Sequence record: PQ341120.1
Source of the DNA: Escherichia phage EAWsc9
Length of the DNA: 64,000 nt
Strand: one strand, 5' to 3'
Under the pieces are notes generated by a model, which did no database searches, was not told where the DNA came from, and was given only the letters and a program-made list of their open reading frames with translations. The position numbers and the translations under genes were made by a program. Positions 1 through 64,000 of the stretch are shown piece after piece. The number at the start of each line of letters is the position of its first letter. Position 1 is the first letter of the stretch.

Positions 1-123
1 GCTGGTGGCGGTGCTTACGGACGAAGCGTTACATACGGCTCACAAGGCGGAGCCGGGCGCGCGGTATTCGGAAGTTCTCCTTCATGGGGTGCGACAGGCA
101 CTATCTACGGCTCATGGTTATAG
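1..123 (+). CDS. Tail-fibre adhesin gp38-like protein, C-terminal 40 codons (5' end outside window)
   Basis: Frame open from position 1 to TAG 121-123; Gly-rich tail AGGGAYGRSVTYGSQGGAGRAVFGSSPSWGATGTIYGSWL; sits directly upstream of holin t as gene 38 does in T-even phages. Confidence 0.4.
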   Translation, partial: AGGGAYGRSVTYGSQGGAGRAVFGSSPSWGATGTIYGSWL

Positions 124-134
124 TACATAAGCGC

Positions 135-142
135 TATAAATA
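135..142 (+). promoter_or_regulatory. T4-type late promoter TATAAATA for t
   Basis: Exact TATAAATA ~19 nt upstream of SD AAAGGAGAAAAG and ATG at 161. Confidence 0.55.
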
Positions 143-160
143 TCTTTAAAGGAGAAAAGT

Positions 161-814
161 ATGGAACCAAAAGTAGGAATATCAATACCCGACCTACTTT
201 TTGGACTTCTTGATAGAATTTTTAAAGATAATGCGACCGGGAAAGTTGTTTTTTCCCGGGTACTAGTTATTGTTCTATTATTTTTAATGGCGGTAATCTG
301 GTATAAAGGTGATGCACTTTTAGATGCGTACAGGGATGCTTCATATGCCTCATACACTGAAATGATAAGGCAAGACCAGGATAACAGATTTAAAATTGCA
401 GCTATCGAGCAAATCCAGATAGTCCACTCGTCAAGTGGGGCAGACTTTACAGCAATATATTCTTTTAGACCAACTAACCTTAACTACTTTGTGGATATGG
501 TGGGTTACGAGGGGATATTGCCTGATACAGTCGACGAAAAAAATTTAGGTGGGTTTCCAATAGATAAGACTTCAGCGGAATATTTGGCGGGGGTTAATGG
601 TAATTATTTTGAATCCAGTGTGGAATCTGTATTCTTACCAACAAAGAAAAAAAGCAGCTTCACATATATGTTCAGCTGCCCATTCTTTAATTTGGAAAAC
701 GTTTATGCAGGCACAGTCTCACTGTACTGGTATAAGCAAAAACCCGACCTTGGTTTTGATAGGCTTTCTTCTATGTGTGGACAAGCAGGTCGTACGCTCG
801 GGCGTACACGTTAG
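161..814 (+). CDS. t: Holin T (lysis protein t)
   Basis: 217 aa; N-terminus DLLFGLLDRIFKDNATGKV, single TM, C-terminal LPTKK...YMFSCPFFNLENVYAGT closely matches my recollection of T4 holin; strong SD. Confidence 0.93.
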   Translation: MEPKVGISIPDLLFGLLDRIFKDNATGKVVFSRVLVIVLLFLMAVIWYKGDALLDAYRDASYASYTEMIRQDQDNRFKIAAIEQIQIVHSSSGADFTAIYSFRPTNLNYFVDMVGYEGILPDTVDEKNLGGFPIDKTSAEYLAGVNGNYFESSVESVFLPTKKKSSFTYMFSCPFFNLENVYAGTVSLYWYKQKPDLGFDRLSSMCGQAGRTLGRTR

Positions 815-1086
815 AATCCGGAGGTATACATCATAAGATAACGGTGTATATCTTCGAATCCTTCGTTAAATTGTTCAATGATTTGTTCAATTTCATCTTC
901 AGATAAACTTTTAAACAATTTGTTAAACGATACATTGTTTAACTCATTCCCATTCTCATTTCTCAATCCCAACTCATTCAAAAACGCGATAAACACATCG
1001 CGCTTCATCGTAATATCTTCCCGGTCGGTTTTAATCAAAATTGAAGTTATAGTAACAATTTCAGAAACGATTTCAAATTTAGTCAT
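811..1086 (-). CDS. asiA: Anti-sigma70 factor AsiA
   Basis: 91 aa; ITSILIK...REDI...FIAFLNELG...EQFNEGFEDIHRYLMMYT parallels T4 AsiA; convergent with t, stops overlap. Confidence 0.88.
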   Translation of the reverse strand: MTKFEIVSEIVTITSILIKTDREDITMKRDVFIAFLNELGLRNENGNELNNVSFNKLFKSLSEDEIEQIIEQFNEGFEDIHRYLMMYTSGF

Positions 1087-1135
1087 TTTAATTTACTCAA
1101 GTATTCAATAAGACATTCAATTATTCAGTAAGGGT

Positions 1136-1164
1136 ATTATACTATTATTCCTCTGGGTTGTACA
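1136..1164 (-). promoter_or_regulatory. Early sigma70-type promoter (TGTACA-17-TATAAT) upstream of asiA
   Basis: Minus strand reads GTGTACAA, 17-nt spacer, TATAAT. Confidence 0.45.
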
Positions 1165-1309
1165 CATGATTTTCCATCTGTACAACATATTCCTGATACA
1201 TCTGTTCAACTGGTTCCTGGAACTTAAAATCAGCTCCAAGGAATTCCTCAAAGCAAGCCTGCTCGTGCGTACGTTGACCGGTGATGGTGTTCTCTAAGTT
1301 ATGACTCAT
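1145..1309 (-). CDS. Small hypothetical ORF (54 aa)
   Basis: ATG..TAA frame, ATGA overlap with upstream ORF; 3' end overlaps asiA promoter; weak. Confidence 0.2.
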   Translation of the reverse strand: MSHNLENTITGQRTHEQACFEEFLGADFKFQEPVEQMYQEYVVQMENHVYNPEE

Positions 1310-1398
1310 AATGATTCCCTTTGTGCTTCTGCTTACGTTTGGACTGCATTTTGGTTTTCTTCTTGTCCTTATGGACAGACGCCTTATTGAAATCGTGC

Positions 1399-1677
1399 TT
1401 AGCTACCAGATTGTTCATGCAATTTCCTTAATTGATATTCAAGAGAACTGATAATTTCTTTATTAGTTGCAATATACATATCACGTAGGAAGGGTTTCAG
1501 ACCTTCTCTAACTCTATACGTGTTATCACTAATATCCTTTATATATTCATGGTCTAAAGCATCCCAAGCCGGCTGGTTAACATAAGTTCCCCAGTTGTCT
1601 TCCATCATAGTGTTCAGACGTTTGATATGATTGATATGGGTTTCGATTGCATCAATCTGGAGTTGTTTAAGGTTCAT
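1399..1677 (-). CDS. Hypothetical protein (92 aa), arn-region position
   Basis: ORF with start overlapping stop of upstream gene; size and position compatible with T4 arn but sequence not recognised. Confidence 0.5.
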   Translation of the reverse strand: MNLKQLQIDAIETHINHIKRLNTMMEDNWGTYVNQPAWDALDHEYIKDISDNTYRVREGLKPFLRDMYIATNKEIISSLEYQLRKLHEQSGS

Positions 1678-2288
1678 TAATAAAGGTCCTCTGAATAAAG
1701 TTCTTTTTCACTACCGCCACGTTCAATACGCACTTGATTTGCATAAGTCGCAATAATCATTGCTTCTTCGCGGGTCCAGTAATTGCTGTACTGGTCAATG
1801 AATCCTTGATTATCACCACAAACATGGTCTGACACAAGTTTATCACTTACTTGGTCAAGCACTTCTGCCATATCCTTGGAATAATGTCTGGCACCAGGAA
1901 TAACCAGAGTCCCACCATCTTTTAACTTAAATCGGTTGGCGGCACATACAATCCGTCGCTGATATTTTTCATTGTTATTCCAATGCGCAATCTGCCAACA
2001 GATTTCCGGGACTTCTTCCAGAATATCTTTTTCATCGCATGTGTATCCATGTGCTTTAAATTTTTCAGCGAGGCTTTTGGGGGTTTCACGCGATTCTGGT
2101 GCTGGTAACATTTCTAAACGAGTGATAAACGGATTCATTTCACAATTACCTTCTTCATTATATTCGGTGTAATCACCGTATGCATGTAATTTAGCAGCGA
2201 GACTTTCAGGAGTCTCCCGAGAAAGAGCTTTATCTAACAAGGCCATACGGTCTTTAAAGGATAATGCTTTACCTTTTAATGGATTCAT
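1677..2288 (-). CDS. Hypothetical protein (203 aa) with internal N-terminal repeat
   Basis: SD AAGGTGA; duplicated segment [16 protein letters not shown] / [16 protein letters not shown]. Confidence 0.65.
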
Positions 2289-2623
2289 TTGAAAATCACC
2301 TTATAACCGTTATCTTTAGCGAATTCTTGAATTTTAGCGGCGGTTTCAATTAAATCACCTTTATAATAGGATGATAATTTAATATCAACTGTTTTGCCTT
2401 CGCCATACGAAGTTATATTCACTTTTTCCGTAAAAATAAGCTCAAGAAATCGCAATAGCTGCATACCAAATTCAAGAGTAACATTATCAATCTGGAGGTT
2501 AAGTTGATAAGTTTTCTTAATACCATTCACCAGGGCACAGCGCTCATCCCAAGCGTTACGTTGTTCTTCAATCAATTTAAGGGAATGACCTTCGCCATCC
2601 CAATTTAGTTCCATAGGAATCAT
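2285..2623 (-). CDS. Hypothetical protein (112 aa)
   Basis: ATG at 2623 (track start is TTG); ATGA-type coupling to neighbours. Confidence 0.6.
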
Positions 2624-2952
2624 TTGAACCAACCTTTAACACGTTGCCACAGACTTTTCTGTTGAGCTTTATTAACACCAATTGAGCGAATAACTGGTTG
2701 TGATTCCAGGTATTCTTTATAGTCAGCTTTATAGACTTCATATGCTGCTGGAACAAAGGCACCAATCGCCGCCATGAAGTTCTTGCGAGCACCAAATGGA
2801 GCTACTGCATCATCCTGGCGATGGATAAGATACTGACCAGCTTTGACCTTGACAATAGTCCCAAGGTAAGCGCCATGATACCAAACATCCCAACCCTCTT
2901 GAGTAGGTTCTGCACAAGCACGCAGTTCATTAACAATATTCAGCTTATTCAT
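2620..2952 (-). CDS. Hypothetical protein (110 aa)
   Basis: SD GAGGAAA before ATG. Confidence 0.6.
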   Translation of the reverse strand: MNKLNIVNELRACAEPTQEGWDVWYHGAYLGTIVKVKAGQYLIHRQDDAVAPFGARKNFMAAIGAFVPAAYEVYKADYKEYLESQPVIRSIGVNKAQQKSLWQRVKGWFK

Positions 2953-2959
2953 AATTTCC

Positions 2960-3568
2960 TCACTTTAAGATGTTAATAACATGTTGAATGTTTTCAGTTG
3001 ACATATGATTGTCAATGTAGGTATTCAATCCACCTACTTTAACGCTAAATCCCACGTCTGTAAACTGTTTTACTATCTTTTGTTCAGTATTATACGCATG
3101 CACACGAATCTGACCATCACGACGGACATCAATCTGTTTTAATGTCTTGACTCGCTTGAACTTCACAATCAGATTACTGCGGTCTTCTGAAATGCTCTTA
3201 AAGTCAATACCAATAGACAACAATTGCTCTTTGATATATTCTGCAGTCGCTTCCATTTCATCAGTCACACCGCGTTTTGTTCTTGTCTTCTTCACTTCCA
3301 GAAGGTCAGGATTATTTTCATTCGCCCACAGTTCAGCTGCATCCAGAATAAGGTCAACACCTTTTTCTGTAACCATCAAACCATCACCAGAAGCTTCAAC
3401 ATAGTTGTTATTCAACAATGTCTGCACGCTATCAATTGACGTGTTCTGCTGGCCTAAAACAACCTCAGGACGCACGAAGTTGTTTTTGTATACAAACACC
3501 AGAGCATTAACATCAGTCTCATGTAGAGCGTTCTGGGAGCATTTAACGATATAATTTAGCTTGTTCAT
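2960..3568 (-). CDS. motA: Middle-transcription activator MotA
   Basis: 202 aa; SGDGLMVTEKGVDLI and C-terminal FTDVGFSVK region match my recollection of T4 MotA; position adjacent to 52. Confidence 0.6.
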   Translation of the reverse strand: MNKLNYIVKCSQNALHETDVNALVFVYKNNFVRPEVVLGQQNTSIDSVQTLLNNNYVEASGDGLMVTEKGVDLILDAAELWANENNPDLLEVKKTRTKRGVTDEMEATAEYIKEQLLSIGIDFKSISEDRSNLIVKFKRVKTLKQIDVRRDGQIRVHAYNTEQKIVKQFTDVGFSVKVGGLNTYIDNHMSTENIQHVINILK

Positions 3569-3570
3569 AA

Positions 3571-3786
3571 TTATCCCTTAATAGATTTCATGTAATTTGA
3601 TGCATATGATTGTACCACAGTACGTTTCATATGGGAAGTAGAAACAATAACATCAATCGCTTGTTTACGTTCTTCTTTAGAATTCGCCAGTTTGAACATA
3701 TCAAAGTAGTAATAGCAAGCTTCTTTGTTAGATTTGAATTTAGCGTTAATGTATTCTTGACCTTCATTCTGTTGTGCAGTAAACAT
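3571..3786 (-). CDS. Hypothetical protein (71 aa), 52.1-position
   Basis: ATG at 3786 with SD GGAGAATAAA; conserved leader upstream. Confidence 0.55.
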   Translation of the reverse strand: MFTAQQNEGQEYINAKFKSNKEACYYYFDMFKLANSKEERKQAIDVIVSTSHMKRTVVQSYASNYMKSIKG

Positions 3787-3835
3787 TTTATTCTCCAAAG
3801 TTTTTGTGATTCATTGTGTAACTCAGTATGGAATC

Positions 3836-3864
3836 ATTATGCATCAGGTCAAGGGTCATGTACA
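3836..3864 (-). promoter_or_regulatory. Early promoter cassette (TGTACA-17-CATAAT + conserved leader)
   Basis: Member of repeated family with leader CCATACTGAGTTAC. Confidence 0.45.
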
Positions 3865-3879
3865 CTACTTTTTTAAATA

Positions 3880-3912
3880 TTTTAAAATAAAAAAGGACCC
3901 CGACGGGGTCCT
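3880..3912 (-). terminator. Hairpin + U-run terminator between 52 and downstream promoter
   Basis: AGGACCCC-GAC-GGGGTCCT stem flanked by A/T runs. Confidence 0.5.
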
Positions 3913-4005
3913 AGTTTTTATCTATCTTATTACCAATAAACATACCAACAATCACACCTGCGATTGCCGCGAAAATACAAAGCAATGCAAACTCAACTCC
4001 AAAAC

Positions 4006-5385
4006 TCATAGAGCCTCCAAATCATTAAGGTATTCAGTTTTAACGTCAGTTGTCTTCCAGTACTCATGCTCAGCTTTCTTAGCCTTAGCTTCGTCCGCAA
4101 GCTTCTTAGCTTCATCAGAGGTCATATGGTAGATGTTCATTGCCACTAACTTCTCTGCATAATCGCCATATATTTCACTTGCCTGGAGCTCCTCAATCAA
4201 CTTCTTACGAGGTTTCCCCTGGATAACAACCTTACCATCAATCACTTCTTTAATAAAGAAGACTTTCGCGCGGGCCAGTTTAAATGCCGCTTCAGTTTCT
4301 TTAATCTTACTGTCAATTCGCACTTGGACATAAGTCTTACGAACATCAACGAAATCGCGAATCAGGTCAAGCGTGTTGGTGTATTCAGCCAGTTTACCTT
4401 TGTGATTAAGCACAGTTAAGTTCTGGGAGAGCTTCTCAATCAGACCAAAGTCTTTCATGATTTTCTCATGATTCTCTTCTTCAGTGCCATCCAACTTGTA
4501 TTCTTTGCGGAATTTAATCTTAAACCCAAAACCATGCTCGCCACAGTTATCTTTCCAGGTGATAAAACCTTTCTCTTCCAGTGGGTCCAGGATTTTACTT
4601 GTATATTTTTCCAGGTTCCATTGGACCGGGATTTCAGTAATTTCCATTTGAGTCCGGGAAGTCATTTTGTACGTGCCATGAAGTTCATACTTACCAGGCT
4701 CTTCCAGCTCAACAACTTTACCACGGAATTCTGGATATTTTACTTTCGGAGCAACCGGCTCACGACCTTCCACGATAGCTTTAACAGCTTCCTTGACGTC
4801 CTGGAACGAATGAGGAAGGATATCAGTAGCAAAGCCAACAGCAATCCCAGAAGTGGCGTTAAGTAATACAGTAGGAATAACAGGAAGATAAAAAGCAGGA
4901 GGCTTATGTTCTTCATCAGGATGGACCGGAGCATATTCTGTATCCTTAAACAAGTTGTAAAAGTTCTTTGAAACCCTTGCGAATACATAACGAGCTGATG
5001 ATGCTTCTGGCACCATTCTGGAACCAAAGTTGCCTTGCCCATCAAACATGGGGTATTCATTTTTATATGTTGCGACCAAACCAGAAGTTGCTTCTTCCGC
5101 TGATGCTTCGCCATGGTGATAACCATAATCAGCTACACCCCCTGCGATGGATGCAACCTTATGGAATTTATTTTTATCACCACGTGCCAGGTCTAATGCT
5201 CTCGCCATAACAAATCTGTGAACTGGTTTAAAACCATCAATCATGTTTGGGATGGCACGACCTTCCACAGTGTAGATAGCGTATGACAATGCTTCCACAT
5301 CAATAATGTCTTTTAGACTGCGTGGGTTAAGGGTCCCCATGGAATCACTGAACTGTTTGGACATCATACTTAAAACGTCAGACAT
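4006..5385 (-). CDS. 52: DNA topoisomerase II medium subunit gp52 (GyrA-like)
   Basis: 459 aa; AIPNMIDGFKPVHRFV...GNFGSRMVPEASSARY...YLPVIPTVLLN typical of GyrA/gp52 catalytic region; SD AAGGTGA. Confidence 0.93.
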   Translation of the reverse strand: MSDVLSMMSKQFSDSMGTLNPRSLKDIIDVEALSYAIYTVEGRAIPNMIDGFKPVHRFVMARALDLARGDKNKFHKVASIAGGVADYGYHHGEASAEEATSGLVATYKNEYPMFDGQGNFGSRMVPEASSARYVFARVSKNFYNLFKDTEYAPVHPDEEHKPPAFYLPVIPTVLLNATSGIAVGFATDILPHSFQDVKEAVKAIVEGREPVAPKVKYPEFRGKVVELEEPGKYELHGTYKMTSRTQMEITEIPVQWNLEKYTSKILDPLEEKGFITWKDNCGEHGFGFKIKFRKEYKLDGTEEENHEKIMKDFGLIEKLSQNLTVLNHKGKLAEYTNTLDLIRDFVDVRKTYVQVRIDSKIKETEAAFKLARAKVFFIKEVIDGKVVIQGKPRKKLIEELQASEIYGDYAEKLVAMNIYHMTSDEAKKLADEAKAKKAEHEYWKTTDVKTEYLNDLEAL

Positions 5386-5393
5386 ATATCACC

Positions 5394-5534
5394 TTACCAA
5401 ATTAACGAATGTACTGCCATTATAACATCAGAAATAAAAAGCACAACCTGCACTAATGCAAATACAACTCCATAATACAGCGCTACCAATAAGGCAGCAA
5501 GGGCTAACGAGTAGCCCAAGATTTTCTTAATCAT
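5394..5534 (-). CDS. Small hydrophobic protein (46 aa), ac/stp region
   Basis: MIKKILGYSLALAALLVALYYGVVFALV...; stop directly before SD of gene 52. Confidence 0.4.
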   Translation of the reverse strand: MIKKILGYSLALAALLVALYYGVVFALVQVVLFISDVIMAVHSLIW

Positions 5535-5538
5535 TTTT
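5493..5538. repeat. Repeat A copy 1 (46 nt, contains GGGCTA/TAGCCC hairpin)
   Basis: Identical to 5748..5793. Confidence 0.7.
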
Positions 5539-5679
5539 ATCCAATAATTTAAATAGTGTTAAAGTCGCTAATACACCTTGAGCTGTTGACTGCAGAAATA
5601 CTGAAGTTTCTCCAGTTATTAATGTTCCAACAAATAAAAATGACCAACAGAAAAAAGCTACGCCATGAACAAATTTCAT
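5527..5679 (-). CDS. Small hydrophobic protein (50 aa)
   Basis: MKFVHGVAFFCWSFLFVGTLITG...; SD GAGGAAAAT; ATGA overlap with next ORF. Confidence 0.4.
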   Translation of the reverse strand: MKFVHGVAFFCWSFLFVGTLITGETSVFLQSTAQGVLATLTLFKLLDKND

Positions 5680-5736
5680 ATTTTCCTCAAGGGCGTCCAA
5701 AGACGCCAGTTAATTTCAGATTATGACGATACCATT
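5676..5736. repeat. Repeat B copy 1 (61 nt, GGCGTC/GACGCC hairpin + SD + ATG)
   Basis: 60/61 identity to 5941..6001. Confidence 0.7.
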
Positions 5737-5789
5737 ACAGCGCTACAGGCAGCAAGGGCTAACGAGTAGCCCAAGATTTTCTTAATCAT
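5721..5789 (-). CDS. 22-aa peptide with lipobox-like LAAC (MIKKILGYSLALAACSAVMVSS)
   Basis: Shares first 14 codons with ORF 5394..5534; ATGA overlap with upstream ORF. Confidence 0.2.
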   Translation of the reverse strand: MIKKILGYSLALAACSAVMVSS

Positions 5790-5793
5790 TTTT
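5748..5793. repeat. Repeat A copy 2
   Basis: Identical to 5493..5538. Confidence 0.7.
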
Positions 5794-5944
5794 TCACGTA
5801 CCGTGCCAGACTTACAATTCCAGAAATAACCCATGCAATAAACATCGCGCCCATGAAAAATGTGCTTGGAGTCCAGACTCCCAAAAAGAAGCAGACTGAA
5901 CAAACCACGGCAATAATAAGTTCAATAAAAGCCAGAATAATCAT
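5786..5944 (-). CDS. Small hydrophobic protein (52 aa)
   Basis: MIILAFIELIIAVVCSVCFFLGVW...; SD GAGGAAAAT; replaces track ORF 5721..5903 in another frame. Confidence 0.4.
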   Translation of the reverse strand: MIILAFIELIIAVVCSVCFFLGVWTPSTFFMGAMFIAWVISGIVSLARYVKK

Positions 5945-6001
5945 ATTTTCCTCAAGGGCGTCCAAAGACGCCAGTTAATTTCAGATTATGACGATGCCAT
6001 T
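5941..6001. repeat. Repeat B copy 2
   Basis: 60/61 identity to 5676..5736. Confidence 0.7.
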
Positions 6002-6033
6002 GCATCACGTGTTCATTATGGAAATTACTCATA

Positions 6034-6480
6034 TTAATAGCTCTGCAGAATGAATTTAAAGTTATCAGCAAGCATGCGATTCATTTCTGAAAGGGTCTGG
6101 CAATCAGAACTATGCGAGCGAGTGAACGCCATTGCAATTTGACCTTTACCATAACCAGTTGTCAGAGGTTTCATTTTAGAAACTGGGACAAACAGGACTT
6201 CATAGATAACCCCATTGTTCGCCATTGTGCGAGACAGTTGAGAACGTTGTTTGCGGATGTGACTTAATACAGTGTCAAACCCTTGTTGTGAACGTTGGTT
6301 ACCAACATAAAAACGTGCAGCAACAATACGTGATTCGCCTTCACCTTTAACCACGAAATAAAAACCTGGTTGAGTGATAGCTTCTTTAGTCGGACGCCCG
6401 AGATAATTACCATTATGGATGTAAGCAACAGTGGTAGCGCCAGCATTCAGTACGTCACGACGGGTCATGTAAGTAGACAT
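6034..6480 (-). CDS. ndd: Nucleoid disruption protein Ndd
   Basis: 148 aa; PGFYFVVKG...[14 protein letters not shown]...[11 protein letters not shown]...[12 protein letters not shown] matches my recollection of T4 Ndd; position between 52 and denB. Confidence 0.65.
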
Positions 6481-6524
6481 ATTAATTTCCTCAGTAAGTT
6501 AAAGTTTTGTGCTCCAGTGGGGTC

Positions 6525-6553
6525 ATTATACTCTGACCCCAAGAGTTTGTACA
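6525..6553 (-). promoter_or_regulatory. Early promoter stem-loop cassette upstream of ndd
   Basis: TGTACA-17-TATAAT with GGGGTCA/TGACCCC inverted repeat around the -10; 44-nt block identical to 17730..17773. Confidence 0.5.
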
Positions 6554-6901
6554 CTATTTTTGAAGTTGTTCTAAAATAAATCCGCTCGTATAAAAGGAAG
6601 CATTATACACCTTATTCAGCGGGGTCAAAGCGCGCTTATAGGTATTACGCAATTCTTTGATAACATTTTCATAACTCACGTAGTAAGCACTATGGTAGTA
6701 ACCTGGCTCCATACTCATACGAAATTTAATGAACCGATAAAAGCCTGTTTCCGGGTCTTGGACGAAAACGAAATCAGCACTCGTCATAACTTTTGGATGT
6801 ACGTCAGGAATCATACTTTGATTGAATGCCTCCGACGCCTCCTGAAGGCTAATCTGTTTAAAGAACATAACTTTAGCATTACCAAAAAATACTTTAGACA
6901 T
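6554..6901 (-). CDS. Hypothetical protein (115 aa)
   Basis: ORF with SD-like GGGGAAAA. Confidence 0.55.
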   Translation of the reverse strand: MSKVFFGNAKVMFFKQISLQEASEAFNQSMIPDVHPKVMTSADFVFVQDPETGFYRFIKFRMSMEPGYYHSAYYVSYENVIKELRNTYKRALTPLNKVYNASFYTSGFILEQLQK

Positions 6902-6928
6902 AATATTTTCCCCAGTAAGTAAACCTTT

Positions 6929-7075
6929 TTAAAGAACTTCTTCAATCTGAATGTACTTGCTGTAACCTTCCTCAATGAGGATATCCCGCGCACAATTTGC
7001 GCTAATATACGCATTAAAACTAAGAGTTTTAATCACTTTACCATGAAGCTTTACTTTATAAATTCTATTGTCCAT
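6929..7075 (-). CDS. Hypothetical protein (48 aa)
   Basis: SD GAGGAAAAT before ATG. Confidence 0.35.
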   Translation of the reverse strand: MDNRIYKVKLHGKVIKTLSFNAYISANCARDILIEEGYSKYIQIEEVL

Positions 7076-7090
7076 AATATTTTCCTCAGT

Positions 7091-7336
7091 TTATTCAGGG
7101 TCTACCGCGCCATCCCACAAGTCAACTTCTTCTGATGATTCCATCAGTTCATCAACCGTGAAGCACTCAGTATTATTTTCAATTGCAAAACGCTTCTGAT
7201 AAAAAGGATAATCCAAACAGTTTTCAGTGCGCACAGGGCGCTCGCTGTTATCCATTAAAGGCGAAATGCGAATCAGTTGTTGACCATTACCCAGGACAAA
7301 TTTTTCACCAACTGCAATGTCTTTAAAAAGTTTCAT
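7091..7336 (-). CDS. Hypothetical protein (81 aa)
   Basis: ORF, SD GGAGC. Confidence 0.55.
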   Translation of the reverse strand: MKLFKDIAVGEKFVLGNGQQLIRISPLMDNSERPVRTENCLDYPFYQKRFAIENNTECFTVDELMESSEEVDLWDGAVDPE

Positions 7337-7539
7337 TGCTTAGCTCCATTCCAAATTACATCAACAACAGACTTCAAACCATTATCCTGGATTTGTGTGA
7401 ACACTTCAGCAGCAATCCAGAGCTGGAAACCAATCATTGCAATGGCACCAATGAAAATCAGGATAATCATCGCCACAATAAACTTGAACATAAAGTCAAA
7501 GCGACGATTGGATTTCTGAAATTGTGAATTGTAATTCAT
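7333..7539 (-). CDS. Small membrane protein (68 aa)
   Basis: Internal ATG with SD GAGGA; hydrophobic core. Confidence 0.45.
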   Translation of the reverse strand: MNYNSQFQKSNRRFDFMFKFIVAMIILIFIGAIAMIGFQLWIAAEVFTQIQDNGLKSVVDVIWNGAKQ

Positions 7540-7549
7540 AATATTATCC

Positions 7550-7666
7550 TCAAAAGAAATAGTTAAAGTAAACACGTACATGGTCAATCATAAAAACAAT
7601 TGGGAAAATGCTCAGGACAACAAACAGTACAAACATGTTCCAAATGGCTTTAAGTAACTTTTTCAT
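7550..7666 (-). CDS. Small membrane peptide (38 aa)
   Basis: MKKLLKAIWNMFVLFVVLSIFPIVF...; downstream of promoter cassette. Confidence 0.3.
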   Translation of the reverse strand: MKKLLKAIWNMFVLFVVLSIFPIVFMIDHVRVYFNYFF

Positions 7667-7692
7667 AATCATCTCCAGTAGTTGATAGGTTC

Positions 7693-7720
7693 ATTATACT
7701 ACAACCACTGGAGATGTACA
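7693..7720 (-). promoter_or_regulatory. Early promoter (TGTACA-16-TATAAT)
   Basis: -35/-10 pattern on minus strand followed by conserved leader. Confidence 0.45.
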
Positions 7721-7811
7721 CTCTTTTACGCAAGTTTCATTAATAATAAACTAAAACAAACGCAAATTACTGGGATACACAACATCCAGATAAGACACCA
7801 GGTTTTGCTGC

Positions 7812-8078
7812 TCAAAATATCACCTCTTTGATTTCAATCAGACCCCTGTGCAATGCGGTGCGAAGGTCATAAAGAATATCTATGCCATCAACATTATCCA
7901 GTTTTCCATCAATAAGCTTTTTTAAATCTTCCTTTGATGCAACCAGCGGGCGAAGAAATTTACATTCAGAAAGAGACAATTCTGTAGTAACATCATCGCC
8001 ATCGCCTGACGCATCATACATAGCGGCAACAACCATACCTGTAACTTTGTGCTTGGCGTAATATAATTTGATATCCAT
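7812..8078 (-). CDS. Hypothetical protein (88 aa)
   Basis: ATG at 8078 with SD GAGGAAAA. Confidence 0.5.
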   Translation of the reverse strand: MDIKLYYAKHKVTGMVVAAMYDASGDGDDVTTELSLSECKFLRPLVASKEDLKKLIDGKLDNVDGIDILYDLRTALHRGLIEIKEVIF

Positions 8079-8088
8079 TCTGTTTTCC

Positions 8089-8244
8089 TCACGCATAACG
8101 ATTGTATGTATTTTTACGACAAGCGTAAAATTGACGCTCAGTAACTGCAAAACTTTTTCCGCGCTGTTGCATTAATTTAAAAAATTCAGTGATATCGCCA
8201 TTAACTTCAAGATATAAAGTCATTGCATATTGAGCAGGTTTCAT
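8089..8244 (-). CDS. Hypothetical protein (51 aa)
   Basis: ATG at 8244 with SD GGAGAATAAA, downstream of promoter cassette. Confidence 0.4.
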   Translation of the reverse strand: MKPAQYAMTLYLEVNGDITEFFKLMQQRGKSFAVTERQFYACRKNTYNRYA

Positions 8245-8283
8245 TTTATTCTCCAGGTTTGTTTGGTAACTCAGTATGGAATC

Positions 8284-8312
8284 ATTATACATAGACTCCA
8301 TACTGATGTACA
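8284..8312 (-). promoter_or_regulatory. Early promoter cassette (TGTACA-17-TATAAT + CCATACTGAGTTACC leader)
   Basis: Repeated family member. Confidence 0.5.
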
Positions 8313-8323
8313 CTACTTTTTAA

Positions 8324-8599
8324 TTAATTGTGCATTTGTTCTTTAACTTCTTTATATGCGCCAACTGCATTCACGACCCCAGTAAAATCTGCAGTCCCAC
8401 GATAGAGATAGAAAGCGATTTCAGTCAGGTGGTAGACTTCAAATTCTGAAAGATAAATGATAACGTCATAATAGGCAACTTGCCCCTGGACTTCGTTGAA
8501 TACTACATCAAAAATTTCATGGGTTGGAAAATTGATGTTGTTGTTTTTGAGTGCTTGAATAAGAATTTGTTTGATGTTATTAGTAGTAACGTGTTCCAT
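8324..8599 (-). CDS. Hypothetical protein (91 aa)
   Basis: ATG at 8599 with SD GAGGA. Confidence 0.5.
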   Translation of the reverse strand: MEHVTTNNIKQILIQALKNNNINFPTHEIFDVVFNEVQGQVAYYDVIIYLSEFEVYHLTEIAFYLYRGTADFTGVVNAVGAYKEVKEQMHN

Positions 8600-8646
8600 G
8601 ATAATGTCCTCATTTGTTGGTGTGAGGACATTATTACATGGTTGGT

Positions 8647-9240
8647 TCAGCTTGTAAACCGGTGATAGGGAAATTTTTCTTCTGAACAAGAACGGAGGTA
8701 CCAGCCATCCCCTTGTGACTTCTGCACAAGACCAGACTCAGGAACGAAAGCGCCAGGTCCAGCAAGGAATTTTGGTTTAAATCTATAACCTTTGATAGTC
8801 TCTTTTACATTAAACATAATCATAAGGTCAGCAAGCTTGTGCTGCATAAAAGGACCAAGATTGACCCCGTAACCATGCGGATAATCACCATGGCTGCCAG
8901 TGTGCACGGATATCCATTTGGAGTCAGACTGATGAGTTTTGACTTCGATTCTTACCCCTTCTTTCGAAACTACATCAAATGCAAAGGAATAAGGATTATC
9001 GTAATCTTCATCGCCACCACATAAAAAACCGGAGGTCCATTTAGCAATAGCTTGTTCAGCCATTGTAGCCACCATACATCTTTGCATGACTTGCTCACGG
9101 TCCTGGCCAGGGTCTTTACGCAATGAATACCTGGCAGTGTCTACAATCTTTTGCAGGGATTCGGGGGTTAAGTCTTCTTTTGTATAAAGAAAGGAGGGCA
9201 TCTTTTTCAGATGCTCCCATGTTTTACTCTTCTGAATCAT
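8647..9240 (-). CDS. denB: Endonuclease IV (DenB)-position protein
   Basis: 197 aa ORF between ndd and rIIB where T4 carries denB (185 aa); sequence itself not verified. Confidence 0.45.
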   Translation of the reverse strand: MIQKSKTWEHLKKMPSFLYTKEDLTPESLQKIVDTARYSLRKDPGQDREQVMQRCMVATMAEQAIAKWTSGFLCGGDEDYDNPYSFAFDVVSKEGVRIEVKTHQSDSKWISVHTGSHGDYPHGYGVNLGPFMQHKLADLMIMFNVKETIKGYRFKPKFLAGPGAFVPESGLVQKSQGDGWYLRSCSEEKFPYHRFTS

Positions 9241-9244
9241 AATG

Positions 9245-9565
9245 TCATCCTTTAAAATACATATCGGATTTTTCGATAATATCTAAAGAATTTTGCTCAG
9301 CTTGCTCTTGATAATCGCTGCCAATATAAACTTTGTCCACATGAACGACGCCATAATAAATTCTGGCACTTTCGGCTAGTGTAGAATGGTCCAGACTACG
9401 AAGTTCTTCTTTCGTTGCAAGAATGATGTCCCTCGCATATAACCGCCCAGTTGACTTTGTAGAAGCATAATGACAATCCACACAATAAACAATATCCGCA
9501 ACATGATTACCATGCAACCGGATTTCGTTAATAGATTCATCGCCAACGTTCATATAGTTAATCAT
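9245..9565 (-). CDS. Hypothetical protein (106 aa)
   Basis: ORF with SD GGTGA. Confidence 0.5.
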   Translation of the reverse strand: MINYMNVGDESINEIRLHGNHVADIVYCVDCHYASTKSTGRLYARDIILATKEELRSLDHSTLAESARIYYGVVHVDKVYIGSDYQEQAEQNSLDIIEKSDMYFKG

Positions 9566-9568
9566 AAT

Positions 9569-9766
9569 TTATTCACCAAAATAAGAGATACGGATTGCCA
9601 GTACATGAGCATATGCGCCCATCGCATCCAGTTGGGCAATCAAAAGACCTTGTTGACGGATATCAAGAGTTTCAAAAACTCCACCCTTAATAAACTCTTC
9701 AAGAGCATTAATTTTCAAAACCAGCTGGTCATATTCTTCAACTACACGTGCTTGGAAACCTAACAT
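9569..9766 (-). CDS. Hypothetical protein (65 aa)
   Basis: ORF with SD GAGG, follows hairpin. Confidence 0.45.
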   Translation of the reverse strand: MLGFQARVVEEYDQLVLKINALEEFIKGGVFETLDIRQQGLLIAQLDAMGAYAHVLAIRISYFGE

Positions 9767-9778
9767 AAAGCCTCATTA

Positions 9779-9792
9779 GGGGCCGAAGCCCC
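9779..9792 (-). promoter_or_regulatory. UUCG-tetraloop hairpin (GGGGC-UUCG-GCCCC on transcript) downstream of rIIB
   Basis: Perfect 5-bp GC stem with CGAA/UUCG loop. Confidence 0.5.
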
Positions 9793-9799
9793 GATTAAT

Positions 9800-10771
9800 T
9801 TAGAATTGTTCAGTTACATCATCAAGAACCAGGTAACCACAAACCCTCATCTTACTATCCCCATAATCCACCGGGATACTTACAACATCGCGCGGGTGAA
9901 CTTTACAGGATACGATGCGCCCATCACCATGACCAAAACCACTTCCGATATAACCTTTAGAGCAAACGTGCAACCCAGTTGAACAGGTTTGTTCGTCATT
10001 GTCATTCACACGAGAGCGCGGCATTTTAACATATTGGCCAGGGCTGTTGTCGAATGTATTTGAGTGACAATCTTTGTATGTTGCACGAACCATTTTCCAT
10101 GCGATGAAATGACCGTCTTCGGTGATTTCGATATCGTTAGCAACCAGGAAGTCAAACAAACGCTGTACTGCTTTTTCACTCGGGTTCTCAAGGAGATTCT
10201 CAAGGAATGGCAGATAGAATTCAAAGTCTTCACCATTTTGCATTGAATCAATGATACGAGTAACCAGGCCGGAGCGCAGTTCAATTCCCTGATAGAACAG
10301 ACTACCACCTTCAATACGCACATCACCTTTCACATATTTTTGCACCGCAGCTTTGATTGAGATAAACTCGATAGCATCGTCAAAACGAGATTCTTTGAGT
10401 GCCTGAATAATATCATTAAAGTGTTTATGGTCTTTTGTTGCGTTCCAGACTGTACGGCCTTCAGTGATGGAAACGAATTTGCTTGATGCGTTCCATACGA
10501 TTTCTGGGCGGCTTCCGCCGATTGTATCAGTAACCGGGACTTCAACCGTTACTGTCACCGGAGCATTAATCGCCACACCAACGGCTGCTTTCAGTGATGC
10601 AGAAATGGTTTTAGCTAATTTTGATTCTTTATCATTTTTCAAAACGCGGCGAATGGTGTCAACGGACACAGCAAAATATTCTGCCAATTCAGGCTGGGTA
10701 TAATTGCCCGTTGAATACATCTGGACCACATCAGCTTGTTCGGCTTTAGACATACATTTGATATTAAACAT
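9800..10771 (-). CDS. rIIB: rIIB protein
   Basis: 323 aa directly downstream of rIIA, size and position as T4 rIIB (312 aa). Confidence 0.8.
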   Translation of the reverse strand: MFNIKCMSKAEQADVVQMYSTGNYTQPELAEYFAVSVDTIRRVLKNDKESKLAKTISASLKAAVGVAINAPVTVTVEVPVTDTIGGSRPEIVWNASSKFVSITEGRTVWNATKDHKHFNDIIQALKESRFDDAIEFISIKAAVQKYVKGDVRIEGGSLFYQGIELRSGLVTRIIDSMQNGEDFEFYLPFLENLLENPSEKAVQRLFDFLVANDIEITEDGHFIAWKMVRATYKDCHSNTFDNSPGQYVKMPRSRVNDNDEQTCSTGLHVCSKGYIGSGFGHGDGRIVSCKVHPRDVVSIPVDYGDSKMRVCGYLVLDDVTEQF

Positions 10772-10772
10772 A

Positions 10773-13007
10773 TTATTCCTTATTGGCCGCTTCCACGGCC
10801 TTCATGATTTGAGCAACGTTCTGTACTTGTTCAGTTGACATGGCGTTACGGTTATATAAAAAGTGTGAAACAATCGGGTGATTCTTTTCAAATTCAAAAA
10901 CCATTTTATCGCTTGTTACCGAAGCGTTTTTGGTCAGGTCGTCATAAATCTTATTACAAAGGACCAGAGTTTCCTGCATGGTCTTATCAACTGTTCCACT
11001 GTTATATGCGTTATAAGCAAAGAACTTATTGAACTGCATTAATTCGGCATAGTCAGTATTCACATCTTTCTGAACATCTTTTGCATAAAAATACTTGAAC
11101 ATAAAATTCAGTTCTGCATATTCAGACAGGATAGGAATATAATAACGCGAACGGCTTGAAGCGGCAATGTACTGGTCCGCATCAACCGCATCAATCAATT
11201 CCACATAACGATTGACTGCAGCTTCAATCAGACAATCACACTGCGCCAGCTTGGTAATCTTTTTCTGAAGCTGTGGACGAATAACACAGAATTCATTGAT
11301 TTCCAACAGGTTTGCCAGTTTACACAATGTCTGGGTCCCGAAGGTCGTGGTGCCATATTCTTGATTCAACGGGGAAATGCTACTGCGGTTAATGAATACA
11401 GCATAACCATCGATTTCCTCTGCATCAGCTGCACATGTAAATTCTTCAACAGACTGCCATTTGCCATTAGTTTTAGTCCAACGAATCAATGATGGAGTCT
11501 TTGACTTAACGCGCGCTTTCGGGTCAGCAACCGGAATCCAGTCTTTTACAAGGGCGGTCAGTTCAGACGTACGATAGATATTAACTGTATCGCCTTTAAA
11601 TCGTTCTTGAAGTTGAACCATCAGACGTGTTTGAATTTCGCTGGTTGGGTCAACGAACAATAGACTACTACCTTGTACAGTCGGGACTTTACCAGATGCT
11701 TTGAGCTTTTTGGCTTTCGCGCTGGTGTCATACAGCATTGAACTGATGCCCCGAATCATCGCAATTCGCCCTTTAGCATCGTCAATAACAATGTTCAAGG
11801 TATTATTCTGAATACCAAACATGCTCGTCAGGCTTGCAGTATTCGTGTTCGAGCTTGAGTTACGCAGACGTTTCAGACGGGTAGTGCTATAGATATCATA
11901 GACAACCCCGGCATTAATAAGGTCTTTGTCCAGCTCGAACATTTCATACATCTGGTTAAAGGTCAATTGCGATTTCGTAAATTTCGTTTCAGCATTACGA
12001 GCTTTCAGAAAATTACGAGCTTCATAACTCAGACTCTGTAATTCGCGATACGTGTGGCGGATACATTCTGATTCCTGCCATTTCTTACAATCATCTTCCA
12101 TGACTTTCTTATCAAGGGATTCAATACGTTCAACGATATTTGCGACCGTACGTTTATCCAGTGATAATGCTTCGCGAGAAGGTGCAATATCCAACGAACC
12201 CATCGGGAACTTAATAAAGACAACATCATTTTTGGCAGTCATCCAGGTTTTCTTTGTATAACCGTCAGCAATTGGATAAACAATTCCACCGTAAATTGCA
12301 TAAAGACCATAACGTTCTGGGCTGCTATAATCAATACGCTCTGGAGCATAATAATCATCAAATTCCGGGAAATAATTAATTTCGCCTACGCCTTGTACTT
12401 CAGCCAGTCCAGCAAATGGACGCATGATATATGCAATCTCGTGGCGGAACTTACCAAAATCATTACTATCAACCGGGACAACAACTTCAATCCCTGTGCG
12501 GTCGCCAGGTTTCATTGGTTCGCTAAAGGTTGGCTTAATCTGTGGACCATCACCATCCATATAAGCGACATAACCATTAACTTGACCATCATGATACGAA
12601 ATCAGGCTAAACGTCTCTGTATAACTGAACGGAGATTTAGAGCCCAAACCAAAGCCGCCAATAAAATCATTAGATTCAGCCTTGGATGATGCAAAGAAAC
12701 TGTTATACAGACCTGGAGTGTTTTCATCACCACGAATCTGGAAATCACTCATACCTGGACCAAAGTCACGACACACAAAACGTGGGTCCAGTTCACCAGG
12801 AGCCTGAACAATGAATTTATCCTGACAGCCATTGAGCATATGAGCATCAATCATATTGGTAATCAGCTCACGAACAACCGCGCGCACCTTATTTGTATAA
12901 AGGTCACTGGTCAGAATCTTAAACACCTTTGGAGATGCCTGGATTGTGAATGCTGATGCCTTGGCACCATTACCAAGGATTGTTTCCTTTTCAGTTTCTA
13001 AAATCAT
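10773..13007 (-). CDS. rIIA: rIIA protein (GHKL ATPase-like N-terminus)
   Basis: 744 aa; N-terminal ELITNMIDA...DFGPGM...GGFGLGSKS motifs of GHKL fold; between rIIB and topoisomerase 39 as in T4. Confidence 0.85.
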   Translation of the reverse strand: MILETEKETILGNGAKASAFTIQASPKVFKILTSDLYTNKVRAVVRELITNMIDAHMLNGCQDKFIVQAPGELDPRFVCRDFGPGMSDFQIRGDENTPGLYNSFFASSKAESNDFIGGFGLGSKSPFSYTETFSLISYHDGQVNGYVAYMDGDGPQIKPTFSEPMKPGDRTGIEVVVPVDSNDFGKFRHEIAYIMRPFAGLAEVQGVGEINYFPEFDDYYAPERIDYSSPERYGLYAIYGGIVYPIADGYTKKTWMTAKNDVVFIKFPMGSLDIAPSREALSLDKRTVANIVERIESLDKKVMEDDCKKWQESECIRHTYRELQSLSYEARNFLKARNAETKFTKSQLTFNQMYEMFELDKDLINAGVVYDIYSTTRLKRLRNSSSNTNTASLTSMFGIQNNTLNIVIDDAKGRIAMIRGISSMLYDTSAKAKKLKASGKVPTVQGSSLLFVDPTSEIQTRLMVQLQERFKGDTVNIYRTSELTALVKDWIPVADPKARVKSKTPSLIRWTKTNGKWQSVEEFTCAADAEEIDGYAVFINRSSISPLNQEYGTTTFGTQTLCKLANLLEINEFCVIRPQLQKKITKLAQCDCLIEAAVNRYVELIDAVDADQYIAASSRSRYYIPILSEYAELNFMFKYFYAKDVQKDVNTDYAELMQFNKFFAYNAYNSGTVDKTMQETLVLCNKIYDDLTKNASVTSDKMVFEFEKNHPIVSHFLYNRNAMSTEQVQNVAQIMKAVEAANKE

Positions 13008-13014
13008 GTTTTTC

Positions 13015-13218
13015 TCACTTTATGTTACGTTTGATTAATTCTGCAACTTCAAGAAGTTCATCCTTTGTTGCGGTGTCTGAAGCTATTTTAATACGGATTT
13101 CTTTGAAGCGTTCTTTAAACTCTTCAGCTTCTCTTATATCAAAAAATCGTTGGATAACACGGTATTCTTTATGGACAGCTTTATCAAACAGTTCCATATT
13201 AACTTTGAAGTTTGTCAT
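13015..13218 (-). CDS. Hypothetical protein (67 aa), rIIA.1 position
   Basis: ATG at 13218 with SD AGGAGA. Confidence 0.45.
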   Translation of the reverse strand: MTNFKVNMELFDKAVHKEYRVIQRFFDIREAEEFKERFKEIRIKIASDTATKDELLEVAELIKRNIK

Positions 13219-13483
13219 TTCCAATCTCCTGCAATATTTTTCTCATACTACGCATGGTAGCTTTATGTTCTTGGCCATGGTATATCAATGCAAGGAGTGC
13301 TTCAATTCGCTCCTCAGGGACCTTCTGGCCAGCCTTAATGCTCATGGCTGCTGTTCTTACAGCCAACAAGTAACTTCGCTTCCTGTCGCTATCTGGGAGC
13401 TCCTGTACCTTCCTCAGGCCTGCTTCCATAATACACCGGGCGACATTTTGCAGATTAACTAAACTTCCGTCAGACATAATCAT
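13199..13483 (-). CDS. Hypothetical protein (94 aa)
   Basis: SD GAGGTGA before ATG. Confidence 0.5.
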   Translation of the reverse strand: MIMSDGSLVNLQNVARCIMEAGLRKVQELPDSDRKRSYLLAVRTAAMSIKAGQKVPEERIEALLALIYHGQEHKATMRSMRKILQEIGNDKLQS

Positions 13484-13529
13484 ATTTTCACCTCAAGGAT
13501 ATCCTAACGCACTTTTTACAGCTTGTACA

Positions 13530-13557
13530 TAATAAAAAAAAAGGACCCGAAGGTCCT
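13530..13557 (-). terminator. UUCG-hairpin terminator (AGGACC-UUCG-GGUCCU + U9)
   Basis: Stem-loop followed by 9-nt U-run on minus transcript. Confidence 0.6.
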
Positions 13558-13562
13558 TTTGG

Positions 13563-13715
13563 CTACTCAACTTTATAGACTTGCCCATATGCGGTATAGT
13601 ATTCGCCATCCCAAGTCTCGCACATAATGGTGACAAAGGATGCAAACAGAGGTTTAGTATCGGCCCACAGATAACCGTATTCGCCATTTGACAACGTAAC
13701 CCACCACTTTTTCAT
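13563..13715 (-). CDS. Hypothetical protein (50 aa)
   Basis: MKKWWVTLSNGEYGYLW...; SD AGGAGA; replaces track ORF 13493..13687 in another frame. Confidence 0.4.
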   Translation of the reverse strand: MKKWWVTLSNGEYGYLWADTKPLFASFVTIMCETWDGEYYTAYGQVYKVE

Positions 13716-13757
13716 GGACTTCTCCTATAAGACGGGAGAATATTCTCCCACATCTAT

Positions 13758-15590
13758 TTATAGTGTCGCATTCATCCAATCTTTACGCTGCTGGGAATCT
13801 TTACCGAAGAGCATTTCGAACAGTTCTTTCCAGTTGTCGGGCAATTGAACAACTTCGAATACTGGTTCGAGCAATACGCGTTTGTACTCAGCATCTTCCA
13901 GAGAACCAAGTCCCTTTATATATCTGATAGTATGCTTCGGAAGTTTATCCTTAGCTTCTTCATAATCAGGAAGAGAATAAAACCATTCTTGTTTATCTTT
14001 GAGCTGCGCAATAATAACAGGAGTTTTCACAAAGCGAATTCGTCCTTCATGGAACAGCTCTGGCCAGTTACTGAAAAACGCCAATAACGATGGATAGATA
14101 CTACCGACGCCATCCACATCCGCATCTGTCATGATAGCAATGTTTCGGTAATTCATATTCTCGGCCGGTTGTCCAATCGTTAACCCAGTAATTGCACACA
14201 CATCAAAGGCTTCGGCGTTCTTCATAACATCAACAGCTTTCAGGCCCCATGTGTTTTTAAACTTACCACGTAACGGATAAGCACCTTGCAATTCACGGTC
14301 GCGAACCTTGATAAATGGCCCGGTTGCAGAATCACCTTCGGTCAGGAATAGAGTCGTTTCCAGCTTATCATTGCCCCATTCGTTGGCCTTGATATGCTTT
14401 TGCACCTTGGCCTTTGAAGCTTTCTTATTCGCCTTGGTCTCTGCTGCTTTCTCTGCAGCCAATTTACGGGCTAATGCAGCTTCAACAATCGGCATAATCA
14501 GCGGTTCATTTTTCAGAATAGCTTGCGCGATTTTCTTGGCATCAATCTTAATGTGATTTCGAATTTCACCAGCCGGAGAAGTCAATCGCTCCTTAGTCTG
14601 GGAATCAAATCGCATGTTGCTCATATCGCGAATGAACATAAGCATGGTGAGGCATTCCTTAACTCGTGCCTTTGTCACCTCAATGCCTTTATATTTGCGT
14701 TTAATGGCTGGCTGAAGATGTTCACAGATATCATCCATAACACATTCAACGTGGTGTCCACCATTCTTTGTATGAATGTTGTTGACATAAGTCAACTGGC
14801 GGAAACCATCCGGGCTAGTCGTAAAGGCCATCGATACTGTATCAGTTTCCTGGATAACAACTTCGGTTCCGAATTGCTTGGCGAACTTCTTGAAATTGCC
14901 ATCAACCTTTTTACCATTAAAGGTAAACTGAATATCTGGATAAACAACCGCAAGAGTCTGCAGACGGTCCAATGTAATATCCAGATAAATCTGGGACAGG
15001 CTATTTTCTTCAAAGTGACTGAAGTCCGGAACAAAAATAACAGTTGTACCTTTACCCTTAGATTTCTTGGTAGACCAACCTTTGTTTTCCATACCATTGG
15101 AGCAGTTAACGGTGATTTCATTTGCGCCGTCGGCGGTAATCCCGGTGAACAATACAGAGAAAATATTGGTCAGAGAAGACCCGACGCCATTCATCCCACC
15201 AGTTTTACGTTCAGCATCATCACCGAAGTTACCACCTGCTTTTGGAATAGTCCATGCTGCAACCGGGCCAGGGATTTGTTCACCGTTTTGGTCTGTAACC
15301 ATTGCTTGTGGAATACCACGGCCATTATCGGAAACCGAAATCTGATTATCTTTAATTTGGACATCAATTTTATTGGCAAATTTAAAACTGGTGCGAATTG
15401 CTTCATCAACAGAGTTATCGATAATTTCATCAATCAGTTTTACAATACCAGGAACATAGCTTACGGACTTATATTCACCAAACAAGAATCGCTCATGCGC
15501 TTCATTTGAACTGGAACCAATATACATCCCGGAACGTTTTTTGATATGCTCGACGTCCGAGAGTACTTTAATTTCATTATTAATCATCAT
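13758..15590 (-). CDS. 39: DNA topoisomerase II large subunit, fused gp39+gp60 (GyrB-like)
   Basis: 610 aa; GHKL ATPase motifs, TOPRIM-like region; length equals T4 gp39+gp60 combined, so the gene is unsplit here. Confidence 0.93.
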   Translation of the reverse strand: MMINNEIKVLSDVEHIKKRSGMYIGSSSNEAHERFLFGEYKSVSYVPGIVKLIDEIIDNSVDEAIRTSFKFANKIDVQIKDNQISVSDNGRGIPQAMVTDQNGEQIPGPVAAWTIPKAGGNFGDDAERKTGGMNGVGSSLTNIFSVLFTGITADGANEITVNCSNGMENKGWSTKKSKGKGTTVIFVPDFSHFEENSLSQIYLDITLDRLQTLAVVYPDIQFTFNGKKVDGNFKKFAKQFGTEVVIQETDTVSMAFTTSPDGFRQLTYVNNIHTKNGGHHVECVMDDICEHLQPAIKRKYKGIEVTKARVKECLTMLMFIRDMSNMRFDSQTKERLTSPAGEIRNHIKIDAKKIAQAILKNEPLIMPIVEAALARKLAAEKAAETKANKKASKAKVQKHIKANEWGNDKLETTLFLTEGDSATGPFIKVRDRELQGAYPLRGKFKNTWGLKAVDVMKNAEAFDVCAITGLTIGQPAENMNYRNIAIMTDADVDGVGSIYPSLLAFFSNWPELFHEGRIRFVKTPVIIAQLKDKQEWFYSLPDYEEAKDKLPKHTIRYIKGLGSLEDAEYKRVLLEPVFEVVQLPDNWKELFEMLFGKDSQQRKDWMNATL

Positions 15591-15612
15591 CTTTCCTCTT
15601 GTGTATGGAGGT

Positions 15613-15637
15613 ATTATAAGTCACATATTTTAAAGCA
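15613..15637 (-). promoter_or_regulatory. MotA-box middle promoter upstream of gene 39
   Basis: Minus strand TGCTTTA, 12 nt, TATAAT. Confidence 0.5.
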
Positions 15638-15640
15638 AAA

Positions 15641-15655
15641 AGGCCCGAAGGCCTT
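15641..15655 (-). terminator. UUCG-hairpin (AGGCC-UUCG-GGCCU) with U-run
   Basis: Stem-loop followed by UUUUUGCUUU on minus transcript. Confidence 0.5.
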
Positions 15656-16057
15656 TTATTTGAATCGAAGCTGCTCTAACATTTTAATAGCTTGTAGGCG
15701 CCCGGCTTCAGTTTTAACCGTAATAATAACATCGCCACCGGTAACAACGATATCCTCTTTTGATTCCTGTTCGGTTATTTCAGAATCACATTCCTTTGGG
15801 GTTTCTTCAAAATATTTAAATTCATCACCAAAAATAAGACCGGTTCCATTACGACTATGGAAAGAAAATCCAGTTCCATCGATAGTACTAAATTCCGTCA
15901 CAACATTTGCTTCCATCTTGGTGACTGAAAACTCTTTGGTAGTAATCAAATCAATGATAGAGGTTCCTTGCTGGTTCAAAATGCAACCGGGCATACCGAC
16001 ATGTTTAAGGAAGCCATCTAAATCTTTAATGCAATAACTCTTTCCAATTTTAAACAT
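15656..16057 (-). CDS. Hypothetical protein (133 aa)
   Basis: ATG at 16057 with SD GAGGA. Confidence 0.5.
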   Translation of the reverse strand: MFKIGKSYCIKDLDGFLKHVGMPGCILNQQGTSIIDLITTKEFSVTKMEANVVTEFSTIDGTGFSFHSRNGTGLIFGDEFKYFEETPKECDSEITEQESKEDIVVTGGDVIITVKTEAGRLQAIKMLEQLRFK

Positions 16058-16064
16058 AATATCC

Positions 16065-16325
16065 TCATTCAAATCGGATGGTTGAATTCTTGAACAACAA
16101 ACCAGAACAAACAGTTCCTTCAACTTTCTTACCAGTTGGACCCACGGCCGTAAAGCCTGTGTGTTGGAAATCATCTTTACCACAAGAGAACCAATTATAT
16201 CCGGTGATTTGGATTTGCTCATAGCCGTTTGCATCTAATACACGAATGGCGTTATCTGCATCAGTACAACCAGCTAATGAAACCGCCAGCACCAGCGCTG
16301 CAATAGAACGATTAATGTATTTCAT
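16065..16325 (-). CDS. Putative lipoprotein (86 aa)
   Basis: Signal peptide MKYINRSIAALVLAVSLAGC with lipobox LAGC. Confidence 0.55.
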   Translation of the reverse strand: MKYINRSIAALVLAVSLAGCTDADNAIRVLDANGYEQIQITGYNWFSCGKDDFQHTGFTAVGPTGKKVEGTVCSGLLFKNSTIRFE

Positions 16326-16331
16326 AATTTC

Positions 16332-16508
16332 TCACTTAGTCAGCAGGTCGTAAAAACCGCCATTAACATGTTTAGGGGCCGAGACTAACCGAACAGCCAG
16401 CCGATGGCAATCAGGACAAACATCATTATCTCTTTCAGAGATTTTCTTGATTTTTTCGTATTCTTTCGCGCAGTCATTGGATTGACATTTGTAATCATAA
16501 AGTGGCAT
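16332..16508 (-). CDS. FmdB-family-like zinc-ribbon protein (58 aa)
   Basis: MPLYDYKCQSNDC...CPDCH: MPxYxYxC...CxxC pattern of FmdB zinc ribbons; below track size cutoff. Confidence 0.45.
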   Translation of the reverse strand: MPLYDYKCQSNDCAKEYEKIKKISERDNDVCPDCHRLAVRLVSAPKHVNGGFYDLLTK

Positions 16509-16509
16509 G

Positions 16510-16881
16510 TTATTCCTTAAAGTGTGCTTTCAACATCTGGTAAACGGTCCAGGCTTCGGAGTTATTAGTGATGGTGATTTTAGTCAAAGGGAATTCGCTT
16601 GGCTCAGATGGAGCTGCGTCTTCGCATTCATCTTCAGTATCGTCATCTTTTTCTTCTTCAAAGAAACGGAATTCGTCTTCCTTTATGAATAGGCTCACAA
16701 ATTCACCAGTTGATAATTCCATTTTATACACATCACCATCTTCAATTCTGACTGGTCTAAATCCCTCGCCATTGATTATAGCATTGGCTATATTATCATT
16801 ATCTGTGCATAACAAACGGAATCTGCTTTCAGCAACATTATCTTTAAAATAATACCACTTATCAGTTTCAAATTTAGACAT
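16510..16881 (-). CDS. Hypothetical acidic protein (123 aa)
   Basis: ATG at 16881 with SD AAGGAGA. Confidence 0.5.
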   Translation of the reverse strand: MSKFETDKWYYFKDNVAESRFRLLCTDNDNIANAIINGEGFRPVRIEDGDVYKMELSTGEFVSLFIKEDEFRFFEEEKDDDTEDECEDAAPSEPSEFPLTKITITNNSEAWTVYQMLKAHFKE

Positions 16882-17098
16882 TATAAATCTCCTTCCAAAA
16901 ATCTGTACCATCTTCTGATTCTTCGCGGAACAGCGCATAGCTAGGAAGTTCTGCGTCTTTGTCTGTATACACATAAATGATATCAGTGGTGCAAAGAAAT
17001 TCATTGATGTTTTTCTTCACAATCACTTTATCACTTTCGGCAGTGTCCCAAAACTCTTCAGCGGTCAGGGAAGTGGTCACACAATCTTCATTAAACAT
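16874..17098 (-). CDS. Hypothetical protein (74 aa)
   Basis: SD GAGGAGA before ATG. Confidence 0.5.
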   Translation of the reverse strand: MFNEDCVTTSLTAEEFWDTAESDKVIVKKNINEFLCTTDIIYVYTDKDAELPSYALFREESEDGTDFWKEIYNV

Positions 17099-17144
17099 AA
17101 TATTCTCCTCATTGATAGGGCAAAAACCCTATCATTTTTATAAT

Positions 17145-17699
17145 TTAGGCAAAATGAATATCAGCATACTCAACGATAAAGCTCTCAGGAACAACCTTAA
17201 AGGTTCCAAGGAACACGATATTATACAGTTTGACCCCTTCTTCAACCCACTGGTCTGTGATGTAACCAGACATGCTAGTGGTTTCATAAGTCGGACCATA
17301 CATGCAATTGTATTCAAACGGTTTAGGTGAAACAAAAAAGACACCTTTGCCCAATTTCCATTTAAAATCAACCCCAACATGAGACTGGTCAATGGTTTCA
17401 ACGTCTTGAGCAATTACGCCACGAATATCATTACTTTCGCACACATATCCATCATGGGATTCAACTTCTTCAGACACAGGAGCGATATATCCAGTAAATT
17501 CGGTTGATTCTAGGAATTTAGGATGCACATAAGCCAATTGAGTTTCAGTCTGACCATTTTTAGGAATGATACGCACTTTAACTTCTTTAATTCCACCTAC
17601 TAAATTAGTGCGAAGACCCACAACCTCAACAAAACGACCAGCAGCTTTAGAACGAGATTCTTTAGAAACACGTACAATATCACCAGCTTCAACTTTCAT
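17145..17699 (-). CDS. Hypothetical protein (184 aa), paralog family with 17779..18534
   Basis: C-terminal GYITDQWVEEGVKLYNIVFLGTFKVVPESFIVEY shared with the next gene. Confidence 0.65.
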   Translation of the reverse strand: MKVEAGDIVRVSKESRSKAAGRFVEVVGLRTNLVGGIKEVKVRIIPKNGQTETQLAYVHPKFLESTEFTGYIAPVSEEVESHDGYVCESNDIRGVIAQDVETIDQSHVGVDFKWKLGKGVFFVSPKPFEYNCMYGPTYETTSMSGYITDQWVEEGVKLYNIVFLGTFKVVPESFIVEYADIHFA

Positions 17700-17741
17700 A
17701 ATTTTCTCTCTTGGTTAATAAGTTTATTCTCCAGTGGGGTC

Positions 17742-17770
17742 ATTATACTCTGACCCCAAGAGTTTGTACA
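17742..17770 (-). promoter_or_regulatory. Early promoter stem-loop cassette
   Basis: 44-nt block identical to ndd promoter region. Confidence 0.5.
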
Positions 17771-17778
17771 CTTTAAAT

Positions 17779-18534
17779 TTAATTAAAAATTTCAACAACC
17801 ATGGAACGTGGTACAACAGTAAATTCACCAGCGTGGACAACGTTCAGGAGTTCAACACCATCTTCAATCCACTGGTCTGTTACCCAACCACAAATGGAAC
17901 TGTTAAATGGGCGTTTGATTTGAACTGGTTTGCATAACAAGTCAATAGGGTCACCCAGTTCGCTAACTTCTTCCAGAAGTACAGATTCACGCGGATAAAG
18001 GATAGCTTCAAGATTGTCACCTGATTCATTGACTGCAGTAAATTCAAAGATGCTTTGGTGATTGTGGTACTTAACTGTTTTAACGGTAAATGGAGCAAAT
18101 CCAAAAATACCTTTCAGTACCCGCCAACCAGCATGCATTGCGACAGTCTTTCCAAACTGACTGGCATCTTCAATAAGCTGATAGGTTTTACCAACTTTGA
18201 TAGGAATTTCTTCAACTTCTTTGAAGAGTACAATCTCAGCTTCATAAATCATAATTTTTTCTACTTCATTAGTATCAAGGCGACGTGCATGCAGAATATA
18301 TGCGTTATCAAACCAGTTACTTTTTACAAAAGTTTCAACAATAAATTCGCCTTTACCCAAAGCATCAACCAGAGTATTATACCCTAAAACCATAGCTGCG
18401 TTTTGAACAATAGGTTCAATCAGTTGATAAGTTTTGTTAATTTCAATAGTCATATTTTGTTTCTCAAGTTTTAATGGTTTAATTGGACACACGTAAGTGC
18501 TTACAACATCAAAGTCAATAAATTCTGGTTTCAT
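17779..18534 (-). CDS. Hypothetical protein (251 aa), paralog of 17145..17699 with internal repeat
   Basis: C-terminal CGWVTDQWIEDGVELLNVVHAGEFTVVPRSMVVEI; KTYQLIE motif occurs twice. Confidence 0.65.
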   Translation of the reverse strand: MKPEFIDFDVVSTYVCPIKPLKLEKQNMTIEINKTYQLIEPIVQNAAMVLGYNTLVDALGKGEFIVETFVKSNWFDNAYILHARRLDTNEVEKIMIYEAEIVLFKEVEEIPIKVGKTYQLIEDASQFGKTVAMHAGWRVLKGIFGFAPFTVKTVKYHNHQSIFEFTAVNESGDNLEAILYPRESVLLEEVSELGDPIDLLCKPVQIKRPFNSSICGWVTDQWIEDGVELLNVVHAGEFTVVPRSMVVEIFN

Positions 18535-18791
18535 TATGCAACCTTATTGAACATCGCCAGTTGATTAGGTTGTACAACCATAATTTCACGACGGCCTTTT
18601 GCGTTTGACACGTTCAAGTAGATGCCTTTGTTCATGTCTGTTTCTTTATCATATACCGCAATTTTATTGACAGTAAAGATTTTACCACGAATATTTGTAA
18701 ATGCACATTCAAACGCTTCAGTCAGACCTGCTTCAGCAGCTTGAAGAGCAGACATTTCATATTGTTGGCCAATTTCAAAAGAAGTAATCAT
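18534..18791 (-). CDS. Hypothetical protein (85 aa)
   Basis: ATG at 18791 with SD GAGGA partly inside a leader hairpin. Confidence 0.5.
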   Translation of the reverse strand: MITSFEIGQQYEMSALQAAEAGLTEAFECAFTNIRGKIFTVNKIAVYDKETDMNKGIYLNVSNAKGRREIMVVQPNQLAMFNKVA

Positions 18792-18821
18792 TTTGTTATC
18801 CTCATCAGTAGTTGATGAGAT

Positions 18822-18851
18822 GATTATGTCTCTTTCCATTGGCCTTGTACA
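18822..18851 (-). promoter_or_regulatory. Early promoter (TGTACA-18-CATAAT)
   Basis: -35/-10 pattern, conserved CATCAACTACTG leader. Confidence 0.4.
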
Positions 18852-18858
18852 CTACTTT

Positions 18859-19542
18859 TTATCGTTTTTTCGGTAAAGATAACGGGTCTGCATCTTCTTC
18901 GGAAGGAACTTCATCCAAACCAAGAGCATAGCGCTGGGCATACTTAAGCATCAAAATATCTTTCGCGCAGTCATGCACCGAATCATGCGCCACAAATCCA
19001 TCTAAAGTCCCCTTTGGTAATGGAGTTTCACACATCTTACGGACGAGTGATAGGGCTTCGATTGCTGTCCTGATATCTCGCTGGTTCCAGAATACAACCG
19101 GCTCCAGGCCATAGGTATTCAATTCACGCTCGGGAATACCCTCATTGCGCTGTAGGTCACGGATAAGGTCAACAAACAACGGGAAGTCAAAAGACATTCC
19201 ACGACACCACATAAGGCTTTCGTATTTGTTAATTCCATTACCATTCAGATAATCAATTGCCTGTTGGATACCGGTCAGAGTATCAACATCTTGCGCAGAA
19301 GGAGCCAAGTTAACACGGGCTTCTGCTGATTGCTTTTTCCACCAACCCATGGTTGTTGTATCGAACAGACGCTTACCTTTTTGGTATTCAAGGCTAAACT
19401 TGATACGTTTGCCGCGATTAACCAGGGTTTCGAATGATTCCACAATAGCAGGGTCAGATTCGAATGTAATCAGAGCCAGGTCAATAACGGCTCCCTTCGA
19501 GCCGTTTCCCAGAGTTTCAAAGTCAATAATAGCATCAATCAT
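18859..19542 (-). CDS. dexA: Exonuclease A (DexA)
   Basis: 227 aa; IIDFETLG...WCRGMSFDFP...FWNQRDIRT...PLPKGTLDGFVAHDSVHDCAKDI matches T4 DexA (DEDD-type). Confidence 0.88.
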   Translation of the reverse strand: MIDAIIDFETLGNGSKGAVIDLALITFESDPAIVESFETLVNRGKRIKFSLEYQKGKRLFDTTTMGWWKKQSAEARVNLAPSAQDVDTLTGIQQAIDYLNGNGINKYESLMWCRGMSFDFPLFVDLIRDLQRNEGIPERELNTYGLEPVVFWNQRDIRTAIEALSLVRKMCETPLPKGTLDGFVAHDSVHDCAKDILMLKYAQRYALGLDEVPSEEDADPLSLPKKR

Positions 19543-19774
19543 CGCACATCTCTTTTAATTTCTGAATTTCACCAGCAACATAGTCGGAGATAAAAATCCC
19601 TGGCTCTTCATTGTTAAAATATTCAATCGCGGCCATACGTTTCCGAATAAGATTCAGTTCCAGCAAAACGTAATTACCCTGCACGACGATAGTCGGATTA
19701 TCTTCGAAAAATTCAACCGCGTCCTGAATACCATAGATAAGATTATCTAAATCTTCTTTATGTACTTTATACAT
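19535..19774 (-). CDS. Hypothetical protein (79 aa)
   Basis: ATG overlapping dda stop. Confidence 0.45.
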   Translation of the reverse strand: MYKVHKEDLDNLIYGIQDAVEFFEDNPTIVVQGNYVLLELNLIRKRMAAIEYFNNEEPGIFISDYVAGEIQKLKEMCDD

Positions 19775-21095
19775 AATATGCGTCGTACCTCGCTCGTGTG
19801 ATTCCAACATAAGCCAACTGGCTCGCTAATGAAGCTTCGGCCATATGGATGCATGGAGTATAGATGAATGCTTTGTCCACTGAAACGCCTTGGGCCTTGT
19901 GGATTGTACTGACCGGAAGAGCACGGACTTTCAAGAAGGTCCTGCGCGCTTTCCAGAAGTCTTTCCACTCTGGACGTTTACCAGCGGCTTTCATCTGTTT
20001 GTATGTGTCAGCAACTTTCGCCAGATATGCCTGGAATTTTGGTTGCTGGTCTTCTGGTAAAACTTTGATGCGGTCAACCTGATATTCTTCATCTTCATCA
20101 ATTGACTCAACTTCCAGGTCCCAGTAATTAATCACTAACTGGTGCGATTCGCCTTTACAACGGAGAATGGTGGAAGTGTATTTGCAATCCTTGATGCGAA
20201 CCAACTGACCATTATTAAAAATGGTTTCGCTGAATTTCTTACCTTCAAATTCCAGCTCTTTCATGTGCGGCTCTTGCATAACCAGGACTTCATACGGTAA
20301 AAATGCTTTATCCGTTTCATAGAGCTTGCGACGAATAATATTGTTCAGTTTTTCAACTGATTTATTCGTGTATGCATACATCCTGTTTTCCATCAACATA
20401 TCAGCATCTTTTACAATACTGAAATAGTTTACCATGAAATCCTTTAAAGCGGTTTGTGAGGTGAAACCTTGCACGCCATGGCCTTCATACATACAGTCGC
20501 GAAACCAACCCCCATTACGAATTTCTGTCGCCACTTCAATGATAGGAGCATTACTTCGCATGACCTCAGTCAGATGAATCTGTTTGAACTTAGGATGCGT
20601 AAAGAATGGGCTTATCTTTTGCTGTGTGCTTCCCGGGTCAACTGGCTGCAGCTGGTGCATATCACCAATTCCAAGAATAGTGCACCATTCAGGAACAGAG
20701 TTAAGAATAATCTTAAACAGAGACCCGTCATACATACTTGCTTCATCACAAACCAGAACATTGCATTTTGACATGTCAGGCATTTCGCGCTGTTCAAAAA
20801 CGTTTTGGTCTTCATATGTCGTTGGGTTAATCTTCAAGATACTATGGATTGTATTCGCTGTTTGACCAGACAATTTAGATAAAACTTTTTTCGCCTGGTG
20901 AGTTGGTGCAGCAAGCACAATTCCCATAACTCCATTACGCACTAAGTGGTCAATGACAAATTTTGTCAGAGTGGTCTTACCTGTGCCAGCTGGACCATTC
21001 AGAGTGATACATTCCCCTGAACGTCGCTGAATAGCTTCAGTAATATAATCAAAAGCTTCTTTTTGTCCTGTGTTCAAGTCTTCAAATTTAATCAT
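19767..21095 (-). CDS. dda: DNA helicase Dda (SF1)
   Basis: 442 aa; Walker A GPAGTGKTT, motifs CDEASM, VMRSN, LAYVGITRAR; close to T4 Dda. Confidence 0.95.
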   Translation of the reverse strand: MIKFEDLNTGQKEAFDYITEAIQRRSGECITLNGPAGTGKTTLTKFVIDHLVRNGVMGIVLAAPTHQAKKVLSKLSGQTANTIHSILKINPTTYEDQNVFEQREMPDMSKCNVLVCDEASMYDGSLFKIILNSVPEWCTILGIGDMHQLQPVDPGSTQQKISPFFTHPKFKQIHLTEVMRSNAPIIEVATEIRNGGWFRDCMYEGHGVQGFTSQTALKDFMVNYFSIVKDADMLMENRMYAYTNKSVEKLNNIIRRKLYETDKAFLPYEVLVMQEPHMKELEFEGKKFSETIFNNGQLVRIKDCKYTSTILRCKGESHQLVINYWDLEVESIDEDEEYQVDRIKVLPEDQQPKFQAYLAKVADTYKQMKAAGKRPEWKDFWKARRTFLKVRALPVSTIHKAQGVSVDKAFIYTPCIHMAEASLASQLAYVGITRARYDAYYV

Positions 21096-21388
21096 GCCAA
21101 TTTTACTCGCTTAACATATAAAGTATCTAAAATTAATTTCAATTCTCGTGCGTGTTCTTCAGTAGGAAAAACAGTTTTTGTTTCCCACTTATCAAACCAC
21201 CATTTTCTAGGTGTGCATACTGTTTCAATACGTCCCATGCGTAAATAGCGGCTTGTAGTATATGAATAGTTGGCAAGTTCATATTCTGCGCCCACTTTTG
21301 TGGTGTATAAGGTAACCTTTCCATCATACTCCAATGGGTGTTCAAAACCATCTTTATCTTTGTGGACCAGCACATATGCGTAGTACAT
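21092..21388 (-). CDS. Hypothetical protein (98 aa)
   Basis: ATG at 21388 (track start is GTG); SD GAGG. Confidence 0.5.
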   Translation of the reverse strand: MYYAYVLVHKDKDGFEHPLEYDGKVTLYTTKVGAEYELANYSYTTSRYLRMGRIETVCTPRKWWFDKWETKTVFPTEEHARELKLILDTLYVKRVKLA

Positions 21389-21392
21389 CACA

Positions 21393-22136
21393 TTAACCTC
21401 TAATCAGTTTAAAAATTGACGCGTTCAAAGGCAGACCACGTTTCAGTTTAAGGCGGTCAATGAATGACAACTTATCTAAACGCTCCAGACCTTGAATAAT
21501 TTTATCATACATATCGTAACGCGTTTCAGCGTCAGATGATTTCATTTTCAGACGCCAGTCAGGACCACCCATAACCATTTTCAACCCACGTTGACTAGTT
21601 CCGATGGAAGCCATTTGTCCATGGATACGAGCCTTGACTGCAATCACAGAAGGGGTGGTATCTTTAGCGCCACTTTTATAAAGCTCTTTTAAATGTTTTT
21701 GACGCTTCTTGATTCCACGTTCGGTATCTTTAATATTTTTAACAATTTTGCGAATTTTATAATAGTCAGCGGGAGTTACTTTAAAACTATTGGGCATCTT
21801 AGAACCGCCATTAATACGCACCGCCAAACGAGTCTGTGCACGTTTAAGTTCATCAAGAGATAAATCAGCACGTAAACCGTTGTACTTAGTTTTGACAGGG
21901 ATAACATTGCCTTCAATATAACCTATATCATTGTTAAAGCGTTCAAAGGAAACTTTATCTTGAGTTGAATTTTCATCAAAACGTTCACCAGAATACGCAC
22001 AGAATTCTTGTTTCAAAAGATTGGCGATATACTTACTGGACAGATTGAAATCCTTGTTACGACGTTTTGCAGACGTTTTGGTATGCTCGCGACGTTTGTA
22101 AACTTTTAATTCAAACTCTTCTTTTGACATATTCAT
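21393..22136 (-). CDS. Srd-position protein (247 aa)
   Basis: Basic protein between dda and modA where T4 encodes Srd (~250 aa); identity not verified. Confidence 0.4.
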   Translation of the reverse strand: MNMSKEEFELKVYKRREHTKTSAKRRNKDFNLSSKYIANLLKQEFCAYSGERFDENSTQDKVSFERFNNDIGYIEGNVIPVKTKYNGLRADLSLDELKRAQTRLAVRINGGSKMPNSFKVTPADYYKIRKIVKNIKDTERGIKKRQKHLKELYKSGAKDTTPSVIAVKARIHGQMASIGTSQRGLKMVMGGPDWRLKMKSSDAETRYDMYDKIIQGLERLDKLSFIDRLKLKRGLPLNASIFKLIRG

Positions 22137-22183
22137 GATATTTTTCTCATCTTACGGACGATTTGGTAACTCAGTATGAAATT

Positions 22184-22211
22184 ATTATACACTGTTCATC
22201 TTTCATGTACA
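22184..22211 (-). promoter_or_regulatory. Early promoter cassette (TGTACA-16-TATAAT + CCATACTGAGTTACC leader)
   Basis: Repeated family member. Confidence 0.5.
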
Positions 22212-22271
22212 CTACTTTTTCACCTTTAACGCTTTTATTTTTATTGTGTATAATGGTTCTAAGGTCTTTGG

Positions 22272-22886
22272 TTAGTTCAAAACAGTTAAATGCCAAACAG
22301 TATACAGGTTATTCAATGGGTGTGTTTCAATTAAGTCTACGCGAAGCGTAGTCCCAGCGGGAAACATAAACTCATCCTCATCATTAACCAGGTGTAAGTT
22401 TGACTTCCTGGTTGCTTCTGGATATGCACCATTGAACTCTTCAGGAGGAGCACCACAAATCATTTTGAAGATTGCTTCCTGATAGTTATACGCATATGGT
22501 GCATTGTTTATACAGAAAATGTTCCTTGTGCCATAGAAACTGTATGATGCGAAATTTCTTGCAACTTGCCAGTCCCTGGAAAAACTCATTACACGATTGA
22601 ATTCAATTGTTGCACCAACATATCTTAAATCTTCCAGGTATTCCATGGTTTTCTTTGATATACCACGGAACAATGCTGCCGGCGGTGCAGTATTCAGATT
22701 GTTGCGGATAATCCTGGACAAGTCTTCTTGAATCAGGTCAGGTTTATTTTCCATACACTGCCAGAGTACTGATTGCTCATTATCTGTGTAAAGAGCATCA
22801 ATCTCCGCTTGACATTGGTTACGAAAAGACTCACTAGAAGCGGCAGTGTCAATAATTCCATTCAAAACGTCATCAGTGTACAGCAT
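22272..22886 (-). CDS. modA: ADP-ribosyltransferase ModA-like
   Basis: 204 aa; R (LFRGI), STS-type (VMSFS) and ExE-type (EDEFMFP) motifs of R-S-E ARTs; tandem with modB downstream of dda as in T4. Confidence 0.7.
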   Translation of the reverse strand: MLYTDDVLNGIIDTAASSESFRNQCQAEIDALYTDNEQSVLWQCMENKPDLIQEDLSRIIRNNLNTAPPAALFRGISKKTMEYLEDLRYVGATIEFNRVMSFSRDWQVARNFASYSFYGTRNIFCINNAPYAYNYQEAIFKMICGAPPEEFNGAYPEATRKSNLHLVNDEDEFMFPAGTTLRVDLIETHPLNNLYTVWHLTVLN

Positions 22887-22930
22887 TTTATTATCCTCAT
22901 CAGTAGTTGATAGGAACATCTTAACGTGTC

Positions 22931-23491
22931 TTATTGCTCTTGTACACAGTCAAGAACATAATAATCATCAATAAATCCAGCATCAACTACCACGAATTTC
23001 TGGTCAACTGGAACAAACCATTCAAGCTCAGAATCAATCATGTCCATGTATTCTTCGCGCCTTAATGTAGCTGCCCGGGCGGAACCAGAAGCTGTATTGA
23101 AGAATTCCAGTGGAACGTCAAGCGCAATTTTGCGCATCGCATCATGGTAGCAAAAAGCTTTGGTCTGATTCAATCTGACGATAGTCCTAGTCACATATTC
23201 CATTGCAGCAAAATCCCTGGCAATACCATAGTCTTCTGTAAAGGAGGTTACCCGTCCAAATTCAAAAGGTTGCATTGATTCTTTTGCTTCATCTAATAAA
23301 TCAATCTCTTGCTGGGTTACTCCGCGCCACAAGACTGTATCGGGTATAGACAACCTTGACTTGATGATTGAGTTGACATTTGAATGCAAGGTCTTATCAA
23401 CCTTTGATGTACGGCATTCAAATAATGAAGCTATCTCCATTTCACTAAATTTTAACTGGTTGGGTTCGGTATCAGATTTGATGATGTTCAT
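22931..23491 (-). CDS. modB: ADP-ribosyltransferase ModB-like
   Basis: 186 aa; LWRGV, VTSFT, SELEWFVP motifs. Confidence 0.7.
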   Translation of the reverse strand: MNIIKSDTEPNQLKFSEMEIASLFECRTSKVDKTLHSNVNSIIKSRLSIPDTVLWRGVTQQEIDLLDEAKESMQPFEFGRVTSFTEDYGIARDFAAMEYVTRTIVRLNQTKAFCYHDAMRKIALDVPLEFFNTASGSARAATLRREEYMDMIDSELEWFVPVDQKFVVVDAGFIDDYYVLDCVQEQ

Positions 23492-23547
23492 AATGGCCTC
23501 TCTGTTGTAAGAAAGGTCATTATGTCATTAGGAGGGGAGTAAGTAAA

Positions 23548-23796
23548 CTACTTAAATACTCCAAGTGGGACGCCAAAGACTGCAATGTCTACGGCCATGC
23601 CAATCGGAGATTGATATGATGGGGATTGATATGATGAGTAAGAACTTTTCGATTCTGTTGGGCGTTCGACTTTAATTGTCTCGGATTTAGTCTTAAGCCT
23701 TTGTAAACGATTATTTTTTTGTTGCTCGATTTCCTTATGAGCATGTTTACGGTCGATATCCAGCGCCGATGTGGGAATATTTGTTAACCAGTTCAT
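23548..23796 (-). CDS. Hypothetical protein (82 aa) with Ser/Tyr-rich repeat
   Basis: SYSSYQSPSYQSP encoded by tandem 13-nt repeat. Confidence 0.45.
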   Translation of the reverse strand: MNWLTNIPTSALDIDRKHAHKEIEQQKNNRLQRLKTKSETIKVERPTESKSSYSSYQSPSYQSPIGMAVDIAVFGVPLGVFK

Positions 23797-23972
23797 TGTT
23801 TCACCCATGGTGCCCATGGAGGTGGGTCGTCGTAATATGAGGCCAGGTCGCGTAGAACTTCCAAGGGGAGGCTAAAACCGTGCTTCTGTATAATCGCATC
23901 AAGTTCGTCAACTAGGTCCACACGGGCTTCCGTAGGAGCTTTAGGCTCTTCAAAAAGTTCAAATAAATCCAT
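23793..23972 (-). CDS. Hypothetical acidic protein (59 aa)
   Basis: TAATG/ATGA coupling at both ends. Confidence 0.4.
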   Translation of the reverse strand: MDLFELFEEPKAPTEARVDLVDELDAIIQKHGFSLPLEVLRDLASYYDDPPPWAPWVKQ

Positions 23973-24454
23973 TAGTATCCACCGATAGGGCCGTAACCAT
24001 ACATACGAGCGCGCATCTTAGTATCGTGCAGAGCTTCTTCTGTTAAAGTAAAGCGCAGACCAATATCAAAGTGTTTCCAAATCTGACGTTCGACTTCAGC
24101 AAGGTCGTCGGTGGTGGAAATCAGATATGTGCGACCTTGAAGACGTTCAGTGGCCATTTTATCTCTATCTTTATAGAAAATGGTATCTTCGCCATAAAGG
24201 TCTGGGTGACGATAGCCTTTGATGTGCAGAGCTTCGGAAACAGTAAACGGGCACCCTTCGGCAACATTAACGTTTTTTCTATGAAATACCTTCAGCATAA
24301 CGTTTTCTGGCATCGTCAGGTTCATTAATTTTGTTTCCAATGCAGTGACCGAATCCATGCCATTGTAAACCATGATAAGGCATGCGGTAGCATCGTAAGG
24401 TCGTGTTTGACCTGCCGAATCACGGACATAGAATTCTAATTCATATACTTTCAT
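23972..24454 (-). CDS. Hypothetical protein (160 aa), mrh-region position
   Basis: SD GAGGAAA. Confidence 0.55.
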
Positions 24455-24596
24455 AATGTTTTCCTCTTACCAACTAATGGACCATCAGGAACTTTATTTT
24501 CCTTGATGTACTTTTCGTTTTCTTCCATCATTTTACTGCCAATTTTCAAAAGCAAATCCAGTGCTTCTTTTGCTCGGCGTTCAGCATCTTCTTGTG

Positions 24597-24791
24597 TCAT
24601 GATTTATCTCCGTAGATATCACGCATCAGTTTAAGCGCTGCTCGTTCGGTCTTCTTTTCCTGCATGGCTTTAAGCCCGTTAACGGCCCATTCTTCAGCTT
24701 CACGTTGCATTTCTTCCTCGGCTTTGGCCACCCAGGAATCATCAATCCCTGGAGTAACCAACCAATCTTTAAGCCAACTTGTAATTCTCAT
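24597..24791 (-). CDS. Hypothetical protein (64 aa)
   Basis: ORF adjacent to stop of upstream gene. Confidence 0.4.
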
Positions 24792-25133
24792 TTAATCACA
24801 CGAGCTGGAAGACGAATCACAGCTTCCCGAATCATAGGAGGAATAAGACGAATCACCGGTCCACGAACTAACTGCGGCAGCGGTGACCACAATCGAAGTA
24901 GTATCGATACTACTTTGCGCTTGGACTCTTTGTTCTTGCAGTCGAGTTAAACGTTTTTGTAAGTCTTCTTCTGACATTGTAGAATATAGGTCTTTTGATT
25001 TCGATTTGACCACTTCTTCCATCATGCCGTCACCCATGTAAGTATATTCTCTTAGCTTAACATCCGGCAGGCTAACTGGAACCACGCCCTCGTTTGGTTT
25101 AGTCTTGAATAAATTCTTGAGCCAACTAATCAT
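24792..25133 (-). CDS. Hypothetical protein (113 aa) with Ser-rich C-terminal tail
   Basis: Tail SSWTGDSSYSSYDSGSCDSSSSSCD. Confidence 0.45.
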   Translation of the reverse strand: MISWLKNLFKTKPNEGVVPVSLPDVKLREYTYMGDGMMEEVVKSKSKDLYSTMSEEDLQKRLTRLQEQRVQAQSSIDTTSIVVTAAAVSSWTGDSSYSSYDSGSCDSSSSSCD

Positions 25134-25327
25134 AGGAAACCTCGTTTAAATTCAACTTGACCATCATCATAACGGATTTCAATATTGAATTCTAAAGAGT
25201 CATCGTCATGCATCATGAATGAATGTACGATAACTTCATCAAACACACCCAGACCATACTTAAAATGGACATCATGCGCAATAATTTCATCTAAAGCTTT
25301 GTTTGGTTTAATCCAACGGTTTAACAT
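25130..25327 (-). CDS. Hypothetical protein (65 aa)
   Basis: SD GAGGAGA. Confidence 0.5.
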   Translation of the reverse strand: MLNRWIKPNKALDEIIAHDVHFKYGLGVFDEVIVHSFMMHDDDSLEFNIEIRYDDGQVEFKRGFL

Positions 25328-25352
25328 AGTATTCTCCTCTGTAATTGAAATA

Positions 25353-25376
25353 ATTATACCGCTTCTATTAAAAGCA
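25353..25376 (-). promoter_or_regulatory. MotA-box-like middle promoter
   Basis: Minus strand TGCTTTT, ~11 nt, TATAAT. Confidence 0.4.
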
Positions 25377-25398
25377 AAAAGGGACTCCGAAGAGTCCC
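25371..25398 (-). terminator. UUCG-hairpin terminator after soc (GGGACUC-UUCG-GAGUCCC + U-run)
   Basis: 7-bp stem, UUCG loop, UUUUUGCUUUU. Confidence 0.6.
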
Positions 25399-25403
25399 TA
25401 TAA

Positions 25404-25637
25404 TTAAACTACTGGGGTAGGCGTAAACATCGCCGCGTTCTTAGTTCGCCAATCAGCTGCACTAGACGCTACGGTGACATAAGCGGCCTTTTCGGAAGGA
25501 AAAGTCTGATAGTGTGCATTCGCAATACGATGCTCATTTGAATAGATTTCAAACGGAACAGATACTTCAACACCTTTAACTTCTTTACCTTCACCAGCTG
25601 GATGCGTAAAGGTTTTGATATTAACGAAACCACCCAT
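25404..25637 (-). CDS. soc: Small outer capsid protein Soc
   Basis: 77 aa; GFVNIKTF...HYQTFPSEKAAY matches T4 Soc. Confidence 0.85.
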   Translation of the reverse strand: MGGFVNIKTFTHPAGEGKEVKGVEVSVPFEIYSNEHRIANAHYQTFPSEKAAYVTVASSAADWRTKNAAMFTPTPVV

Positions 25638-25678
25638 AATTAACTCCTTTGTTGTTTAATTACGGGTGTATTTATAAC

Positions 25679-26197
25679 TTAATAACCCCGGTCCTGACGA
25701 GCGAAGTTTTCAGCATTTTTCAGGTAATACAGTTTAAAGATTTCTTCTGCTGACAGACCAAGACCATGGAACATGTTCAGAACAAAGTGCAGGATGTCAA
25801 TCATCTCAAATTTAATTTCGAGCTGGTCTTCAGGAGACAACTCATCAATACGACGATTACGGAATTCAGCATGTTGGGCTTTCCACGGTTTCCAACAACT
25901 TGAGGCTGCTTTCTCGCCATTAGACATACCCCCGAGAGAAGTCAGAAGTTCACGGAATTCATCATCGACATAATCTTTCTGGTTGCGAAGCCATGCAACA
26001 ACATCACCTGCAGTAGCCAATTCATCTGGATGTGAGTTATATTCAGGTTTTTCGGTAGCCAGACGAACTTGCAATGATTTCTGCATATCAAGCATAATCT
26101 GCAGCGGGTCAATACCTTTTGTAATTGCATTGTCATAAGCCAGAGCAGCTTTATCAACGCCAGCAATCAGTTGTGAACATTCATTAAAATGAGCCAT
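25679..26197 (-). CDS. 56: dCTP pyrophosphatase gp56 (MazG-like)
   Basis: MAHFNEC start with SD AAGGAAAA; EDQLEIKFEMIDILHFVLNMFHGLGLSAEEIFKLYYLKNAENFARQDRGY matches T4 gp56. Confidence 0.85.
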   Translation of the reverse strand: MAHFNECSQLIAGVDKAALAYDNAITKGIDPLQIMLDMQKSLQVRLATEKPEYNSHPDELATAGDVVAWLRNQKDYVDDEFRELLTSLGGMSNGEKAASSCWKPWKAQHAEFRNRRIDELSPEDQLEIKFEMIDILHFVLNMFHGLGLSAEEIFKLYYLKNAENFARQDRGY

Positions 26198-26282
26198 TAT
26201 ATTTTTCCTTATCAATTCATGTTATTTTGTATGTTAATTATATCATATTGGTTTGAAGCATAAATACACGGAAGGAGGATAT

Positions 26283-26480
26283 ATGCTCAAACTATCTAGT
26301 CTAATTCAAGCCATCAAAGGCAGTCGTAAGCGAACGATTCTGGTCCTTTCGATACTCTGTTTAGTTCTACTCTGGAACTTCGTTGTTGCCCCTGTTGCAT
26401 TGACACATGGTGTTATATTACCAGTCATTGCACTCGAATCAGTTGTAGATATTTTACTGGCATTAATCGGCCTTATATAG
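26283..26480 (+). CDS. Small membrane protein (65 aa), plus strand
   Basis: Strong SD GGAAGGAGGA; two hydrophobic segments; near-consensus late box CATAAATA upstream; hairpin downstream. Confidence 0.45.
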   Translation: MLKLSSLIQAIKGSRKRTILVLSILCLVLLWNFVVAPVALTHGVILPVIALESVVDILLALIGLI

Positions 26481-26506
26481 ATGGAATAATATTCACATTA
26501 TTCCAT
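26481..26506. terminator. Perfect 10-bp AT-rich hairpin (ATGGAATAAT-loop-ATTATTCCAT)
   Basis: Inverted repeat directly after plus-strand ORF stop, between convergent 56 and plus ORF. Confidence 0.4.
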
Positions 26507-26598
26507 CGGATTTGGAAATTAACCAGTAAAAAAGACAAGAAACATCATGGGCTTTTTAGCTCTTGATGTTTTTCTGCGGAACTTACCGGAATTCCTTC

Positions 26599-27627
26599 CT
26601 AAACTTTTGCGTACTTCGAAAGTCGCATTCTCGCCATCAACCCTTGAGCAACGTTATCGGCCATATATGATTCGATTTGTTCAGGGGTTGCGCCCTCCGA
26701 TTTAACCATCTCATTTATGTCTTTCGTATGCCATGGTGCATTGTCCCAGAACATAACGGCTTCACCCGCTTCAACGAGCTTCTTCATACGTTTAATCGTA
26801 TCCGGATGTCTTGGCTCGTTGTCCATTACCCATACTCGGGTTTCAGCATAAGGAACGGCTTCCAATGCTAATGTTCCACCGGTTATCGCAATGCTGTTAG
26901 GGATAAACAAACTATCAATCGGACCTTCCATTACCCACACGCGCTTGCGCTCATCAATCTTGTCTACGCCATAGACTTTGGAAGCTTCTGGGTGAGCTTT
27001 GATTGTGATATATTTTTGTGGTGCATCTTTGCGAAGAGCTCGTCCTTGGAAAGATTCGATTTCTTTTTTGCCGTTGAAGATAGGAATAACCAAGCGTGGT
27101 TCATTCGTTTCATTCTTATACGTCCCAGGATTAACGGAGTTAACTAATGCAGGCCATTTGTTTGTAAACCATAACCGGTTCCAAACATTGCTCGGAATAC
27201 ACCGACTTTTTACATACTTAACTATCGGATGCTCTTCTGGTAAAGTATCGATTCTTTCGCAAAAAGCAAGCTCTTCAATAACCGGAGTTTTTTCTGGTTC
27301 TTTCGGAGCTTCTGCAACTTCATTACGTTGTCGACCGAAAGCATTCTCCTTATACTTCTCAACCATATATTCCCGGTGCAAATCCGGCTCAAACTCTTTT
27401 ATGTATTTGCTTATATGCGTGGAGTAGTCACAGTTAAAACATTTCACGTAAACCGCACCATCAGACGGATTGGTATACGCCCAGAATCGGGCCTTGTGTG
27501 AATCTTTCTGGGAGTCACCACAAACCTTGCAACGACAGTTTGCCTTAAATGTGCTCCCGGTGACTTCTCTATAACGTGGTTGATACGATAAAGCTCTAAC
27601 TGCAAATTCTCTATCAATATATGACAT
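26599..27627 (-). CDS. 61: DNA primase gp61
   Basis: 342 aa; zinc ribbon CRCKVCGDS...CFNCDYS and Toprim-like core; T4 gp61 is 342 aa. Confidence 0.9.
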   Translation of the reverse strand: MSYIDREFAVRALSYQPRYREVTGSTFKANCRCKVCGDSQKDSHKARFWAYTNPSDGAVYVKCFNCDYSTHISKYIKEFEPDLHREYMVEKYKENAFGRQRNEVAEAPKEPEKTPVIEELAFCERIDTLPEEHPIVKYVKSRCIPSNVWNRLWFTNKWPALVNSVNPGTYKNETNEPRLVIPIFNGKKEIESFQGRALRKDAPQKYITIKAHPEASKVYGVDKIDERKRVWVMEGPIDSLFIPNSIAITGGTLALEAVPYAETRVWVMDNEPRHPDTIKRMKKLVEAGEAVMFWDNAPWHTKDINEMVKSEGATPEQIESYMADNVAQGLMARMRLSKYAKV

Positions 27628-27641
27628 AGTTTCCTCATTTC

Positions 27642-27661
27642 AATGGCCCCGAAGGACCATT
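27642..27661 (-). promoter_or_regulatory. UUCG-type hairpin in gene 61 leader, with TATAAT immediately upstream on transcript
   Basis: AATGG(C)CC-CGAA-GGACCATT with one mismatch. Confidence 0.4.
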
Positions 27662-27827
27662 ATACTGTAGGTTTATCGTCTTTATTCTTACGCTTTTTTG
27701 ATGGGATTTGTTCAGGGCCTTTATTGACAACTGCCCCGGAAGTGGTACCTGTTGCGATATTAGTTGGGTTTCCACCTGCATCACCGGCAACCATATCTTC
27801 ATTGATAAAATCTTTGAATGTTTTCAT
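27660..27827 (-). CDS. Hypothetical protein (55 aa), 61.1-position
   Basis: SD AAGGGGGTG; MKTFKDFINEDMVAGDAGGNPTN...; below track cutoff. Confidence 0.45.
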   Translation of the reverse strand: MKTFKDFINEDMVAGDAGGNPTNIATGTTSGAVVNKGPEQIPSKKRKNKDDKPTV

Positions 27828-27846
27828 AACACCCCCTTTCCGCTAT

Positions 27847-28038
27847 TTATACAACGAAGATAGCTTTATCGCCATTTGCATCAGTCACTTCATAGGTGTC
27901 TTCATGATACAACGGAATAATCCAGGTAACACCATCATCAGCGATAACATGGATTGCTTCTTGGTCTTGCGACACGATTTCATATTCTTCAAAAATCTGG
28001 AAGACCGAAATCTTAGAGCCCGTACACATTGCAGTCAT
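27847..28038 (-). CDS. Hypothetical protein (63 aa)
   Basis: ORF in 61.x island. Confidence 0.45.
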   Translation of the reverse strand: MTAMCTGSKISVFQIFEEYEIVSQDQEAIHVIADDGVTWIIPLYHEDTYEVTDANGDKAIFVV

Positions 28039-28039
28039 A

Positions 28040-28408
28040 TTAACCTCGCTTCATGAAAGCATTAAAAATCTGGTCATCAATATCAGTAGGCGGTTCTTGA
28101 GATTTAACCCAGCCAGCATCCAGAATGTCATTTGCTTCAGTAGATAGCATGACCCCAATTTCAGGATTTCCGGTTATCCACGCTGCACAATCGCGTACAT
28201 TCTTTTTATCAAATGGATAGCCACGAGTATCTTCATAAGGCCCATTCATTACCATAAATGAGCGAGCCTTTATGATAACGCCATCTTTAACAATAATATA
28301 ACCAATCGCCTGATTATAACGAGGCTCGCGGAATTCATAATGAGCATTACCATCATTATTTTTAACTAATTCAAAATTCAGATAAGACAAATCGCTTTGA
28401 ATATACAT
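28040..28408 (-). CDS. Hypothetical protein (122 aa) sharing C-terminal tail with next gene
   Basis: Ends DDQIFNAFMKRG; 3' ~45 nt near-identical to 28410..28455. Confidence 0.55.
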   Translation of the reverse strand: MYIQSDLSYLNFELVKNNDGNAHYEFREPRYNQAIGYIIVKDGVIIKARSFMVMNGPYEDTRGYPFDKKNVRDCAAWITGNPEIGVMLSTEANDILDAGWVKSQEPPTDIDDQIFNAFMKRG

Positions 28409-28409
28409 A

Positions 28410-28847
28410 TTAATCTCGCTTCATAAAGGCATTAAAAATTTGGTCGTCAACTGAATATACAGGGGTTTCTAGAAGTTTCAAAAGACTGTTTTTAATGTAC
28501 TTACCCGGGATACCCATATTAACAATACTGTCATTCAATTCATTGTTAGGATTGATGTCTTTAAATTCAAACCCATCAAACTCAACCTTGTCAGGAATAC
28601 CATCAGCGAAAAAATAAACCAATTGGTGCATTGTATTGCGCGAAAATAATTTAGACTTGACTGCAATAAGTTCTTGCCAATGGTTTAATTCTTTGTTAAT
28701 AAGCTTATGAGCAAACGTAATTCTATCATCACTATCAACAAGAAAATAACCCAGGTATTGAATTTCGTCGCTCCAAAACACCCGGTATGCCTGTGCATTT
28801 GGATTTTTACAGCGAAGTTTTTTGATAACTAAATTTCTGTTAATCAT
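28410..28847 (-). CDS. Hypothetical protein (145 aa) sharing C-terminal tail with previous gene
   Basis: ATG at 28847 with SD AGGTGA; ends DDQIFNAFMKRD. Confidence 0.55.
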   Translation of the reverse strand: MINRNLVIKKLRCKNPNAQAYRVFWSDEIQYLGYFLVDSDDRITFAHKLINKELNHWQELIAVKSKLFSRNTMHQLVYFFADGIPDKVEFDGFEFKDINPNNELNDSIVNMGIPGKYIKNSLLKLLETPVYSVDDQIFNAFMKRD

Positions 28848-28848
28848 T

Positions 28849-29142
28849 TTATTCACCTGTAACCCATTGAACAATTTTGCTATTGTCAAATGAAGCATCG
28901 CAATACAGAACATAGTTATACTGCATAACGTCACCAGAAGTCAATTTGTCAGATACTTCTTTAACCATATCAGGGCGGTCACGTTTAGTTATGTTCATAA
29001 TATCAGCATAAATCTGATGTTCAACATCAGTCTGGTCAGCAGTCATAGACCACTCACAAAGGTCTTTATCAAGTCCAGCAGTAACTGGAGCTGTACCACA
29101 TGATGCTACGGTAAGAATTGCTGCAATTAATAACTTTTTCAT
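28849..29142 (-). CDS. sp: Spackle (Sp) periplasmic superinfection-exclusion protein
   Basis: 97 aa; signal peptide then DKDLCEWSMTADQT...DIMNITKRDRP...MQYNYVLYCD matches my recollection of T4 Sp (97 aa). Confidence 0.75.
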   Translation of the reverse strand: MKKLLIAAILTVASCGTAPVTAGLDKDLCEWSMTADQTDVEHQIYADIMNITKRDRPDMVKEVSDKLTSGDVMQYNYVLYCDASFDNSKIVQWVTGE

Positions 29143-29180
29143 TTCAATCTCCTCAGTAGTTGATAGGGATAATATACTGC

Positions 29181-29209
29181 ATTATCCCTTTGATGTACAC
29201 TTATTTTTC
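29181..29209 (-). promoter_or_regulatory. Early promoter (TGTACA-17-GATAAT) upstream of sp
   Basis: Followed by CTATCAACTACTGAGGAG leader. Confidence 0.4.
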
Positions 29210-29542
29210 ACCTTCAACTGAAAAACCGGTCAAGTTGTAATATTCAGCACGTGCAATATGAAGAGCTGCTTCAATATCAGTAAGGCAGATTTCTTCATTT
29301 AACAGTTGCGCTTCAACGGTCAAAATCAGATTACGCAATGCGGTACCCTTACGCATGTCTACTTTATGAATTAGCTTGTCATCAACAAAAGCTTCAACCA
29401 GCGCATTATAGTTATCAGCAGTCTTCTGGACATACCAGTGAATACCTGCGGGGTGGAACATGCTAGAACGTTCAAAAGATGGTACACCAACAGCACTCAC
29501 TTTGATTGTTACTTTTACGCGGTCTTCTGGATTAAAAGCCAT
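29201..29542 (-). CDS. Hypothetical protein (113 aa), Dmd paralog (61.4 position)
   Basis: YNALVEAFVDDKLIHKVDMR parallels Dmd NNALVKAFVNDNKVFEYDYR. Confidence 0.55.
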   Translation of the reverse strand: MAFNPEDRVKVTIKVSAVGVPSFERSSMFHPAGIHWYVQKTADNYNALVEAFVDDKLIHKVDMRKGTALRNLILTVEAQLLNEEICLTDIEAALHIARAEYYNLTGFSVEGEK

Positions 29543-29755
29543 TTAGATTTCCTCAGATAAGTGGATACGATAATCATATTCAAAAACTTTATTGTCATTA
29601 ACAAAGGCTTTCACCAGCGCATTATTCACTTCTGCATACTGCACTGTAACCCATTCAATCATATTTTGGTCACTAACATCTAGTGCAGTTTCTTTGGTAA
29701 ACATATTACCATTTTCAAACCAACCAATAAACACTACTTTCTCTAATTTATGCAT
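29543..29755 (-). CDS. dmd: Dmd-like antitoxin (inhibitor of RnlA/LsoA)
   Basis: 70 aa; KVVFIGWFENGNMFTKE...VQYAEVNNALVKAFVNDNKV resembles T4 Dmd (61.5); located between 41 and 61. Confidence 0.6.
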   Translation of the reverse strand: MHKLEKVVFIGWFENGNMFTKETALDVSDQNMIEWVTVQYAEVNNALVKAFVNDNKVFEYDYRIHLSEEI

Positions 29756-30073
29756 TTAGATTTCCTCACAGAAGGCCCATTCGGCGTGATAAACTGTTGC
29801 GCCTTTAGTATCATTTAAACAAACCACGTCAACAGGTGCAATCACACGATAAAGACGGGGTTCTCCTCCATATGAGCGAGCTGCTCTTCCTGCATAGATA
29901 CGGGCCAAACCAATATCTTCAGTAAAAAACACACGCCCTAAATTTTTCTTGCGCCCAACTTCTGACAGAACACCAGTTGCATCAGGAGGGCAAAGCATAT
30001 TTTGGATTCCAGCATTAGAGCTTGAGCCATGATAATAAACTTTGTATTCCGCCTTGCAATCAATAGTTTTCAT
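29756..30073 (-). CDS. Hypothetical protein (105 aa) with YHGSS motif
   Basis: Own promoter and leader; first gene after the 41 terminator; not recognised as a T4 gene. Confidence 0.55.
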   Translation of the reverse strand: MKTIDCKAEYKVYYHGSSSNAGIQNMLCPPDATGVLSEVGRKKNLGRVFFTEDIGLARIYAGRAARSYGGEPRLYRVIAPVDVVCLNDTKGATVYHAEWAFCEEI

Positions 30074-30092
30074 TTTATTCTCCAGTAGTTGA

Positions 30093-30120
30093 TAGGGTCA
30101 TTATAACATAAGAAAAAGGG
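30093..30120 (-). promoter_or_regulatory. Early promoter (-10 TATAAT) with -35 inside terminator loop
   Basis: TATAAT followed by CCCTATCAACTACTGGAGAA leader. Confidence 0.4.
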
Positions 30121-30130
30121 GCTGTAAGCC
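30105..30130. terminator. Hairpin terminator after gene 41 (AGGGGC-loop-GCCCCT, A/T runs both sides)
   Basis: 6-bp GC stem flanked by AAAAA and TTTT. Confidence 0.55.
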
Positions 30131-30144
30131 CCTTTTAAAATATT

Positions 30145-31584
30145 TTAAAATTTCATTTGAGCAGCAAGGTCGTCCAGGTCGCTCCTGTTGACCCTGGTTT
30201 GTCGATTCATTTCAGCCTGGCGATTCATCTCACCGGTGGCTTCTTTAACCGTAGGGCCTTGTTTAGGAGCCGAATCATCATCAACCTCATACCAGCGCTG
30301 ATTACCTTTCTTAACACCCATCTTGAATTTATTATAGTAGTTTTTATCGCCGTAACGAGACTTAAGCTGTTTGATTAACTGCAGTCCCATTTGAGCGAAT
30401 TCTTCGGTCTCAACAACACCTAACATAAAGTCAGCTGTGTGAGCAATACCAAAGGATTCTGCAATGTCAGCCATATCAATCTCAGCTGCAACGTTCGCGC
30501 CTCTGGTCGTCTGTGCTGCAGTCCACAGGACCACATTTTTCTCGACTGCCAGCCCACGAAGTTCTTCTGCAACCATCTTAATCAGACCGTAACTGTTTTC
30601 GGTAAACGTTTTCAGTCTTGAGCTTGCACAGATTGCCAGGTAGTCAACAATAATCACATCCGGTACAAACCCTTGCTTCAGTTTGTATTCGTTCAGTAAT
30701 GCACGGAAAGTATCCGCATGAGCACCACCAGTTGGATATTGTTTTATCTTCAGAGTCCCAAGAGTCCCAGAAGCACGCCATTTTTCCATCTTAGCTTTAT
30801 ATTCTGCCCATGATATATGACCTTCATCAATATCATCCAGAGACACATCCAGCAAGTTGGCATCAATACGTTTGGCACATACTTCTTCGGCCATTTCCAT
30901 GCTTATATAAAGAACGTTATGACCAGTCTGAAGATAGTCAGCCGCTAACGAACAAAGTCCAAGGGATTTCCCGACGTTGGTCCCGGCCAGTAAAACGTTC
31001 TCTGTGCCGTACTCAACTCCACCTTTCGTAATTTTATTCAGGATGTTAATGCGGAACGGAACTTTCTTCGATTTGTTCAGATAAGTCTGGAATCGAGCCT
31101 CGTAATCGTTTAACCAGTCATGGCCAAGGGCAGAATCAAAACAGATGGACAATGCATCACGCATAATGTCAGGGATAGCACCGATATCCGGGATTCGTTT
31201 ATCACGCTTATCTTTCGGAAGTTCAGCATTACTCTGGATTTCGATAATCCTGGATGTGGCATTGAACATCGCAGACTTCTGTACATACTTCTCGGTTTCT
31301 CTGACCAACCATTCCTGGTCTTCTGGAGTATCGGCCAGGACTCCTAAGAGTTTCTTTGTGCCTTCATATTCGACCTCAGAAAGGTCAGAACTGTCGAGCG
31401 CAATATCAAGTGCAGTTTTAGTTGGTACCGCTTGATATTCTTTTACATGTTCGTTAATCGTATTAAAAAGGGTCTTCGCTGGACCCTTTTCAAAATATGT
31501 GCTATTCAGATATGGCCAGACTTTAACAAAATATTCCTTGTTAAAGAGTAGCTGGGATAAAATAGTTTCTACCACTTCCACCAC
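30145..31584 (-). CDS. 41: Replicative DNA helicase gp41 (DnaB-like)
   Basis: 479 aa; Walker A GTNVGKS, YISMEMAEEVCAKRIDAN, VDYL...; very close to T4 gp41. Confidence 0.95.
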   Translation of the reverse strand: MVEVVETILSQLLFNKEYFVKVWPYLNSTYFEKGPAKTLFNTINEHVKEYQAVPTKTALDIALDSSDLSEVEYEGTKKLLGVLADTPEDQEWLVRETEKYVQKSAMFNATSRIIEIQSNAELPKDKRDKRIPDIGAIPDIMRDALSICFDSALGHDWLNDYEARFQTYLNKSKKVPFRINILNKITKGGVEYGTENVLLAGTNVGKSLGLCSLAADYLQTGHNVLYISMEMAEEVCAKRIDANLLDVSLDDIDEGHISWAEYKAKMEKWRASGTLGTLKIKQYPTGGAHADTFRALLNEYKLKQGFVPDVIIVDYLAICASSRLKTFTENSYGLIKMVAEELRGLAVEKNVVLWTAAQTTRGANVAAEIDMADIAESFGIAHTADFMLGVVETEEFAQMGLQLIKQLKSRYGDKNYYNKFKMGVKKGNQRWYEVDDDSAPKQGPTVKEATGEMNRQAEMNRQTRVNRSDLDDLAAQMKF

Positions 31585-31913
31585 CTCTTTTTCATTTTAA
31601 TCTTATCAATTTCATCTTGTATTTGCATTGTAACACACTTTTCTACATGCACTGCAAGCTCCGCTTTGCGGTCTTCAGAAGGGGTGCCGAAATCAACTGA
31701 AACTTTTCCAGATGGTTCAATTTTAATTCCGGTTACGTACACGATGTGATTGGACCCATCGGGGAGTGATAACAGAATTTCCTGCCGTACAGTTCCCATG
31801 GATTGCCGGATAATCTCCAAACTTTTTTCGTAGTAAGGCACAGAAGGAGCCTTAGCTCCCTCCGCATCTTTCTCGAAATTATCTAAATCAGATAAATCGA
31901 TATCATTCATCAA
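31569..31913 (-). CDS. 40: gp40-position protein (114 aa)
   Basis: ORF between uvsX and 41 as gene 40 in T4; sequence not independently recognised. Confidence 0.5.
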   Translation of the reverse strand: MMNDIDLSDLDNFEKDAEGAKAPSVPYYEKSLEIIRQSMGTVRQEILLSLPDGSNHIVYVTGIKIEPSGKVSVDFGTPSEDRKAELAVHVEKCVTMQIQDEIDKIKMKKRWWKW

Positions 31914-33081
31914 GGTCTTCCATCATATCTAAATCGTTTTCGATATCTGCTGCAGATGGTTTTGCCTTACCTTCAGGAGCAGAGTATTTTTCAACCTTGG
32001 AGGCAATAAGCGCATCAACTTCGGCATCAACAACAGCATTGCTATCAATTGCACCCAGCTGGTAATGACGTTTGATTGCGTCACGGAAAGGTTCGTGCTT
32101 GAACAACGGACCCCAGAATTCGGTACAGTTAGTATCTTTTGCACGCCATGATTTTTCTTCGCGGACCATTTCACCGGTCTCAACATCAAGATATTCACGG
32201 TTATACCAACCAACTTTCGGTTTCACCACAAATCCGATTTCCATTGCCATATCAAGCAGGCCAGAATACGGGTCAATACCCCCATCGAATTTTACATCAA
32301 TGAAGAATTTACTTTTCTCTTTGACCATACGAGATTTTTCGGCGTTCAGAACAAATTGGAAACCTTCAAGTTCTTTACCAGTTTCTTTAATCTGACGTTT
32401 ACCGATAATGAATACGGTGTCCGCAGAATACATAACACCTGTACCACCGGTCATAACGGTTTTGCTGTACATCTCAATCGTCTCAATTGTATGGTTAACC
32501 GCGACACAAGGGATATCCTTGATACTAAAATATGGTGTAACAATACGGAATAGAGATTTCAGGGATTTAGCACGAGTCATATCGCCAACGACTTTTTCGT
32601 TCATCGCATCTTCTGTTTCTTTTTTAGACGCCATGTTACCGATTGAGTCAATAAAGATAATGACTTTTTCACCACGCTCAATTGCTTCAAGCTGGTTAAC
32701 CATATCAACTTTCAATTGTTCAACCGACTGGATTGGTGTGTGAATAACACGTTCCGGGTCAACTTTCATTGCACGAAGATAGGCTTCTGTGATACCAAAT
32801 TCTGAATCATAGAACAAACAGATTGCGTCGGGGTATTTGTTCATATATGCAGAGACCATCGTTAAACCCATATTGGATTTAAAGTGTTTTGACGGACCAG
32901 CAAAAATAGTCAAACCTGACTGCATACCACCATCTAGTGCACCGCTGATTGCAATGTTCAGCATCGGGATTTTTGTACGAACTACATCTTTATCATTAAA
33001 AAACTTGGACTTAGTAAGAGTCGCAGTCATTTTGGATGTAGAAGCTTTAATCAAACGGGATTTCAAATCTGCAATAGACAT
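31903..33081 (-). CDS. uvsX: Recombinase UvsX (RecA-like)
   Basis: 392 aa; Walker A GPSKHFKSN, RecA-fold core; T4 UvsX is 391 aa. Confidence 0.93.
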   Translation of the reverse strand: MSIADLKSRLIKASTSKMTATLTKSKFFNDKDVVRTKIPMLNIAISGALDGGMQSGLTIFAGPSKHFKSNMGLTMVSAYMNKYPDAICLFYDSEFGITEAYLRAMKVDPERVIHTPIQSVEQLKVDMVNQLEAIERGEKVIIFIDSIGNMASKKETEDAMNEKVVGDMTRAKSLKSLFRIVTPYFSIKDIPCVAVNHTIETIEMYSKTVMTGGTGVMYSADTVFIIGKRQIKETGKELEGFQFVLNAEKSRMVKEKSKFFIDVKFDGGIDPYSGLLDMAMEIGFVVKPKVGWYNREYLDVETGEMVREEKSWRAKDTNCTEFWGPLFKHEPFRDAIKRHYQLGAIDSNAVVDAEVDALIASKVEKYSAPEGKAKPSAADIENDLDMMEDLDE

Positions 33082-33134
33082 TCATTTTTTCCATAGGCAC
33101 CATTATATTTTTCTCACAGGTTTAAGATAGGATA

Positions 33135-33159
33135 ATTATATCACTGTATTTTTAGAGCA
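33135..33159 (-). promoter_or_regulatory. MotA-box-like middle promoter upstream of uvsX
   Basis: Minus strand TGCTCTA, 12 nt, TATAAT. Confidence 0.4.
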
Positions 33160-33166
33160 ATTAATG

Positions 33167-33670
33167 TTAGTTAATACCTTGGCGTGCTTTCTCTTTAGCT
33201 ACACATTTATTAATATAGCTCAGACGGTTTTGAGCAGAACGCTGATACATATCGCGATACTCATTAGCTTTTGGAGAACCCGTCTCTGCTGCCTGATAAG
33301 CTTCCGCGCGCATGATGTTTATCTGCATATTGATGTATGACATGCAGACCTGTGAAATCTGGTTAACAGTATCCAGGTCATTTTGGCGCTTGGTTTCTGC
33401 TTCCAGTTTAGCAATGATTTCGTCATGCTTCGCAGCTTGTTCGCGTTTGTACTCAATTTCACGTTGAGCATATTTCGCGCAGTTATTTCCACATTGATTG
33501 TTGTCGCGTTTGTAGATAAGTCCAGTACCACCTTTGAAATCAAAGGAACCATTATGCACCTGACGGTCTGCAGCAATTCGCGCTTTACCAATCTCACTGG
33601 CATTAACTACATCACCCTGATAAGCACAACCAGATAGCAGCATAACAGCTGCGATAGCTAACTTTTTCAT
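33167..33670 (-). CDS. Putative lipoprotein (167 aa)
   Basis: MKKLAIAAVMLLSGC lipobox; occupies the interval where T4 has beta-gt/42. Confidence 0.55.
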   Translation of the reverse strand: MKKLAIAAVMLLSGCAYQGDVVNASEIGKARIAADRQVHNGSFDFKGGTGLIYKRDNNQCGNNCAKYAQREIEYKREQAAKHDEIIAKLEAETKRQNDLDTVNQISQVCMSYINMQINIMRAEAYQAAETGSPKANEYRDMYQRSAQNRLSYINKCVAKEKARQGIN

Positions 33671-33680
33671 TGTATTTTCC

Positions 33681-33824
33681 TCAATTAAAACATTCATAGC
33701 GGGCTTGGAGCCCCAAAAATACCCAACCCAAAATTAAAGTTGGAATCATATGCGGAGTCATTATTGCCCAATAGATTGACATACTAAAAAATGCAATCAG
33801 TACAATAATTGTAATTATCTTCAT
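33681..33824 (-). CDS. Small membrane protein (47 aa)
   Basis: MKIITIIVLIAFFSMSIYWAIM...; ATGA overlap with upstream gene. Confidence 0.35.
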   Translation of the reverse strand: MKIITIIVLIAFFSMSIYWAIMTPHMIPTLILGWVFLGLQARYECFN

Positions 33825-34063
33825 TTGGTTTCCTTGATGATAATTACATGTGCATTTGATTTACGCTCAGCAACGAGTGCCCAGATAAATGCAATAAACC
33901 ATCCGACCATTGTCCAACCTAACAGGAGGTTAACAAAGAAGATTCCGCAATTACTTTTGGTTCCTCGCAGTAGCGCGATAATCCACGGCAGAAAATATGC
34001 CAGTGCAGCCAGGAAGAAAGAACCAGCACCAAGAACAACAGTACCTGCAATTAATGTTTCCAT
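33821..34063 (-). CDS. Two-TM membrane protein (80 aa), Imm-position
   Basis: Two hydrophobic helices; immediately downstream of gene 43 where T4 has imm. Confidence 0.45.
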   Translation of the reverse strand: METLIAGTVVLGAGSFFLAALAYFLPWIIALLRGTKSNCGIFFVNLLLGWTMVGWFIAFIWALVAERKSNAHVIIIKETK

Positions 34064-34132
34064 TTTAATATCCTTAAGTTATTCATCAGTTGATGGAGTA
34101 ATCATACGGCAATCCTTTGCCGTTGTAAACAC

Positions 34133-36847
34133 TTAAAAATCAAACATATCAAAAAGAGATGCTTTTTTCTCGTAATCAACCTTAGCTGCTTCAGAGAACC
34201 CTGTTAACGGTTTGACAAAAGTCTTCTGGAACAGTGTGTTGTAGTCCATCCACTGCAGAACCTGGTCACGGATTTCAATCGGGAGTTCAATCCCTGATGG
34301 CCATGCAATCACGGTTTCGCCAAACGGGTTACCAACTTTAAGAGGAAGCACATACACCTTTTCCCCTTCCATGATTTGTGGAACAGTCTTCAGACCTTTA
34401 GTTGCACGCATATATGCAAGCACACCTTTGATATGAGCCGGGCACTTAAATCCAGGGAAACCACCCTCATTATATTTCTGAATGTTGTTAACCGATGATA
34501 CACCTGCGATGGTCATGTAGTTAAGCTCATTAAATTCCTTATTGAATTCCTTGAAGTATGTCTGCAGAGATTCTTCACCTTCTTGCAGCATGCGACGGAT
34601 ACATTCTTTCAGAGCTTTCTGGCATGCTTTTGGTGTACTCGACTTTTGAGTTTCCAGACCCATGATTTTCAGTTTCGGAACAGCATATCGTGTGCCTTCC
34701 ATATCGTACACGTTCAGAGCATAACGCTTCTTCGCCGTCCAGAATCCACCAACACCTTTAGAACCCAGCGGAGGGCATGCAATCGCTTCACGGTCCATAA
34801 ACATAAGGTGCTGTTTGTTGTTCATGTATTCAGCCAGCTCACGGAAAGCTTTATCGATTGCCGGTTCCAGACGGTCTTTCGCAAACTTGTCCATGAAGTC
34901 AACCAGGTGGTTTGTATCGCGGAATTTAGATTCACCACCAACCTTTTTAATCAGGTTATCGCACTGAATATAAATGGAGTCAGTATCGCCATAGAATACA
35001 TATGTTTCACCACTTGTACCACAAACACTATCAAAATATTCGTTAACTTTACGCTCAATCCACTGCAATGCAAGTTGTCCGAAAGATGTAATCGCGGTTG
35101 CATTTCGCAGGTCAAAGTAACGGAACCAGATATTACCCAGAGCGCCATAACAACTGTTGATAAGCAGTTTACGGTTAATCTGTGCGGTCATACCTGCAAC
35201 TTCTTCCATCTGCGCTTTGTACAACATACCATTCAGAACTGTTTGATTCAGACCGTGCAAGGTTGTTTTCATATTGTCATCGAAGTCATAACGATAATCA
35301 ACTTCAGGCTCGGTTGTACCAGCTCCTGGATTACGCAGAGCTTCCTTAATCAGTTCACCATTACGTTGAGCCGCAAGCATATAACCTTTGTGCTCTTTAC
35401 GCTGATTAAACACCTTGGTGACTTCTGTCGGAATAATACCTGCAACATCTTTAAAATACATCATGCCATTTGGAGCACAACTAAATGTATCGGATGGACG
35501 GTCAGCGGTTCCTGCGATGTATTCGTACATTGGCGCTGGTGCAAATGAGCCGGCAATCGTTTCTGGACTGATGTTAATCTGTCGGATGATGCTCGGATAC
35601 AGAGATGTTAAGTCACAGCTCATAACGTATTTGTATGCGTTTGGAATCGGTTCCTTAACAAATGCACCAGGGAACGATTGGCGAACATGCGATTTGGTTT
35701 CCGGAATGACTTTGTTTTGAGTCTTCAGGCTGTTAAAGATAATCGCATCCCAAGTTTTGATTGGGCTGAATACAGACTGAATCTGCATTTTTGCGTAATA
35801 ACCCATTGACTGACTAAGGTTAATAAACTGACGCTTACGGTCAATCTGTACAACACGATAAACATCGATGATGTTATAAGAAATATACCGTTGGTGATTT
35901 GATTCACGCAGTTTAGAAATCGGACCATCATACGGGAGTTTACCAACACCTAGCTCAGATTCTGCAACATAATCCAACGAATAAGATGGTTGGTTTGTGA
36001 AGCTGAACTTTTTGTACAGGTCCAGATAATCCAGAACAGAGATACCCAGAATCTGAATGATTTCTTGTTCTTCACCGAAGCCGTTGTTAATGACCTTAAC
36101 TTTTGTACGACGATGTGGGCTCAAACGTTTTGCCGTAGCTTCACCAAATACATTTTTAAGGCGGTTGTAGATATATGGAATATCAAACTTCTCGATGTTC
36201 CAACCAGTTAACATAACCGGAGTTTTCTCGTTCCAGAATACCAAATACTGCTGGAGCATTTCTTCTTCTGAATCGAAAGCCATATAAACAATTTTTTCCA
36301 GGATTTCTTCAGGGACTTCATCGCCGCCATCTTCTTGCAGCTTAGCAGCAATATCGATAGACCATTGCTCCACAGTGGCGTATGGTGAGCTCAAAAGGTC
36401 AAAGACATAGAATTTATCGTCTATCGAATCATAGTGCGTCAGGGCATCAATAGGGTGACGTGCTTCAGACGGCTCAGGGAACCCATCAGGAGATGTCACC
36501 TCGATATCGAAGTTAGCCACACGGATTTTACTTGAATCGTATTTGATTTCGTGCGGGTAACGGTCGGACAAGTATGCGAGTTTAAAGTCATCCATACCCA
36601 TAGCTTCGAGACCCATGTCATTCATTCGCTTCATCCACTGGGATGCATCACGCATGGAATCGAATTCTTTTTTCACACAACCTTTATTATAGATGTCTGT
36701 ATATTTTGCAGCCTGGTCTTCGCGGGCATGCATAAACAGGCATGGAGCATAGGGGATTTCACGAACACGTTCATGACCGTTCTTGTCAATGTATCGTTCG
36801 AGCAGATTGTCACCGATTTGTTCGATAGTTAAATAAAATTCTTGCAT
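34133..36847 (-). CDS. 43: DNA polymerase gp43 (family B)
   Basis: 904 aa; exo motifs FDIE, YSLDYV; pol motifs SLYPSII, YGDTDS; T4 gp43 is 898 aa. Confidence 0.97.
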   Translation of the reverse strand: MQEFYLTIEQIGDNLLERYIDKNGHERVREIPYAPCLFMHAREDQAAKYTDIYNKGCVKKEFDSMRDASQWMKRMNDMGLEAMGMDDFKLAYLSDRYPHEIKYDSSKIRVANFDIEVTSPDGFPEPSEARHPIDALTHYDSIDDKFYVFDLLSSPYATVEQWSIDIAAKLQEDGGDEVPEEILEKIVYMAFDSEEEMLQQYLVFWNEKTPVMLTGWNIEKFDIPYIYNRLKNVFGEATAKRLSPHRRTKVKVINNGFGEEQEIIQILGISVLDYLDLYKKFSFTNQPSYSLDYVAESELGVGKLPYDGPISKLRESNHQRYISYNIIDVYRVVQIDRKRQFINLSQSMGYYAKMQIQSVFSPIKTWDAIIFNSLKTQNKVIPETKSHVRQSFPGAFVKEPIPNAYKYVMSCDLTSLYPSIIRQINISPETIAGSFAPAPMYEYIAGTADRPSDTFSCAPNGMMYFKDVAGIIPTEVTKVFNQRKEHKGYMLAAQRNGELIKEALRNPGAGTTEPEVDYRYDFDDNMKTTLHGLNQTVLNGMLYKAQMEEVAGMTAQINRKLLINSCYGALGNIWFRYFDLRNATAITSFGQLALQWIERKVNEYFDSVCGTSGETYVFYGDTDSIYIQCDNLIKKVGGESKFRDTNHLVDFMDKFAKDRLEPAIDKAFRELAEYMNNKQHLMFMDREAIACPPLGSKGVGGFWTAKKRYALNVYDMEGTRYAVPKLKIMGLETQKSSTPKACQKALKECIRRMLQEGEESLQTYFKEFNKEFNELNYMTIAGVSSVNNIQKYNEGGFPGFKCPAHIKGVLAYMRATKGLKTVPQIMEGEKVYVLPLKVGNPFGETVIAWPSGIELPIEIRDQVLQWMDYNTLFQKTFVKPLTGFSEAAKVDYEKKASLFDMFDF

Positions 36848-36908
36848 TTGGTTTCCTTTATAGTCGAGTGATTGACTTTTGTTTTATGACTTGATGCTAT
36901 TATACTAC

Positions 36909-36928
36909 AAAAGGGACCGAAGTCCCTT
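36909..36928 (-). promoter_or_regulatory. UUCG hairpin (AAAGGGAC-UUCG-GUCCCUUU) followed by TATAAT upstream of gene 43
   Basis: 8-bp stem with UUCG loop; -10 hexamer directly downstream on transcript. Confidence 0.5.
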
Positions 36929-36932
36929 TGCT

Positions 36933-37148
36933 TTAAATTTCTATTGTACGTCGTTCGATGGTTGGATTACCCTTTTCATCTTTAGTTCTAACCATAGCCT
37001 GGAAGGCTCTCTGTCCAGGATGTAATAATTTATTGAGTTCCTTTTGAAATTCTATTTGAAGTTCTTCGGAAAGGTCAAAAATGGTTTGAGTTGGGGAAAG
37101 TCCATATATTTCTTTAAGGCGTTCACATGTTTCAATTTCATGCTTCAT
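36933..37148 (-). CDS. Hypothetical protein (71 aa) between regA and 43
   Basis: ATG 2 nt after regA stop; weak SD. Confidence 0.4.
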   Translation of the reverse strand: MKHEIETCERLKEIYGLSPTQTIFDLSEELQIEFQKELNKLLHPGQRAFQAMVRTKDEKGNPTIERRTIEI

Positions 37149-37149
37149 A

Positions 37150-37518
37150 TCAATTACCAATTGTATATTTGGCTACAAGCTTCCAGTCGTCTTTTTGTTT
37201 AAAGGAGATAACACGGAAGTTGTTTGTTACTGCGAACAATTCATTACGCTCTTCTTCTTTGATAGTGATTAAGCCCCAGTCTTCGAGCAGTTGAGTGATG
37301 GAATCACGGCGCTGATAGTCTTCACCATCAATATCCACCTGGCGACCATCCATACGCAGCATTTCTTTGAAGTGAACAATATAATAACGGCCTTGCTTTT
37401 GGAGGATGTGACAGCTCTGGTAAAGTACACGGTCTTTATTATTTGCGATGCCCATACGGGTCAGAGTTTCTTTAACTTTCAGGAAGTCTTCAGGTTGCTT
37501 TAATGTAATTTCAATCAT
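37150..37518 (-). CDS. regA: Translational repressor RegA
   Basis: 122 aa, same length and position as T4 RegA. Confidence 0.85.
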   Translation of the reverse strand: MIEITLKQPEDFLKVKETLTRMGIANNKDRVLYQSCHILQKQGRYYIVHFKEMLRMDGRQVDIDGEDYQRRDSITQLLEDWGLITIKEEERNELFAVTNNFRVISFKQKDDWKLVAKYTIGN

Positions 37519-37519
37519 T

Positions 37520-38098
37520 TTACCATTCCAATATTTGTTTTTTAATTTCTTTTTGTTCTTTCACATTACTGGTAACGGTCTTTAAGAATTCATCCGTCAC
37601 CAGACCTTTTGTCTTTTTCAAAACATCTTTAAGACTACCTTTGGCTTTCAATGTTTCCATATACATCAAAGCATCATCTGCATTAATTGTATAATATTTC
37701 ATTAAAAGCTTTAACACAAGCTGGACGCTGACTACATCCGGCTCAGCCTTAGCCCATTTGCCATAACGCTTACCTTGCGGAACTGCATGCAGCAAATAAT
37801 TATAATGCTGTTGGTCTGTTAACCCGGAACCGATTAAGTTCATCACGTTCACCTGCATAATGCAATCGACATGTTGGCTCAATGCGTTTTCCAACCAGAA
37901 TTTATTGTAGTTTTCCGATTGAATCAGGTTCCGTGGTTTTTTACTAACGGTTATGTCATTAAGAATCGCGAACAATTCATTTTCTGCTTTCTCTTTGTAT
38001 GAATCGGACAATTCCTGAATTTTGTTAAAGTCGCGTGATTTCCACGCAACCTCATGTTCGTTTAATTGAACGTCATCATCAAAGAGACTTACAGCCAT
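37520..38098 (-). CDS. 62: Clamp loader small subunit gp62
   Basis: 192 aa between regA and 44. Confidence 0.8.
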   Translation of the reverse strand: MAVSLFDDDVQLNEHEVAWKSRDFNKIQELSDSYKEKAENELFAILNDITVSKKPRNLIQSENYNKFWLENALSQHVDCIMQVNVMNLIGSGLTDQQHYNYLLHAVPQGKRYGKWAKAEPDVVSVQLVLKLLMKYYTINADDALMYMETLKAKGSLKDVLKKTKGLVTDEFLKTVTSNVKEQKEIKKQILEW

Positions 38099-39048
38099 TT
38101 CATTTCCCCAGCCAGTTGAGCAAACAGATAAGTCAAGTGAACTTCGGTATTGGCTGCAATGCCATGGTACTGATTATTCTCACCCACAATCTCATACATA
38201 CGGATGATGCTTGCACCAGTCAGTTTGCCATACATTTCATCAGCCAGCTTTGCAATGAAGCTTGAATAATCATTTGCATGCTTAGGAGCCAGCCCACGGA
38301 GAACTTTAAAGTTACGGTCCTTAAGGGCATCAATCACATCATCAATTGGTGTGCGATTGTTTGTCACGATGCTCAGAATACCGGAATCGATAACACCTTT
38401 TGCAGAGTAACGGTCAAGCTCATTAATTGTCTTACGCAGGTCCGGGAAGTTATGCTTAACCAGAGCAGCAACAACTTTCAGGTCTTCGATTTCAACGCCT
38501 TCGTTTTTACATATCGCGACTGCACGATGAATCATCTCTTTCATCATAGTAGTCTGGTCAGCTGGAGTTGCTTCACCAAACTTAATTACGCGGCAACGAG
38601 ACTGCAACGGAGTGATGATACCATCGATATTGTTCGCGGTCATAATGATTGAACAGTTGCTCGAATAAGCTTCCATAAAGCTACGAAGGTGTCGTTGCGA
38701 TTCAGCCAGACCCGCACGGTCAAACTCATCGATAACGATTACCTTACGGCGTCCTTCGATTGATTTAGATGATGCAAAGCGAGTCAATTCATTACGCACA
38801 AAGTCAATTCGACAATCGGAGCCGTTAACAAACAGCATATCAGAATTCGTATCCGCACACATAGCTTTTGCAACTGTTGTCTTACCAGTACCAGGGGAAG
38901 AACTGACCAGAATCAAGTTAGGAATCAAACCTTTTTTAACAATCGCCTCTAATGTTTCTTTATCATGTGCCGGGAGAATACACTCTGATAATGTACCTGG
39001 GCGGTATTTTTGTTCCCACATGAATTCTTTGTCATTAACCGTTAACAT
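38089..39048 (-). CDS. 44: Clamp loader large subunit gp44 (AAA+)
   Basis: 319 aa; Walker A SPGTGKTT, Walker B VIVIDEFD, SRC motif; T4 gp44 is 319 aa. Confidence 0.95.
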   Translation of the reverse strand: MLTVNDKEFMWEQKYRPGTLSECILPAHDKETLEAIVKKGLIPNLILVSSSPGTGKTTVAKAMCADTNSDMLFVNGSDCRIDFVRNELTRFASSKSIEGRRKVIVIDEFDRAGLAESQRHLRSFMEAYSSNCSIIMTANNIDGIITPLQSRCRVIKFGEATPADQTTMMKEMIHRAVAICKNEGVEIEDLKVVAALVKHNFPDLRKTINELDRYSAKGVIDSGILSIVTNNRTPIDDVIDALKDRNFKVLRGLAPKHANDYSSFIAKLADEMYGKLTGASIIRMYEIVGENNQYHGIAANTEVHLTYLFAQLAGEMKWL

Positions 39049-39083
39049 ATATTTTCCTCATATTAGTTTCTACTTTGTACTCC

Positions 39084-39101
39084 ATGGGGCCGAAGCCCCA
39101 T
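39084..39101 (-). promoter_or_regulatory. UUCG hairpin (AUGGGGC-UUCG-GCCCCAU) between 45 and 44
   Basis: 7-bp stem with CGAA/UUCG loop. Confidence 0.5.
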
Positions 39102-39104
39102 TTA

Positions 39105-39800
39105 TTAATCTTGGAATTCGTGGCTAGAGCCTTGTTCCATTGCAATCACATAGCTTGCTTGTGTGCCTTCAAACTTCGTAGCAAATTTATCATCTTTCGC
39201 CCAAAGCATAACACGGTAATCAGCCGGAATCATTTTCATGTTCAGTTTGTTAATGATAAATTTAAACGCTGCATCGCCTTCGTAATCGCCACACACCAGG
39301 GAATACAATGGACGCGCTAACTCTTTATCTTCGAGCTGATTATAACCATGGATAACAATCTTACCGTCTTTGTTGGTGATTGCAAAAGTATCCAGAGACA
39401 AACCACCAGCCACACGCAGAAGCTGTTGCAGGTCACTACCTTTCAGGTCGAAAATAACCTTAGCTACCGGGAAAGGAATCTTCTTAGCAGGGAACACGAT
39501 AGTGCTCGGGTCTGCAGCAGGCCAGTGAATCGTTGAACGTTGGTCTTTGATAATGATGTTTGATGCATCTTCAGCCAGAGATACTTCAGCTTGGTCAGTT
39601 ACCAGGCCCAGGATACTTAAGAAGCCGTTTAGGTCATAAATTGCAGCTTCAAAGTCAATTGTATCATTGATTTCGGCTTCGCCATATGACGCTCCAGTTA
39701 CGGAACGAGTCAGGATGGTATTACCTGGCTTAAGCATAATGCCAGAGTAAATGGAAGTGAAGTTTTTCAGAACTGCGATAGTGTCTTTAGAGAATTTCAT
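39105..39800 (-). CDS. 45: Sliding clamp gp45
   Basis: 231 aa, position and size as T4 gp45 (228 aa). Confidence 0.9.
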   Translation of the reverse strand: MKFSKDTIAVLKNFTSIYSGIMLKPGNTILTRSVTGASYGEAEINDTIDFEAAIYDLNGFLSILGLVTDQAEVSLAEDASNIIIKDQRSTIHWPAADPSTIVFPAKKIPFPVAKVIFDLKGSDLQQLLRVAGGLSLDTFAITNKDGKIVIHGYNQLEDKELARPLYSLVCGDYEGDAAFKFIINKLNMKMIPADYRVMLWAKDDKFATKFEGTQASYVIAMEQGSSHEFQD

Positions 39801-39827
39801 TTAATTACCTTTTATTCAAATCAAAAA

Positions 39828-40259
39828 TTAAGCAACAACTGCCATTTGTTTGCGGATAGCTTCCGGAAGAGATTCAATATACTCTGGAAGTTGTGCAGCA
39901 ATAATAGAACCAGCTTGCACCAGATGGTCATCAGAGTTAACGCAATAATCATCTTCAAGACGTTCGGAACCGTCACGGTCGATAACCAGTTTAGCACCAG
40001 CAGCCAGTGAATCGTTATAGTGATTACGCATCAGTTCAATCCACTTATCAGATACATCAGTATCAATCACACCATACAGCATAAATTTAATTTCTTGCGG
40101 CAGAGACTGCAGACGGGTAGCAGATGCTTCATCACAGGCCAGAACCCAGGATTTACGAACACGGTTTTGGTTATGCGGGTTAGCGTCGGTGCGGATGGTT
40201 TTAACTTGGATATCTTTAGCAGTTACGTTGTTCATAATATTCTCTCTATTCATTATCAA
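39828..40259 (-). CDS. RpbA-position protein (143 aa)
   Basis: Between 46 and 45 where T4 has rpbA; identity not verified. Confidence 0.4.
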   Translation of the reverse strand: MIMNRENIMNNVTAKDIQVKTIRTDANPHNQNRVRKSWVLACDEASATRLQSLPQEIKFMLYGVIDTDVSDKWIELMRNHYNDSLAAGAKLVIDRDGSERLEDDYCVNSDDHLVQAGSIIAAQLPEYIESLPEAIRKQMAVVA

Positions 40260-40451
40260 TTAATCAAAGTATTCATATGCGAACCAGGCATTGTGTCTGT
40301 TCGCGATTATTTTAACATATTCTTCACCGAAAGCGTTTTGCAAGTCACGTTCAGTGACAAGGTGTTCATCTTTCGAAAAGGTATTAACTAACACATACCG
40401 TTTAATTTCAGGGACAGCCAATAAATGCTGCCCGGTTAAGAAGTCAGCCAT
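40260..40451 (-). CDS. Hypothetical protein (63 aa)
   Basis: ORF coupled to next gene. Confidence 0.45.
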   Translation of the reverse strand: MADFLTGQHLLAVPEIKRYVLVNTFSKDEHLVTERDLQNAFGEEYVKIIANRHNAWFAYEYFD

Positions 40452-40486
40452 AATAGCCTCTATTATAACATCCTTGTTTTAAAACA

Positions 40487-42169
40487 TTATTCCATAACAG
40501 TGAATCGACCAACTTTTTTCATCTGGAGATGTTGTCCGTATGCTTCCGGGTCATGGTCTCGGTGACTGATGATAAAGATGTTGGTGTCTTCCAATTTGTT
40601 CAGGATGGTAGCAATTGCTTTAACACCCTCTACATCTGTGGCCGAGTCAAAAACTTCATCCAGAATCAATGTGTTAATATTAACACCAGATACTTTCGCA
40701 GCAATATCGCGCCATGTAAACAGCAATGCAATATCTATACGAGCTTTTTCGCCCTGGCTAAATGATGCATAACTAAAGTCTTCACGTCCACGAGATTTAA
40801 TCGTTTCGTTGAACTCTTCATCTAACGTAAAGCTATAATCAGCTTCCATAACTTTAAGATAAGCATTTATCTGCTTATTAAAGATAGGAATATATTTCTT
40901 AATAATCGCGCCCTTGATACCAGAATCTTTCAACATATCCGTTAGGATACCACGTTGATATTTTTCCATCACAAGGTCGGATTTTTGTTTGACTATTTTA
41001 TCAAGCTGGTCTTGAAGCATTTTAATGTCTGCTGCATGGTCAATAAATTCCGACTTAGCTTGCTCGATTAATGCTTTAACCTTTTTAGCTTTTTCGACAG
41101 TCTGGACTAAGGTTTGTTTCTTAGTTTGAATGTCTTGAGCTATTGTACGCTGGTTTTGTCTTGCCTTGGTATACGCATCAAATTGCTCTTGAACAGCATT
41201 CTGGCGAGCTTTATGCTTATCAGCTGATGCATTACATTCTTCAATCTTTGACTCAATCCTGGCGACAATAGGGTCTCCTGGATGTAACTGACTGGCACAA
41301 GTCTGACAACAACCGCCCTTCTCGTACAGACCAACAACCTTTCGGTAATCGTCAATCTTCGATTTAATCAGGAATGATTCCTGCTTTAACTTTGTGAGTT
41401 CGTGCTCGGGGTCTTCTCCCAAAATTATCTCGGTCAGTCTTGTTGTTGCTTCTTCGATAGTTGCCTTGATTCCACGTGCTTCTGTAGCAAGTTCATCATA
41501 CATCGTTTGCAGTCGCAACAGATTATCACCTGACAATTTTCTTTGACGGTCTTCGTTGTCCTGATAGATTTTAATCTGTTGAACGATACCATCATGCTGC
41601 ACATCCATTACCTGGATTTGGCTATTGACTTCGCGGATAAGAGATTTGTTCAGCTTATCCATATCGGCCAGTACAGAAACCTCTAAAAGGTCTTCGACAA
41701 GCTTTCTTCTGGCAGGAGTGGATAGGCCCATAAAAGGGGTATATCCAGCTGTGCCGAGTACGACAATTTGTTTGAAACTGGCGTATGACATTCCGATAAG
41801 CTGTTCAAATTCCGCTTGGAAGTCTTTACTGCTGGCAGATTCATCAAGACGTTTACCGCCACAAGAGATTTCAAAAACATTGGGTTTTTGCCCGCGTTTG
41901 ATATAGTATTCTTTTCCATCATATTCCATCCACAATTCAACGAGCATATCTTTTTTGTTGCTCGAGTTAATCAACTGGCCTTTCTTTACATCACGGAAAG
42001 GCTTACCGAACATAGCAAAGGTAACCGCTTCAAGGAACGTAGATTTACCCGCGCCATTCTTGCCGGTGACCAGAGTTTTCTGGACTTTATCCAGTTCAAC
42101 AGTAATCGGTTTAGCACCAACCGACATAATATTTTTATAGATAACTTTCTTAAGCTTAAACGTTTTCAT
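40487..42169 (-). CDS. 46: Recombination endonuclease subunit gp46 (Rad50/SbcC-like)
   Basis: 560 aa; Walker A GKNGAGKST, long coiled coil with CxxC hook-like CCQTC, signature SQGEKARIDIAL, Walker B LILDEVFD. Confidence 0.95.
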   Translation of the reverse strand: MKTFKLKKVIYKNIMSVGAKPITVELDKVQKTLVTGKNGAGKSTFLEAVTFAMFGKPFRDVKKGQLINSSNKKDMLVELWMEYDGKEYYIKRGQKPNVFEISCGGKRLDESASSKDFQAEFEQLIGMSYASFKQIVVLGTAGYTPFMGLSTPARRKLVEDLLEVSVLADMDKLNKSLIREVNSQIQVMDVQHDGIVQQIKIYQDNEDRQRKLSGDNLLRLQTMYDELATEARGIKATIEEATTRLTEIILGEDPEHELTKLKQESFLIKSKIDDYRKVVGLYEKGGCCQTCASQLHPGDPIVARIESKIEECNASADKHKARQNAVQEQFDAYTKARQNQRTIAQDIQTKKQTLVQTVEKAKKVKALIEQAKSEFIDHAADIKMLQDQLDKIVKQKSDLVMEKYQRGILTDMLKDSGIKGAIIKKYIPIFNKQINAYLKVMEADYSFTLDEEFNETIKSRGREDFSYASFSQGEKARIDIALLFTWRDIAAKVSGVNINTLILDEVFDSATDVEGVKAIATILNKLEDTNIFIISHRDHDPEAYGQHLQMKKVGRFTVME

Positions 42170-42390
42170 GTATTGTTCTCACGAATTGTTTGTTCAGCAT
42201 ATTCTAGCATTTCTTCGGAAGAAGCAAACACGTCGTCAAGTTCCATGGCCCATGAAACACCTTCAGAATATTCAGAAGTGACATACATAGTTCCGGTATA
42301 CCAAGAACCATCCACGTCCCATTCTACATTACCGAACCAGCCATCGCCAATATGAAAATCATGTTTATACATTTTCATCATTATAAGCAT
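42166..42390 (-). CDS. Hypothetical protein (74 aa)
   Basis: ORF between 47 and 46. Confidence 0.5.
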   Translation of the reverse strand: MLIMMKMYKHDFHIGDGWFGNVEWDVDGSWYTGTMYVTSEYSEGVSWAMELDDVFASSEEMLEYAEQTIRENNT

Positions 42391-42628
42391 CCTTGATGCA
42401 TGATTCAGCCATATGAATTAATGTTTCTGGAGTATCATCTACCATTACATTAAAGCTAAATTCCACAGCCCAATCGGTGACTACATAGACTTTGATAAGT
42501 TGACCGGTTTCCCGGTCAGTGATAGCTTCAAACCAATACTTAATAGTATTCGGTTGATTATCGTCGTCAACAACATCACATTCGCGGATATGCTCAAGTC
42601 CCGCTTCATTAAAATCATAAAGTCTCAC
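42365..42628 (-). CDS. Hypothetical protein (87 aa)
   Basis: ORF between 47 and 46. Confidence 0.5.
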   Translation of the reverse strand: MRLYDFNEAGLEHIRECDVVDDDNQPNTIKYWFEAITDRETGQLIKVYVVTDWAVEFSFNVMVDDTPETLIHMAESCIKDAYNDENV

Positions 42629-43644
42629 GGTTGCACCTCAAGATATAATTTGTTGGCCAATGCTTTAAGAGCTTTTGATTCTTTCTCATTGGTGTCAGGT
42701 AATGCATCAATATATTCTGCCATCATATCAGTTAAGCGTTTTATGTCTAACTCTTCTTCGGAGTCAGTCGTATCAACACTGTTATCAACCTTATTGACAA
42801 CACGCAATTCATGTACACGCTTTTCTAATTCAGATTCGAACTTGGTCAGGTCTTTATCGACTTTTTCTACAATAACACGGACTGATAAGTCTTTGAAGTC
42901 GTCGTAGTTAATAGTTTCGTTTGGATAAAAAATCTTCCGATGCCAGGTGGTTTCATTCGGAATAAATTTCATCTCTTCGGTTTCTGTATCAAATTCCCAG
43001 AATCCGCGCGGGTCATTCTCATCACCTGCTGTTAATGTCCATGGTGTCCCTATGTACTTAACGTTCGCAGCTTCCGAAATGGTATGGAAGTGCCCAGACC
43101 AAACTTGCTTGTACTTCTTAAGGAAATCGGGCTCAAGTCCGTGGGATTTCAATCCTTTATAGAAATAAAACCCGGTTAATTCCCAGTGACCGATGCAATA
43201 TTCGGCACCAGAAGTTTTGATGTGTTGATGAATGTCAGTCGCGTTCTCGTCACACATCCATGGAATCATATCAATCTGACAACCGTCAAAATCAACAGTC
43301 GTTGGCTTGTCGTAGATTTTAACATGGTCATACTTATTCAGGAGTTCAGTGATAGCATTAGGATGAATCTTATTCTTCAGATTCATGTCATGGTTCCCGA
43401 CTATCGTGTGCATAGTAATTCCTGCTTCACGAAGGAGTTCCATAATCTCGCGGCTGAATTCCATTGTCTTATGCGTTACGGCCTTACGGACGTCAAAAAT
43501 ATCACCATATTGAATCCAGACTTTAATTCCATTCGCTTTGGAATATGCAATCGCCTGTAAAATACCATCACGTTGAATGTTTTGAGCCCATGGGTCGTCA
43601 GCTTTGACACCTAAGTGCCAATCACCTAAATTTAAAATTTTCAT
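42625..43644 (-). CDS. 47: Recombination endonuclease subunit gp47 (Mre11/SbcD-like)
   Basis: Start MKILNLGDWHLG (339 aa); phosphoesterase motifs GDxHD-type, GNHD. Confidence 0.9.
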   Translation of the reverse strand: MKILNLGDWHLGVKADDPWAQNIQRDGILQAIAYSKANGIKVWIQYGDIFDVRKAVTHKTMEFSREIMELLREAGITMHTIVGNHDMNLKNKIHPNAITELLNKYDHVKIYDKPTTVDFDGCQIDMIPWMCDENATDIHQHIKTSGAEYCIGHWELTGFYFYKGLKSHGLEPDFLKKYKQVWSGHFHTISEAANVKYIGTPWTLTAGDENDPRGFWEFDTETEEMKFIPNETTWHRKIFYPNETINYDDFKDLSVRVIVEKVDKDLTKFESELEKRVHELRVVNKVDNSVDTTDSEEELDIKRLTDMMAEYIDALPDTNEKESKALKALANKLYLEVQP

Positions 43645-43784
43645 AAGCCAAGCGCCGTTATCGCAATGCAAAATAAAATTATTGAAATGAACCCGTCAGG
43701 AGTAGAAAAGAATCCTATCCAACAAGCTCGTGTGAATGTGTAGAATGCCATGAATAACACGACATATCCTAAAAATAATACCAT
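43641..43784 (-). CDS. Small membrane protein (47 aa)
   Basis: ATGA overlap with gene 47 start; SD GAGGAGA. Confidence 0.35.
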   Translation of the reverse strand: MVLFLGYVVLFMAFYTFTRACWIGFFSTPDGFISIILFCIAITALGL

Positions 43785-43804
43785 ATACTCTCCTCAGTTG
43801 GTTC

Positions 43805-43829
43805 ATTTTATCATCCCGAATATAAAGCA
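43805..43829 (-). promoter_or_regulatory. MotA-box middle promoter (TGCTTTA-12-TAAAAT)
   Basis: Minus-strand match to MotA box plus -10-like hexamer. Confidence 0.4.
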
Positions 43830-44170
43830 AAAAAGGAAGCACTAGGCTTCCTTTCCAATTAATACACCATACAGAGGTTCATGAGAAGACCTGAACTTGA
43901 TAGGCTTATAGGTAATAGTACCTTCATTTTCTGCTTTAATACGAGCGGCTTCAAATTGAAGTATCATCTCGTTTTTGTCAGATTTAATCTTATCAAAATC
44001 CGTCGAATTCGTCATTCATATGACCTCTTAAAAATCAGGATGTTCGTCTTGAAATATATTACCCAATCGTTTTAATTCGTCGGAAGTAAGAATATCTACA
44101 TCATCAATAGTCATAATACACCTCTTAAACTTTTTCGTATTCGTCTTTCATTAGCCACCTGTCCATGTTA

Positions 44171-44371
44171 TCATCGCTGCCACCACTTCTTAAGTTGATG
44201 TGAATCTACCCAAACCTTGGCTACAGGCTCAATCCGAAAAATTTCATCGGAATACTGCCCAACCATTTTATATTCGGTTTCAGTCTGCTTGATACAGATA
44301 TTACCATATGAGCGAAGTCTGAAAGCGGCTCCGACAAGAAGCCGTTTAAAAGGTTTATTTACTAATGCCAT
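44171..44371 (-). CDS. Hypothetical protein (66 aa)
   Basis: ORF. Confidence 0.4.
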   Translation of the reverse strand: MALVNKPFKRLLVGAAFRLRSYGNICIKQTETEYKMVGQYSDEIFRIEPVAKVWVDSHQLKKWWQR

Positions 44372-44666
44372 TTACGATTTCCCAAATTTGTTTGCGAGTA
44401 GTTTCCCACATCAACTTAATCAGGTCTTCCGTAACTGGTTGGCGGTAAATTCCACGCAGTTTAACTAAAGCATATTTGTATGCTTCAAAATTGTTTTCCA
44501 GCACTGCCCCTTGAGCATGCTTATTCAGTCGTGCAATTTCACGAGCATTCTTTTTCAGAATCTTTGCCGCTTGACTCTGTGCTTCGAGTGCGTTCGCTTC
44601 TTCGAGACGTTCCTGTGCTTCTTCAATCTGCTTATCGGTCAGTTGAGAAATATCTGGAGCTTGCAT
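44355..44666 (-). CDS. Hypothetical coiled-coil protein (103 aa)
   Basis: ORF. Confidence 0.5.
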   Translation of the reverse strand: MQAPDISQLTDKQIEEAQERLEEANALEAQSQAAKILKKNAREIARLNKHAQGAVLENNFEAYKYALVKLRGIYRQPVTEDLIKLMWETTRKQIWEIVNGISK

Positions 44667-44667
44667 A

Positions 44668-44901
44668 TTAATCCTTGGGAGTTAACTCAATTGTAAAATA
44701 TAGATTAGCATTATCCACATGATAACGGTAATCAACGTTATTATCCGGCGAAGTAAATTCCAGATTCCGGACGTTTAAAGGGTCGATATCAATTGGAAGA
44801 CCTTTTATGTCTCGCAGATAAAGTTTAATGAAATATGGGAGCGCAGTAAAGTCTTCCTCGATTTTATCTAAAAAATCGGTAATATCAAATTGATGTTCCA
44901 T
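44668..44901 (-). CDS. Hypothetical protein (77 aa)
   Basis: ATG at 44901; upstream part of track ORF starts with GTG. Confidence 0.45.
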
Positions 44902-45442
44902 ATAAAAAATCCAAATCACCTTCTTTATCTTTGGCGCTCTTATCAGACCCTGGCGCTTTAACTAAAGAGGATTCGTACTGTGTCATTTTGTCATAGATGT
45001 CCTGGATAAATGTTTCATCAGCCAGAGCCACCATATCGTCGTCTCGTGAATCATACACGTTATGAACGAAGTAGCTATATTTCTTTGCCATTTCTTTACG
45101 TTCTTTTTTGATACGCTGAACGAAAGCATTGAAGCAAGCCATTGTTATGTAAGCATGTGGATTATCGTATTTTGTTTCGTCGAAGTTATGAAGACCTTTT
45201 ATTGCGGCCTCAATTCCGTCTGCAATCATTTCTTGCTTCCAGGATTGGGTATATCCGGAGAAGTTGAAACGTTTGCTAAGACCTTCGGCTATAAGCATAA
45301 TTGCCAGACCAATAACATCGTTCTGGCGAATAATTTTATTCGGGTCGGTGTTCGCATTCAGCTTCTGTTTCCACTCCGAAATAGCTTTCAGAAGCTCTTT
45401 ATTATTTACATAGTTATTCTTGGTTAATTTAATTTCGTTCAT
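44885..45442 (-). CDS. 55: Late sigma factor gp55
   Basis: 185 aa; NYVNNKELL...[35 protein letters not shown]...[12 protein letters not shown] matches T4 gp55 (185 aa). Confidence 0.92.
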
Positions 45443-45465
45443 ATCGCCTCGCTTAGTATATGAAT

Positions 45466-45490
45466 ATTATATCATCCTTAATACAAAGCA
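45466..45490 (-). promoter_or_regulatory. MotA-box-like middle promoter upstream of 55
   Basis: Minus strand TGCTTTG, 12 nt, TATAAT. Confidence 0.4.
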
Positions 45491-45757
45491 TTAGCGAAGT
45501 AAACAGTAAGCCTGAAAGACCTTCTCCATAATTGCCTTAAATTCATGAATGTCAATATAAGGAATAACCTCGGCATCACTAATGAATTCCATCAGGCGGT
45601 CATGTTCGTTGCGGTATTGCCCTTCATTCAGCATACTGATATGGGACTCCCAAGAGCCATACCCTTCTGCGTGCGGGAAGAATGTTATTTTCATAAATTC
45701 ATCCACCCAAAACGTTCCCAGGTCCTGGACGGATATCATTGTATGATTGATGTGCAT
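45491..45757 (-). CDS. Hypothetical protein (88 aa)
   Basis: ORF. Confidence 0.5.
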   Translation of the reverse strand: MHINHTMISVQDLGTFWVDEFMKITFFPHAEGYGSWESHISMLNEGQYRNEHDRLMEFISDAEVIPYIDIHEFKAIMEKVFQAYCLLR

Positions 45758-46023
45758 CAGTACACCATCTGAGCAGCTTCTAAAACATCGTCAAGCTTAT
45801 CAAACTGGTCAACATAATCAATCCCACCTACTTCATCTTTGGCATACAACCAATACTGATGGAATTCATATTCAATAATAAAGTGGTCACCTTCAATCTG
45901 GAGAACACCAACATCATTAAATTGAACTGCATAACCCGCCAGACGTACATCATTCAGGAGTTCTTCTTTCATAGTAATCATTTCCAGGTTTTTCTCATAA
46001 TGAGAGAGTTTAATTTTAATCAT
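45757..46023 (-). CDS. Hypothetical protein (88 aa)
   Basis: ORF. Confidence 0.5.
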   Translation of the reverse strand: MIKIKLSHYEKNLEMITMKEELLNDVRLAGYAVQFNDVGVLQIEGDHFIIEYEFHQYWLYAKDEVGGIDYVDQFDKLDDVLEAAQMVY

Positions 46024-46264
46024 TTAAGTAGTCCAGGAATTCGTCTAATGTCATGCCTTCCGCCCAAGCTATTTTAGGGTCAGGCATTTTCATATAAGTG
46101 GTCTTAGAGCTTATAGGAAGTATCCTGAAATCATAATGACTTCCACGTAGCCTCTTAGCCTCTTTTATAATAGTTTCACTATTAACCATCATAGATGTAC
46201 GTTGGAAACCAGATAAAGCTTTAAGGACGATTATGACTGATACACCTTCTGGTAAATTATTCAT
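46016..46264 (-). CDS. Hypothetical protein (82 aa)
   Basis: ORF. Confidence 0.5.
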   Translation of the reverse strand: MNNLPEGVSVIIVLKALSGFQRTSMMVNSETIIKEAKRLRGSHYDFRILPISSKTTYMKMPDPKIAWAEGMTLDEFLDYLND

Positions 46265-46587
46265 TTCGCACCCTTAACAATTTTCAGGTCAACAAAACCT
46301 TTCTTGCGCTGGGACTTCATACGCTTGATAGCTTTATCAGAAACTTCTTTGTTTTCGCGCAGAAGCGGCAGACCAAACGCTACTACATCAAATTCGTTCA
46401 GGATATACTGGACAAGGCTTTCACGAATACGCGCTTTACCCATTGTCTGACCTTCTGCAATAATCAGTTTCTGTACATCGCCTTCCCACTGGTCCAGAAT
46501 CTCAGGGGTAACAAAACCAGATTTCATCAGAGTGTTAACTTTAGCAAATGCGAAATTAGCGATGATGTTAGTGATAGATGCAGTCAT
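46261..46587 (-). CDS. Hypothetical protein (108 aa)
   Basis: SD GAGGAA; promoter-like stem-loop upstream. Confidence 0.5.
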   Translation of the reverse strand: MTASITNIIANFAFAKVNTLMKSGFVTPEILDQWEGDVQKLIIAEGQTMGKARIRESLVQYILNEFDVVAFGLPLLRENKEVSDKAIKRMKSQRKKGFVDLKIVKGAK

Positions 46588-46659
46588 GATATATTCCTCA
46601 GTCTCATTAAATTAAAATTTTATTATCCTGGGGCCATTATACCATGACCCCGTTGATTT

Positions 46660-46857
46660 TTATTGCGCTTTAGCCGCTTTCCAGCCTTCATACATCATTG
46701 CGGCTGATATCAATATTGCTCCTGAGCAACTTGAATATTTGTGATTCCAAAACCAGTTCAGAAAAACTTCGTCATCAATACCTTGAGCTATCATATTTTC
46801 AAAGAACTGACGACGAGATTCAGCAATTCGCTGTGATAATTTAGATTCAGGATTCAT
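46660..46857 (-). CDS. Hypothetical protein (65 aa)
   Basis: ORF. Confidence 0.45.
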   Translation of the reverse strand: MNPESKLSQRIAESRRQFFENMIAQGIDDEVFLNWFWNHKYSSCSGAILISAAMMYEGWKAAKAQ

Positions 46858-46989
46858 TTAAATTTTCCAGTTACCGTTTTCATCAATAAATTTAATCCAG
46901 TCATTTACTGACCACTTAGTTGTATCGCCTTTTGGAGCAGAATTTAAAGCGTATAATCCTTGTTTAAAAAGCATTCGTTTGATATTCAT
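46858..46989 (-). CDS. Hypothetical protein (43 aa)
   Basis: Internal ATG with SD GAGGA; track ORF upstream part overlaps neighbour. Confidence 0.35.
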   Translation of the reverse strand: MNIKRMLFKQGLYALNSAPKGDTTKWSVNDWIKFIDENGNWKI

Positions 46990-46996
46990 GTTTTCC

Positions 46997-47290
46997 TCAG
47001 CTGTAACGATAGCACTCGTTTGATTTACGTTTTGCAACAAGATGAGAAGTATTATAATCCAAATCATCCTCAACGTATACATCTTTTTTCAACTGACGAA
47101 CTTCTTTACGAAGCTGGCGATTCATTTCATTCTTAACTTCAGAATCAACACCACGCATACGCTTCCATTTGTCTGAACGGAAGATATTTTCTTCAACTTG
47201 TTCCTGACTTACACCATCAGGTGCCTGACGGCGTCCTGAATAATAAAAATCTTTTACAGACAATTCTTTGCGACGAATAGTTTTACCCAT
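46997..47290 (-). CDS. Hypothetical basic protein (97 aa)
   Basis: ORF. Confidence 0.5.
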   Translation of the reverse strand: MGKTIRRKELSVKDFYYSGRRQAPDGVSQEQVEENIFRSDKWKRMRGVDSEVKNEMNRQLRKEVRQLKKDVYVEDDLDYNTSHLVAKRKSNECYRYS

Positions 47291-47292
47291 AG

Positions 47293-47547
47293 TTACCTCA
47301 GCAGTTTGTATCCAATAAGATTTTTAATGTACTGGATATCTTTGACATCCAAATCCAACTTAAGGTCTTTCAGACGGTCACCCAGGGTCAAAAAGGTTAC
47401 ATGTTTCCAATTCTTCACTGGGCAACAATAAGTCTTAGAACCATTTGCAATTTCAATATTCTTATCAGTGACGGTGATAAAAATCAGGCGCTCATCATCA
47501 AGATTAAGGGTGGCGACATTTTTCATTGAATGTAATTTCAGGCTCAT
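47293..47547 (-). CDS. Hypothetical protein (84 aa)
   Basis: ORF. Confidence 0.5.
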   Translation of the reverse strand: MSLKLHSMKNVATLNLDDERLIFITVTDKNIEIANGSKTYCCPVKNWKHVTFLTLGDRLKDLKLDLDVKDIQYIKNLIGYKLLR

Positions 47548-47720
47548 AATTTAATTTCCTTAGCTACTGAACAAAATACACCACGGTCACAAATCATTTT
47601 AATATTAAGGTCAATTATGGTATACCACACATCCAGACTAGATATTTCAGTTACTAGAACAGCTTTGCCGTTGATTGAATAATACTGGTTGACTTTAATT
47701 TCTTTATCTTGGATAGTCAT
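47544..47720 (-). CDS. Hypothetical protein (58 aa)
   Basis: SD GAGGAAAA; ATGA overlap with downstream gene. Confidence 0.4.
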   Translation of the reverse strand: MTIQDKEIKVNQYYSINGKAVLVTEISSLDVWYTIIDLNIKMICDRGVFCSVAKEIKL

Positions 47721-47786
47721 TATGTTTTCCTCATCATTAGTTGATGGGATAATGATACACCGTTCAAAGGGGCTTGTACACCCCTT

Positions 47787-48104
47787 TTAATCTTCAATTA
47801 AGTCCTGGTCATACCCCAGGGATATCAGTTTTGTTTTAAAGGCAGGAATATTGGTCATTTTTTCATCATTGACAAAAATCACCGGGTAACGAATGTTAAG
47901 GGTAGGATATCCAGCACGCTTAGCCAGAGACACGATTAAAGGCCTGTCATAAGCGATTTCAGAGCCTTGTTTGTTAAGGACTGAATAGAATGTATAAGGA
48001 AGGTTTAAGGAGCCCAGAAGGCTCCTGACGTGCATACAACCAGGGCATCGACCGACTTCTTCGGGGATACCATAGATTTCAATCTTAGTCGAGTTTTGGC
48101 CCAC
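47787..48104 (-). CDS. nrdH: Glutaredoxin-like redoxin (NrdH position)
   Basis: 105 aa; CPGC redox motif in thioredoxin-fold context; upstream of nrdG/nrdD. Confidence 0.6.
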   Translation of the reverse strand: MGQNSTKIEIYGIPEEVGRCPGCMHVRSLLGSLNLPYTFYSVLNKQGSEIAYDRPLIVSLAKRAGYPTLNIRYPVIFVNDEKMTNIPAFKTKLISLGYDQDLIED

Positions 48105-48384
48105 AGGAAATCACTCCTTGGTAGTTCCAGGTTTTAATAACTTCTTCATCGCTGGTGGTTGCATACGGGACATAAACCTGAATAAGGAAACCTGTGTCAT
48201 CGAAAGAGAAATAAACCGTCGGTTTGATTCCATGAATCTCAGATAGAGCATAGATATCTTTAAGGTCTTCTTCTTTATCAGCAAAGAATTTCGGGTCCAG
48301 GTCACAGTCGTGGAAGTACCATTCATCACCGAACTTGTCCCACGCGGTCCAATTAGTAGCTACATATTCTTCAAAACGTTTCAT
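48085..48384 (-). CDS. Hypothetical protein (99 aa)
   Basis: ORF. Confidence 0.5.
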   Translation of the reverse strand: MKRFEEYVATNWTAWDKFGDEWYFHDCDLDPKFFADKEEDLKDIYALSEIHGIKPTVYFSFDDTGFLIQVYVPYATTSDEEVIKTWNYQGVISCGPKLD

Positions 48385-48596
48385 TCTTTCACCTTCATCA
48401 TTTTAGTAATAACACTATGGACAGCCTGGATTCGTTTGTCGAACTCAGACCCTTCGAGGCCCTTTTCAGTACTCAGGGCACCAATCATCACAAACAGCAA
48501 TCCAAATGGGATAACCAGGATTAAAAGGCACACAATAAACAGGACAAATGTAATATTGGCCAGGATATCAGAAACAGCATTACGAAATTTATTCAT
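48381..48596 (-). CDS. Small membrane protein (71 aa)
   Basis: ATG at 48596 with SD AAGGGTAA; hydrophobic core. Confidence 0.45.
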   Translation of the reverse strand: MNKFRNAVSDILANITFVLFIVCLLILVIPFGLLFVMIGALSTEKGLEGSEFDKRIQAVHSVITKMMKVKE

Positions 48597-48710
48597 ATTT
48601 ACCCTTAATTGATTAACCAAGCATTGATAAGCACTAAACTATACTGCGAATAAAATTCTGGACCAAAATGAAAAATCATATCATTTATAGTATCCATAAT
48701 ATAATTAAAT

Positions 48711-49181
48711 TTAATCATGTTTCCACACCCCATCGGTATTTGACCAAAGTCGCTGATTATCTGACCCTCGCCACAGTTTTTTGGTCGGAAGATTTTTCTC
48801 ATACTTCCCATCAATAATAACATCAACATATTTAAGCATTTCTAGTTGTTTAATATCTTCAAACTTATATCCTGTCCACATCCAAATGCTTTTATTTGGA
48901 TAAAGATTTTTAACAGTTTGAACCACAGAGTGAATAACATCTCGGTTATCAGGATAGAGAGGGTCTCCTCCAGTTATAGTTAATCCTTCTATATAATCAT
49001 TATTCAAACATTCAATTAATTGTTCTAGTGTTTCACCAGTGAATGGAACCCCATTTCTAGCATTCCATGTTGATTTATTATAACACCCTTCGCATTTATG
49101 CAAACAACCTGTGACGAAAAGAACGACCCTGCATCCAGGGCCATTAATAAAATCACAAGGATAAATTCTATCATAATTCAT
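48711..49181 (-). CDS. nrdG: Anaerobic ribonucleotide reductase activating protein NrdG (radical SAM)
   Basis: 156 aa; CxxxCxxC-type cluster region GCLHKCEGCYN. Confidence 0.9.
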   Translation of the reverse strand: MNYDRIYPCDFINGPGCRVVLFVTGCLHKCEGCYNKSTWNARNGVPFTGETLEQLIECLNNDYIEGLTITGGDPLYPDNRDVIHSVVQTVKNLYPNKSIWMWTGYKFEDIKQLEMLKYVDVIIDGKYEKNLPTKKLWRGSDNQRLWSNTDGVWKHD

Positions 49182-50995
49182 TGGTGTTTAACCCTATGCA
49201 TGATTTCTTTATTTTTGCCGAGATTAAATCCGCGCTCGTTCGGATTTCCCAAATAACCACAAGTTCTTCTTATTGTGTTCATCTTTTTAGGGTCAGTTTC
49301 TCCACAAATAGAACAAACAAATCCGTTTTCAGTAGGAGTCATTTCATGGGTACTTCCACACGTAAAACATTTATCTACTGGCATGTTAACACCAAAATAA
49401 TCTAAATGTTGCGCAGCATAATCCCATACAGCCTCAAGACCTTTTAAGTTATTTTTCATATCAGGAAGTTCAACATAAGAAATGTGACCACCTGTCGCAA
49501 TGAAATGATATGGAGCTTCGCGGGAAATCTTTTCAAACGGGGTGATATTTTCTTCTACTGAAACATGGAAACTATTAGTGTACCAGCCTTTATCAGTAAC
49601 ATCCTTTACACTTCCATATTTTTCAGTATCAAGTTTACAGAAGCGATAACAAAGGTTTTCAGCAGGTGTAGAATACAAGCTAAAAGCAAAACCGGTTCTT
49701 TCAGTCCACTGCTTAAGACGAGCATTCATTTTAGTCAAAATTTCCTGTCCAATATCACGACCGACAAGAATATTCAATTCGTGAATACCAATGTATCCCA
49801 AAGACACTGAACTTCTACCGTTTTTAAATAACTCAATTATATCATCATCAGGTTTAAGACGAACCCCGAATGCACCTTCTTGGTAAAGAATAGGAGCAAC
49901 AGTCGCTTTAACTCCTTTTAAGGAATTAATTCTACACATCAAAGCTTCAAAACACAAATCCATTCGCTCATTGAACAATTCGATAAATTTCTGTTCATTG
50001 AACTGTGTTCCAATATAAGAATCTAACGCAATGCGAGGAAGATTCAGTGTTACAACGCCAAGATTATTACGTCCATCAAGAATTTCATTGCCAGTCGAAT
50101 CTTTCCATAAGCTCAAGAAACTACGGCAACCCATTGGAGAAACAGGAATAGATGAACCAGTGATAGCTTTATTATTCTTAACTGAAATAATATCAGGATA
50201 CATCCTTTTGCTTGCACACTCTAGAGCAAGCTGCTTAATATCATAGTTCGGGTCGTCTTTATAAAGATTAACACCTTCTTCAACGAACATAACAAGTTTA
50301 GGGAAAATAGGAGTTATCCCATCACGGCCAAGACCTTTGATACGATTTTTCAGAATTGCTTTCTGAATCATTCGTTCAGTCCAGTCAGTTCCCGTACCAA
50401 ATGTAATGGTTACAAAAGGCGTTTGTCCGTTTGAACTAAAGAGAGTATTTACTTCATATTCATAAGCTTGGAATGCATCGTATACGTCTTTTTCTGTTTT
50501 AGATTGGGCGTAATTCAATGCATCAGTGATTTGCCATTTTTCTGCATCTTCAATATGTTTTGCGTATGTACGTTTAACATAAGGAGAAAATACTTTGTCT
50601 ACATTAGCAAAAGTCGTTCCACCATATTGGTGAGAAGCAACCTGTGCAGTAATTTGTGCCATAATTGCAGTAGCAACACCAATTGATTTAGGAGTTTCAA
50701 TCTGTGCGTTACCAAGCTTAAATCCGTTCTCAAGCATTCCTTTTAAATCTACTAAACAGCAATTAGTAAATGGAAGAGCAGGGGAATAATCAATATCATG
50801 GAAATGAATAATTCCACTTTCATGTGCTTTCATAATAAAAGACGCAACCATATTTTTGGCAATGTGTTTAGATACAATACCAGCCATAAGGTCCCGTTGA
50901 GTTGGAAAAACACGAGAATCTTTATTAGCATTCTCGTTTAAAAGGTCTTTATTAGTTTTATGAATCAATCCTTCAATTTCGTTTTCAATTGTCAT
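49178..50995 (-). CDS. nrdD: Anaerobic ribonucleoside-triphosphate reductase NrdD
   Basis: 605 aa continuous ORF; C-terminal Zn ribbon CxxC...CxxC and glycyl-radical region TCGYLG; no intron interruption. Confidence 0.95.
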   Translation of the reverse strand: MTIENEIEGLIHKTNKDLLNENANKDSRVFPTQRDLMAGIVSKHIAKNMVASFIMKAHESGIIHFHDIDYSPALPFTNCCLVDLKGMLENGFKLGNAQIETPKSIGVATAIMAQITAQVASHQYGGTTFANVDKVFSPYVKRTYAKHIEDAEKWQITDALNYAQSKTEKDVYDAFQAYEYEVNTLFSSNGQTPFVTITFGTGTDWTERMIQKAILKNRIKGLGRDGITPIFPKLVMFVEEGVNLYKDDPNYDIKQLALECASKRMYPDIISVKNNKAITGSSIPVSPMGCRSFLSLWKDSTGNEILDGRNNLGVVTLNLPRIALDSYIGTQFNEQKFIELFNERMDLCFEALMCRINSLKGVKATVAPILYQEGAFGVRLKPDDDIIELFKNGRSSVSLGYIGIHELNILVGRDIGQEILTKMNARLKQWTERTGFAFSLYSTPAENLCYRFCKLDTEKYGSVKDVTDKGWYTNSFHVSVEENITPFEKISREAPYHFIATGGHISYVELPDMKNNLKGLEAVWDYAAQHLDYFGVNMPVDKCFTCGSTHEMTPTENGFVCSICGETDPKKMNTIRRTCGYLGNPNERGFNLGKNKEIMHRVKHQ

Positions 50996-51465
50996 TTTAA
51001 ACTCTTTCTAAGCTGCTTCTTAAATGAAGCCATTAATTGTGTTTTGGTGTCAGATTCATTATAAGTCATACCATTCAAAAGCATTTCCCGAATCATTTCT
51101 TCTTTCCCCAGACGACCGAACTCTTTGGCTTTGTCTGTTACAAAATTGGGGTGAATATTGTTTTCGGTATAATCAGATTTCAGATAGACAAGCAAACTCT
51201 CTAACCATTCCAGGTAGTCAACATCGCGACTTTTCAGACCCGAACGGCTGAACTTATGCTTCATTTGTCCTTCTGTCCCATTGCACAGATTGCATAGTAA
51301 CCCGCGAACCTTACCAGCTTTTGGCCCGTTCAATTCGTGGTCATGGTCAAGATGGTTGGCCTGAACATCGGAGTCCAAATCACGGTGGCAAATTGGACAC
51401 TTACCAGCTTGTGCATCATAAAGTTTTTGTTTTTCTTCTTTGTATAATTTGCCAGTCAACAACAT
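50992..51465 (-). CDS. 49: Endonuclease VII gp49 (Holliday junction resolvase)
   Basis: 157 aa; MLLTGKLYKEEKQK...CPICHR...HLDHDHELNGPKAGKVRGLLCNLCN near-identical pattern to T4 gp49. Confidence 0.93.
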   Translation of the reverse strand: MLLTGKLYKEEKQKLYDAQAGKCPICHRDLDSDVQANHLDHDHELNGPKAGKVRGLLCNLCNGTEGQMKHKFSRSGLKSRDVDYLEWLESLLVYLKSDYTENNIHPNFVTDKAKEFGRLGKEEMIREMLLNGMTYNESDTKTQLMASFKKQLRKSLK

Positions 51466-51500
51466 AATAAACCCTTACCATTATTAGATAAGGGTATTTA

Positions 51501-51677
51501 TTAAATCTTATAAAACGCGCGGTGTAACCGTTTAAATTGACGAATCATCTTTTTAGTAGGACGAGTATACAATCCCACACAGGTGGCCATAAACTGGTCG
51601 GTAGGACTTCCTTTAATAAGAAGTTTCCAGACCTTGTCACCATTTAACTTTTCAGTATAGACTAATGCAGTTTTCAT
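51501..51677 (-). CDS. Hypothetical protein (58 aa)
   Basis: TAATG coupling with upstream gene. Confidence 0.4.
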   Translation of the reverse strand: MKTALVYTEKLNGDKVWKLLIKGSPTDQFMATCVGLYTRPTKKMIRQFKRLHRAFYKI

Positions 51678-51949
51678 TAAACAATCCTAAAACAAGGATA
51701 ATGACATTCAACGTTACCATTATCAATTATCATATACTCAGTGATACAGGTCCATGACCCTTCAATTTCTATGGTATCAAAAAGGTATTCATCTGTTTCA
51801 ACAACGTCCCAAACATTACATTCAACATCAGGGTCAAAACGTTGTCTTAACGCATGGATAACATCACCATTTTTAAATCCTGCGTCTTGAAGCTCTTTCA
51901 TAAAACCTGATTGAGCAGCCGCATGAATATTAACAATTTCTAAAAACAT
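51677..51949 (-). CDS. Hypothetical protein (90 aa)
   Basis: ORF. Confidence 0.5.
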   Translation of the reverse strand: MFLEIVNIHAAAQSGFMKELQDAGFKNGDVIHALRQRFDPDVECNVWDVVETDEYLFDTIEIEGSWTCITEYMIIDNGNVECHYPCFRIV

Positions 51950-52122
51950 TAAAAGGCCTCATCAGCAAAGCGAAGTTGAGCTTCAAGCCAATGGATATAA
52001 TCCGCCGCGGCAAAAATTAAAGCAGATTCTTCATCAGGTAACTTACGGGAATCCGACAGTTCATAAAGTGATTTTTCAATCAGGCGGCCTTTATGACGGC
52101 CAATTTCAATTTTGGTACTCAT
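51949..52122 (-). CDS. Hypothetical protein (57 aa)
   Basis: SD GGAG; TAATG coupling. Confidence 0.4.
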   Translation of the reverse strand: MSTKIEIGRHKGRLIEKSLYELSDSRKLPDEESALIFAAADYIHWLEAQLRFADEAF

Positions 52123-52239
52123 ATCCAAACTCCATATCGATTAAATCATTGTTTGAAGGTTCATTATAATCTATTTCGGAATCGTTGTAAACAGGTTCCT
52201 CTGGCTCGACGGTTTCCCATCGAGCGGTATACCATGGTT

Positions 52240-52560
52240 TTATAGCGTAATCCATTCTCTGATAGTTTGGGTTACGACACGTTCTTGGAGCTTAACCAGT
52301 TCAACAGTCGGGACCATATGGTCCCAGTCGGTATGATAAGAACCGGTACGAGTTTCGTTTACAGCCACATGCACATTATGTTTTTTGCTGAAATAAATTG
52401 CCTGGCGATATTGGTATTTGCCGGTTTGTGTCCATTCGCCTAATTCAACCGGAACCAGGTAGTCCGAAAATTCAAACTCGTATGATTCAGTAAACGCATC
52501 ATGGTCTTCAATGATTTCGCTTAAAACAGCATCAACATCTAATTCATTTTCAATAGTCAT
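52240..52560 (-). CDS. Hypothetical acidic protein (106 aa)
   Basis: ORF. Confidence 0.5.
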   Translation of the reverse strand: MTIENELDVDAVLSEIIEDHDAFTESYEFEFSDYLVPVELGEWTQTGKYQYRQAIYFSKKHNVHVAVNETRTGSYHTDWDHMVPTVELVKLQERVVTQTIREWITL

Positions 52561-52865
52561 TGGTCACTCCAATAGCTTGATACTTCAAAATCAGGCTCGC
52601 CGTCGTCCCAGTACCAGGGACCCACCGGATGCCAATCGCCATGCTTATCTTCTTCATATTCTATAGATTCAAGCCCAACGTATTGCCATTGGACTTCATA
52701 AGCAGTGCCGCCGATTACAACAGTGTTCTCACCATACGGGTTAGCCACAGCAAAGTCAATACCTTCTTCCTTTGCCAGGGCGACCATGTATTCGTATAGT
52801 TTATATTCCAGGTCGTCTTCGTTGCCATCACCCAGATAAATTGTTTGTCCGTCTAATTCACTCAT
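52557..52865 (-). CDS. Hypothetical acidic protein (102 aa)
   Basis: ORF. Confidence 0.5.
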   Translation of the reverse strand: MSELDGQTIYLGDGNEDDLEYKLYEYMVALAKEEGIDFAVANPYGENTVVIGGTAYEVQWQYVGLESIEYEEDKHGDWHPVGPWYWDDGEPDFEVSSYWSDQ

Positions 52866-53050
52866 AATTCCACCATAAATTCAAATAACTGGTCGCGTAC
52901 ACAAGTATCAGTCCAACCCCATTCGTTGGCTTCTTCTTTTAACCAATCCGGGAGATTTGCCAATACGGTTTCTTTACTAGGCGCAGGAGTATCAAACTCT
53001 CTTGCAAACTCTCTTGCGCAGGTTTTATAGGCCATATCAAATTCGGTCAT
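52862..53050 (-). CDS. Hypothetical acidic protein (62 aa)
   Basis: ORF. Confidence 0.45.
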   Translation of the reverse strand: MTEFDMAYKTCAREFAREFDTPAPSKETVLANLPDWLKEEANEWGWTDTCVRDQLFEFMVEL

Positions 53051-53214
53051 TTAAAGTTCCAGAATGAAGCACCAACCAGAAATAAAGGCCAACAAATCAT
53101 AGACGTCAGCCACCAACAAAAGTCACCTGCACCGAAATCATCTAATTTAGCTAGGGTCTTAGCATAACCAATACCGATGATAAGATACAAAATACCCAAC
53201 AATAATTCAATCAT
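53047..53214 (-). CDS. Small membrane protein (55 aa)
   Basis: ATGA overlaps with nrdC stop and with next gene start. Confidence 0.4.
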   Translation of the reverse strand: MIELLLGILYLIIGIGYAKTLAKLDDFGAGDFCWWLTSMICWPLFLVGASFWNFK

Positions 53215-53474
53215 TTAAAATATTCTCGCAGTTCAGTGAATCCGCCAATATGACTTCCGTCAGGAGCAAATACTTGCGGCATGGTCAAACCAATTTGAGA
53301 TTCGCGACCAAGTGCAGCCAGGAGTTGGGCAATCTTCTCATCATCAAACACACCTTTTTCTGGCATAACGTTGATGAACTCGTAAGGTTGTTTTTTAACA
53401 TCCAAAAAACGTTTTGCATTATCGCAGAATACACAGCGATGAATAGATGAATCATAACCATATACTTTAAACAT
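53211..53474 (-). CDS. nrdC: Thioredoxin/glutaredoxin NrdC
   Basis: 87 aa; MFKVYGYD...CVFCDNAK...GLTMPQVFAPDGSHIGGF matches T4 NrdC (87 aa). Confidence 0.9.
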   Translation of the reverse strand: MFKVYGYDSSIHRCVFCDNAKRFLDVKKQPYEFINVMPEKGVFDDEKIAQLLAALGRESQIGLTMPQVFAPDGSHIGGFTELREYFK

Positions 53475-53475
53475 A

Positions 53476-53733
53476 TTATTCCTTAATTCCTAATACTTGT
53501 TTGAAGGTCTCAGTATAATCGGGGTATTGACCGGTTTGTTCTTTATGTTTGACCATAATACCATAAACTTCTGAACGCATATTATTATATGAACGAGTTA
53601 AAGCAGATTTCAATACTGAATAACTATCCGGAAGTTTACCGTGTTCTTTATAATAGGCCAGAGTTAATTCACGGACCGCCTTATCAGCAGTCTCAAGATA
53701 TTCTTTACGCTTTGCCATTTTCGTCTCGCTCAA
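53476..53733 (-). CDS. Hypothetical protein (85 aa)
   Basis: ORF. Confidence 0.5.
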
Positions 53734-54049
53734 ATTTGTGTTTACAATGTCTGCATTTGTAACGAAGAGTACTAGTCTGCCAATGGACTAACTGGACCTG
53801 TTCAGTTCCGCATTCTGGACAGTTTGGAACACGTTTAGAAGCACGTTCACGCCGACGAACCATAGCCATTACCATATCCCAATCAGGAACCTGACTATAA
53901 TCATCACAGCCATGAATCTTTCCTAACTGCACAAGGTCAGCACCCTCAGCGTTTTCAATAAATTTTAAAAGACCTTTATTAACCCCCGCAGCGGGGGTCC
54001 ATTCTGGAAATGCAGTTTCTGCAATATCTTCAGCTAAACGTTGTTTCAT
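53705..54049 (-). CDS. Zinc-ribbon-containing hypothetical protein (114 aa)
   Basis: CPECG...CRHCKH. Confidence 0.5.
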
Positions 54050-55035
54050 TTCAGCAGCTCCAGAGCCTGTTCCAGTTTATCCAGACGATTAGTTGATTCT
54101 TCCCAAAGTCGCTTGGCTTTGGTATAGTCTTCAGTTGCCTTTTTATTAACAGCAAGAGCTTTATTATACGCCATTTCCAGAGCAACAATTTCAGGCGCTT
54201 TTTGTTCCACTGGCTCATTATTCAGATTATCAATCAGGTCTTCAAGGGTGGTTTCTTGCGGAGCATTCATAATTTCCTCACTTTTCTTTTTATAAATTTC
54301 TGCATCAGTTGGTTGTTTTGCGCATTTAACTTCGCGTAATGTCACCACAATTTTCCAACCTTTCCAACCATGAGTACTGGTGATAGGGTCTACTTTAATT
54401 TTTTCAACAGTACGCATATAATTAAGGGCACACTGCATCTGTGAAGTAAGCGTACTCGCAGCATCAAAATACTTTTTGACATTTTCTGGAGTAGCCACTG
54501 GCGTAAAGAATCCATACTTAGCTGTAATAATTACCTGGTTTTCACCAGACTCTTTAACCTTGACCATGTGCTCAGCCAAATGGGAGATAGTGCGATAATC
54601 GCCACCCATCAGCTTTGTTGCTGATTTGATGATAGACATTTTGTTATCTCTGAATTCACGAGCCCAGCAATTTGCGAATTCAGAAACAGTATAGCCTTGA
54701 TTATCAAGGTAGTATTTTTCAACATCACCAAACCAATGATATCCAATTGTACCTTTACCACGTCTGGATTCAACACCAAACTTATTAAGAAGGTCTTTAT
54801 TAACTAGGTATGCCAGGACTCGGGAACCTTTAAAAGTTTTCTTGATATCATCTTTACCGGCACGACTCGCAATAGTCGCAATGTCTTTCTTGAAGCGACC
54901 GGATGCAACAATCGTCGAGTCAATCTGATTTAACCAGTAATTGATAATTAAAAGGATAGCCGATTCACCTATTAATGGTTTTACTTTTGCATCGATAGTG
55001 GTGTTAAAGGCCTGGATATATTCGTTACGCGTCAT
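54046..55035 (-). CDS. Paralog family member 1 (329 aa) with C-terminal coiled coil
   Basis: RVLAYLVNKDLLNKFG motif shared with next two large genes; heptad-like C-terminus ...[13 protein letters not shown]. Confidence 0.6.
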   Translation of the reverse strand: MTRNEYIQAFNTTIDAKVKPLIGESAILLIINYWLNQIDSTIVASGRFKKDIATIASRAGKDDIKKTFKGSRVLAYLVNKDLLNKFGVESRRGKGTIGYHWFGDVEKYYLDNQGYTVSEFANCWAREFRDNKMSIIKSATKLMGGDYRTISHLAEHMVKVKESGENQVIITAKYGFFTPVATPENVKKYFDAASTLTSQMQCALNYMRTVEKIKVDPITSTHGWKGWKIVVTLREVKCAKQPTDAEIYKKKSEEIMNAPQETTLEDLIDNLNNEPVEQKAPEIVALEMAYNKALAVNKKATEDYTKAKRLWEESTNRLDKLEQALELLK

Positions 55036-55093
55036 AGTGTTCTCCTCATAAAGTAGGAATTCATTATACTCCCTCCATCCTTGGAAGTAAACA

Positions 55094-55969
55094 TTATTTT
55101 AATGCTAAAATCGCCGCCTGCAATTTATTGCGTTGTTTTTCCATGTTCTTGATGCGATTCAGAACATCCTGGATACCCTTTTTCTCATCTTCAATCAGAC
55201 CGTTTAAGCGGTTGACTGATTCCTGGATAGCATCAGCATGATAGCTCTCAATAGGCTTCATTGGTGGGTTAAAGATTTCAAGAGAGCTGTTTGGCTGGAT
55301 TTTCCATTGATACATATTTTTAACTTCCAGTGGTGAAATTTTAGCCTGGTCGTAAGATTTAAACTGACCTGTAACTGCTGGGTTATATGCTGCAGTAGGG
55401 GTTTCCATTTCTGGTTCCTTTTTCTCTTGATAAGGAGCATAAGACAAAAGATATTCTTTAGTTAATTTAATATCAATGACTATAGTTTTAAGGAATTTTT
55501 CTGTTTGATGGATATAATTTGTATCTTCTTCAAACGTGTATGCTTCAACGGCATGACGCATATAAAACAGAGCAATACCCATAACCTCTTTAAAGGTATC
55601 ACAAAGAGCAACATCACCCTTAGTAGTTGGCTTGAACTTAATCTGCACGCCATCGTTCTTGATATTAATAATCAAGTTATCGGAGTTAAAATTATAGTTC
55701 TTGATGTTAACCGGAGCCTTGCGAATACGAAGCCCTGCAGCCAGGATTTCCTTAATGCTCTTACGAACTGTGGCACCAAACAAAAACGCAGGGCGGCGGC
55801 AGTAATCATTCAGAGAGTTAATTCTTACAATACGTTGTCCATACCCCTGGGTGGCAGAACCTGATTTGATTTTACCAAAGTTAACCAGAGAATTCATCGC
55901 GATAAGACGGGTTGCACGACCTTCACGCTGTTCAAATCGAGAATATTCTTTACGTGTTTTAATTTTCAT
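55094..55969 (-). CDS. Paralog family member 2 (~291 aa) with C-terminal coiled coil
   Basis: RATRLIAMNSLVNFGK motif; start ambiguous (ATG 55969 or 55993); C-terminus ...KLQAAILALK. Confidence 0.55.
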   Translation of the reverse strand: MKIKTRKEYSRFEQREGRATRLIAMNSLVNFGKIKSGSATQGYGQRIVRINSLNDYCRRPAFLFGATVRKSIKEILAAGLRIRKAPVNIKNYNFNSDNLIINIKNDGVQIKFKPTTKGDVALCDTFKEVMGIALFYMRHAVEAYTFEEDTNYIHQTEKFLKTIVIDIKLTKEYLLSYAPYQEKKEPEMETPTAAYNPAVTGQFKSYDQAKISPLEVKNMYQWKIQPNSSLEIFNPPMKPIESYHADAIQESVNRLNGLIEDEKKGIQDVLNRIKNMEKQRNKLQAAILALK

Positions 55970-55970
55970 A

Positions 55971-56186
55971 TCATAATCCAAATAATTTTTCATAGAGTTT
56001 AGCAAAAGGCCAGGTCACACACATTATAACAGCGACTACCCAGAATATAGGCCAGCAAAATGTTGTGAACGCCGCATCATACTCGTCCCCACTTTCGTAG
56101 GGACTATCAAACTTGTGGAGCAACAGGGTAGTAATAAAACCTATCACAAGATAACCAAAAATAATACTGATAATCAAAATGGTCAT
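55971..56186 (-). CDS. Small membrane protein (71 aa)
   Basis: ATG at 56186 with SD AAGGA; two TM segments. Confidence 0.45.
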   Translation of the reverse strand: MTILIISIIFGYLVIGFITTLLLHKFDSPYESGDEYDAAFTTFCWPIFWVVAVIMCVTWPFAKLYEKLFGL

Positions 56187-56187
56187 A

Positions 56188-57033
56188 TTAATCCTTAAGC
56201 AATTCAATAACGTTCATCAGTTTCTGACGTTCGGCTTTCGCTGCATTGTTCAGTCCTGACAGACGGAAAATTTCATCATCTTGTTGCTGGATGGTGATGT
56301 TAAGCTCTTCAATCTGTTTAGTGAAAAGCTCAATTTGCTCTGAATATTTTTCATTGCTTCGCACTGGTACGGGTTCCATTTTAGGAGCTTGTTCTGAATG
56401 TTCTTCAGCCAGGTCTTTAATTTTATAAAGTTTAATACGTTGACCTACTCCAGTTTCAGCATCACCAAAACTAAGAACGCCGTGTTGTTCTAATTCAGAC
56501 AGGGCCAAGCGCAGATGGAACTTCCAGTTGTCATATTGACAACCACTAAAAGTTGAAATGGTATACTCATTTTCATTTCCGGGGTGGTTAACAATATTAA
56601 AGATAATCCAATCACCTGAACCGTTAGTCTTAAATGTCATTTGTTTATCAAGACCTTTTGCAAGACGAGCACCAAGGGCCAGTAGACGACGTTGATTAGT
56701 ATTAAGGTCTTTAACAACTTCGCCAAATGACATCGCCGGGATTAAACGACCATAAAGGTCGTAGCCTTTGTTATAATTTTTAAGAATAATTTTGGCATTA
56801 GCACGAGACAACATACCTGTTTTACGAAGAGTTTTCATGACTCGGTCTTCTAAGGTAAACGAACCTTTAGTCTTGTCAAAGATTTTAGTGAAGTCATCTT
56901 TAACAGTACAAACATTGAACTTGTCCCACATCATATATAGGACCTTTTCAACCACTTCTTTAGTGCTTGGAATACGACCGAATTTAACAACTTTTTTAAC
57001 TTCAGAACGAATTTCATTAATTGCTTGCGACAT
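56188..57033 (-). CDS. Paralog family member 3 (281 aa) with C-terminal coiled coil
   Basis: RANAKIILKNYNKGY motif; C-terminus ...KLMNVIELLKD. Confidence 0.6.
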   Translation of the reverse strand: MSQAINEIRSEVKKVVKFGRIPSTKEVVEKVLYMMWDKFNVCTVKDDFTKIFDKTKGSFTLEDRVMKTLRKTGMLSRANAKIILKNYNKGYDLYGRLIPAMSFGEVVKDLNTNQRRLLALGARLAKGLDKQMTFKTNGSGDWIIFNIVNHPGNENEYTISTFSGCQYDNWKFHLRLALSELEQHGVLSFGDAETGVGQRIKLYKIKDLAEEHSEQAPKMEPVPVRSNEKYSEQIELFTKQIEELNITIQQQDDEIFRLSGLNNAAKAERQKLMNVIELLKD

Positions 57034-57096
57034 AATAATTTCCTCAATAGATTAATCAAAGGTCAGAACCATTATACCATCCTTGGTATAAAGCGT

Positions 57097-57621
57097 TTAT
57101 GCGAGAACCGTCTTTAAACGCTCTTCAAACTTCTGAAGGAGTACCTGGCGCTCTGCTCTTTGTTTGGTATAGGTTTCAATACGCTCTGAAGTGAGATTGT
57201 ATTGTTCATTAACTGATTCCCTCATGAATTCAGGAATCTCTTTACATGCTTTGATTTCATTGAACTTATCAAGCACCGCTTGTTGTTCAGCAATCAGACC
57301 ATCATAATATTGGATATCTGATTTGATGTTTTGTACATCAGATTCAGTAGGCATATTTTTCTTCGCTCTTGTCGCCTGATACTCTGCATTAGTCTCTCTT
57401 GACCAGAACAAAGAGCGATTTTTGTTGGTGTTTTTATACACATCAACAATACCTACTGAATCAACAGTCACAATCCAGTTCCAGGCGTTTTTATAAGTTT
57501 GACCACCTGATACTGTAATCTCACCCGCACAAGCAACATCATTAAAGAACTTGCTTTGTGCTTCTGATTTAAAATTACCATTATTGTAATTAATCAGATT
57601 AAAGATTGATTTGGCTTCCAT
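57097..57621 (-). CDS. Hypothetical protein (174 aa) with C-terminal coiled coil
   Basis: ATG at 57621 after promoter cassette leader. Confidence 0.5.
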   Translation of the reverse strand: MEAKSIFNLINYNNGNFKSEAQSKFFNDVACAGEITVSGGQTYKNAWNWIVTVDSVGIVDVYKNTNKNRSLFWSRETNAEYQATRAKKNMPTESDVQNIKSDIQYYDGLIAEQQAVLDKFNEIKACKEIPEFMRESVNEQYNLTSERIETYTKQRAERQVLLQKFEERLKTVLA

Positions 57622-57657
57622 TTTATTCTCCAGTATTTGGTAACTCAGTATGGGAAC

Positions 57658-57686
57658 ATTATACGCCCATCCCCATACCATGTACA
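57658..57686 (-). promoter_or_regulatory. Early promoter cassette (TGTACA-17-TATAAT + CCATACTGAGTTACC leader)
   Basis: Repeated family member. Confidence 0.5.
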
Positions 57687-57689
57687 CAT

Positions 57690-57992
57690 TTAATTAAAAG
57701 TTCTTTCAGTATTTTCACCACTGAACCAGACGCTCTTAACGGCTTGCTGGGCGCGATGTAGCTGCTCTGCCATATAAACACCAAGGGCCTCAGCCTTACG
57801 TGTCCTGTGGGCTTCTGCGGCGACTATTTGCAACTTATCCATCATGATAAGAGCTTTACATTTCTCCTTCAGAGCATATCGCTTCTTCTCTTCTGGAGTT
57901 TTGACCATTCCTCTTAACTTGTGCATTTTCAACTTAAAATGGTCAGCAGATTTCAGACATGCCTCAATCATGTCAAGTTCATACTTTTTCAT
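57690..57992 (-). CDS. Hypothetical basic helical protein (100 aa)
   Basis: SD GAGGA. Confidence 0.5.
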   Translation of the reverse strand: MKKYELDMIEACLKSADHFKLKMHKLRGMVKTPEEKKRYALKEKCKALIMMDKLQIVAAEAHRTRKAEALGVYMAEQLHRAQQAVKSVWFSGENTERTFN

Positions 57993-57998
57993 AATTCC

Positions 57999-58205
57999 TC
58001 ACTTGCGACGACGTTTTGGTAATGGTTTAGGGAAGAACATTGCTTTACCTGCAGGGGTCAAAGTCACACGCAAAGCATTACCAATACCAAGGGATGCTTT
58101 AACCAGACCTTTGGCTTTTAACTCACCAAATGCTTGACGTTGTTCAGGGTCACGAGTGTTAACCATCAGACCTTTTTCACCAGCAGCTTTGATTAATTCT
58201 AACAT
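57999..58205 (-). CDS. Hypothetical basic protein (68 aa)
   Basis: SD GGAGAATAAA. Confidence 0.5.
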   Translation of the reverse strand: MLELIKAAGEKGLMVNTRDPEQRQAFGELKAKGLVKASLGIGNALRVTLTPAGKAMFFPKPLPKRRRK

Positions 58206-58246
58206 TTTATTCTCCGTTTGTTTATTTGGTAACTCAGTATGAAATC

Positions 58247-58275
58247 ATTATGCATCATGACCATCTGGTTGTACA
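58247..58275 (-). promoter_or_regulatory. Early promoter cassette (TGTACA-17-CATAAT + CCATACTGAGTTACC leader)
   Basis: Repeated family member; abuts start of plus-strand gene. Confidence 0.5.
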
Positions 58276-58322
58276 CATATACTAAATAAAAATACTTAAT
58301 AAAACCATAAAGGAGAAAGTTT

Positions 58323-59069
58323 ATGATTTTATCCGGAAGAACTGTTGATGAACTCAATGAAAAAGTCCAGGCTGCCTTGGCTAATAATTGGTATTTGTTT
58401 GGTTCTACTATGGTGTTGCCGAATACCCCTACAGATAGCAAAGAGCGTTTTTTCCAAACTATGTCCAGCTCGGAAACTCAGATACCGGGCCCGCCTGGGC
58501 CAAAAGGAGACCCGGGTGTACCAGGACCAAAAGGAGACCCAGGCGGGGATGGAAAGTCTTCTTATCAGATATGGCTTGACTTGGGAAATACAGGAACTGT
58601 TGATGATTTTTTAACTGATACAGCAGGAAAGAGGGAAAAATCCGAGGTGTTTTGGAGTGGTATAAACGTTCTATTAACTAATGGTACGACTTCAAACATA
58701 ATTAGTGTTTTAAAGGGGATTCCACCGACTGCAGGGACTCTATCTCCGTTTTTTAGAACCACTGATGATAAGTTGTGGCCATATAACCAAGACAGAAGCC
58801 TAATGTTTAAACTCAACCTTATTGGTAATTTTGCAGGAGCCTCGCAAGCTCGAAGTATAACATTAAATTTCGTTGGAACCAACGGAAACACTTATATACA
58901 GAATCGTCCGGAAAATGCTACAGATATTTTGTCTTTTACAACGTTCTTTAGCATTGATAAAGATGGGGCAATGGCAACCAATGGTACAGCTATAACTGTT
59001 ATGCCAAATGGCGGCAACTTTACAATAACCTCTGCATTGTTAGTAGCCGAACAAACAGTGACTTCATAA
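58323..59069 (+). CDS. Collagen-repeat fibre-like protein (248 aa), plus strand
   Basis: Strong SD AAAGGAGAAAG; Gly-X-Y run GPPGPKGDPGVPGPKGDPGGDG followed by SSYQIWLDLGNTGTVDDFL, the motif that follows collagen repeats in many phage fibre proteins; Asn/Thr-rich C-terminal domain. Confidence 0.65.
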   Translation: MILSGRTVDELNEKVQAALANNWYLFGSTMVLPNTPTDSKERFFQTMSSSETQIPGPPGPKGDPGVPGPKGDPGGDGKSSYQIWLDLGNTGTVDDFLTDTAGKREKSEVFWSGINVLLTNGTTSNIISVLKGIPPTAGTLSPFFRTTDDKLWPYNQDRSLMFKLNLIGNFAGASQARSITLNFVGTNGNTYIQNRPENATDILSFTTFFSIDKDGAMATNGTAITVMPNGGNFTITSALLVAEQTVTS

Positions 59070-59077
59070 ACAAAAAA

Positions 59078-59091
59078 GGGCCATCCGGCCC
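59078..59091 (-). terminator. Hairpin (GGGCC-loop-GGCCC) + U-run terminating the minus-strand NTase operon
   Basis: Stem-loop followed by UUUUUUG on minus transcript; sits between convergent genes. Confidence 0.5.
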
Positions 59092-59280
59092 TTAGATTGC
59101 ACTCCAAAAATTATGGAATCTTATAGTATTGATAGCCCAGTTAACAAACCCGCGAGTTTGTTTGGGAGTTGGTTTGCATATGTACTTATTGTTGATTCGT
59201 CTGCCAGTTTCCCGACAGACTGCTTCGAGATACCAGCGCCGACCTTTATTAGGTCTTCCGTATGATAAGAAGACCTTCAT
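59092..59280 (-). CDS. Small basic Cys-containing protein (62 aa)
   Basis: ATG 8 nt after NTase stop; MKVFLSYGRPNKGRRWYLEAVCRETGRRINNKYICKP. Confidence 0.45.
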   Translation of the reverse strand: MKVFLSYGRPNKGRRWYLEAVCRETGRRINNKYICKPTPKQTRGFVNWAINTIRFHNFWSAI

Positions 59281-59287
59281 TTCTTCA

Positions 59288-60298
59288 TTAACGATAATAG
59301 GAATTGTGGTTGTCAAGATATACCTCTTCAACAAACTTGTCCCAGAACTTCATGTCTACCTTATCAGGCATACCATTCTTAGCAGCCTGGATGGCCAGAA
59401 CTTCAACTAAATCGACAGTATCTTCAAGAAGTTCTTGAACTTCTTTAAATGGCAATTCACCAGCTTTAATCAGCTTAATGATAGAGGCTTCACGCAATGG
59501 GAATACCAAGTCACCCGTTTGGTAGATTTCCATCAATTGATACCCTGCACGATAAGCATGGCTCAGTGCTTTCCAATCAATACCTTCGTTAGCTTCTGCT
59601 TTACGAGCACGTTCACCATATTCGGCGTCGAGTTTATTCAGAGATTGCTTGAGCTCGATTAATGACAGAGTAGTTTGGTATTTACGACCGAGGACAGTAT
59701 AGAACGTTTGAGGACCTGTTTTCTCATGGTTATGAAATACCCATTCGCAGAACTCGTTTTCAGGGAGTCTGTGTTTGATATCTTCTACCTTAGTACGTCG
59801 TTGCTTAGCGGAACCATCTTCTTGATAGTCAACCCATTGTTCAGGAATCTGGTTAACAATTTCCAATACACCACGCAGTGCAGCCAATCGAGAACCTTTA
59901 ACACCATATTTGGAAGCTTGCTTACGGACGTACCCCAAATAGGCTTTCATGTTAGTTGTATAGAACCGTGAACGGTTGTCCTGAATAAACTTCCATACAT
60001 CTGGTAAATCGGATTTGACTATCAGGTCAGCCGGGGTGTGAATCATATCCAGAGCAACGGTTTCGCCATCAGCCGCCAGTTTAAAGAAATATTTCAGACT
60101 ATAAAGTTCATGGTCAACATCATCTTTTGTATTTTTGGTAGCCGTGTTATTCGTGTTCAGGTTGGTATGGTTCATCGCGGTTCCGAGCAGGATATCTCGC
60201 GGATGAGGAACAAAGATTTCTTTAAAATCGACATCAGATTCCGGGGTACTTGTTCCATAAAGATGGCTACCGAAGTAGCCTTTCATAATAGCTTTCAT
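59288..60298 (-). CDS. Putative Pol-beta-superfamily nucleotidyltransferase (336 aa)
   Basis: SD GAGGACAAAGA; N-terminus FGSHLYGTSTPESDVDF fits the hG[GS]-x9-13-[DE]h[DE]h NTase signature; start overlaps upstream stop (ATGA). Confidence 0.6.
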   Translation of the reverse strand: MKAIMKGYFGSHLYGTSTPESDVDFKEIFVPHPRDILLGTAMNHTNLNTNNTATKNTKDDVDHELYSLKYFFKLAADGETVALDMIHTPADLIVKSDLPDVWKFIQDNRSRFYTTNMKAYLGYVRKQASKYGVKGSRLAALRGVLEIVNQIPEQWVDYQEDGSAKQRRTKVEDIKHRLPENEFCEWVFHNHEKTGPQTFYTVLGRKYQTTLSLIELKQSLNKLDAEYGERARKAEANEGIDWKALSHAYRAGYQLMEIYQTGDLVFPLREASIIKLIKAGELPFKEVQELLEDTVDLVEVLAIQAAKNGMPDKVDMKFWDKFVEEVYLDNHNSYYR

Positions 60299-60747
60299 TC
60301 TTTGTCCTCGAAGTGGATTACTGGGCACATCTTAGATTTACGAGCTTTGATATATTGAATGAAAACATTTTCTTTAATTTCCTTTCCTTCACGTTTAGCT
60401 TTAATGCGTTCCCATTCTTTTTCTTCTTTACGTAAATCGTACCAGGCCCATAAATTCATTAGACCATACATTAGACCAAATGCTACCGTCAGAATAAGAG
60501 CCAGTGTAGCTAGTCCTAAAATAAACCCTAAGCCTAAACCGACCGGGGTGCTTAATACAAAGAAATGCTCTAATACACCTGCACCCGCGACAGTTAATCC
60601 AAAAACCATACTACCGATAAAAACGGCACAAACAAAACAAGCCCAAACCATTTTCCAGAAATAAGCACACAAAGAGTGTGGACGAGAATGACGGTCATAA
60701 AAACGGTCGTGGAAACGAGCGTGCCATGAGTTTGTATTGATAATCAT
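60295..60747 (-). CDS. Membrane protein (150 aa), His/Arg-rich N-terminus, ~3 TM helices
   Basis: SD AAGGAAA; hydrophobic segments VWACFVCAVFIGSMVFGLTVAGAGV, FFVLSTPVGLGLGFILGLATLALILTVAFGLMYGL. Confidence 0.6.
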   Translation of the reverse strand: MIINTNSWHARFHDRFYDRHSRPHSLCAYFWKMVWACFVCAVFIGSMVFGLTVAGAGVLEHFFVLSTPVGLGLGFILGLATLALILTVAFGLMYGLMNLWAWYDLRKEEKEWERIKAKREGKEIKENVFIQYIKARKSKMCPVIHFEDKE

Positions 60748-60758
60748 AATAATTTTCC

Positions 60759-61319
60759 TTAAGAGTTCATAGTTGGGATAACAGAGTTCAGATAAGAGAC
60801 TAAAACTTTTAGCTCGTCCTTAGTAAATACCACTTCACTTTCGCCGTCATGTCTTTGGACAATAGATAACAGGTCACGGCCGTTATGTTGATGCACAGTT
60901 AATTCAGTATTATAATCTAGTTCCTCTTCATCGCCTTCAAACGTTTCACTAGAGCGAATCAGTGCATCTTGTCCCGGAACTTTCCATTCAACTTCCGGTT
61001 TACATTCTTCCTGGAAGAGTTTGAAAATACAATCAAAGAATTTATCAGAATCGCTAATGCTCAGGCATTCTATACCATTTTCCAGATTAAACCCATTTTC
61101 ATTTTTATAGATATAAGCGTATAGCTCATCGTTAATATCGACAGGAGCACTATTACGTCCATTGAGATAGTCAGCTCTATCCAAAACCATTAAATCATAA
61201 AGTGGTTTAATATCTTGGATAGTCAGTACGATTTTATCGTCTTCTTGGCAAAGCTCGATTGCGTTATTAACCACTTCAGCAGTCAGTTCGCCAAACAATT
61301 CAGTTGTTTCAATAATCAT
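60759..61319 (-). CDS. Hypothetical strongly acidic protein (186 aa)
   Basis: ORF; high Asp/Glu content. Confidence 0.55.
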   Translation of the reverse strand: MIIETTELFGELTAEVVNNAIELCQEDDKIVLTIQDIKPLYDLMVLDRADYLNGRNSAPVDINDELYAYIYKNENGFNLENGIECLSISDSDKFFDCIFKLFQEECKPEVEWKVPGQDALIRSSETFEGDEEELDYNTELTVHQHNGRDLLSIVQRHDGESEVVFTKDELKVLVSYLNSVIPTMNS

Positions 61320-61329
61320 TTTCTGTTCC

Positions 61330-61545
61330 TCAACGGTTATGTTTTAAAATACTATAAAGCGCTTCTACTTGGCTTGCATCCAGGTAAATAACATCATCAT
61401 CTTGCTCAATGGAAATCCCACCGGTATTACCTTTAACAAAATTACATTCGCATACTTCAACTGGGCGGTATACGTCACCAACTGGATGCTCAGGCTCCAG
61501 AACAATCACACCATTTTCAGAATTACCGCTTGGGTCATATAACAT
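61330..61545 (-). CDS. Hypothetical protein (71 aa)
   Basis: ATG at 61545 with SD GAGGAAAA. Confidence 0.45.
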   Translation of the reverse strand: MLYDPSGNSENGVIVLEPEHPVGDVYRPVEVCECNFVKGNTGGISIEQDDDVIYLDASQVEALYSILKHNR

Positions 61546-61636
61546 TACATTTTCCTCACTAACCACGAAAAGAATAAACCGATTAAAATAGGACCTATAA
61601 TCATTGTTGACCAAGCCCAGGGTTCTAAGTAATAAA

Positions 61637-61894
61637 TCATCTCATGCTCCTGTGCCAACAATTTCTTGGTTCACGTTTAAAAATTTCATCATGCATTGAT
61701 TGACAACCAACACAATATATCACACCTTTAATCGCTTGTCTCCGCGCTTCAGGAATTTTTTCGTCGCAGTCAAAACAGAATTCAGCAGACTCCCTTTCAA
61801 CTGCAACTTGTGCTCGTGCGTGAACGATAGCGGCTTGGACAACCGCTTCCATCTCTAACTGTTCAGCACCATCTTTTGCAAATCCAACAGCCAT
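61637..61894 (-). CDS. TraR/DksA-family C4 zinc-finger protein (85 aa)
   Basis: CFDC-x17-CVGC with IPEARRQA between, the TraR/DksA zinc-finger signature. Confidence 0.6.
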   Translation of the reverse strand: MAVGFAKDGAEQLEMEAVVQAAIVHARAQVAVERESAEFCFDCDEKIPEARRQAIKGVIYCVGCQSMHDEIFKREPRNCWHRSMR

Positions 61895-62076
61895 TATTCT
61901 TTCAACTCATTCAGATAAGCAATTAATTCTTCTTTAGAACTATTCAAATCACGCTTGCACTGTTCTATTCCAGAATATGAATAACCTTCACAATATTCAA
62001 CAGCCAGGTCATTGGATGCATTTTCAATGTGCCAGGCGAGTTTGATAATTTTTTCAATCTGTTCAGTAGTTAACAT
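61894..62076 (-). CDS. Hypothetical protein (60 aa)
   Basis: ORF. Confidence 0.45.
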   Translation of the reverse strand: MLTTEQIEKIIKLAWHIENASNDLAVEYCEGYSYSGIEQCKRDLNSSKEELIAYLNELKE

Positions 62077-62080
62077 AATA

Positions 62081-62311
62081 TCACCAGTATTTTTTGATGG
62101 TAGAAATTAATTCTTGGACTTGAGTAGTCTTCAGCTTACACCCACAACCCTTTAAGGTATCTTTAAGGAGCCATGGTTCCTTGAGCTCATCCTTTTCCAG
62201 GCGAATTCTATATCCGCGGTAATCAGCAAATATGCTTCCGTCATCAAATATCTTAATTTCAAGAATATGATTATTGGTTTCATATTCTTGAAACCATGGT
62301 ATTTGTAAGTT
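62081..62311 (-). pseudogene. Start-less 76-codon open frame continuing in-frame after tandem TAA-TGA
   Basis: No ATG/GTG/TTG in frame; ends 4 nt before next gene's ATG; possible pseudogene or recoding site. Confidence 0.25.
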
Positions 62312-62314
62312 TCA

Positions 62315-62521
62315 TTATTCCACCACATATGATAATGAGAAAATTGCTGATGAAAGATGGGTAGCATCTTCTTCACACAGTTCAAATGGAGCTTTCTGTA
62401 AGAGTTCAACCACTTCTTCATCAGTGGCACTGTCCATAAAGATTGCATAATCATTAAGATAGATAACAACCTCATCACCAGTATTAACTGCATCAATCTT
62501 GATATTTTTAATTCTCATCAT
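62315..62521 (-). CDS. Hypothetical protein (68 aa)
   Basis: SD GAGGAGA; terminated by TAA immediately followed by in-frame TGA. Confidence 0.5.
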   Translation of the reverse strand: MMRIKNIKIDAVNTGDEVVIYLNDYAIFMDSATDEEVVELLQKAPFELCEEDATHLSSAIFSLSYVVE

Positions 62522-62589
62522 GTTCTCCTCAGTAGTTGATGGGATAATAGTACACCCTTTTTATGAGGATGTAAACCCCCTAAATGAAA

Positions 62590-62615
62590 AAAGGTCCACC
62601 CGAAGGCAGACCTTT
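62590..62615 (-). terminator. Hairpin + U-run terminator
   Basis: AAAGGTC...GACCTTT stem around CCGAAGG core, followed by UUUUUUCA on minus transcript. Confidence 0.5.
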
Positions 62616-62619
62616 TGAA

Positions 62620-63003
62620 TTACTCTAGTGTTAACAGATACTTAGTCTGAAAGAAAACTCCAACGATATCGTCCAGAGTCGATTGAATAGCCTTAGGTAC
62701 AACTTTATAGACTCTTTCCGAGCTTTTAATCATTTCATCTAAAAACAAAATTGTATCTTTCGGCAAGTCCGAGGCGGACGGTAATGCAGCTTTGTATTGT
62801 TTCCCGCTGTAACCTAACCATTGCTCACTGAACTGGTCGAGTGGACCTTGGATTTCTGTGAAGTAGAAATCATAAGCTTTATGGCGGGCGTAACTTTTGG
62901 TTTCAAGATGGGCAGATTTAAAATAAGCCAAAGAGACTAACAACCACCCAATATATGAATCCACCTCAGACCCACGACCCGTTACGAAATCATCAAATTT
63001 CAT
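62620..63003 (-). CDS. Hypothetical protein (127 aa)
   Basis: ORF downstream of rI. Confidence 0.5.
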   Translation of the reverse strand: MKFDDFVTGRGSEVDSYIGWLLVSLAYFKSAHLETKSYARHKAYDFYFTEIQGPLDQFSEQWLGYSGKQYKAALPSASDLPKDTILFLDEMIKSSERVYKVVPKAIQSTLDDIVGVFFQTKYLLTLE

Positions 63004-63286
63004 CTTCCAATTTTACCTTCATTAATTTAGCGTATTCGACTGCAGCAGCACGGCCATCAATTTGACATGTGATTTCATTTACACATTGGCTCTTATTGTT
63101 CCATTCAGTTTTAATAAAAGCCCAAAATTGTTCGGACTGCTCGACGCTTGGTTCTTTGAATTGCGAATAGATTTGCATCGCACTATCTGCATACTGGGTA
63201 AATTTACCATCTGTCGCAGAGGACATATTTGGGCCTAAACAGCCCATTAGTAATAGACTTAGAGAAAGTCCTCGAATAAGGTCCAT
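62993..63286 (-). CDS. rI: Lysis inhibition regulator RI (antiholin)
   Basis: ATG at 63286 with SD AAGGAG gives 97 aa; signal peptide then EQFWAFIKTEW...YAKLMKVKLEDE resembles T4 RI. Confidence 0.7.
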   Translation of the reverse strand: MDLIRGLSLSLLLMGCLGPNMSSATDGKFTQYADSAMQIYSQFKEPSVEQSEQFWAFIKTEWNNKSQCVNEITCQIDGRAAAVEYAKLMKVKLEDEI

Positions 63287-63360
63287 AAAGGACTCCTTAT
63301 TGTTGGTCATGATTACGCTTTGCAGCCTTAACATAGCGGAATACTAGTTAGTAACTGTAT

Positions 63361-63636
63361 TTATAATCTTTTAAATTTGAAGCAATACATTGCAAATAAA
63401 TCAGAAAAATGTCTATCAACCCATATTCTTTGCACTGGACTAGTAACAGTCAGCATATAATGTGATTTTTGTAAATTTATTCCATTTTTATTCGGGCATT
63501 CTTTATTAACAGAATGGTACGTGCTTGCTACTATTTCAATTTCCCTTTCATATCTCTCGCTATCTGTTTGTGTGGGAATAAATGCAATTCCAGCAATAAC
63601 AAAAATAGAGATATACGTCCAAACCTTGTATACCAT
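63361..63636 (-). CDS. Hypothetical membrane-anchored protein (91 aa)
   Basis: N-terminal TM; SD GAGGT. Confidence 0.5.
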   Translation of the reverse strand: MVYKVWTYISIFVIAGIAFIPTQTDSERYEREIEIVASTYHSVNKECPNKNGINLQKSHYMLTVTSPVQRIWVDRHFSDLFAMYCFKFKRL

Positions 63637-63643
63637 GCGAACC

Positions 63644-64000
63644 TCAGCTTGTTAATTCGAGCCAATGTTTTCTGCATAAAGATACGTACGATTCATTCCC
63701 ACCGACTAACACTTGCTCGCCGTCCTTTACAGCAGCACCGTCGATTACTCTCGCGGTCATGGTTGCTTTCCGGCCGCAATGACAGACGCCCTTTAATTCA
63801 ACCAGTTTATCCGAAATAGCCAGAAGTCTGGCTGAACCGGGAAATAATTGACCCCGAAAATCTGTTCTTAACCCGTAACACATAACGGGGATATTGTAAT
63901 TATCAACCACTTGAGCTAACTGGTCAATTTGCTCTGGTAACAAAAATTGAGCTTCATCGACCAGGACACAGTGGATATCCTTTTGAGACTCGGCCCATTT
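63644..64000 (-). CDS. tk: Thymidine kinase, C-terminal part (5' end outside window)
   Basis: Frame open to window edge; VDEAQF (Walker B region) and CxxC...C...C zinc-binding tail CHCGRKA...CRKH typical of type II TK. Confidence 0.85.

Follow-up and report, generated by a model that had tools for sequence, protein, structure and literature searches.

Few phage genes are known to overcome SIR2-type NAD+-depleting defence, and T4 nrdC.5 is among them: it restores plating on cells with dsr1 from ECOR17 (Srikant et al., eLife 2022, PMC9391042). The product of a neighbouring gene, gp49.2, inhibits OLD (PMC13096335), and nrdC.1-6 can be deleted (PMC9825161). Existing databases place NrdC.4, NrdC.5, and NrdC.6 in separate families, and in open-access papers and bioRxiv we found no functional study of nrdC.3, nrdC.4, nrdC.6, or DUF7235, nor any description of the paralogy. 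Here we analysed a 64,000-nt stretch of the T4-like Escherichia phage EAWsc9 (PQ341120.1; hereafter the window), and we join these proteins into one superfamily, which Pfam currently divides into three families and PHROGs into seven or more.

The initial annotation had described a tandem array of three paralogous proteins. All three ORFs are present as described on the minus strand, and the genes are neighbours; they are not strictly contiguous, as a 78-aa ORF separates nrdC.6 from nrdC.5. The genes of this segment are:

54046..55035, minus strand: NrdC.4 orthologue, superfamily member, 329 aa (phrog_1435, VR7 annotation)
55094..55969, minus strand: NrdC.5 orthologue, superfamily member, 291 aa (PF23882/DUF7235, phrog_2351)
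55971..56207, minus strand: 78-aa ORF whose N-terminus is hydrophobic (from the ORF list; corresponds to VR7ORF094c, 91% identical)
56188..57033, minus strand: NrdC.6 orthologue, superfamily member, 281 aa (phrog_2257)
57097..57621, minus strand: NrdC.8 orthologue (phrog_2274)

The three ORFs are orthologues of NrdC.4, NrdC.5, and NrdC.6, names that derive from the VR7 annotation and synteny. Their genes lie in the early region between nrdC and nrdC.11, with nrdC.4 downstream of nrdC, nrdC.1, and nrdC.2 (VR7 mapping; T4 locus order). NrdC.4 matches phrog_1435 over its full length (E=4.6e-140, residues 1-329 on profile 1-334) and is 91% identical to VR7 nrdC.4; PF26897 is precomputed on 62/62 of its homologues. 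NrdC.5 matches PF23882/DUF7235 with 385.6 bits (cutoff 30, residues 1-291 on profile 9-307) and phrog_2351 with E=5.4e-101. It aligns by tblastn with the T4 nrdC.5 locus over 97% of its length at 26.5% identity (E=7e-18), and its family HMM finds T4 NrdC.5 at E=4.7e-31. NrdC.6 matches phrog_2257 (E=1.6e-125, residues 1-281 on profile 1-303) and is 90% identical to JS10 NrdC.6 (P0128), with PF26899 precomputed on 104 homologues. The 78-aa ORF has no Pfam match and falls outside the NrdC.3-6 family; its hydrophobic N-terminus is read as that of a putative membrane protein.

Could the likeness among the three proteins be compositional, a product of coiled-coil tails and a chance basic motif in unrelated sequences? 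Several results are what such a view would predict. BLASTP among the single sequences gave no significant similarity, hhalign with the initial within-family alignments (Neff ~2) gave a probability of 1-2% for the three pairs, and HMMs restricted to the final 40 residues revealed no significant link among the families. Significance in hhalign was reached only after each profile had been widened by one bridging member (T4 NrdC.3, T4 NrdC.5, or PM2_092). With these widened profiles, NrdC.3/4 aligned with NrdC.5 at E=4.1e-5 over 236 columns and with NrdC.6 at E=1.7e-5 over 139 columns, so that similarity beyond the coiled coil is significant for NrdC.4 versus both NrdC.5 and NrdC.6. The match between NrdC.5 and NrdC.6 (E=1.2e-3) is confined to the linker and C-terminal helix; outside the tail, these two are linked indirectly, via the bridging members. 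Real scores of 47.5, 49.0, and 32.3 compare with 18 +/- 3 (maximum 25.8) for block-shuffled templates and 13-23 for reversed templates. Of the two kinds of alignment proposed in the initial annotation, the pairwise kind failed and the profile kind succeeded once widened, above both controls. Aligned stretches of this length, well beyond the coiled coil and scoring far above the controls, make it extremely improbable that the proteins are unrelated.

Searches with larger sets of sequences agree with this conclusion. Iterative HMM searches seeded by each window protein converged on the same 17/242 ORFs with zero false positives; the next matches came only at E about 0.09 or weaker, and other coiled-coil proteins such as gp46/SbcC were excluded (E-values of the iterative and member-finding searches are relative to databases of only 114-323 ORFs). 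The NrdC.4 profile retrieved T4 NrdC.3 at E=1.3e-7 among 1.84 billion proteins. PM2_092, which occupies the slot after nrdC.2, matched the NrdC.6 HMM at E=1.7e-5, and it matches phrog_26858, phrog_2257 (NrdC.6), and phrog_2351 (NrdC.5); it is equal in length (309 aa) to PM2 A0A0A0PZG4. LAL003_324 likewise matches phrog_1435 (NrdC.3/4), phrog_26858, and phrog_31182. A 309-aa ORF in Citrobacter phage Miller (L006:18943-19872) matched the tail alone, and weakly (E ~0.05); it belongs to a different PHROG and was not counted. NrdC.8 was rejected as a fourth member: its best E-value in the iterative searches was 0.089, and its C-terminus, which the initial annotation had also read as a coiled coil, has no continuous heptad (57% hydrophobic core, p=0.24). 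Together, these results show that NrdC.4, NrdC.5, and NrdC.6 arose by ancient duplication of one ancestral gene and have since diverged strongly, a paralogy supported by widened profiles and controls and too remote for simple pairwise alignment.

The NrdC.3-6 superfamily is restricted to T4-like phages (Straboviridae). Further members are NrdC.3 of T4 and RB69; PM2, Klebsiella LAL003, Enterobacter ZX13, and Acinetobacter AbTZA1 each contribute at least one more, encoded beside nrdC. Sequenced T-even phages hold 553-741 records per family. The copy-number comparison suggested in the initial annotation revealed that the number indeed varies among related phages, from 1 to 4: T4 has all four nrdC.3-6 genes, the window is without nrdC.3, and RB69 is without nrdC.4.

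The proteins of the superfamily share a five-part architecture, which for all members would run in the following order: an N-terminal helical region with a basic helix-plus-hairpin motif; a helix bearing F..F..N....L...[SA]RL..G; a predicted beta-beta-alpha-beta-beta core; a probably flexible linker with a conserved proline; and a heptad helix of ~45 residues with L-x-x-A-h-x-h-L-K at the extreme C-terminus. The basic motifs and C-terminal helices of the window proteins are:

54775..54846, minus strand: NrdC.4 basic N-proximal motif IKKTFKGSRVLAYLVNKDLLNKFG, residues 64-87 (hhalign, 13-sequence alignment)
55871..55930, minus strand: NrdC.5 basic N-proximal motif QREGRATRLIAMNSLVNFGK, residues 14-33 (hhalign, 13-sequence alignment)
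56761..56838, minus strand: NrdC.6 basic N-proximal motif MKTLRKTGMLSRANAKIILKNYNKGY, residues 66-91 (hhalign, 13-sequence alignment)
54049..54195, minus strand: NrdC.4 C-terminal heptad helix, residues 281-329, ending LEQALELLK (model, heptad test)
55097..55252, minus strand: NrdC.5 C-terminal heptad helix, residues 240-291, ending LQAAILALK (model, heptad test)
56191..56337, minus strand: NrdC.6 C-terminal heptad segment, residues 233-281, ending LMNVIELLKD (heptad test, hhalign)

The common basic motif reported in the initial annotation is borne out, as its three copies align with one another both in the widened hhalign comparisons and in the 13-sequence superfamily alignment. In the model of NrdC.4, it forms a helix followed by a beta-hairpin (H61-69, H72-84, E89-92, E96-99), and in that of NrdC.5, it forms helix 18-29 followed by strands; most of its positions in NrdC.6 are invariant across that family. 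The heptad helices were also read correctly: each protein keeps, over its last 49 residues, one continuous a/d register whose core positions are 79-86% hydrophobic (shuffle p <= 0.005). The NrdC.4 tail is modelled as one helix (281-328; a/d core ILYANAYAWSLLLL, shuffle p=0.0035), and the NrdC.5 tail as helix 240-290 (its last 49 residues have an 86% hydrophobic a/d core, a value reached by 0/2000 shuffles). For NrdC.6 the a/d core is 79% hydrophobic (p=0.005), and hhalign places the NrdC.5 tail on the same columns. Faint matches to SMC coiled coils were also obtained. The common C-terminal ending is real as a pattern and statistically insufficient alone. A regular expression for this ending, built from the three proteins themselves, picks out exactly these 3/249 window ORFs, and it later also matched T4 NrdC.3, PM2_092, and RB69 NrdC.6; because of how it was derived, only the last three matches count as evidence.

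When the independent AF2 models of NrdC.4 (pLDDT 82.8) and NrdC.5 (pLDDT 62, low confidence) are compared along the hhalign alignment, each secondary-structure element of one has its counterpart in the other. Fold and element order are thus the same in these two models, and NrdC.6 and the NrdC.3-like proteins are linked to them via Foldseek. The NrdC.4 model matches the BFVD model of JS10 NrdC.6 (E=8.4e-5, probability 1.00), and the models of NrdC.4 and NrdC.5 each match PM2 A0A0A0PZG4 and Cronus A0A2S1GM98 with probability 1.00. That the Foldseek neighbours are all ~300-aa proteins of T4-like phages again argues against a merely compositional likeness. The only invariant columns of the superfamily alignment are M1 and one proline.

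The initial annotation had suggested diversifying selection. Gene-wide dN/dS against VR7 is 0.18-0.20 for the three genes and 0.00-0.14 for most neighbours; the values are only slightly above those of most neighbours and clearly purifying, and at this gene-wide level they give no sign of an arms race within the genus. Between genera, the three genes diverge faster than most of their neighbours do, with 27-49% identity to T4 as opposed to 64-84%.

Two promoter-like sites lie upstream of these genes:

55063..55091, minus strand: promoter-like TTTACT-N17-TATAAT with a preceding G, within the 58-nt gap ahead of NrdC.4 (consensus scan, 10/12)
57071..57095, minus strand: possible MotA-box-like middle promoter upstream of NrdC.6, CGCTTTA-N12-TATAAT (sequence reading)

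The former resembles what we take to be the T4 early-promoter type, and the latter presumably corresponds to the T4 middle-promoter consensus. Judged from these sequences, the three genes would appear to be driven by early- or middle-type promoters of their own.

What might three such duplicates do? Superfamily proteins are most likely binders rather than enzymes because none of the residues conserved throughout the superfamily is polar. The absence of matches outside the coiled coil in Pfam, PADLOC, and PDB sequences backs this non-enzymatic reading: the window proteins have no functional domain in Pfam (E <= 1) and no match among PADLOC defence-system models, and against PDB sequences the HMMs picked up nothing beyond designed helical repeats and coiled-coil noise. 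T4 NrdC.5 has a single PADLOC match, to LmuB, of coiled-coil type (E=0.0014). Dimers or oligomers probably form via the C-terminal coiled coil. Since T4 nrdC.5 already neutralises Dsr1, its paralogues are good counter-defence candidates. We suggest that the three diverged duplicates each bind and block a different host immune protein, an explanation to which, taken as a whole, we assign a probability of roughly 0.55. Each paralogue would most likely act by direct binding, for which T4 NrdC.5 against the SIR2 defence protein Dsr1 may serve as the functional model, and the three genes would be dispensable in laboratory hosts. By analogy, NrdC.4 and NrdC.6 may have an anti-defence role, and NrdC.5 of the window, at 26.5% identity to the T4 protein, may retain anti-Dsr1 activity. 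The initial annotation's proposal of anti-defence specificity variants fits T4 nrdC.5 against Dsr1, gp49.2 against OLD, and the deletable nrdC.1-6; the activity itself has been shown for the T4 orthologue of one member only.

Non-enzymatic binders could instead be host-takeover factors that engage housekeeping proteins, for example proteases, RNA polymerase, or metabolic enzymes, with an indirect effect of NrdC.5 on Dsr1. The neighbouring Pin targets host Lon protease (T4 annotation), and open-access work on NrdC.5 describes its phenotype rather than its mechanism. We nevertheless consider this unlikely, given that expression of nrdC.5 by itself is enough to restore plating, specifically on dsr1+ cells, and that accessory counter-defence genes more typically show such patchy copy number and rapid divergence. 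A winged-helix-like basic motif on coiled-coil dimers might instead suggest nucleic-acid-binding regulators that serve early-to-middle expression or host takeover rather than immunity; the window proteins matched neither profiles nor structures of the HTH or winged-helix kind, and we regard such a role as distinctly unlikely.

Blocking of immune proteins could also take a particular form. The sensor that Dsr1 and Avs7 have in common detects capsid protein, and there is an Avs family that senses tail terminators (PMC13581612). Conceivably, the modelled alpha/beta core is a tail-terminator-like fold re-used as an early decoy, so that the paralogues would occupy receptors that sense phage structural proteins by shape, each tuned to another receptor; we hold this to be a long shot. 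Homology to tail terminators (lambda gpU, SPP1 gp17-like, DUF3168) was considered and reduced to a possible fold resemblance. The window proteins match none of the tail-terminator Pfam families even at E <= 1, and the genes lie in the early region from nrdC to nrdC.11 rather than in a late tail module. The common C-terminal ending might then allow paralogues to hetero-oligomerise and cover several receptors at once. If the decoy idea is true, coiled-coil-linked paralogues would block different host pattern-recognition receptors.

Returning to our preferred reading, that each duplicate blocks its own immune protein, a common fold and ancestry would make NrdC.3, NrdC.4, and NrdC.6 three further counter-defence candidates in several hundred T-even phages. 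They offer an architecture to dissect (conserved basic motif, alpha/beta core, coiled-coil tail), and the natural variation from one to four copies permits comparative tests.

Among known systems, T4 IPI, IPII, and IPIII are likewise a dispensable, diversified accessory set of T-even phages, in which IPI acts as an inhibitor of GmrSD and IPIII allows ECOR17 to be infected. They are unrelated proteins, packaged in the capsid via a targeting sequence, whereas no capsid-targeting signal is present in the NrdC proteins, whose synthesis presumably follows infection. DSAD1, another phage inhibitor of NAD+-depleting SIR2 defence (PMC10973363), is a functional analogue of NrdC.5 in that it, too, neutralises a sirtuin associated with defence; its target is DSR2 rather than Dsr1, it belongs to another phage lineage, and nothing points to homology. 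The uncharacterised T-even early proteins T4 NrdC.4 (PF26897/phrog_1435) and NrdC.6 (PF26899/phrog_2257) are direct orthologues of the window proteins, and PHROGs already unites NrdC.3 and NrdC.4 in one group (phrog_1435). For T4 NrdC.5, PMC9391042 reports a phenotype without a mechanism and does not report a relationship to NrdC.3, NrdC.4, or NrdC.6; by the present analysis, NrdC.4 and NrdC.6 are its remote paralogues. The anti-Dsr1 phenotype belongs to the T4 protein, from which the product of 55094-55969 differs at nearly three-quarters of aligned positions (26.5% identity), and yet the latter is its syntenic orthologue, with the same DUF7235 and PHROG assignments and 97% of its length aligned.

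The array lies in the early-gene block of a T-even phage, downstream of nrdD, gene 49, and nrdC. Its nearest relative is Yersinia phage vB_YenM_P8 (96.5% identity across 4.9 kb of the locus), and the VR7/SP18 group (genus Gaprivervirus) is likewise among the closest relatives. Promoter assignments in the array combine consensus matches with what we take to be the T4 promoter types, and are candidate sites. The genes considered here are as follows.

52240-52560, minus strand: gp49.2 ortholog, 75% identical to T4 gp49.2
53705-54049, minus strand: NrdC.2 ortholog with a C-terminal CxxC...CxxC zinc-ribbon
54046-55035, minus strand: NrdC.4 ortholog (phrog_1435, PF26897; VR7 annotation, synteny, family profiles)
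55094-55969, minus strand: NrdC.5 ortholog (PF23882/DUF7235, 385.6 bits; phrog_2351; VR7 annotation, synteny)
55971-56207, minus strand: 78-aa ORF with a hydrophobic N terminus, between NrdC.6 and NrdC.5; equals VR7ORF094c
56188-57033, minus strand: NrdC.6 ortholog (phrog_2257, PF26899; VR7 annotation, synteny, family profiles)
57097-57621: NrdC.8, the next gene after NrdC.6
58323-59069, plus strand: 248-aa ORF with an Sf6-type tail-needle-knob domain (PF16532, E=2.6e-32)

The initial annotation described a tandem array; NrdC.4, NrdC.5, and NrdC.6 are indeed neighbors on one strand, but the 78-aa ORF separates NrdC.6 from NrdC.5, and the array is therefore not strictly contiguous. This ORF, by its sequence probably a small membrane protein, shares 20 nt with the 3' end of NrdC.6 and has the highest dN/dS in the block (0.36). 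The NrdC.2 ortholog draws many weak zinc-ribbon Pfam matches and is 63-64% identical to both T4 and VR7, the lowest among the small nrdC-proximal genes. The 248-aa ORF occupies T4's nrdC.10 slot, on the opposite strand of an otherwise all-minus block, and its residues 56-77 form a short collagen-like Gly-x-y run; its 1.1-kb stretch is at least 80% present in only 8 phage records. Among the early genes of a T4-like myovirus, a podovirus-type needle-knob domain is unexpected.

Simple pairwise comparison of the three proteins seemed to find no similarity past compositional bias. BLASTP gave no significant match for any pair, tblastn placed each protein once per genome across 553-741 phage records with no cross-match between families, and hhalign with within-family alignments only (21-24 sequences per family, Neff about 2) gave 1-2% probability between families. 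Four more sensitive, largely independent tests (profile search, structure, a bridging protein, and widened profiles) overturn this negative result. In an exhaustive profile search, the NrdC.4 profile retrieved T4-type NrdC.3 (E=1.3e-7) from among 1.84 billion proteins. The bridging protein, PM2_092 of phage PM2, is encoded immediately after nrdC.2, matches the NrdC.6 HMM (E=1.7e-5), contains the LALGAR motif that is invariant in NrdC.6, and ends in LFAALSALK. After T4 NrdC.3, T4 NrdC.5, and PM2_092 were each added to their respective family, hhalign linked NrdC.3/4 to NrdC.5 (69.9% probability, E=4.1e-5, 236 columns) and to NrdC.6 (78.7%, E=1.7e-5, 139 columns), and NrdC.5 to NrdC.6 through the linker and tail only (E=1.2e-3). 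In a control run, these pairs scored 47.5, 49.0, and 32.3, respectively, against 18 +/- 3 for block-shuffled templates (maximum 25.8; 40 shuffles per pair) and 13-23 for reversed ones.

Iterative HMM searches (inclusion E <= 1e-3) covered 242 ORFs, each 100 aa or longer, drawn from the window plus seven further phage loci; separate NrdC.4, NrdC.5, and NrdC.6 seeds converged on the same 17 proteins. Such searches may drift; none did here. No unrelated ORF was absorbed, coiled-coil gp46/SbcC included, and the best non-member had E >= 0.09. The E-values of several HMM searches, those for PM2_092 and the 17-protein set among them, refer to small custom databases. Externally built PHROG profiles give a chain of cross-matches linking the families: PM2_092 matches phrog_26858, phrog_2257 (NrdC.6), and phrog_2351 (NrdC.5), and a Klebsiella LAL003 protein matches phrog_23608, phrog_31182, phrog_26858, and phrog_1435 (NrdC.3/4).

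AlphaFold models of NrdC.4 (pLDDT 82.8) and NrdC.5 (pLDDT 62, low confidence), built from separate alignments, share one order of elements: a helix plus beta-hairpin, helices, a beta-beta-alpha-beta-beta unit, a disordered linker, and a C-terminal helix of 48-51 residues. Their helix boundaries correspond one-to-one along the sequence alignment. In Foldseek searches against BFVD, the NrdC.4 model matched only ~300-aa T4-like phage proteins at E < 1e-3, including an NrdC.3-like protein (1e-8), an Sf25 NrdC.6-family protein, and JS10 NrdC.6 (E=8.4e-5, probability 1.00), whose model, 90% identical in sequence to the window's NrdC.6, served to judge the latter. The NrdC.5 model matched Cronus A0A2S1GM98 (5.8e-7) and PM2 A0A0A0PZG4 (6e-6), which we equated with PM2_092 by its length (309 aa) and organism; the NrdC.4 model matched both too. 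Together with the sequence tests, this supports the initial reading of the three ORFs as paralogs. Separately, 170-173-aa ORFs beside nrdC in PM2 (L003:7772-8293), Klebsiella LAL003 (L004:11080-11592), and Enterobacter ZX13 (L007:10608-11123) recur just under threshold with superfamily profiles (E 0.1-0.6), and a 175-aa protein from Klebsiella KPV15 was matched by the NrdC.4 model (E=7.6e-3). All of these could be either short relatives or noise.

The N-proximal motifs noted initially, KGSRVLAYLVNKDLLNKFG, GRATRLIAMNSLVNFGK, and KTGMLSRANAKIILKNYNKG (NrdC.4, NrdC.5, and NrdC.6), fall in one register in both hhalign and a 13-sequence superfamily alignment. Downstream follow a second common motif, F..F..N....L...[SA]RL..G, then AL..M...V (the alpha element of the beta-beta-alpha-beta-beta unit), a proline that is invariant in the linker, and a terminal L..A...LK. 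The last 49 residues of all three proteins, and likewise of T4 NrdC.3 and PM2_092, each form one uninterrupted a/d register (79-86% hydrophobic core, shuffle p <= 0.005). With motifs aligned and heptad tails in all three, the original observation is confirmed, except for its remark that the next gene also ends in a coiled coil: NrdC.8 has no such register (57% core, p=0.24). The T4 reference nrdC.6 product (L002:5567-6394), compared with 56188-57033, ends in ...EELIFLFNNMMMKFSDYLD, whereas 296-aa Tequatrovirus homologs finish with the coiled coil typical of the family, ...AERQKYIDILNLLKD; read from sequence, a frameshift has probably cost the laboratory T4 sequence its tail. The RB69 NrdC.5 C terminus also looks aberrant in the alignment.

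Identity between the window and T4 is 49%, 27%, and 49% for NrdC.4, NrdC.5, and NrdC.6, versus 64-84% for their neighbors (NrdC, NrdC.1, NrdC.2, NrdC.8, NrdC.11, gp49.2, and gp49.3). The diversifying selection suggested earlier is not apparent in pairwise dN/dS against VR7, which is 0.18-0.20 (most neighbors, 0.00-0.14) and indicates purifying selection with constraint at most slightly relaxed. Copy number, a comparison the initial annotation had proposed, does vary. There are four members in T4 (NrdC.3-6), three in RB69 (.3,.5, and.6), and three each in the window and VR7 (.4,.5, and.6). In PM2, Klebsiella LAL003, Enterobacter ZX13, and Acinetobacter AbTZA1, a scan of the stretch +/- 12 kb around nrdC (40 kb for PM2) gave one member each.

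Within the superfamily, functional evidence exists for T4 nrdC.5 only. A T4 deletion clone cannot plate on ECOR17 unless host dsr1 is disrupted, plasmid-borne dsr1 shields MG1655 from this clone, and nrdC.5 expressed alone restores its plating (PMC9391042). The Dsr1 sensor is reported to recognize phage major capsid proteins (PMC13581612), Gp49.2, a T6 protein, inhibits OLD (PMC13096335), and the nrdC.1-6 block is deletable from T4 (PMC9825161). The neighborhood is rich in counter-defense genes; for at least two genes of the window (gp49.2 and nrdC.5 orthologs), within about 3.7 kb, counter-defense activity has been published for the T-even ortholog. Because of the anti-Dsr1 phenotype, the gp49.2 neighbor, and the deletable block, NrdC.4, NrdC.5, and NrdC.6 are most likely non-enzymatic binders of host immune proteins that would oligomerize via the coiled coil, each paralog presumably with a different target. 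The anti-defense role proposed initially fits T4 NrdC.5, whose phenotype is the part that is shown; direct binding, oligomerization, and any role of NrdC.4 or NrdC.6 we infer. Window and T4 NrdC.5 share 26.5% identity, so even the target of the window protein is uncertain.

NrdC.4, NrdC.5, and NrdC.6 are long-annotated T-even genes, one with an ortholog (T4 nrdC.5) of published counter-defense phenotype (PMC9391042), and the array itself is not new. In the open-access literature, we found no description of NrdC.3,.4,.5, and.6 as one superfamily with a defined architecture. Pfam keeps three separate families, and PHROGs merge only NrdC.3 and NrdC.4. The proposed grouping is a helpful refinement of moderate interest, with candidates that can be tested directly, and no new kind of system.

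Follow-up and report, generated by a model that had tools for sequence, protein, structure and literature searches.

The 64,000-nucleotide stretch of DNA analyzed here (the window) belongs to a VR7-type T4-like phage (Gaprivervirus) having 99.6% identity to Yersinia phage vB_YenM_P8, and its plus-strand ORF 58323..59069, encoding 248 aa plus a stop codon from an ATG start, is a genuine gene that is optional in T4-like phages. We propose that the late product of this fibre gene would be a small homotrimeric fibre on the virion surface. Three N-terminal DUF1737 domains would anchor the fibre, most probably on the head shell at or near capsomer centres, eight Gly-X-Y triplets would wind into a short collagen triple helix about 7 nm long, and a C-terminal Sf6-type TNF-like knob would trimerise and present a distal binding surface. 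The overall design would be C1q- or PRD1-P5-like with exchangeable knobs, and the gene would travel as a cassette moving in and out of a promoter- and terminator-bounded slot next to nrdC.11. The probability of this full reading, including the head location, is in our estimate roughly 0.45; that the product is a trimeric fibre of the virion surface, wherever it is located, we consider probable.

A preliminary description of the window had singled out a 248-aa plus-strand ORF with a strong Shine-Dalgarno sequence and a direction opposite to that of its neighbours, and both observations were confirmed. The sequence AAGGAG (58310..58315, +) lies 7 nt 5' of the ATG, and the AnYang and C6 orthologs keep this context as AAAGGAGAAxGTTTATG. 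Apart from it, all real genes between about 1.6 kb and 64 kb lie on the minus strand; the sole other plus-strand gene in the window is holin T (161..814). The fibre protein matched PHROG 1030 with an E-value of 3e-67 (profile positions 97-259 of 268 aligned) and the knob of Sf6 gp9 (PDB 3RWN) at 1.3e-31 in a phmmer search. It also matched PF16532 with 112.3 bits against a cut-off of 27 (2.6e-32; aa 99-244, profile positions 30-175 of 175). In seven loci no stop interrupts the plus frame, and these matches together with the conserved frame place coding far beyond chance. Synonymous changes in the gene exceed non-synonymous ones (7:3 and 4:2), and the ORF is intact in all eight carriers of the window's lineage.

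The preliminary description had named the minus-strand ORFs 58565..58891 and 58892..59107 as the genes whose expression would overturn its interpretation. They do share the orientation of the neighbouring early genes, as expected if the plus-strand ORF were spurious and these two were the real genes. However, neither ORF matched any PHROG family, and their frames are not conserved at the homologous loci where the plus frame is always fully open; searches with the plus-strand product gave E-values from 1e-31 to 1e-67 to curated families and to a solved structure. We rejected the two ORFs as genes; they are shadows of the plus-strand gene, and the pattern of conservation already refutes this alternative, which we hold to be extremely improbable.

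The gene lies in an 811-bp cassette (58277..59087, +), delimited from blastn junctions, alignments A1 and A2, and annotated contexts, which comprises a 46-nt leader, the ORF, and half of a hairpin. Its indel junctions are sharp (58276/58277 and 59087/59088). The cassette is carried by the window, P8, RZ, DK-13, ECML-359 and a few others, being present in only 8 of 281 matching records. The slot, which adjoins nrdC.11 (59288..60328, -), is variable and holds ORF099c in VR7 and only a 42-bp stem-loop in VR20. The sharp junctions and the absence of the cassette from near-identical genomes indicate that the gene is dispensable, in keeping with the accessory nature proposed for it in the preliminary description. 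To the left, a sigma-70-like promoter found by promoter scan, TGTACA-17-CATAAT (58247..58275, -), serves the minus-strand gene 57999..58205; its -35 element forms the last conserved bases before the cassette, and homology to VR7 and VR20 stops at 58276. The empty site of VR20 consists of the stem-loop followed by this promoter. Cassettes of the hyperplastic region are described as indels bounded by PeSL, composite motifs of a stem-loop and an early promoter (Arbiol 2010; Comeau 2014; PMC2839356, PMC4122927).

At the right end, a GC-rich hairpin (59076..59093; -12.7 kcal/mol, z -3.2) lies between convergent genes and has a T-run on the minus strand only, where it is followed by TTTTTTGTTT. The hairpin therefore reads as a canonical intrinsic terminator for the minus transcript, the plus side being bare and having no U-run. 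The fibre gene had been described as convergent with an NTase module and as sharing a terminator hairpin with it. The convergence and the common hairpin hold, but the hairpin would terminate on the minus strand only, and what directly adjoins the fibre gene is, instead of the NTase, a small gene of 62 aa from its ATG (59092..59280, -), a homolog of VR7 ORF100c situated between the hairpin and nrdC.11. This small gene is outside the cassette relative to VR7, yet it is missing from VR20.

Orthologs of the fibre gene were found in five T4-like genera, at Gaprivervirus, Dhakavirus, Tegunavirus, Pseudotevenvirus and Slopekvirus-like loci, always as lone opposite-strand genes in the same genome region. 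In Klebsiella phage Kpn BU9 the homolog is flanked by the terminase and portal genes, its ATG overlapping the stop codon of the terminase large-subunit gene. At 47% identity, RB43 ORF128w is a direct ortholog that occupies the same place in its genome, near nrdC.11, and is composed of DUF1737, linker and knob; unlike the window protein, RB43-type proteins have no Gly-X-Y run. The Ackermannviridae homologs (Vi01/CBA120-type) consist of the knob only, with neither DUF1737 nor collagen.

The fibre protein has three parts: a divergent DUF1737 domain, a collagen stalk with linker, and the knob. The knob, residues 99-248 (58617..59066, +), was recognized as an Sf6-type TNF-like jelly roll by PF16532, phmmer, Foldseek and residue mapping. 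This region had been described earlier as an Asn/Thr/Gly-rich C-terminal domain; it is a globular C-terminal head, here refined to an Sf6-type TNF-like tail-needle knob. All 14 family members matched PF16532, and the HS1 knob (4K6B) was matched at 3.9e-31 with phmmer. The AF2 model of the knob had pLDDT values of 75-94 and aligned with 3RWN in Foldseek with an E-value of 3.7e-16, a TM-score of 0.84-0.87 and an rmsd of 1.8 A. Remoter Foldseek matches were TNF/C1q-like trimers, including PRD1 P5, C1QL, TNF-like lectins and ExsFA. The four residues contacting L-glutamate in Sf6 (E146, K200, S248 and D250) map to E108, K163, S210 and D212, and all four are kept. The first three are invariant in alignment A3, and D212 is retained in every homolog covering that column. 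The structural Arg of the knob is likewise kept as R195.

As the L-glutamate residues lie between subunits in Sf6, their conservation implies the same trimer interface, and this pocket and the Gly-X-Y run both point to a homotrimer. Structure prediction of a trimeric fibre had been suggested in the preliminary description; prediction here was of monomers only, and AF2 returned the knob and N-terminal folds, while for the trimer itself we infer its existence from the two features just named. Over the C-terminal 150 residues the protein resembles the Sf6 gp9 and HS1 knobs (3RWN, 4K6B) with about 40% identity, the same TNF-like jelly roll, the glutamate pocket and the Arg. Unlike those proteins, it has neither a tail-plug domain nor a coiled-coil shaft, N194 and P196 stand beside the Arg in place of the phosphate-binding Ser and Asn, and its gene lies in the early-gene hyperplastic region of a myovirus rather than in a tail module. 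Ligand binding by the knob is putative: when placed in hybrid P22, the Sf6/HS1 knob brought no host specificity, and mutants in the glutamate pocket showed no phenotype (PMC3741392).

Residues 1-53 (58323..58481, +) form a divergent DUF1737 domain (beta-alpha-beta-beta), a putative virion or capsid anchor, as judged from Pfam, hhalign, a profile search, AF2 and BFVD. The window copy scored 13.8 bits against DUF1737 (PF08410; E 0.054), below the curated cut-off of 24. The Pfam profile matched 12 of the 14 family members, the best at 6.4e-05, and the ortholog-type member P0037 scored 26.2 bits, above the cut-off. Comparison by hhalign aligned the N-terminus with residues 1-72 of phi24B gp84 at 74% probability. 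When the N-terminal profile was searched exhaustively against 1.84 billion representatives, only 15 matches were obtained, among them P0037 and the canonical DUF1737 proteins P0042-P0045 (27.6-62.9 bits; library-wide E 4e-5 to 2e-4). The AF2 model of the domain (pLDDT 81.5) is strand-helix-strand-strand (E2-5, H8-20, E23-32, E42-49), and its matches in BFVD include named DUF1737 proteins with TMq of 0.75-0.84. By AF2 and BFVD the predicted fold is one helix packed on three antiparallel strands, as in DUF1737, for which this arrangement was described in a preprint (bioRxiv 10.64898/2026.04.10.717836). A PDB search with the N-terminal profile gave only GCN4-like helix noise (E about 0.2), and Foldseek of the domain against PDB gave nothing below E 0.5. 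By transitive profile evidence, the N-terminus is homologous to DUF1737 at the family level. DUF1737 also occurs in giant-virus proteins (BFVD) and fused to enzymes.

In phage phi24B, cryo-EM identified DUF1737 as a capsid-hexon-binding domain that enters the central hexon pore by a loop "tooth," Tyr42 (bioRxiv 10.64898/2026.04.10.717836). This binding is what favors head decoration over a tail needle, and the N-terminus of the fibre protein, on which the preliminary description is silent, is in its DUF1737 identity a pointer to a head location and not to the tail. Like phi24B gp84, a NanS-p esterase, the fibre protein carries on a flexible link a passenger larger than its small helix-plus-three-strand N-terminal domain. 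The passenger in phi24B is an esterase, whereas here it is a collagen stalk and knob; the phi24B protein was observed as a hexamer, whereas a trimer is expected here; and the shell here is of the T4 type, built of gp23 and bearing Hoc as well. The loop at aa 33-42, which aligns with the phi24B tooth, is three residues longer in the window protein and has no Tyr, while a Tyr is present in the corresponding loop of the RB43-type and fHe-Yen9-01 homologs.

The collagen-like stalk comprises eight uninterrupted Gly-X-Y triplets at residues 56-79 (58488..58559, +), GPP GPK GDP GVP GPK GDP GGD GKS followed by SSYQIWLDLGNTGTVDDFL, with Pro at 7 of the first 12 X/Y positions; the Gly-X-Y run reported in the preliminary description is therefore real. 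The Pfam Collagen model (PF01391) scored 17.6 bits, below its cut-off of 27.2, because the run is short, and homologs in which it is longer reach 2.9e-15. Among homologs the number of triplets spans 0 to 22, and TRF detected no DNA-level tandem repeat in the collagen segment. The linker module KSSYQIWLDLGNTGTVDDFL (residues 78-100; 58554..58622, +), identified from alignment A3 and PHROG tail-fibre matches covering aa 54-131, is tandemly repeated in other collagen-containing phage fibre proteins; P0035 has three copies and P0013 four or more. The motif after the collagen run had been thought typical of such proteins, and its recurrence bears this out; the further likeness drawn to tail-fibre and receptor-binding proteins holds for the collagen and linker modules, the only parts on which the comparison rests. 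Assignment of the linker SSYQIWL...DFL to Mtd_N (PF18454) was rejected, there being no Pfam match even at E 10; in P0013 an Mtd_N match occurs at aa 30-67, apart from the linker, which is a separate tandem module. Kinship with ORF196w, a VR7 collagen protein encoded next to hoc, was also rejected, the similarity being confined to Gly-X-Y.

The anchor and linker of the C6 and AnYang proteins are 100% and 96% identical, respectively, but their knobs share only 70% identity, and the C6 knob is 94% identical to that of the window. This mosaicism suggests that the knob has been swapped by recombination independently of the anchor.

The preliminary description reported imperfect late-promoter-like boxes upstream of the gene, and these were found. 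The region TATA[CT]AAATAAAAATA (58278..58294, +) is degenerate with respect to the T4 late consensus TATAAATA, and the leader contains the one-mismatch boxes TAAAAATA (58287..58294, at -36) and ACTAAATA (58281..58288, at -42). A one-mismatch box of this kind arises by chance in about 16% of shuffles. Real late genes in this lineage have perfect TATAAATA or AATAAATA boxes, and the window's boxes are not among the variants they use. In T4-type late genes TATAAATA is expected about 25-40 nt 5' of the start codon, an arrangement that the window copy lacks. Among the orthologs, five (C6, AnYang, L015, L016 and fHe-Yen9-01), with three different leaders between them, carry a perfect TATAAATA at -29 to -33, and the RB43-type loci (RB43 and L017) have the near-perfect box CATAAATA at -30. 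Perfect late boxes are rare, with only five over both strands of the 64-kb window, and the spacing of the ortholog boxes matches that of genuine late genes of RZ and VR7 and of holin T in the window. A promoter scan found no sigma-70-type or MotA-type promoter for the plus-strand gene, and no MotA box was seen upstream of it on visual inspection. The earlier suggestion of an adhesin or decoration protein in a late-gene island is thus kept in part, adhesin or decoration activity being putative. A true gene encodes a protein built like a trimeric fibre, its cassette is accessory, the gene runs against its neighbours throughout the five T4-like genera, and the late box is perfect in five orthologs, but the box in the window is degraded. 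As a result of that degradation, expression of the copy in the window's lineage may be weak.

Incorporation of the protein into virions, and its placement on the head rather than the tail or neck, are inferences, and we weighed them against other explanations. The product might instead be a tail-associated fibre or tip, at the baseplate, tail tip, or neck and whiskers, whose N-terminus docks onto part of the tail or neck. Such a role is implied by the database label "tail needle knob" and by the PHROG category "tail"; its knob has a homolog in the distal tip of the Sf6/HS1 tail needles, the central spike of Staphylococcus phage phi812 ends in a knob with a similar fold (9EUL, Foldseek), the collagen and linker modules are typical of annotated tail-fibre proteins, and the phi24B capsid-binding result may not transfer to T4-type particles. 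However, the gene is never within a tail module, as with the Kpn BU9 homolog between terminase and portal, and the PHROG 1030 alignment begins only at position 97, the N-terminus being DUF1737. T4-type tails, moreover, have a gp5/gp5.4 spike and not a gp26-type needle. The N-terminal tail-plug (gp10-binding) domain of P22/Sf6 needles was not found, DUF1737 standing in its place with no other Pfam match. The long trimeric alpha-helical coiled-coil shaft is also absent, residues 54-100 being Gly-X-Y and a short linker with no long helix in AF2. Membership in the tail-needle protein family (gp26/gp9) was rejected, only the knob being common, and the label is probably misleading for myoviruses. 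We regard a tail location as unlikely.

Less likely still would be a protein outside the virion, either a soluble or cell-associated late factor (lectin-like, for example, and released at lysis) or, in this lineage, a decaying, poorly expressed remnant of a cassette that works elsewhere. The degraded late box TATA[CT]AAATAAAAATA in the window's lineage, with no sigma-70-type promoter upstream, would suit this explanation, as would the dispensability of the gene, the TNF-like lectins BC2L-C and PLTL, which are soluble proteins, and the absence of phenotype for knob mutations in hybrid P22 (PMC3741392). The intact ORFs and the excess of synonymous changes described above speak against decay, and the lack of a signal peptide or hydrophobic N-terminus, an architecture like that of assembled fibres, and the canonical late promoters of orthologs at structural-gene spacing speak against a non-virion protein. 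In addition, a knob-only homolog of a Vi01-like phage was found in CsCl-purified virions with 16 spectra (PMC10892097). Our literature search found no experimental placement of the full-length family in T4-like virions.

Returning to the fibre anchored on the head, several observations weigh against it. The capsid-binding role of DUF1737 comes from one preprint on one podovirus with a different capsid protein, and the occurrence of the domain in giant-virus proteins and enzyme fusions means that it need not always bind HK97-type hexons. The hexameric binding of the phi24B domain does not match the trimeric symmetry of collagen and knob; the tooth Tyr42 has no counterpart in the window protein; and the window DUF1737 score is below the Pfam cut-off. 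In the carrier RB43, hoc is present only in pieces of 61 and 47 aa, which would leave hexon centres free, but RZ, a carrier in the window's lineage, also encodes a Hoc-like protein, which should occupy them. A late fibre in this lineage is further questioned by a leader having no canonical late promoter, and a fibre in general by the very short collagen helix that eight triplets would make.

In overall plan the protein resembles PRD1 P5 and the C1q/TNF superfamily, with an anchor at the N-terminus, then a short collagen-like stretch, then a jelly-roll knob that would be trimeric. The knob matched 1YQ5/1YQ8 and C1QL at 2e-4 in Foldseek, and PF08949 matched two homologs weakly; no sequence relationship was detectable beyond the fold. 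PRD1 P5, however, is seated on the penton at the vertices of a phage that contains a membrane, and C1q proteins come from animals. The proposed likeness to T4 Hoc and T5 pb10 is that of a dispensable, late, outward-projecting head decoration for which weak adhesion is proposed. Hoc and pb10 are monomeric Ig-like chains decorating hexon centres, and Hoc-type decoration proteins have Ig-like domains and a C-terminal capsid-binding domain. The fibre protein has no homology to them and no Ig domain by Pfam or fold searches, and the Hoc-like gene coexists with the fibre gene in RZ. A more elaborate scheme, which we think unlikely, would make the protein an interchangeable C1q-like lectin fibre of the head, in which DUF1737 plugs gp23 capsomers, possibly competing with Hoc or replacing it, as in RB43 with its fragmented hoc, and the swappable knob binds host-surface or mucus glycans. 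It would then be a second modular adherence system, with specificity reshuffled at the linker/knob boundary and reach tuned by Gly-X-Y copy number.

If the head does carry the fibre, DUF1737 would serve as a portable module for capsid docking on shells as different as those of a T=9 podovirus and the prolate head of T4, and T4-like phages would possess, alongside Hoc and Soc, another decoration system whose heads can be exchanged. Such a system would bear on mucus and surface adherence and on adsorption independent of host range, and it would offer a natural trimeric scaffold for phage display and engineering. Near-identical genomes with and without the cassette (P8 versus UPEC07, RZ versus VR20) provide a clean natural experiment. 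Relatives of the fibre gene are already in databases, and knob homologs in T4-like phages were noted in 2013, when RB43 ORF128w and the Vi01/CBA120-type genes were recorded with function unknown (Leavitt et al., PMC3741392).

The ORF at 58323..59069 (+) encodes 248 amino acids from an ATG start with AAGGAG seven bases upstream, and minus-strand early genes lie on both sides of it. Its product matched PF16532 (Sf6-type tail needle knob) with 112 bits against a Pfam cut-off of 27, PHROG 1030 at 3e-67, and the crystallised knobs of Sf6 gp9 (3RWN) and HS1 (4K6B) with E values of about 1e-31. At seven homologous loci the plus frame was fully open throughout and the minus frames were variable, and synonymous differences exceeded non-synonymous ones in lineage comparisons (7:3 and 4:2). 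These comparisons show a genuine gene, in keeping with the preliminary description of a plus-strand ORF with a Shine-Dalgarno sequence opposing its neighbors. The two minus-strand ORFs named beforehand as a possible refutation (58565..58891 and 58892..59107) were rejected as the real genes here, having no family matches and frames that were not kept across loci.

The window belongs to a VR7-type T4-like myovirus of the genus Gaprivervirus, and its segment 57500..60500 shares 99.6% identity with Yersinia phage vB_YenM_P8 and 94-98% with the Escherichia phages DK-13, RZ, and ECML-359. Left of the knob gene on the minus strand are homologs of nrdC.8, nrdC.9, and RB69 ORF102c. The right neighbor, a homolog of VR7 ORF100c (59092..59280, minus strand), is 62 aa from its own ATG, which sits 8 nt past the nrdC.11 stop codon; P8 has this gene annotated as ORF110, and the RZ RefSeq record leaves it unannotated. 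Next is nrdC.11 itself (59288..60328, minus strand), an RlaP-family nucleotidyltransferase (PF10127, "RNA repair pathway DNA polymerase beta family"). The suggested convergence with a nucleotidyltransferase module holds in that nrdC.11 is nearby on the minus strand, but the 62-aa gene lies in between. A terminator common to the convergent genes was likewise partly borne out: the hairpin at 59076..59093 folds stably (-12.7 kcal/mol, z -3.2), yet a T-run follows it on the minus strand only.

Homology to VR7 and VR20 ends at 58276, directly upstream of a minus-strand promoter's -35 element, and restarts at 59088 (VR7) or 59288 (VR20). These breakpoints delimit a cassette, 58277..59087, made up of the ORF with its 46-nt leader and one half of the hairpin. 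Elsewhere the slot holds only a stem-loop (VR20) or a different small gene, ORF099c (VR7), and since VR20 also lacks the 59092..59280 gene, the slot has at least three alternative contents. The cassette was carried by 8 of the 281 phage records matching the flanks and is missing from UPEC07, the closest relative of P8; the breakpoints and this distribution uphold the view of an accessory island. The VR20-type empty site, a stem-loop with a promoter, is similar in outline to PeSL elements, for which a role in shuffling modules within the hyperplastic regions of T4-type phages has been proposed (PMC2839356, PMC4122927).

Full-length orthologs were found in Dhakavirus (AnYang), Tegunavirus (fHe-Yen9-01), Pseudotevenvirus (RB43 ORF128w), and a Slopekvirus-like contig, and the AnYang leader type also occurs in phage C6 and in contig L015. 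At every ortholog locus there is a single opposite-strand gene amid nrdC-region early genes, usually beside nrdC.11. Most of the T4-like genera examined have nrdC.11 next to the cassette, a proximity that is probably coincidental and due to the position of a recombination hotspot. The C6 ortholog (L014:2501-3256, MW679410.1) is an intragenic recombinant: its anchor and linker are 100% and 96% identical to AnYang and its knob 70%, whereas that knob is 94% identical to the window knob; its leader is AnYang-type and its downstream hairpin window-type. Knobs are thus exchanged independently of the anchor.

Alignment of 14 homologs divided the protein into four modules: DUF1737, a Gly-X-Y run, a linker, and the knob. 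Residues 1-53 are a divergent DUF1737 domain. The profile scored only 13.8 bits on the window copy alone, below the cut-off of 24, but 12 of the 14 family members matched it, the best at 6.4e-05. An exhaustive search with the N-terminal domain profile against 1.84 billion representatives returned only 15 proteins, among them an ortholog-type protein above the cut-off of 24 and canonical single-domain DUF1737 proteins scoring 27.6-62.9 bits. With hhalign, the domain matched phi24B gp84, an esterase with an N-terminal DUF1737, at 74% probability. A focused AlphaFold model was confident (pLDDT 81.5), with the order strand-helix-strand-strand, and its best viral structural neighbors in BFVD include several proteins named DUF1737. 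The phi24B DUF1737 fold has one helix and three antiparallel strands (bioRxiv 10.64898/2026.04.10.717836). The metagenomic protein P0038 (520 aa) carries a tandem pair of DUF1737-like domains, followed by about eight "IQWR"-type repeats and an unrelated C-terminal domain, so the anchor can be duplicated and reused with other passengers.

The predicted collagen run followed by a recurrent fibre motif was confirmed. Eight triplets span residues 56-79, and the linker (residues 78-100, KSSYQIWLDLGNTGTVDDFL), for which Pfam has no model, occurs as tandem copies interleaved with collagen runs in the phage fibre proteins P0035, P0037, and P0013. Triplet number among homologs runs from 0 (RB43, Slopekvirus-like, Kpn BU9) by way of 8-9 and 15 (fHe-Yen9-01) up to 22 (a metagenomic homolog), as a spacer stalk behaves. 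What had been called an Asn/Thr/Gly-rich C-terminal domain is present as residues 99-248, and PF16532 and the fit of its model to 3RWN (TM 0.84-0.87, rmsd 1.8 A) now specify it as a true Sf6-family knob. PRD1 P5, C1q-like heads, TNF-like lectins, and exosporium ExsFA are remoter likenesses. In the Sf6 knob, E146, K200, S248, and D250 clamp L-glutamate between subunits (PMC3741392); the equivalent E108, K163, S210, and D212, with a structural arginine (R195), are kept throughout the family. Only monomers were modeled, and we infer a homotrimer because the pocket exists only between protomers and because of the collagen run.

Late expression of the family is well supported by upstream sequences. 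A perfect TATAAATA lies 29-33 nt before the ATG in five orthologs representing three unrelated leaders, the spacing seen for gp22, gp24, gp26, gp51, and uvsW in RZ and VR7, and only five perfect boxes occur across the whole window on both strands. In the two RB43-type loci a CATAAATA stands at -30, and the C in it complements the start codon of the divergently oriented methylase gene; Nolan et al. (PMC1524935) note weak conservation of the first T in phages of this kind. Holin T (161..814, plus strand; PF11031, 1.8e-66), which apart from the knob gene is the only one on the plus strand of the window (64 kb), has a perfect TATAAATA at 135, 26 nt upstream, and so serves as an internal control that plus strand and box together mean late in this genome. 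The window-lineage leader has, as previously described, only imperfect late-promoter-like boxes, two near-boxes in TATA[CT]AAATAAAAATA. These were absent among variants preceding real late genes in the RZ and VR7 comparison, about 16% of shuffles of the AT-rich leader contain a one-mismatch box by chance alone, and a scan found no sigma-70-type promoter upstream. The late-island proposal thus fits the orthologs, but late expression of the window copy is uncertain and possibly weak, and this copy may be poorly expressed.

The phi24B DUF1737 binds around the pore of central hexons (bioRxiv 10.64898/2026.04.10.717836), and because of this capsid docking combined with the protein anatomy, the mechanism with the best support is that of a trimeric fibre, made late and projecting outward. 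The DUF1737 domains would dock it to the particle, most probably the head, and the knob would act as the functional tip, an arrangement like that of C1q or PRD1 P5. We put the probability of a virion-surface trimeric fibre at about three in four; the full statement, late and on the head, is more tentative, somewhat short of even odds. Circumstantial points favor the proposed mechanism. In Klebsiella phage Kpn BU9, translation of the homolog is coupled to that of the large terminase and its gene precedes the portal gene, and a knob-only homolog, which is an indel in the Vi01-like family too (PMC5048108), was recovered from CsCl-purified Vi01-like virions (PMC10892097). The carrier RB43, whose ORF128w is collagen-less, has hoc annotated only as 61- and 47-aa fragments (L013:18353-18856; NC_007023.1 143352-143855), which looks like a pseudogene, and this too is circumstantial support. 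Against it, RZ-type carriers keep a Hoc-like gene.

Also against the mechanism, the capsid-binding role of DUF1737 comes from a single preprint on a single, unrelated capsid, that of phi24B. The domain is a hexamer there, at odds in symmetry with the trimer expected here, and the phi24B anchoring Tyr is not conserved in the window protein. BFVD matches also place DUF1737 in giant-virus proteins (Yasminevirus, Hyperionvirus, Harvfovirus, Terrestrivirus, and Edafosvirus); these viruses lack an HK97-type capsid, so binding to hexon pores cannot be what the domain does in every case. In hybrid P22, the Sf6/HS1 knob did not set host range and the glutamate pocket was dispensable (PMC3741392). A P22/Sf6-type tail needle was ruled out for the whole protein, which lacks the tail-plug domain and coiled-coil shaft, so the RefSeq/GenBank label "tail needle knob" should not be read as a location.

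The gene is an optional accessory, and relatives of it were already annotated. Knob homologs such as RB43 ORF128w and Vi01/CBA120-type genes were recorded by Leavitt et al. (PMC3741392), and our literature search found no later work on them. The DUF1737-collagen-linker-knob architecture, cassette boundaries, consistent late-island placement, and knob/anchor mosaicism are new, as is the testable head-decoration hypothesis arising from them, and the result would mildly surprise a specialist.

Beside hoc, VR7 (L011:7817-10046; NC_014792.1 107816-110045) encodes a 427-aa near-all Gly-X-Y protein (PF01391, 9e-42), similar to the knob protein in Gly-X-Y only, with a second Hoc-like gene and a duplicated gp24; together these may be an alternative head-decoration set. 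Neither the collagen protein nor the second Hoc-like gene is present in the cassette carrier RZ. In the P8 record (L009, PP693301.1), homologs of nrdC.8, nrdC.9, and nrdC.11 are named "thioredoxin," and a 68-aa gene equivalent to window 57999..58205 is named "tail tube protein." Annotation transfer seems to have gone wrong here, and the "eleven ORFs for thioredoxin" of the P8 paper probably reflect it.

Follow-up and report, generated by a model that had tools for sequence, protein, structure and literature searches.

A two-nucleotide deletion, genuine or a sequence error, behind an apparent tandem stop and start-less open frame downstream of mobD.5 in Escherichia phage EAWsc9

The window analysed here, a stretch of 64,000 nucleotides from Escherichia phage EAWsc9 (PQ341120.1), contains a series of small genes that are arranged, in the order of transcription, as tk, a 91-aa ORF, an rI-like antiholin gene, a mobD.6/7-like gene (DUF5856), mobD.5, a 78-aa ORF, mobD.3 (DUF7438), the gene for a DksA/TraR zinc-finger protein and mobD.1. 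A megablast search with positions 61890-62625 returned 76 phage records, all of them from T4-like Tevenvirinae of the genera Gaprivervirus (SP18, VR7, VR20/25/26 and the TH series) and Dhakavirus (JS98, Bp7), and the top match was Yersinia phage vB_YenM_P8 (P8; 99.5%). Elsewhere, at ~40442-40489 and ~26486-26605, the window is without two insertions of P8 that are annotated as homing endonucleases (ORF156, L004 23493-24209, and ORF181, L004 38117-38884). This difference is a typical presence/absence polymorphism of mobile elements.

The mobD.5 homologue is encoded on the minus strand at 62315..62521 and is 68 aa long when counted from its first ATG, or 67 aa from the second ATG (62518). It matches PHROG 3024 with E = 1.1e-32, residues 7-68 being aligned to positions 1-62 of the 62 positions of the profile, and its homologues in SP18, VR7 and VR26 carry the annotated name MobD.5. 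An exact look-up of the 68-aa product was without a match because gene callers take the second ATG; the 67-aa form is widespread: the index of the contig collection lists the identical protein in 178 blocks, and 24 contigs were read. Two further elements precede the gene on the same strand: a terminator-like hairpin with a 12-bp stem and a subsequent T run, found by consensus scan after the upstream mobD.6/7-like gene (62589..62616), and a promoter-like sequence, TTTACA-17-TACTAT, recognised by consensus match only (62547..62575). The latter is likely to be the early promoter of a unit comprising mobD.5, the 78-aa gene and mobD.3. A separate mobD.5 promoter has been reported for T4 (PMC1702504), and the terminator-like and promoter-like sites before mobD.5 are consistent with it. 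Between the terminator-like hairpin and the -35-like hexamer, at ~62580, the window reads GGGGG and P8 reads GGGG; this position is intergenic.

In a preliminary description of the locus, the 68-aa ORF was regarded as interrupted. The alignment with PHROG 3024, however, extends to the last position of the profile, so that the protein has the terminus of its family. The mobD.5 homologue is complete and uninterrupted, and the broken gene is the next one. Its 3' end reads ...GTG GTG GAA TAA TGA on the minus strand, and the stop codon TAA (62317-62315) is indeed followed directly by an in-frame TGA (62314-62312), as had been described. This second stop is made up of the TG of a start codon and the first A of codon 2: within the hexamer TAATGA (62312..62317, minus strand), TAA is the stop of mobD.5 and the ATG at 62315-62313 is the start of the following gene, and the same junction is present in all relatives. 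The apparent tandem stop is a T4-style stop/start overlap with a subsequent A, and as such a by-product.

The junction is also found in front of another gene. In MT446420.1 (L018 1404-1589), the 78-aa gene is absent and a 61-aa DUF7438 paralogue (mobD.3/mobD.4-like, MITLEQ...) starts at the identical TAATGA. Since the junction is kept although a different gene follows, TAATGA represents a generic stop/start overlap between cassette-like small genes, and the gene slot after mobD.5 behaves like an exchangeable cassette.

Behind the second stop, the frame of mobD.5 stays open for 76 codons (62311..62084, minus strand) that include no ATG, GTG or TTG, and it ends at a TGA (62083-62081). Only four bases (TATT) separate this TGA from the ATG at 62076, at which the intact 60-aa mobD.3 homologue begins (61894..62076, minus strand; DUF7438, Pfam PF24219, E = 6.7e-18, in agreement with annotations). 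The absence of start codons and the four-nucleotide spacing had both been reported correctly. The same description considered a stop-free stretch of this length unlikely to occur by chance, and here length and context have to be separated. When the window was shuffled by mononucleotides 100 times, 49 of the shuffled versions had, in at least one of the six frames, a stop-to-stop stretch of 76 codons or more without a start codon, and the real window itself contains other start-less stretches of 74-136 codons, all of them on the plus strand, which is non-coding in every part examined. The longest of these (46237-46644, plus strand, 136 codons) runs antisense to the minus-strand gene at 46261-46587 and is an antisense open frame, not a gene candidate. 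On the coding strand, the 76-codon stretch is by far the longest, the second in length having 58 codons. As length alone is not significant across the window, the argument rests on homology, and the stretch is non-random by position and homology: it is the longest on the coding strand, fills the gap between two genes exactly and is homologous to a conserved gene.

In P8, this gene is a 237-nt CDS (78 aa); its ATG shares bases with the stop of mobD.5 (TAATG), and its end is the TGA that closes the start-less frame of the window. P8 ORF102, VR7 ORF109c and Bp7 EpBp7_0034 are members of one family (PHROG 10363) of hypothetical proteins of Gaprivervirus and Dhakavirus T4-like phages. The 78-aa CDS is annotated in P8, VR26 and Bp7, it is called from an internal ATG in VR7, and in SP18, JS98 and ECML-359 the ORF is intact yet unannotated. 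Among the ten contigs that carry the identical mobD.5, seven have the CDS called from the overlapping ATG (L010 and VR26 among them), including three metagenome scaffolds. Intact translations are found in P8, SP18, VR7, JS98, Bp7, VR26, ECML-359 and the three metagenome scaffolds, and in every relative examined the ORF has its own ATG and a frame different from that of mobD.5. The copy in the window lies in the slot of the family, upstream of mobD.3, and starts with the ATG of TAATG; in Bp7 and JS98, both Dhakaviruses, the 78-aa gene has the same slot, after mobD.6 and an intergenic region, without mobD.5.

Once two nucleotides are restored to the window copy, the encoded protein matches PHROG 10363 over its full length (E = 3.3e-52, residues 1-78 on profile positions 1-78 of 78). 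A search of 5.8 billion proteins gave 12 full-query homologue clusters, all 12 exactly 78 aa in length and with 82-99% identity, while the 13th match is the truncated 45-aa product of phage TH40. An exhaustive profile search found five representatives only, namely an intact 78-aa member, two fragments due to frameshifts, a distant relative of 80 aa that has the same N-terminus (MKLMTTTVELEYEI) and a weak match, which is a repeat match to an unrelated 285-aa protein. Neither of these searches revealed a fused or longer homologue, none exceeding 80 aa. A single longer ORF, for which a comparison of homologues had been suggested, is therefore missing among them, and two separate genes are found in all relatives that have both. 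By comparison of coding sequences, the 78-aa gene is under strong purifying selection in the relatives: variable sites among eight sequences are distributed over the codon positions as 10/10/39, and pairwise dN/dS ranges from 0.05 to 0.16 between divergent pairs.

The AlphaFold model of the 78-aa protein (pLDDT 84) shows a small alpha/beta fold of four strands followed by three helices, and the deletion described below maps to the first strand of this predicted fold. The protein has no Pfam match, PHROG 10363 is without an assigned function, and the model has no match in the PDB at E <= 0.001. In the viral structure library BFVD, close matches are limited to uncharacterised small proteins, some of them from T4-like phages (PM2, EcS1). 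The product name given to the gene in P8, 'valyl-tRNA synthetase modifier', was rejected, as the names in this record are misplaced and family searches give it no support. The P8 record (PP693301.1) contains many evidently misassigned names: some twelve small ORFs in a row are called 'thioredoxin', for example, and the mobD.1 homologue 'thymidine kinase'. The product names of this record are unfit as functional evidence.

These data also bear on the simplest explanation of the open frame, that the 76 codons are non-coding spacer which happens to be free of stops. The shuffles would be compatible with such an origin, but the full-length homology to a 78-aa protein family, the third-position bias of the substitutions with a dN/dS of about 0.1 and the confidently predicted fold speak against it, so that its probability is close to nil.

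The window copy of the 78-aa gene deviates from its relatives after codon 9. The relatives read ATG AAA CTT ACA AAT ACC ATG GTT TCA TTA/TTG GAA TAT GAA ACC..., and the window reads ...GTT TCA AGA ATA TGA, so that the ATG frame is stopped after 11 codons, the first nine and two shifted ones. According to translation and alignments, the truncated 5' end of the gene (62280..62315, minus strand) encodes MKLTNTMVS and two shifted residues (RI) before the premature TGA at 62282-62280. The difference consists of a private 2-nt deletion (TT) between 62289 and 62288 (62288..62289, minus strand; TCA|TTA GAA in relatives, TCA|AGAA in the window). In DNA alignments with P8, SP18 and VR7 it is seen as a single gap, GGTTTCA--AGAATATG, in otherwise near-identical sequence, and the window-wide comparison with P8 likewise places a 2-nt deletion at about 62288. 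Relative to all homologues, the deletion is an indel that is not a multiple of three and is uncompensated nearby, as in a frameshift pseudogene, and the window copy is a frameshifted allele of PHROG 10363, or an error, in place of an intact ORF.

Downstream of the deletion, the remainder of the gene, codons 11-78 and the stop (62081..62287, minus strand; EYETNNHILEIK...KKYW), is displaced by +1 into the frame of mobD.5. It provides the content of the start-less continuation, is 99% identical to P0001 and would encode peptides such as IFDDGSIFADYR and DELKEPWLLK, whereas the continuation opens with eight sense codons, NLQIPWFQ, that are the 5' end of the 78-aa gene read in a wrong frame. The start-less frame coincides with that of mobD.5 only because the private deletion has shifted the downstream gene. 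A further ORF of 43 codons in a wrong frame (MKPIIIFLKL..., 62152-62283, minus strand) has its ATG (62283-62281) overlapping the premature TGA; in the frameshifted allele, coupling could bring about its translation into a hydrophobic junk peptide. Gene callers took the same wrong frame in the TH40-type frameshift (P0014); this ORF is a by-product and not a gene.

The anatomy of the locus as a whole is almost certainly that of two separate early genes, placed head to tail on the minus strand, of which the second is frameshifted. Translation of the complete mobD.5 homologue would stop at TAA, and the 78-aa gene would normally start at the overlapping ATG (TAATG). As a consequence of the loss of TT after codon 9, ribosomes starting from this ATG would make only MKLTNTMVSRI, and the remaining 68 codons, shifted into the mobD.5 frame, would give the appearance of a tandem stop with a start-less continuation. 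A full-length 78-aa product would not be expected from the frameshifted allele. The deletion itself may have arisen at the tip of a 9-bp palindromic hairpin.

Two hairpins have to be distinguished in this region. The preliminary description placed the stops in the 3' arm of a potential hairpin, and the 7-bp inverted repeat TCATTAT...ATAATGA is present; however, its fold (UCAUUAU/AUAAUGA) is no better than that of shuffled sequences (-4.5 kcal/mol versus -4.18 +/- 1.89, z = -0.17; 78 of 200 dinucleotide shuffles fold at least as well), and it was rejected as a signal. The second hairpin, detected by folding and consensus scan, lies within the CDS of the 78-aa gene (62275..62296, minus strand), begins within the second in-frame AUG (Met7) and has the sequence UGGUUUCA-AGAAUA-UGAAACCA, with 8 bp, -9.1 kcal/mol and z = -3.7. 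Its counterpart in Gapriverviruses (L001 1829-1852) is a perfect 9-bp palindrome, UGGUUUCAU-UAGAAU-AUGAAACCA, with -10.8 kcal/mol and z = -4.3 in P8, and a weaker version is found in Dhakavirus Bp7 (z = -1.9). The deletion has removed the top pair and one loop base from this hairpin. Palindromes and hairpin loops are hot spots for deletions. The CDS hairpin could favour either a deletion during replication or a sequencing artefact.

When an 81-nt query across the deletion site was used, 74 matching phage records were obtained, and all 74 span 2 nt more than the window at this site; the segment is 83 nt long in all 30 close relatives, and the Dhakavirus matches are likewise 2 nt longer in their matched part. 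Exact searches with the 21-nt deletion junction gave no match in IMG/VR, JGI metagenomes or GTDB genomes. Apart from the deletion, the gene in the window differs from that of P8 by one base, at which P8 is the odd one out in the family, and it shows no further damage. By these comparisons, the deletion is private and recent.

A change of this kind may have occurred in the phage or in its sequence record. If it is an error of sequencing or assembly, the phage itself carries TCATTAGAA at 62289/62288 with the 78-aa gene intact, and the TT dropped out during base-calling or when the consensus was built. This explanation has a substantial, though less than even, probability. It would account for a deletion that none of the 74 records shares and that three large collections lack, in a gene that is otherwise undamaged and on which strong purifying selection acts in all relatives; the site is part of a stable local hairpin, which is able to disturb sequencing chemistry, and this group of records contains indel noise in the form of the G-run difference at 62580 and the G-run frameshift of TH40. 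The lost bases, however, do not belong to a homopolymer longer than 2, and common platforms do not typically lose 2 nt outside homopolymers. Further evidence against an error comes from a comparison of the window with ~49 kb of P8, in which every indel was mapped onto the P8 CDS table. Clustered indels inside CDSs always sum to multiples of three, and the other uncompensated indels are intergenic, lie in an A run at a stop codon (~47788) or are found at the edges of alignment blocks, where they adjoin divergent sequence or a small P8 ORF missing from the window. Across these ~49 kb, no CDS has a frame-breaking indel other than the TT deletion; the sequence is therefore not error-ridden.

We lean, with modest confidence, towards a genuine mutation of very recent origin that has inactivated a dispensable accessory gene. 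The strong purifying selection in the relatives renders such a loss slightly unexpected in a natural isolate. Two observations nevertheless point to dispensability, the DUF7438 paralogue that occupies the slot in MT446420 and the independent frameshift in TH40. In TH40 (MT446411.1; L005/L013), an additional G in a G run at codon ~36 leads to a 45-aa product (P0013) and to a 67-aa call from a wrong start (P0014). The TH40 record is marked UNVERIFIED, and its frameshift may itself be an error. If the deletion in the window is real, it would constitute a small piece of evidence that growth on the isolation host does not require the conserved 78-aa accessory gene, which fits the different gene in the slot of MT446420.

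Three options had been put forward for the locus in the preliminary description, of which a recently inactivated gene and a sequencing error remain and programmed recoding does not, given the unique arrangement and the lack of a fused homologue. Recoding could take three forms: (a) readthrough of TAA-TGA, by which mobD.5 would be extended, (b) a bypass similar to that in T4 gene 60, from GAA at 62320-62318 to the next in-frame GAA at 62287-62285, or (c) a +1 ribosomal frameshift in codons 1-11 that would rescue the 78-aa gene, for example at the rare AGA AUA before UGA. It is compatible with the undamaged downstream frame, with the stop that follows a would-be take-off codon and with the matching GAA 30 nt downstream in a stable hairpin loop. 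AGA and AUA are rare codons in E. coli, and the run UCA-AGA-AUA-UGA is located in the loop and 3' arm of the hairpin 62296-62275. GAA, in contrast, is a very common codon, and a match between take-off and landing codons is trivially expected for this reason. The arrangement is confined to this sequence among the 74 records, IMG/VR, JGI metagenomes and GTDB, and therefore no recoding signal can have been selected. In addition, the in-frame ATG of the downstream ORF in every relative, its separate frame, its occurrence in Dhakaviruses without mobD.5 and the lack of any fused or longer homologue argue against recoding in general. Each form also meets objections of its own: two stops in succession make the context anything but leaky, the stop hairpin required for a bypass folds no better than shuffles (z = -0.17), and, by inspection, none of UCA-AGA, AGA-AUA and AUA-UGA lets the P-site tRNA re-pair in +1, nor is there a prfB-like CUU-U or an SD-like stimulator at the right spacing. 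All variants taken together, programmed recoding is highly improbable.

A related scenario assumes that the deletion is real and that a functional protein is nevertheless made, either by a +1 shift at a low level at UCA-AGA-AUA-UGA or by a hop from the GAA-TAA of mobD.5 to the GAA of the hairpin loop, which would fuse mobD.5 to the body of the 78-aa protein. This is very doubtful, and if it were true, the shift or hop would be a newly born recoding event and not an evolved one. As an alternative start in the shifted frame, ATA at 62302-62300 was the sole near-cognate candidate noted by inspection; it lies 17 nt from the only SD-like sequence, GGTGGA, and was discarded.

Programmed readthrough, bypass or frameshifting is thus not supported, and the feature is an ordinary frameshift or a sequence error, already explained by known biology. 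The locus should be annotated as mobD.5 followed by a frameshifted (pseudo)gene of the VR7 ORF109c / PHROG 10363 family and not as a recoding site. More generally, a T4-style TAATGA overlap in combination with a downstream frameshift can give the impression of a tandem stop with a start-less ORF behind it.

A comparison with known systems agrees with this assignment. As in T4 gene 60, the window has a sense codon followed by a stop and an identical codon (GAA) downstream, but it is without a significant take-off hairpin and its gap measures 30 nt instead of 50 nt. A bypass of this type presupposes two parts that are conserved as one protein; here, they are separate genes everywhere, with no fused homologue, the split is not conserved and the downstream part has its own start in all relatives as an independent gene, which stands alone in Dhakaviruses. 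Stop-codon readthrough is characterised by a single leaky stop and a downstream frame in phase, whereas the locus shows TAA TGA and a downstream gene that is in another frame in all relatives, and codons 1-11 contain, by inspection, no codon that would permit the +1 re-pairing of a prfB-like frameshift. In contrast, the TAATGA between mobD.5 and the next gene is exactly like the T4-type stop/start overlaps (TAATG, ATGA) that are associated with translational coupling of small early genes, and no difference from them is apparent. The downstream gene shares with the PHROG 10363 family its position after mobD.5 or mobD.6 and before mobD.3, the start at TAATG and, once repaired, 99% identity; it differs in that a 2-nt deletion found in no other sequence interrupts its ORF after codon 9. 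Parallels to this break are ordinary frameshift pseudogenes or indel errors of non-essential T4-type accessory genes, such as the TH40 copy of the same gene. Both copies show an indel that is not a multiple of three, a premature stop, an intact downstream frame and a private distribution, while TH40 has gained one G in a G run at codon 36 and in the window two bases (TT) are missing at codon 10, from the tip of a palindromic hairpin.
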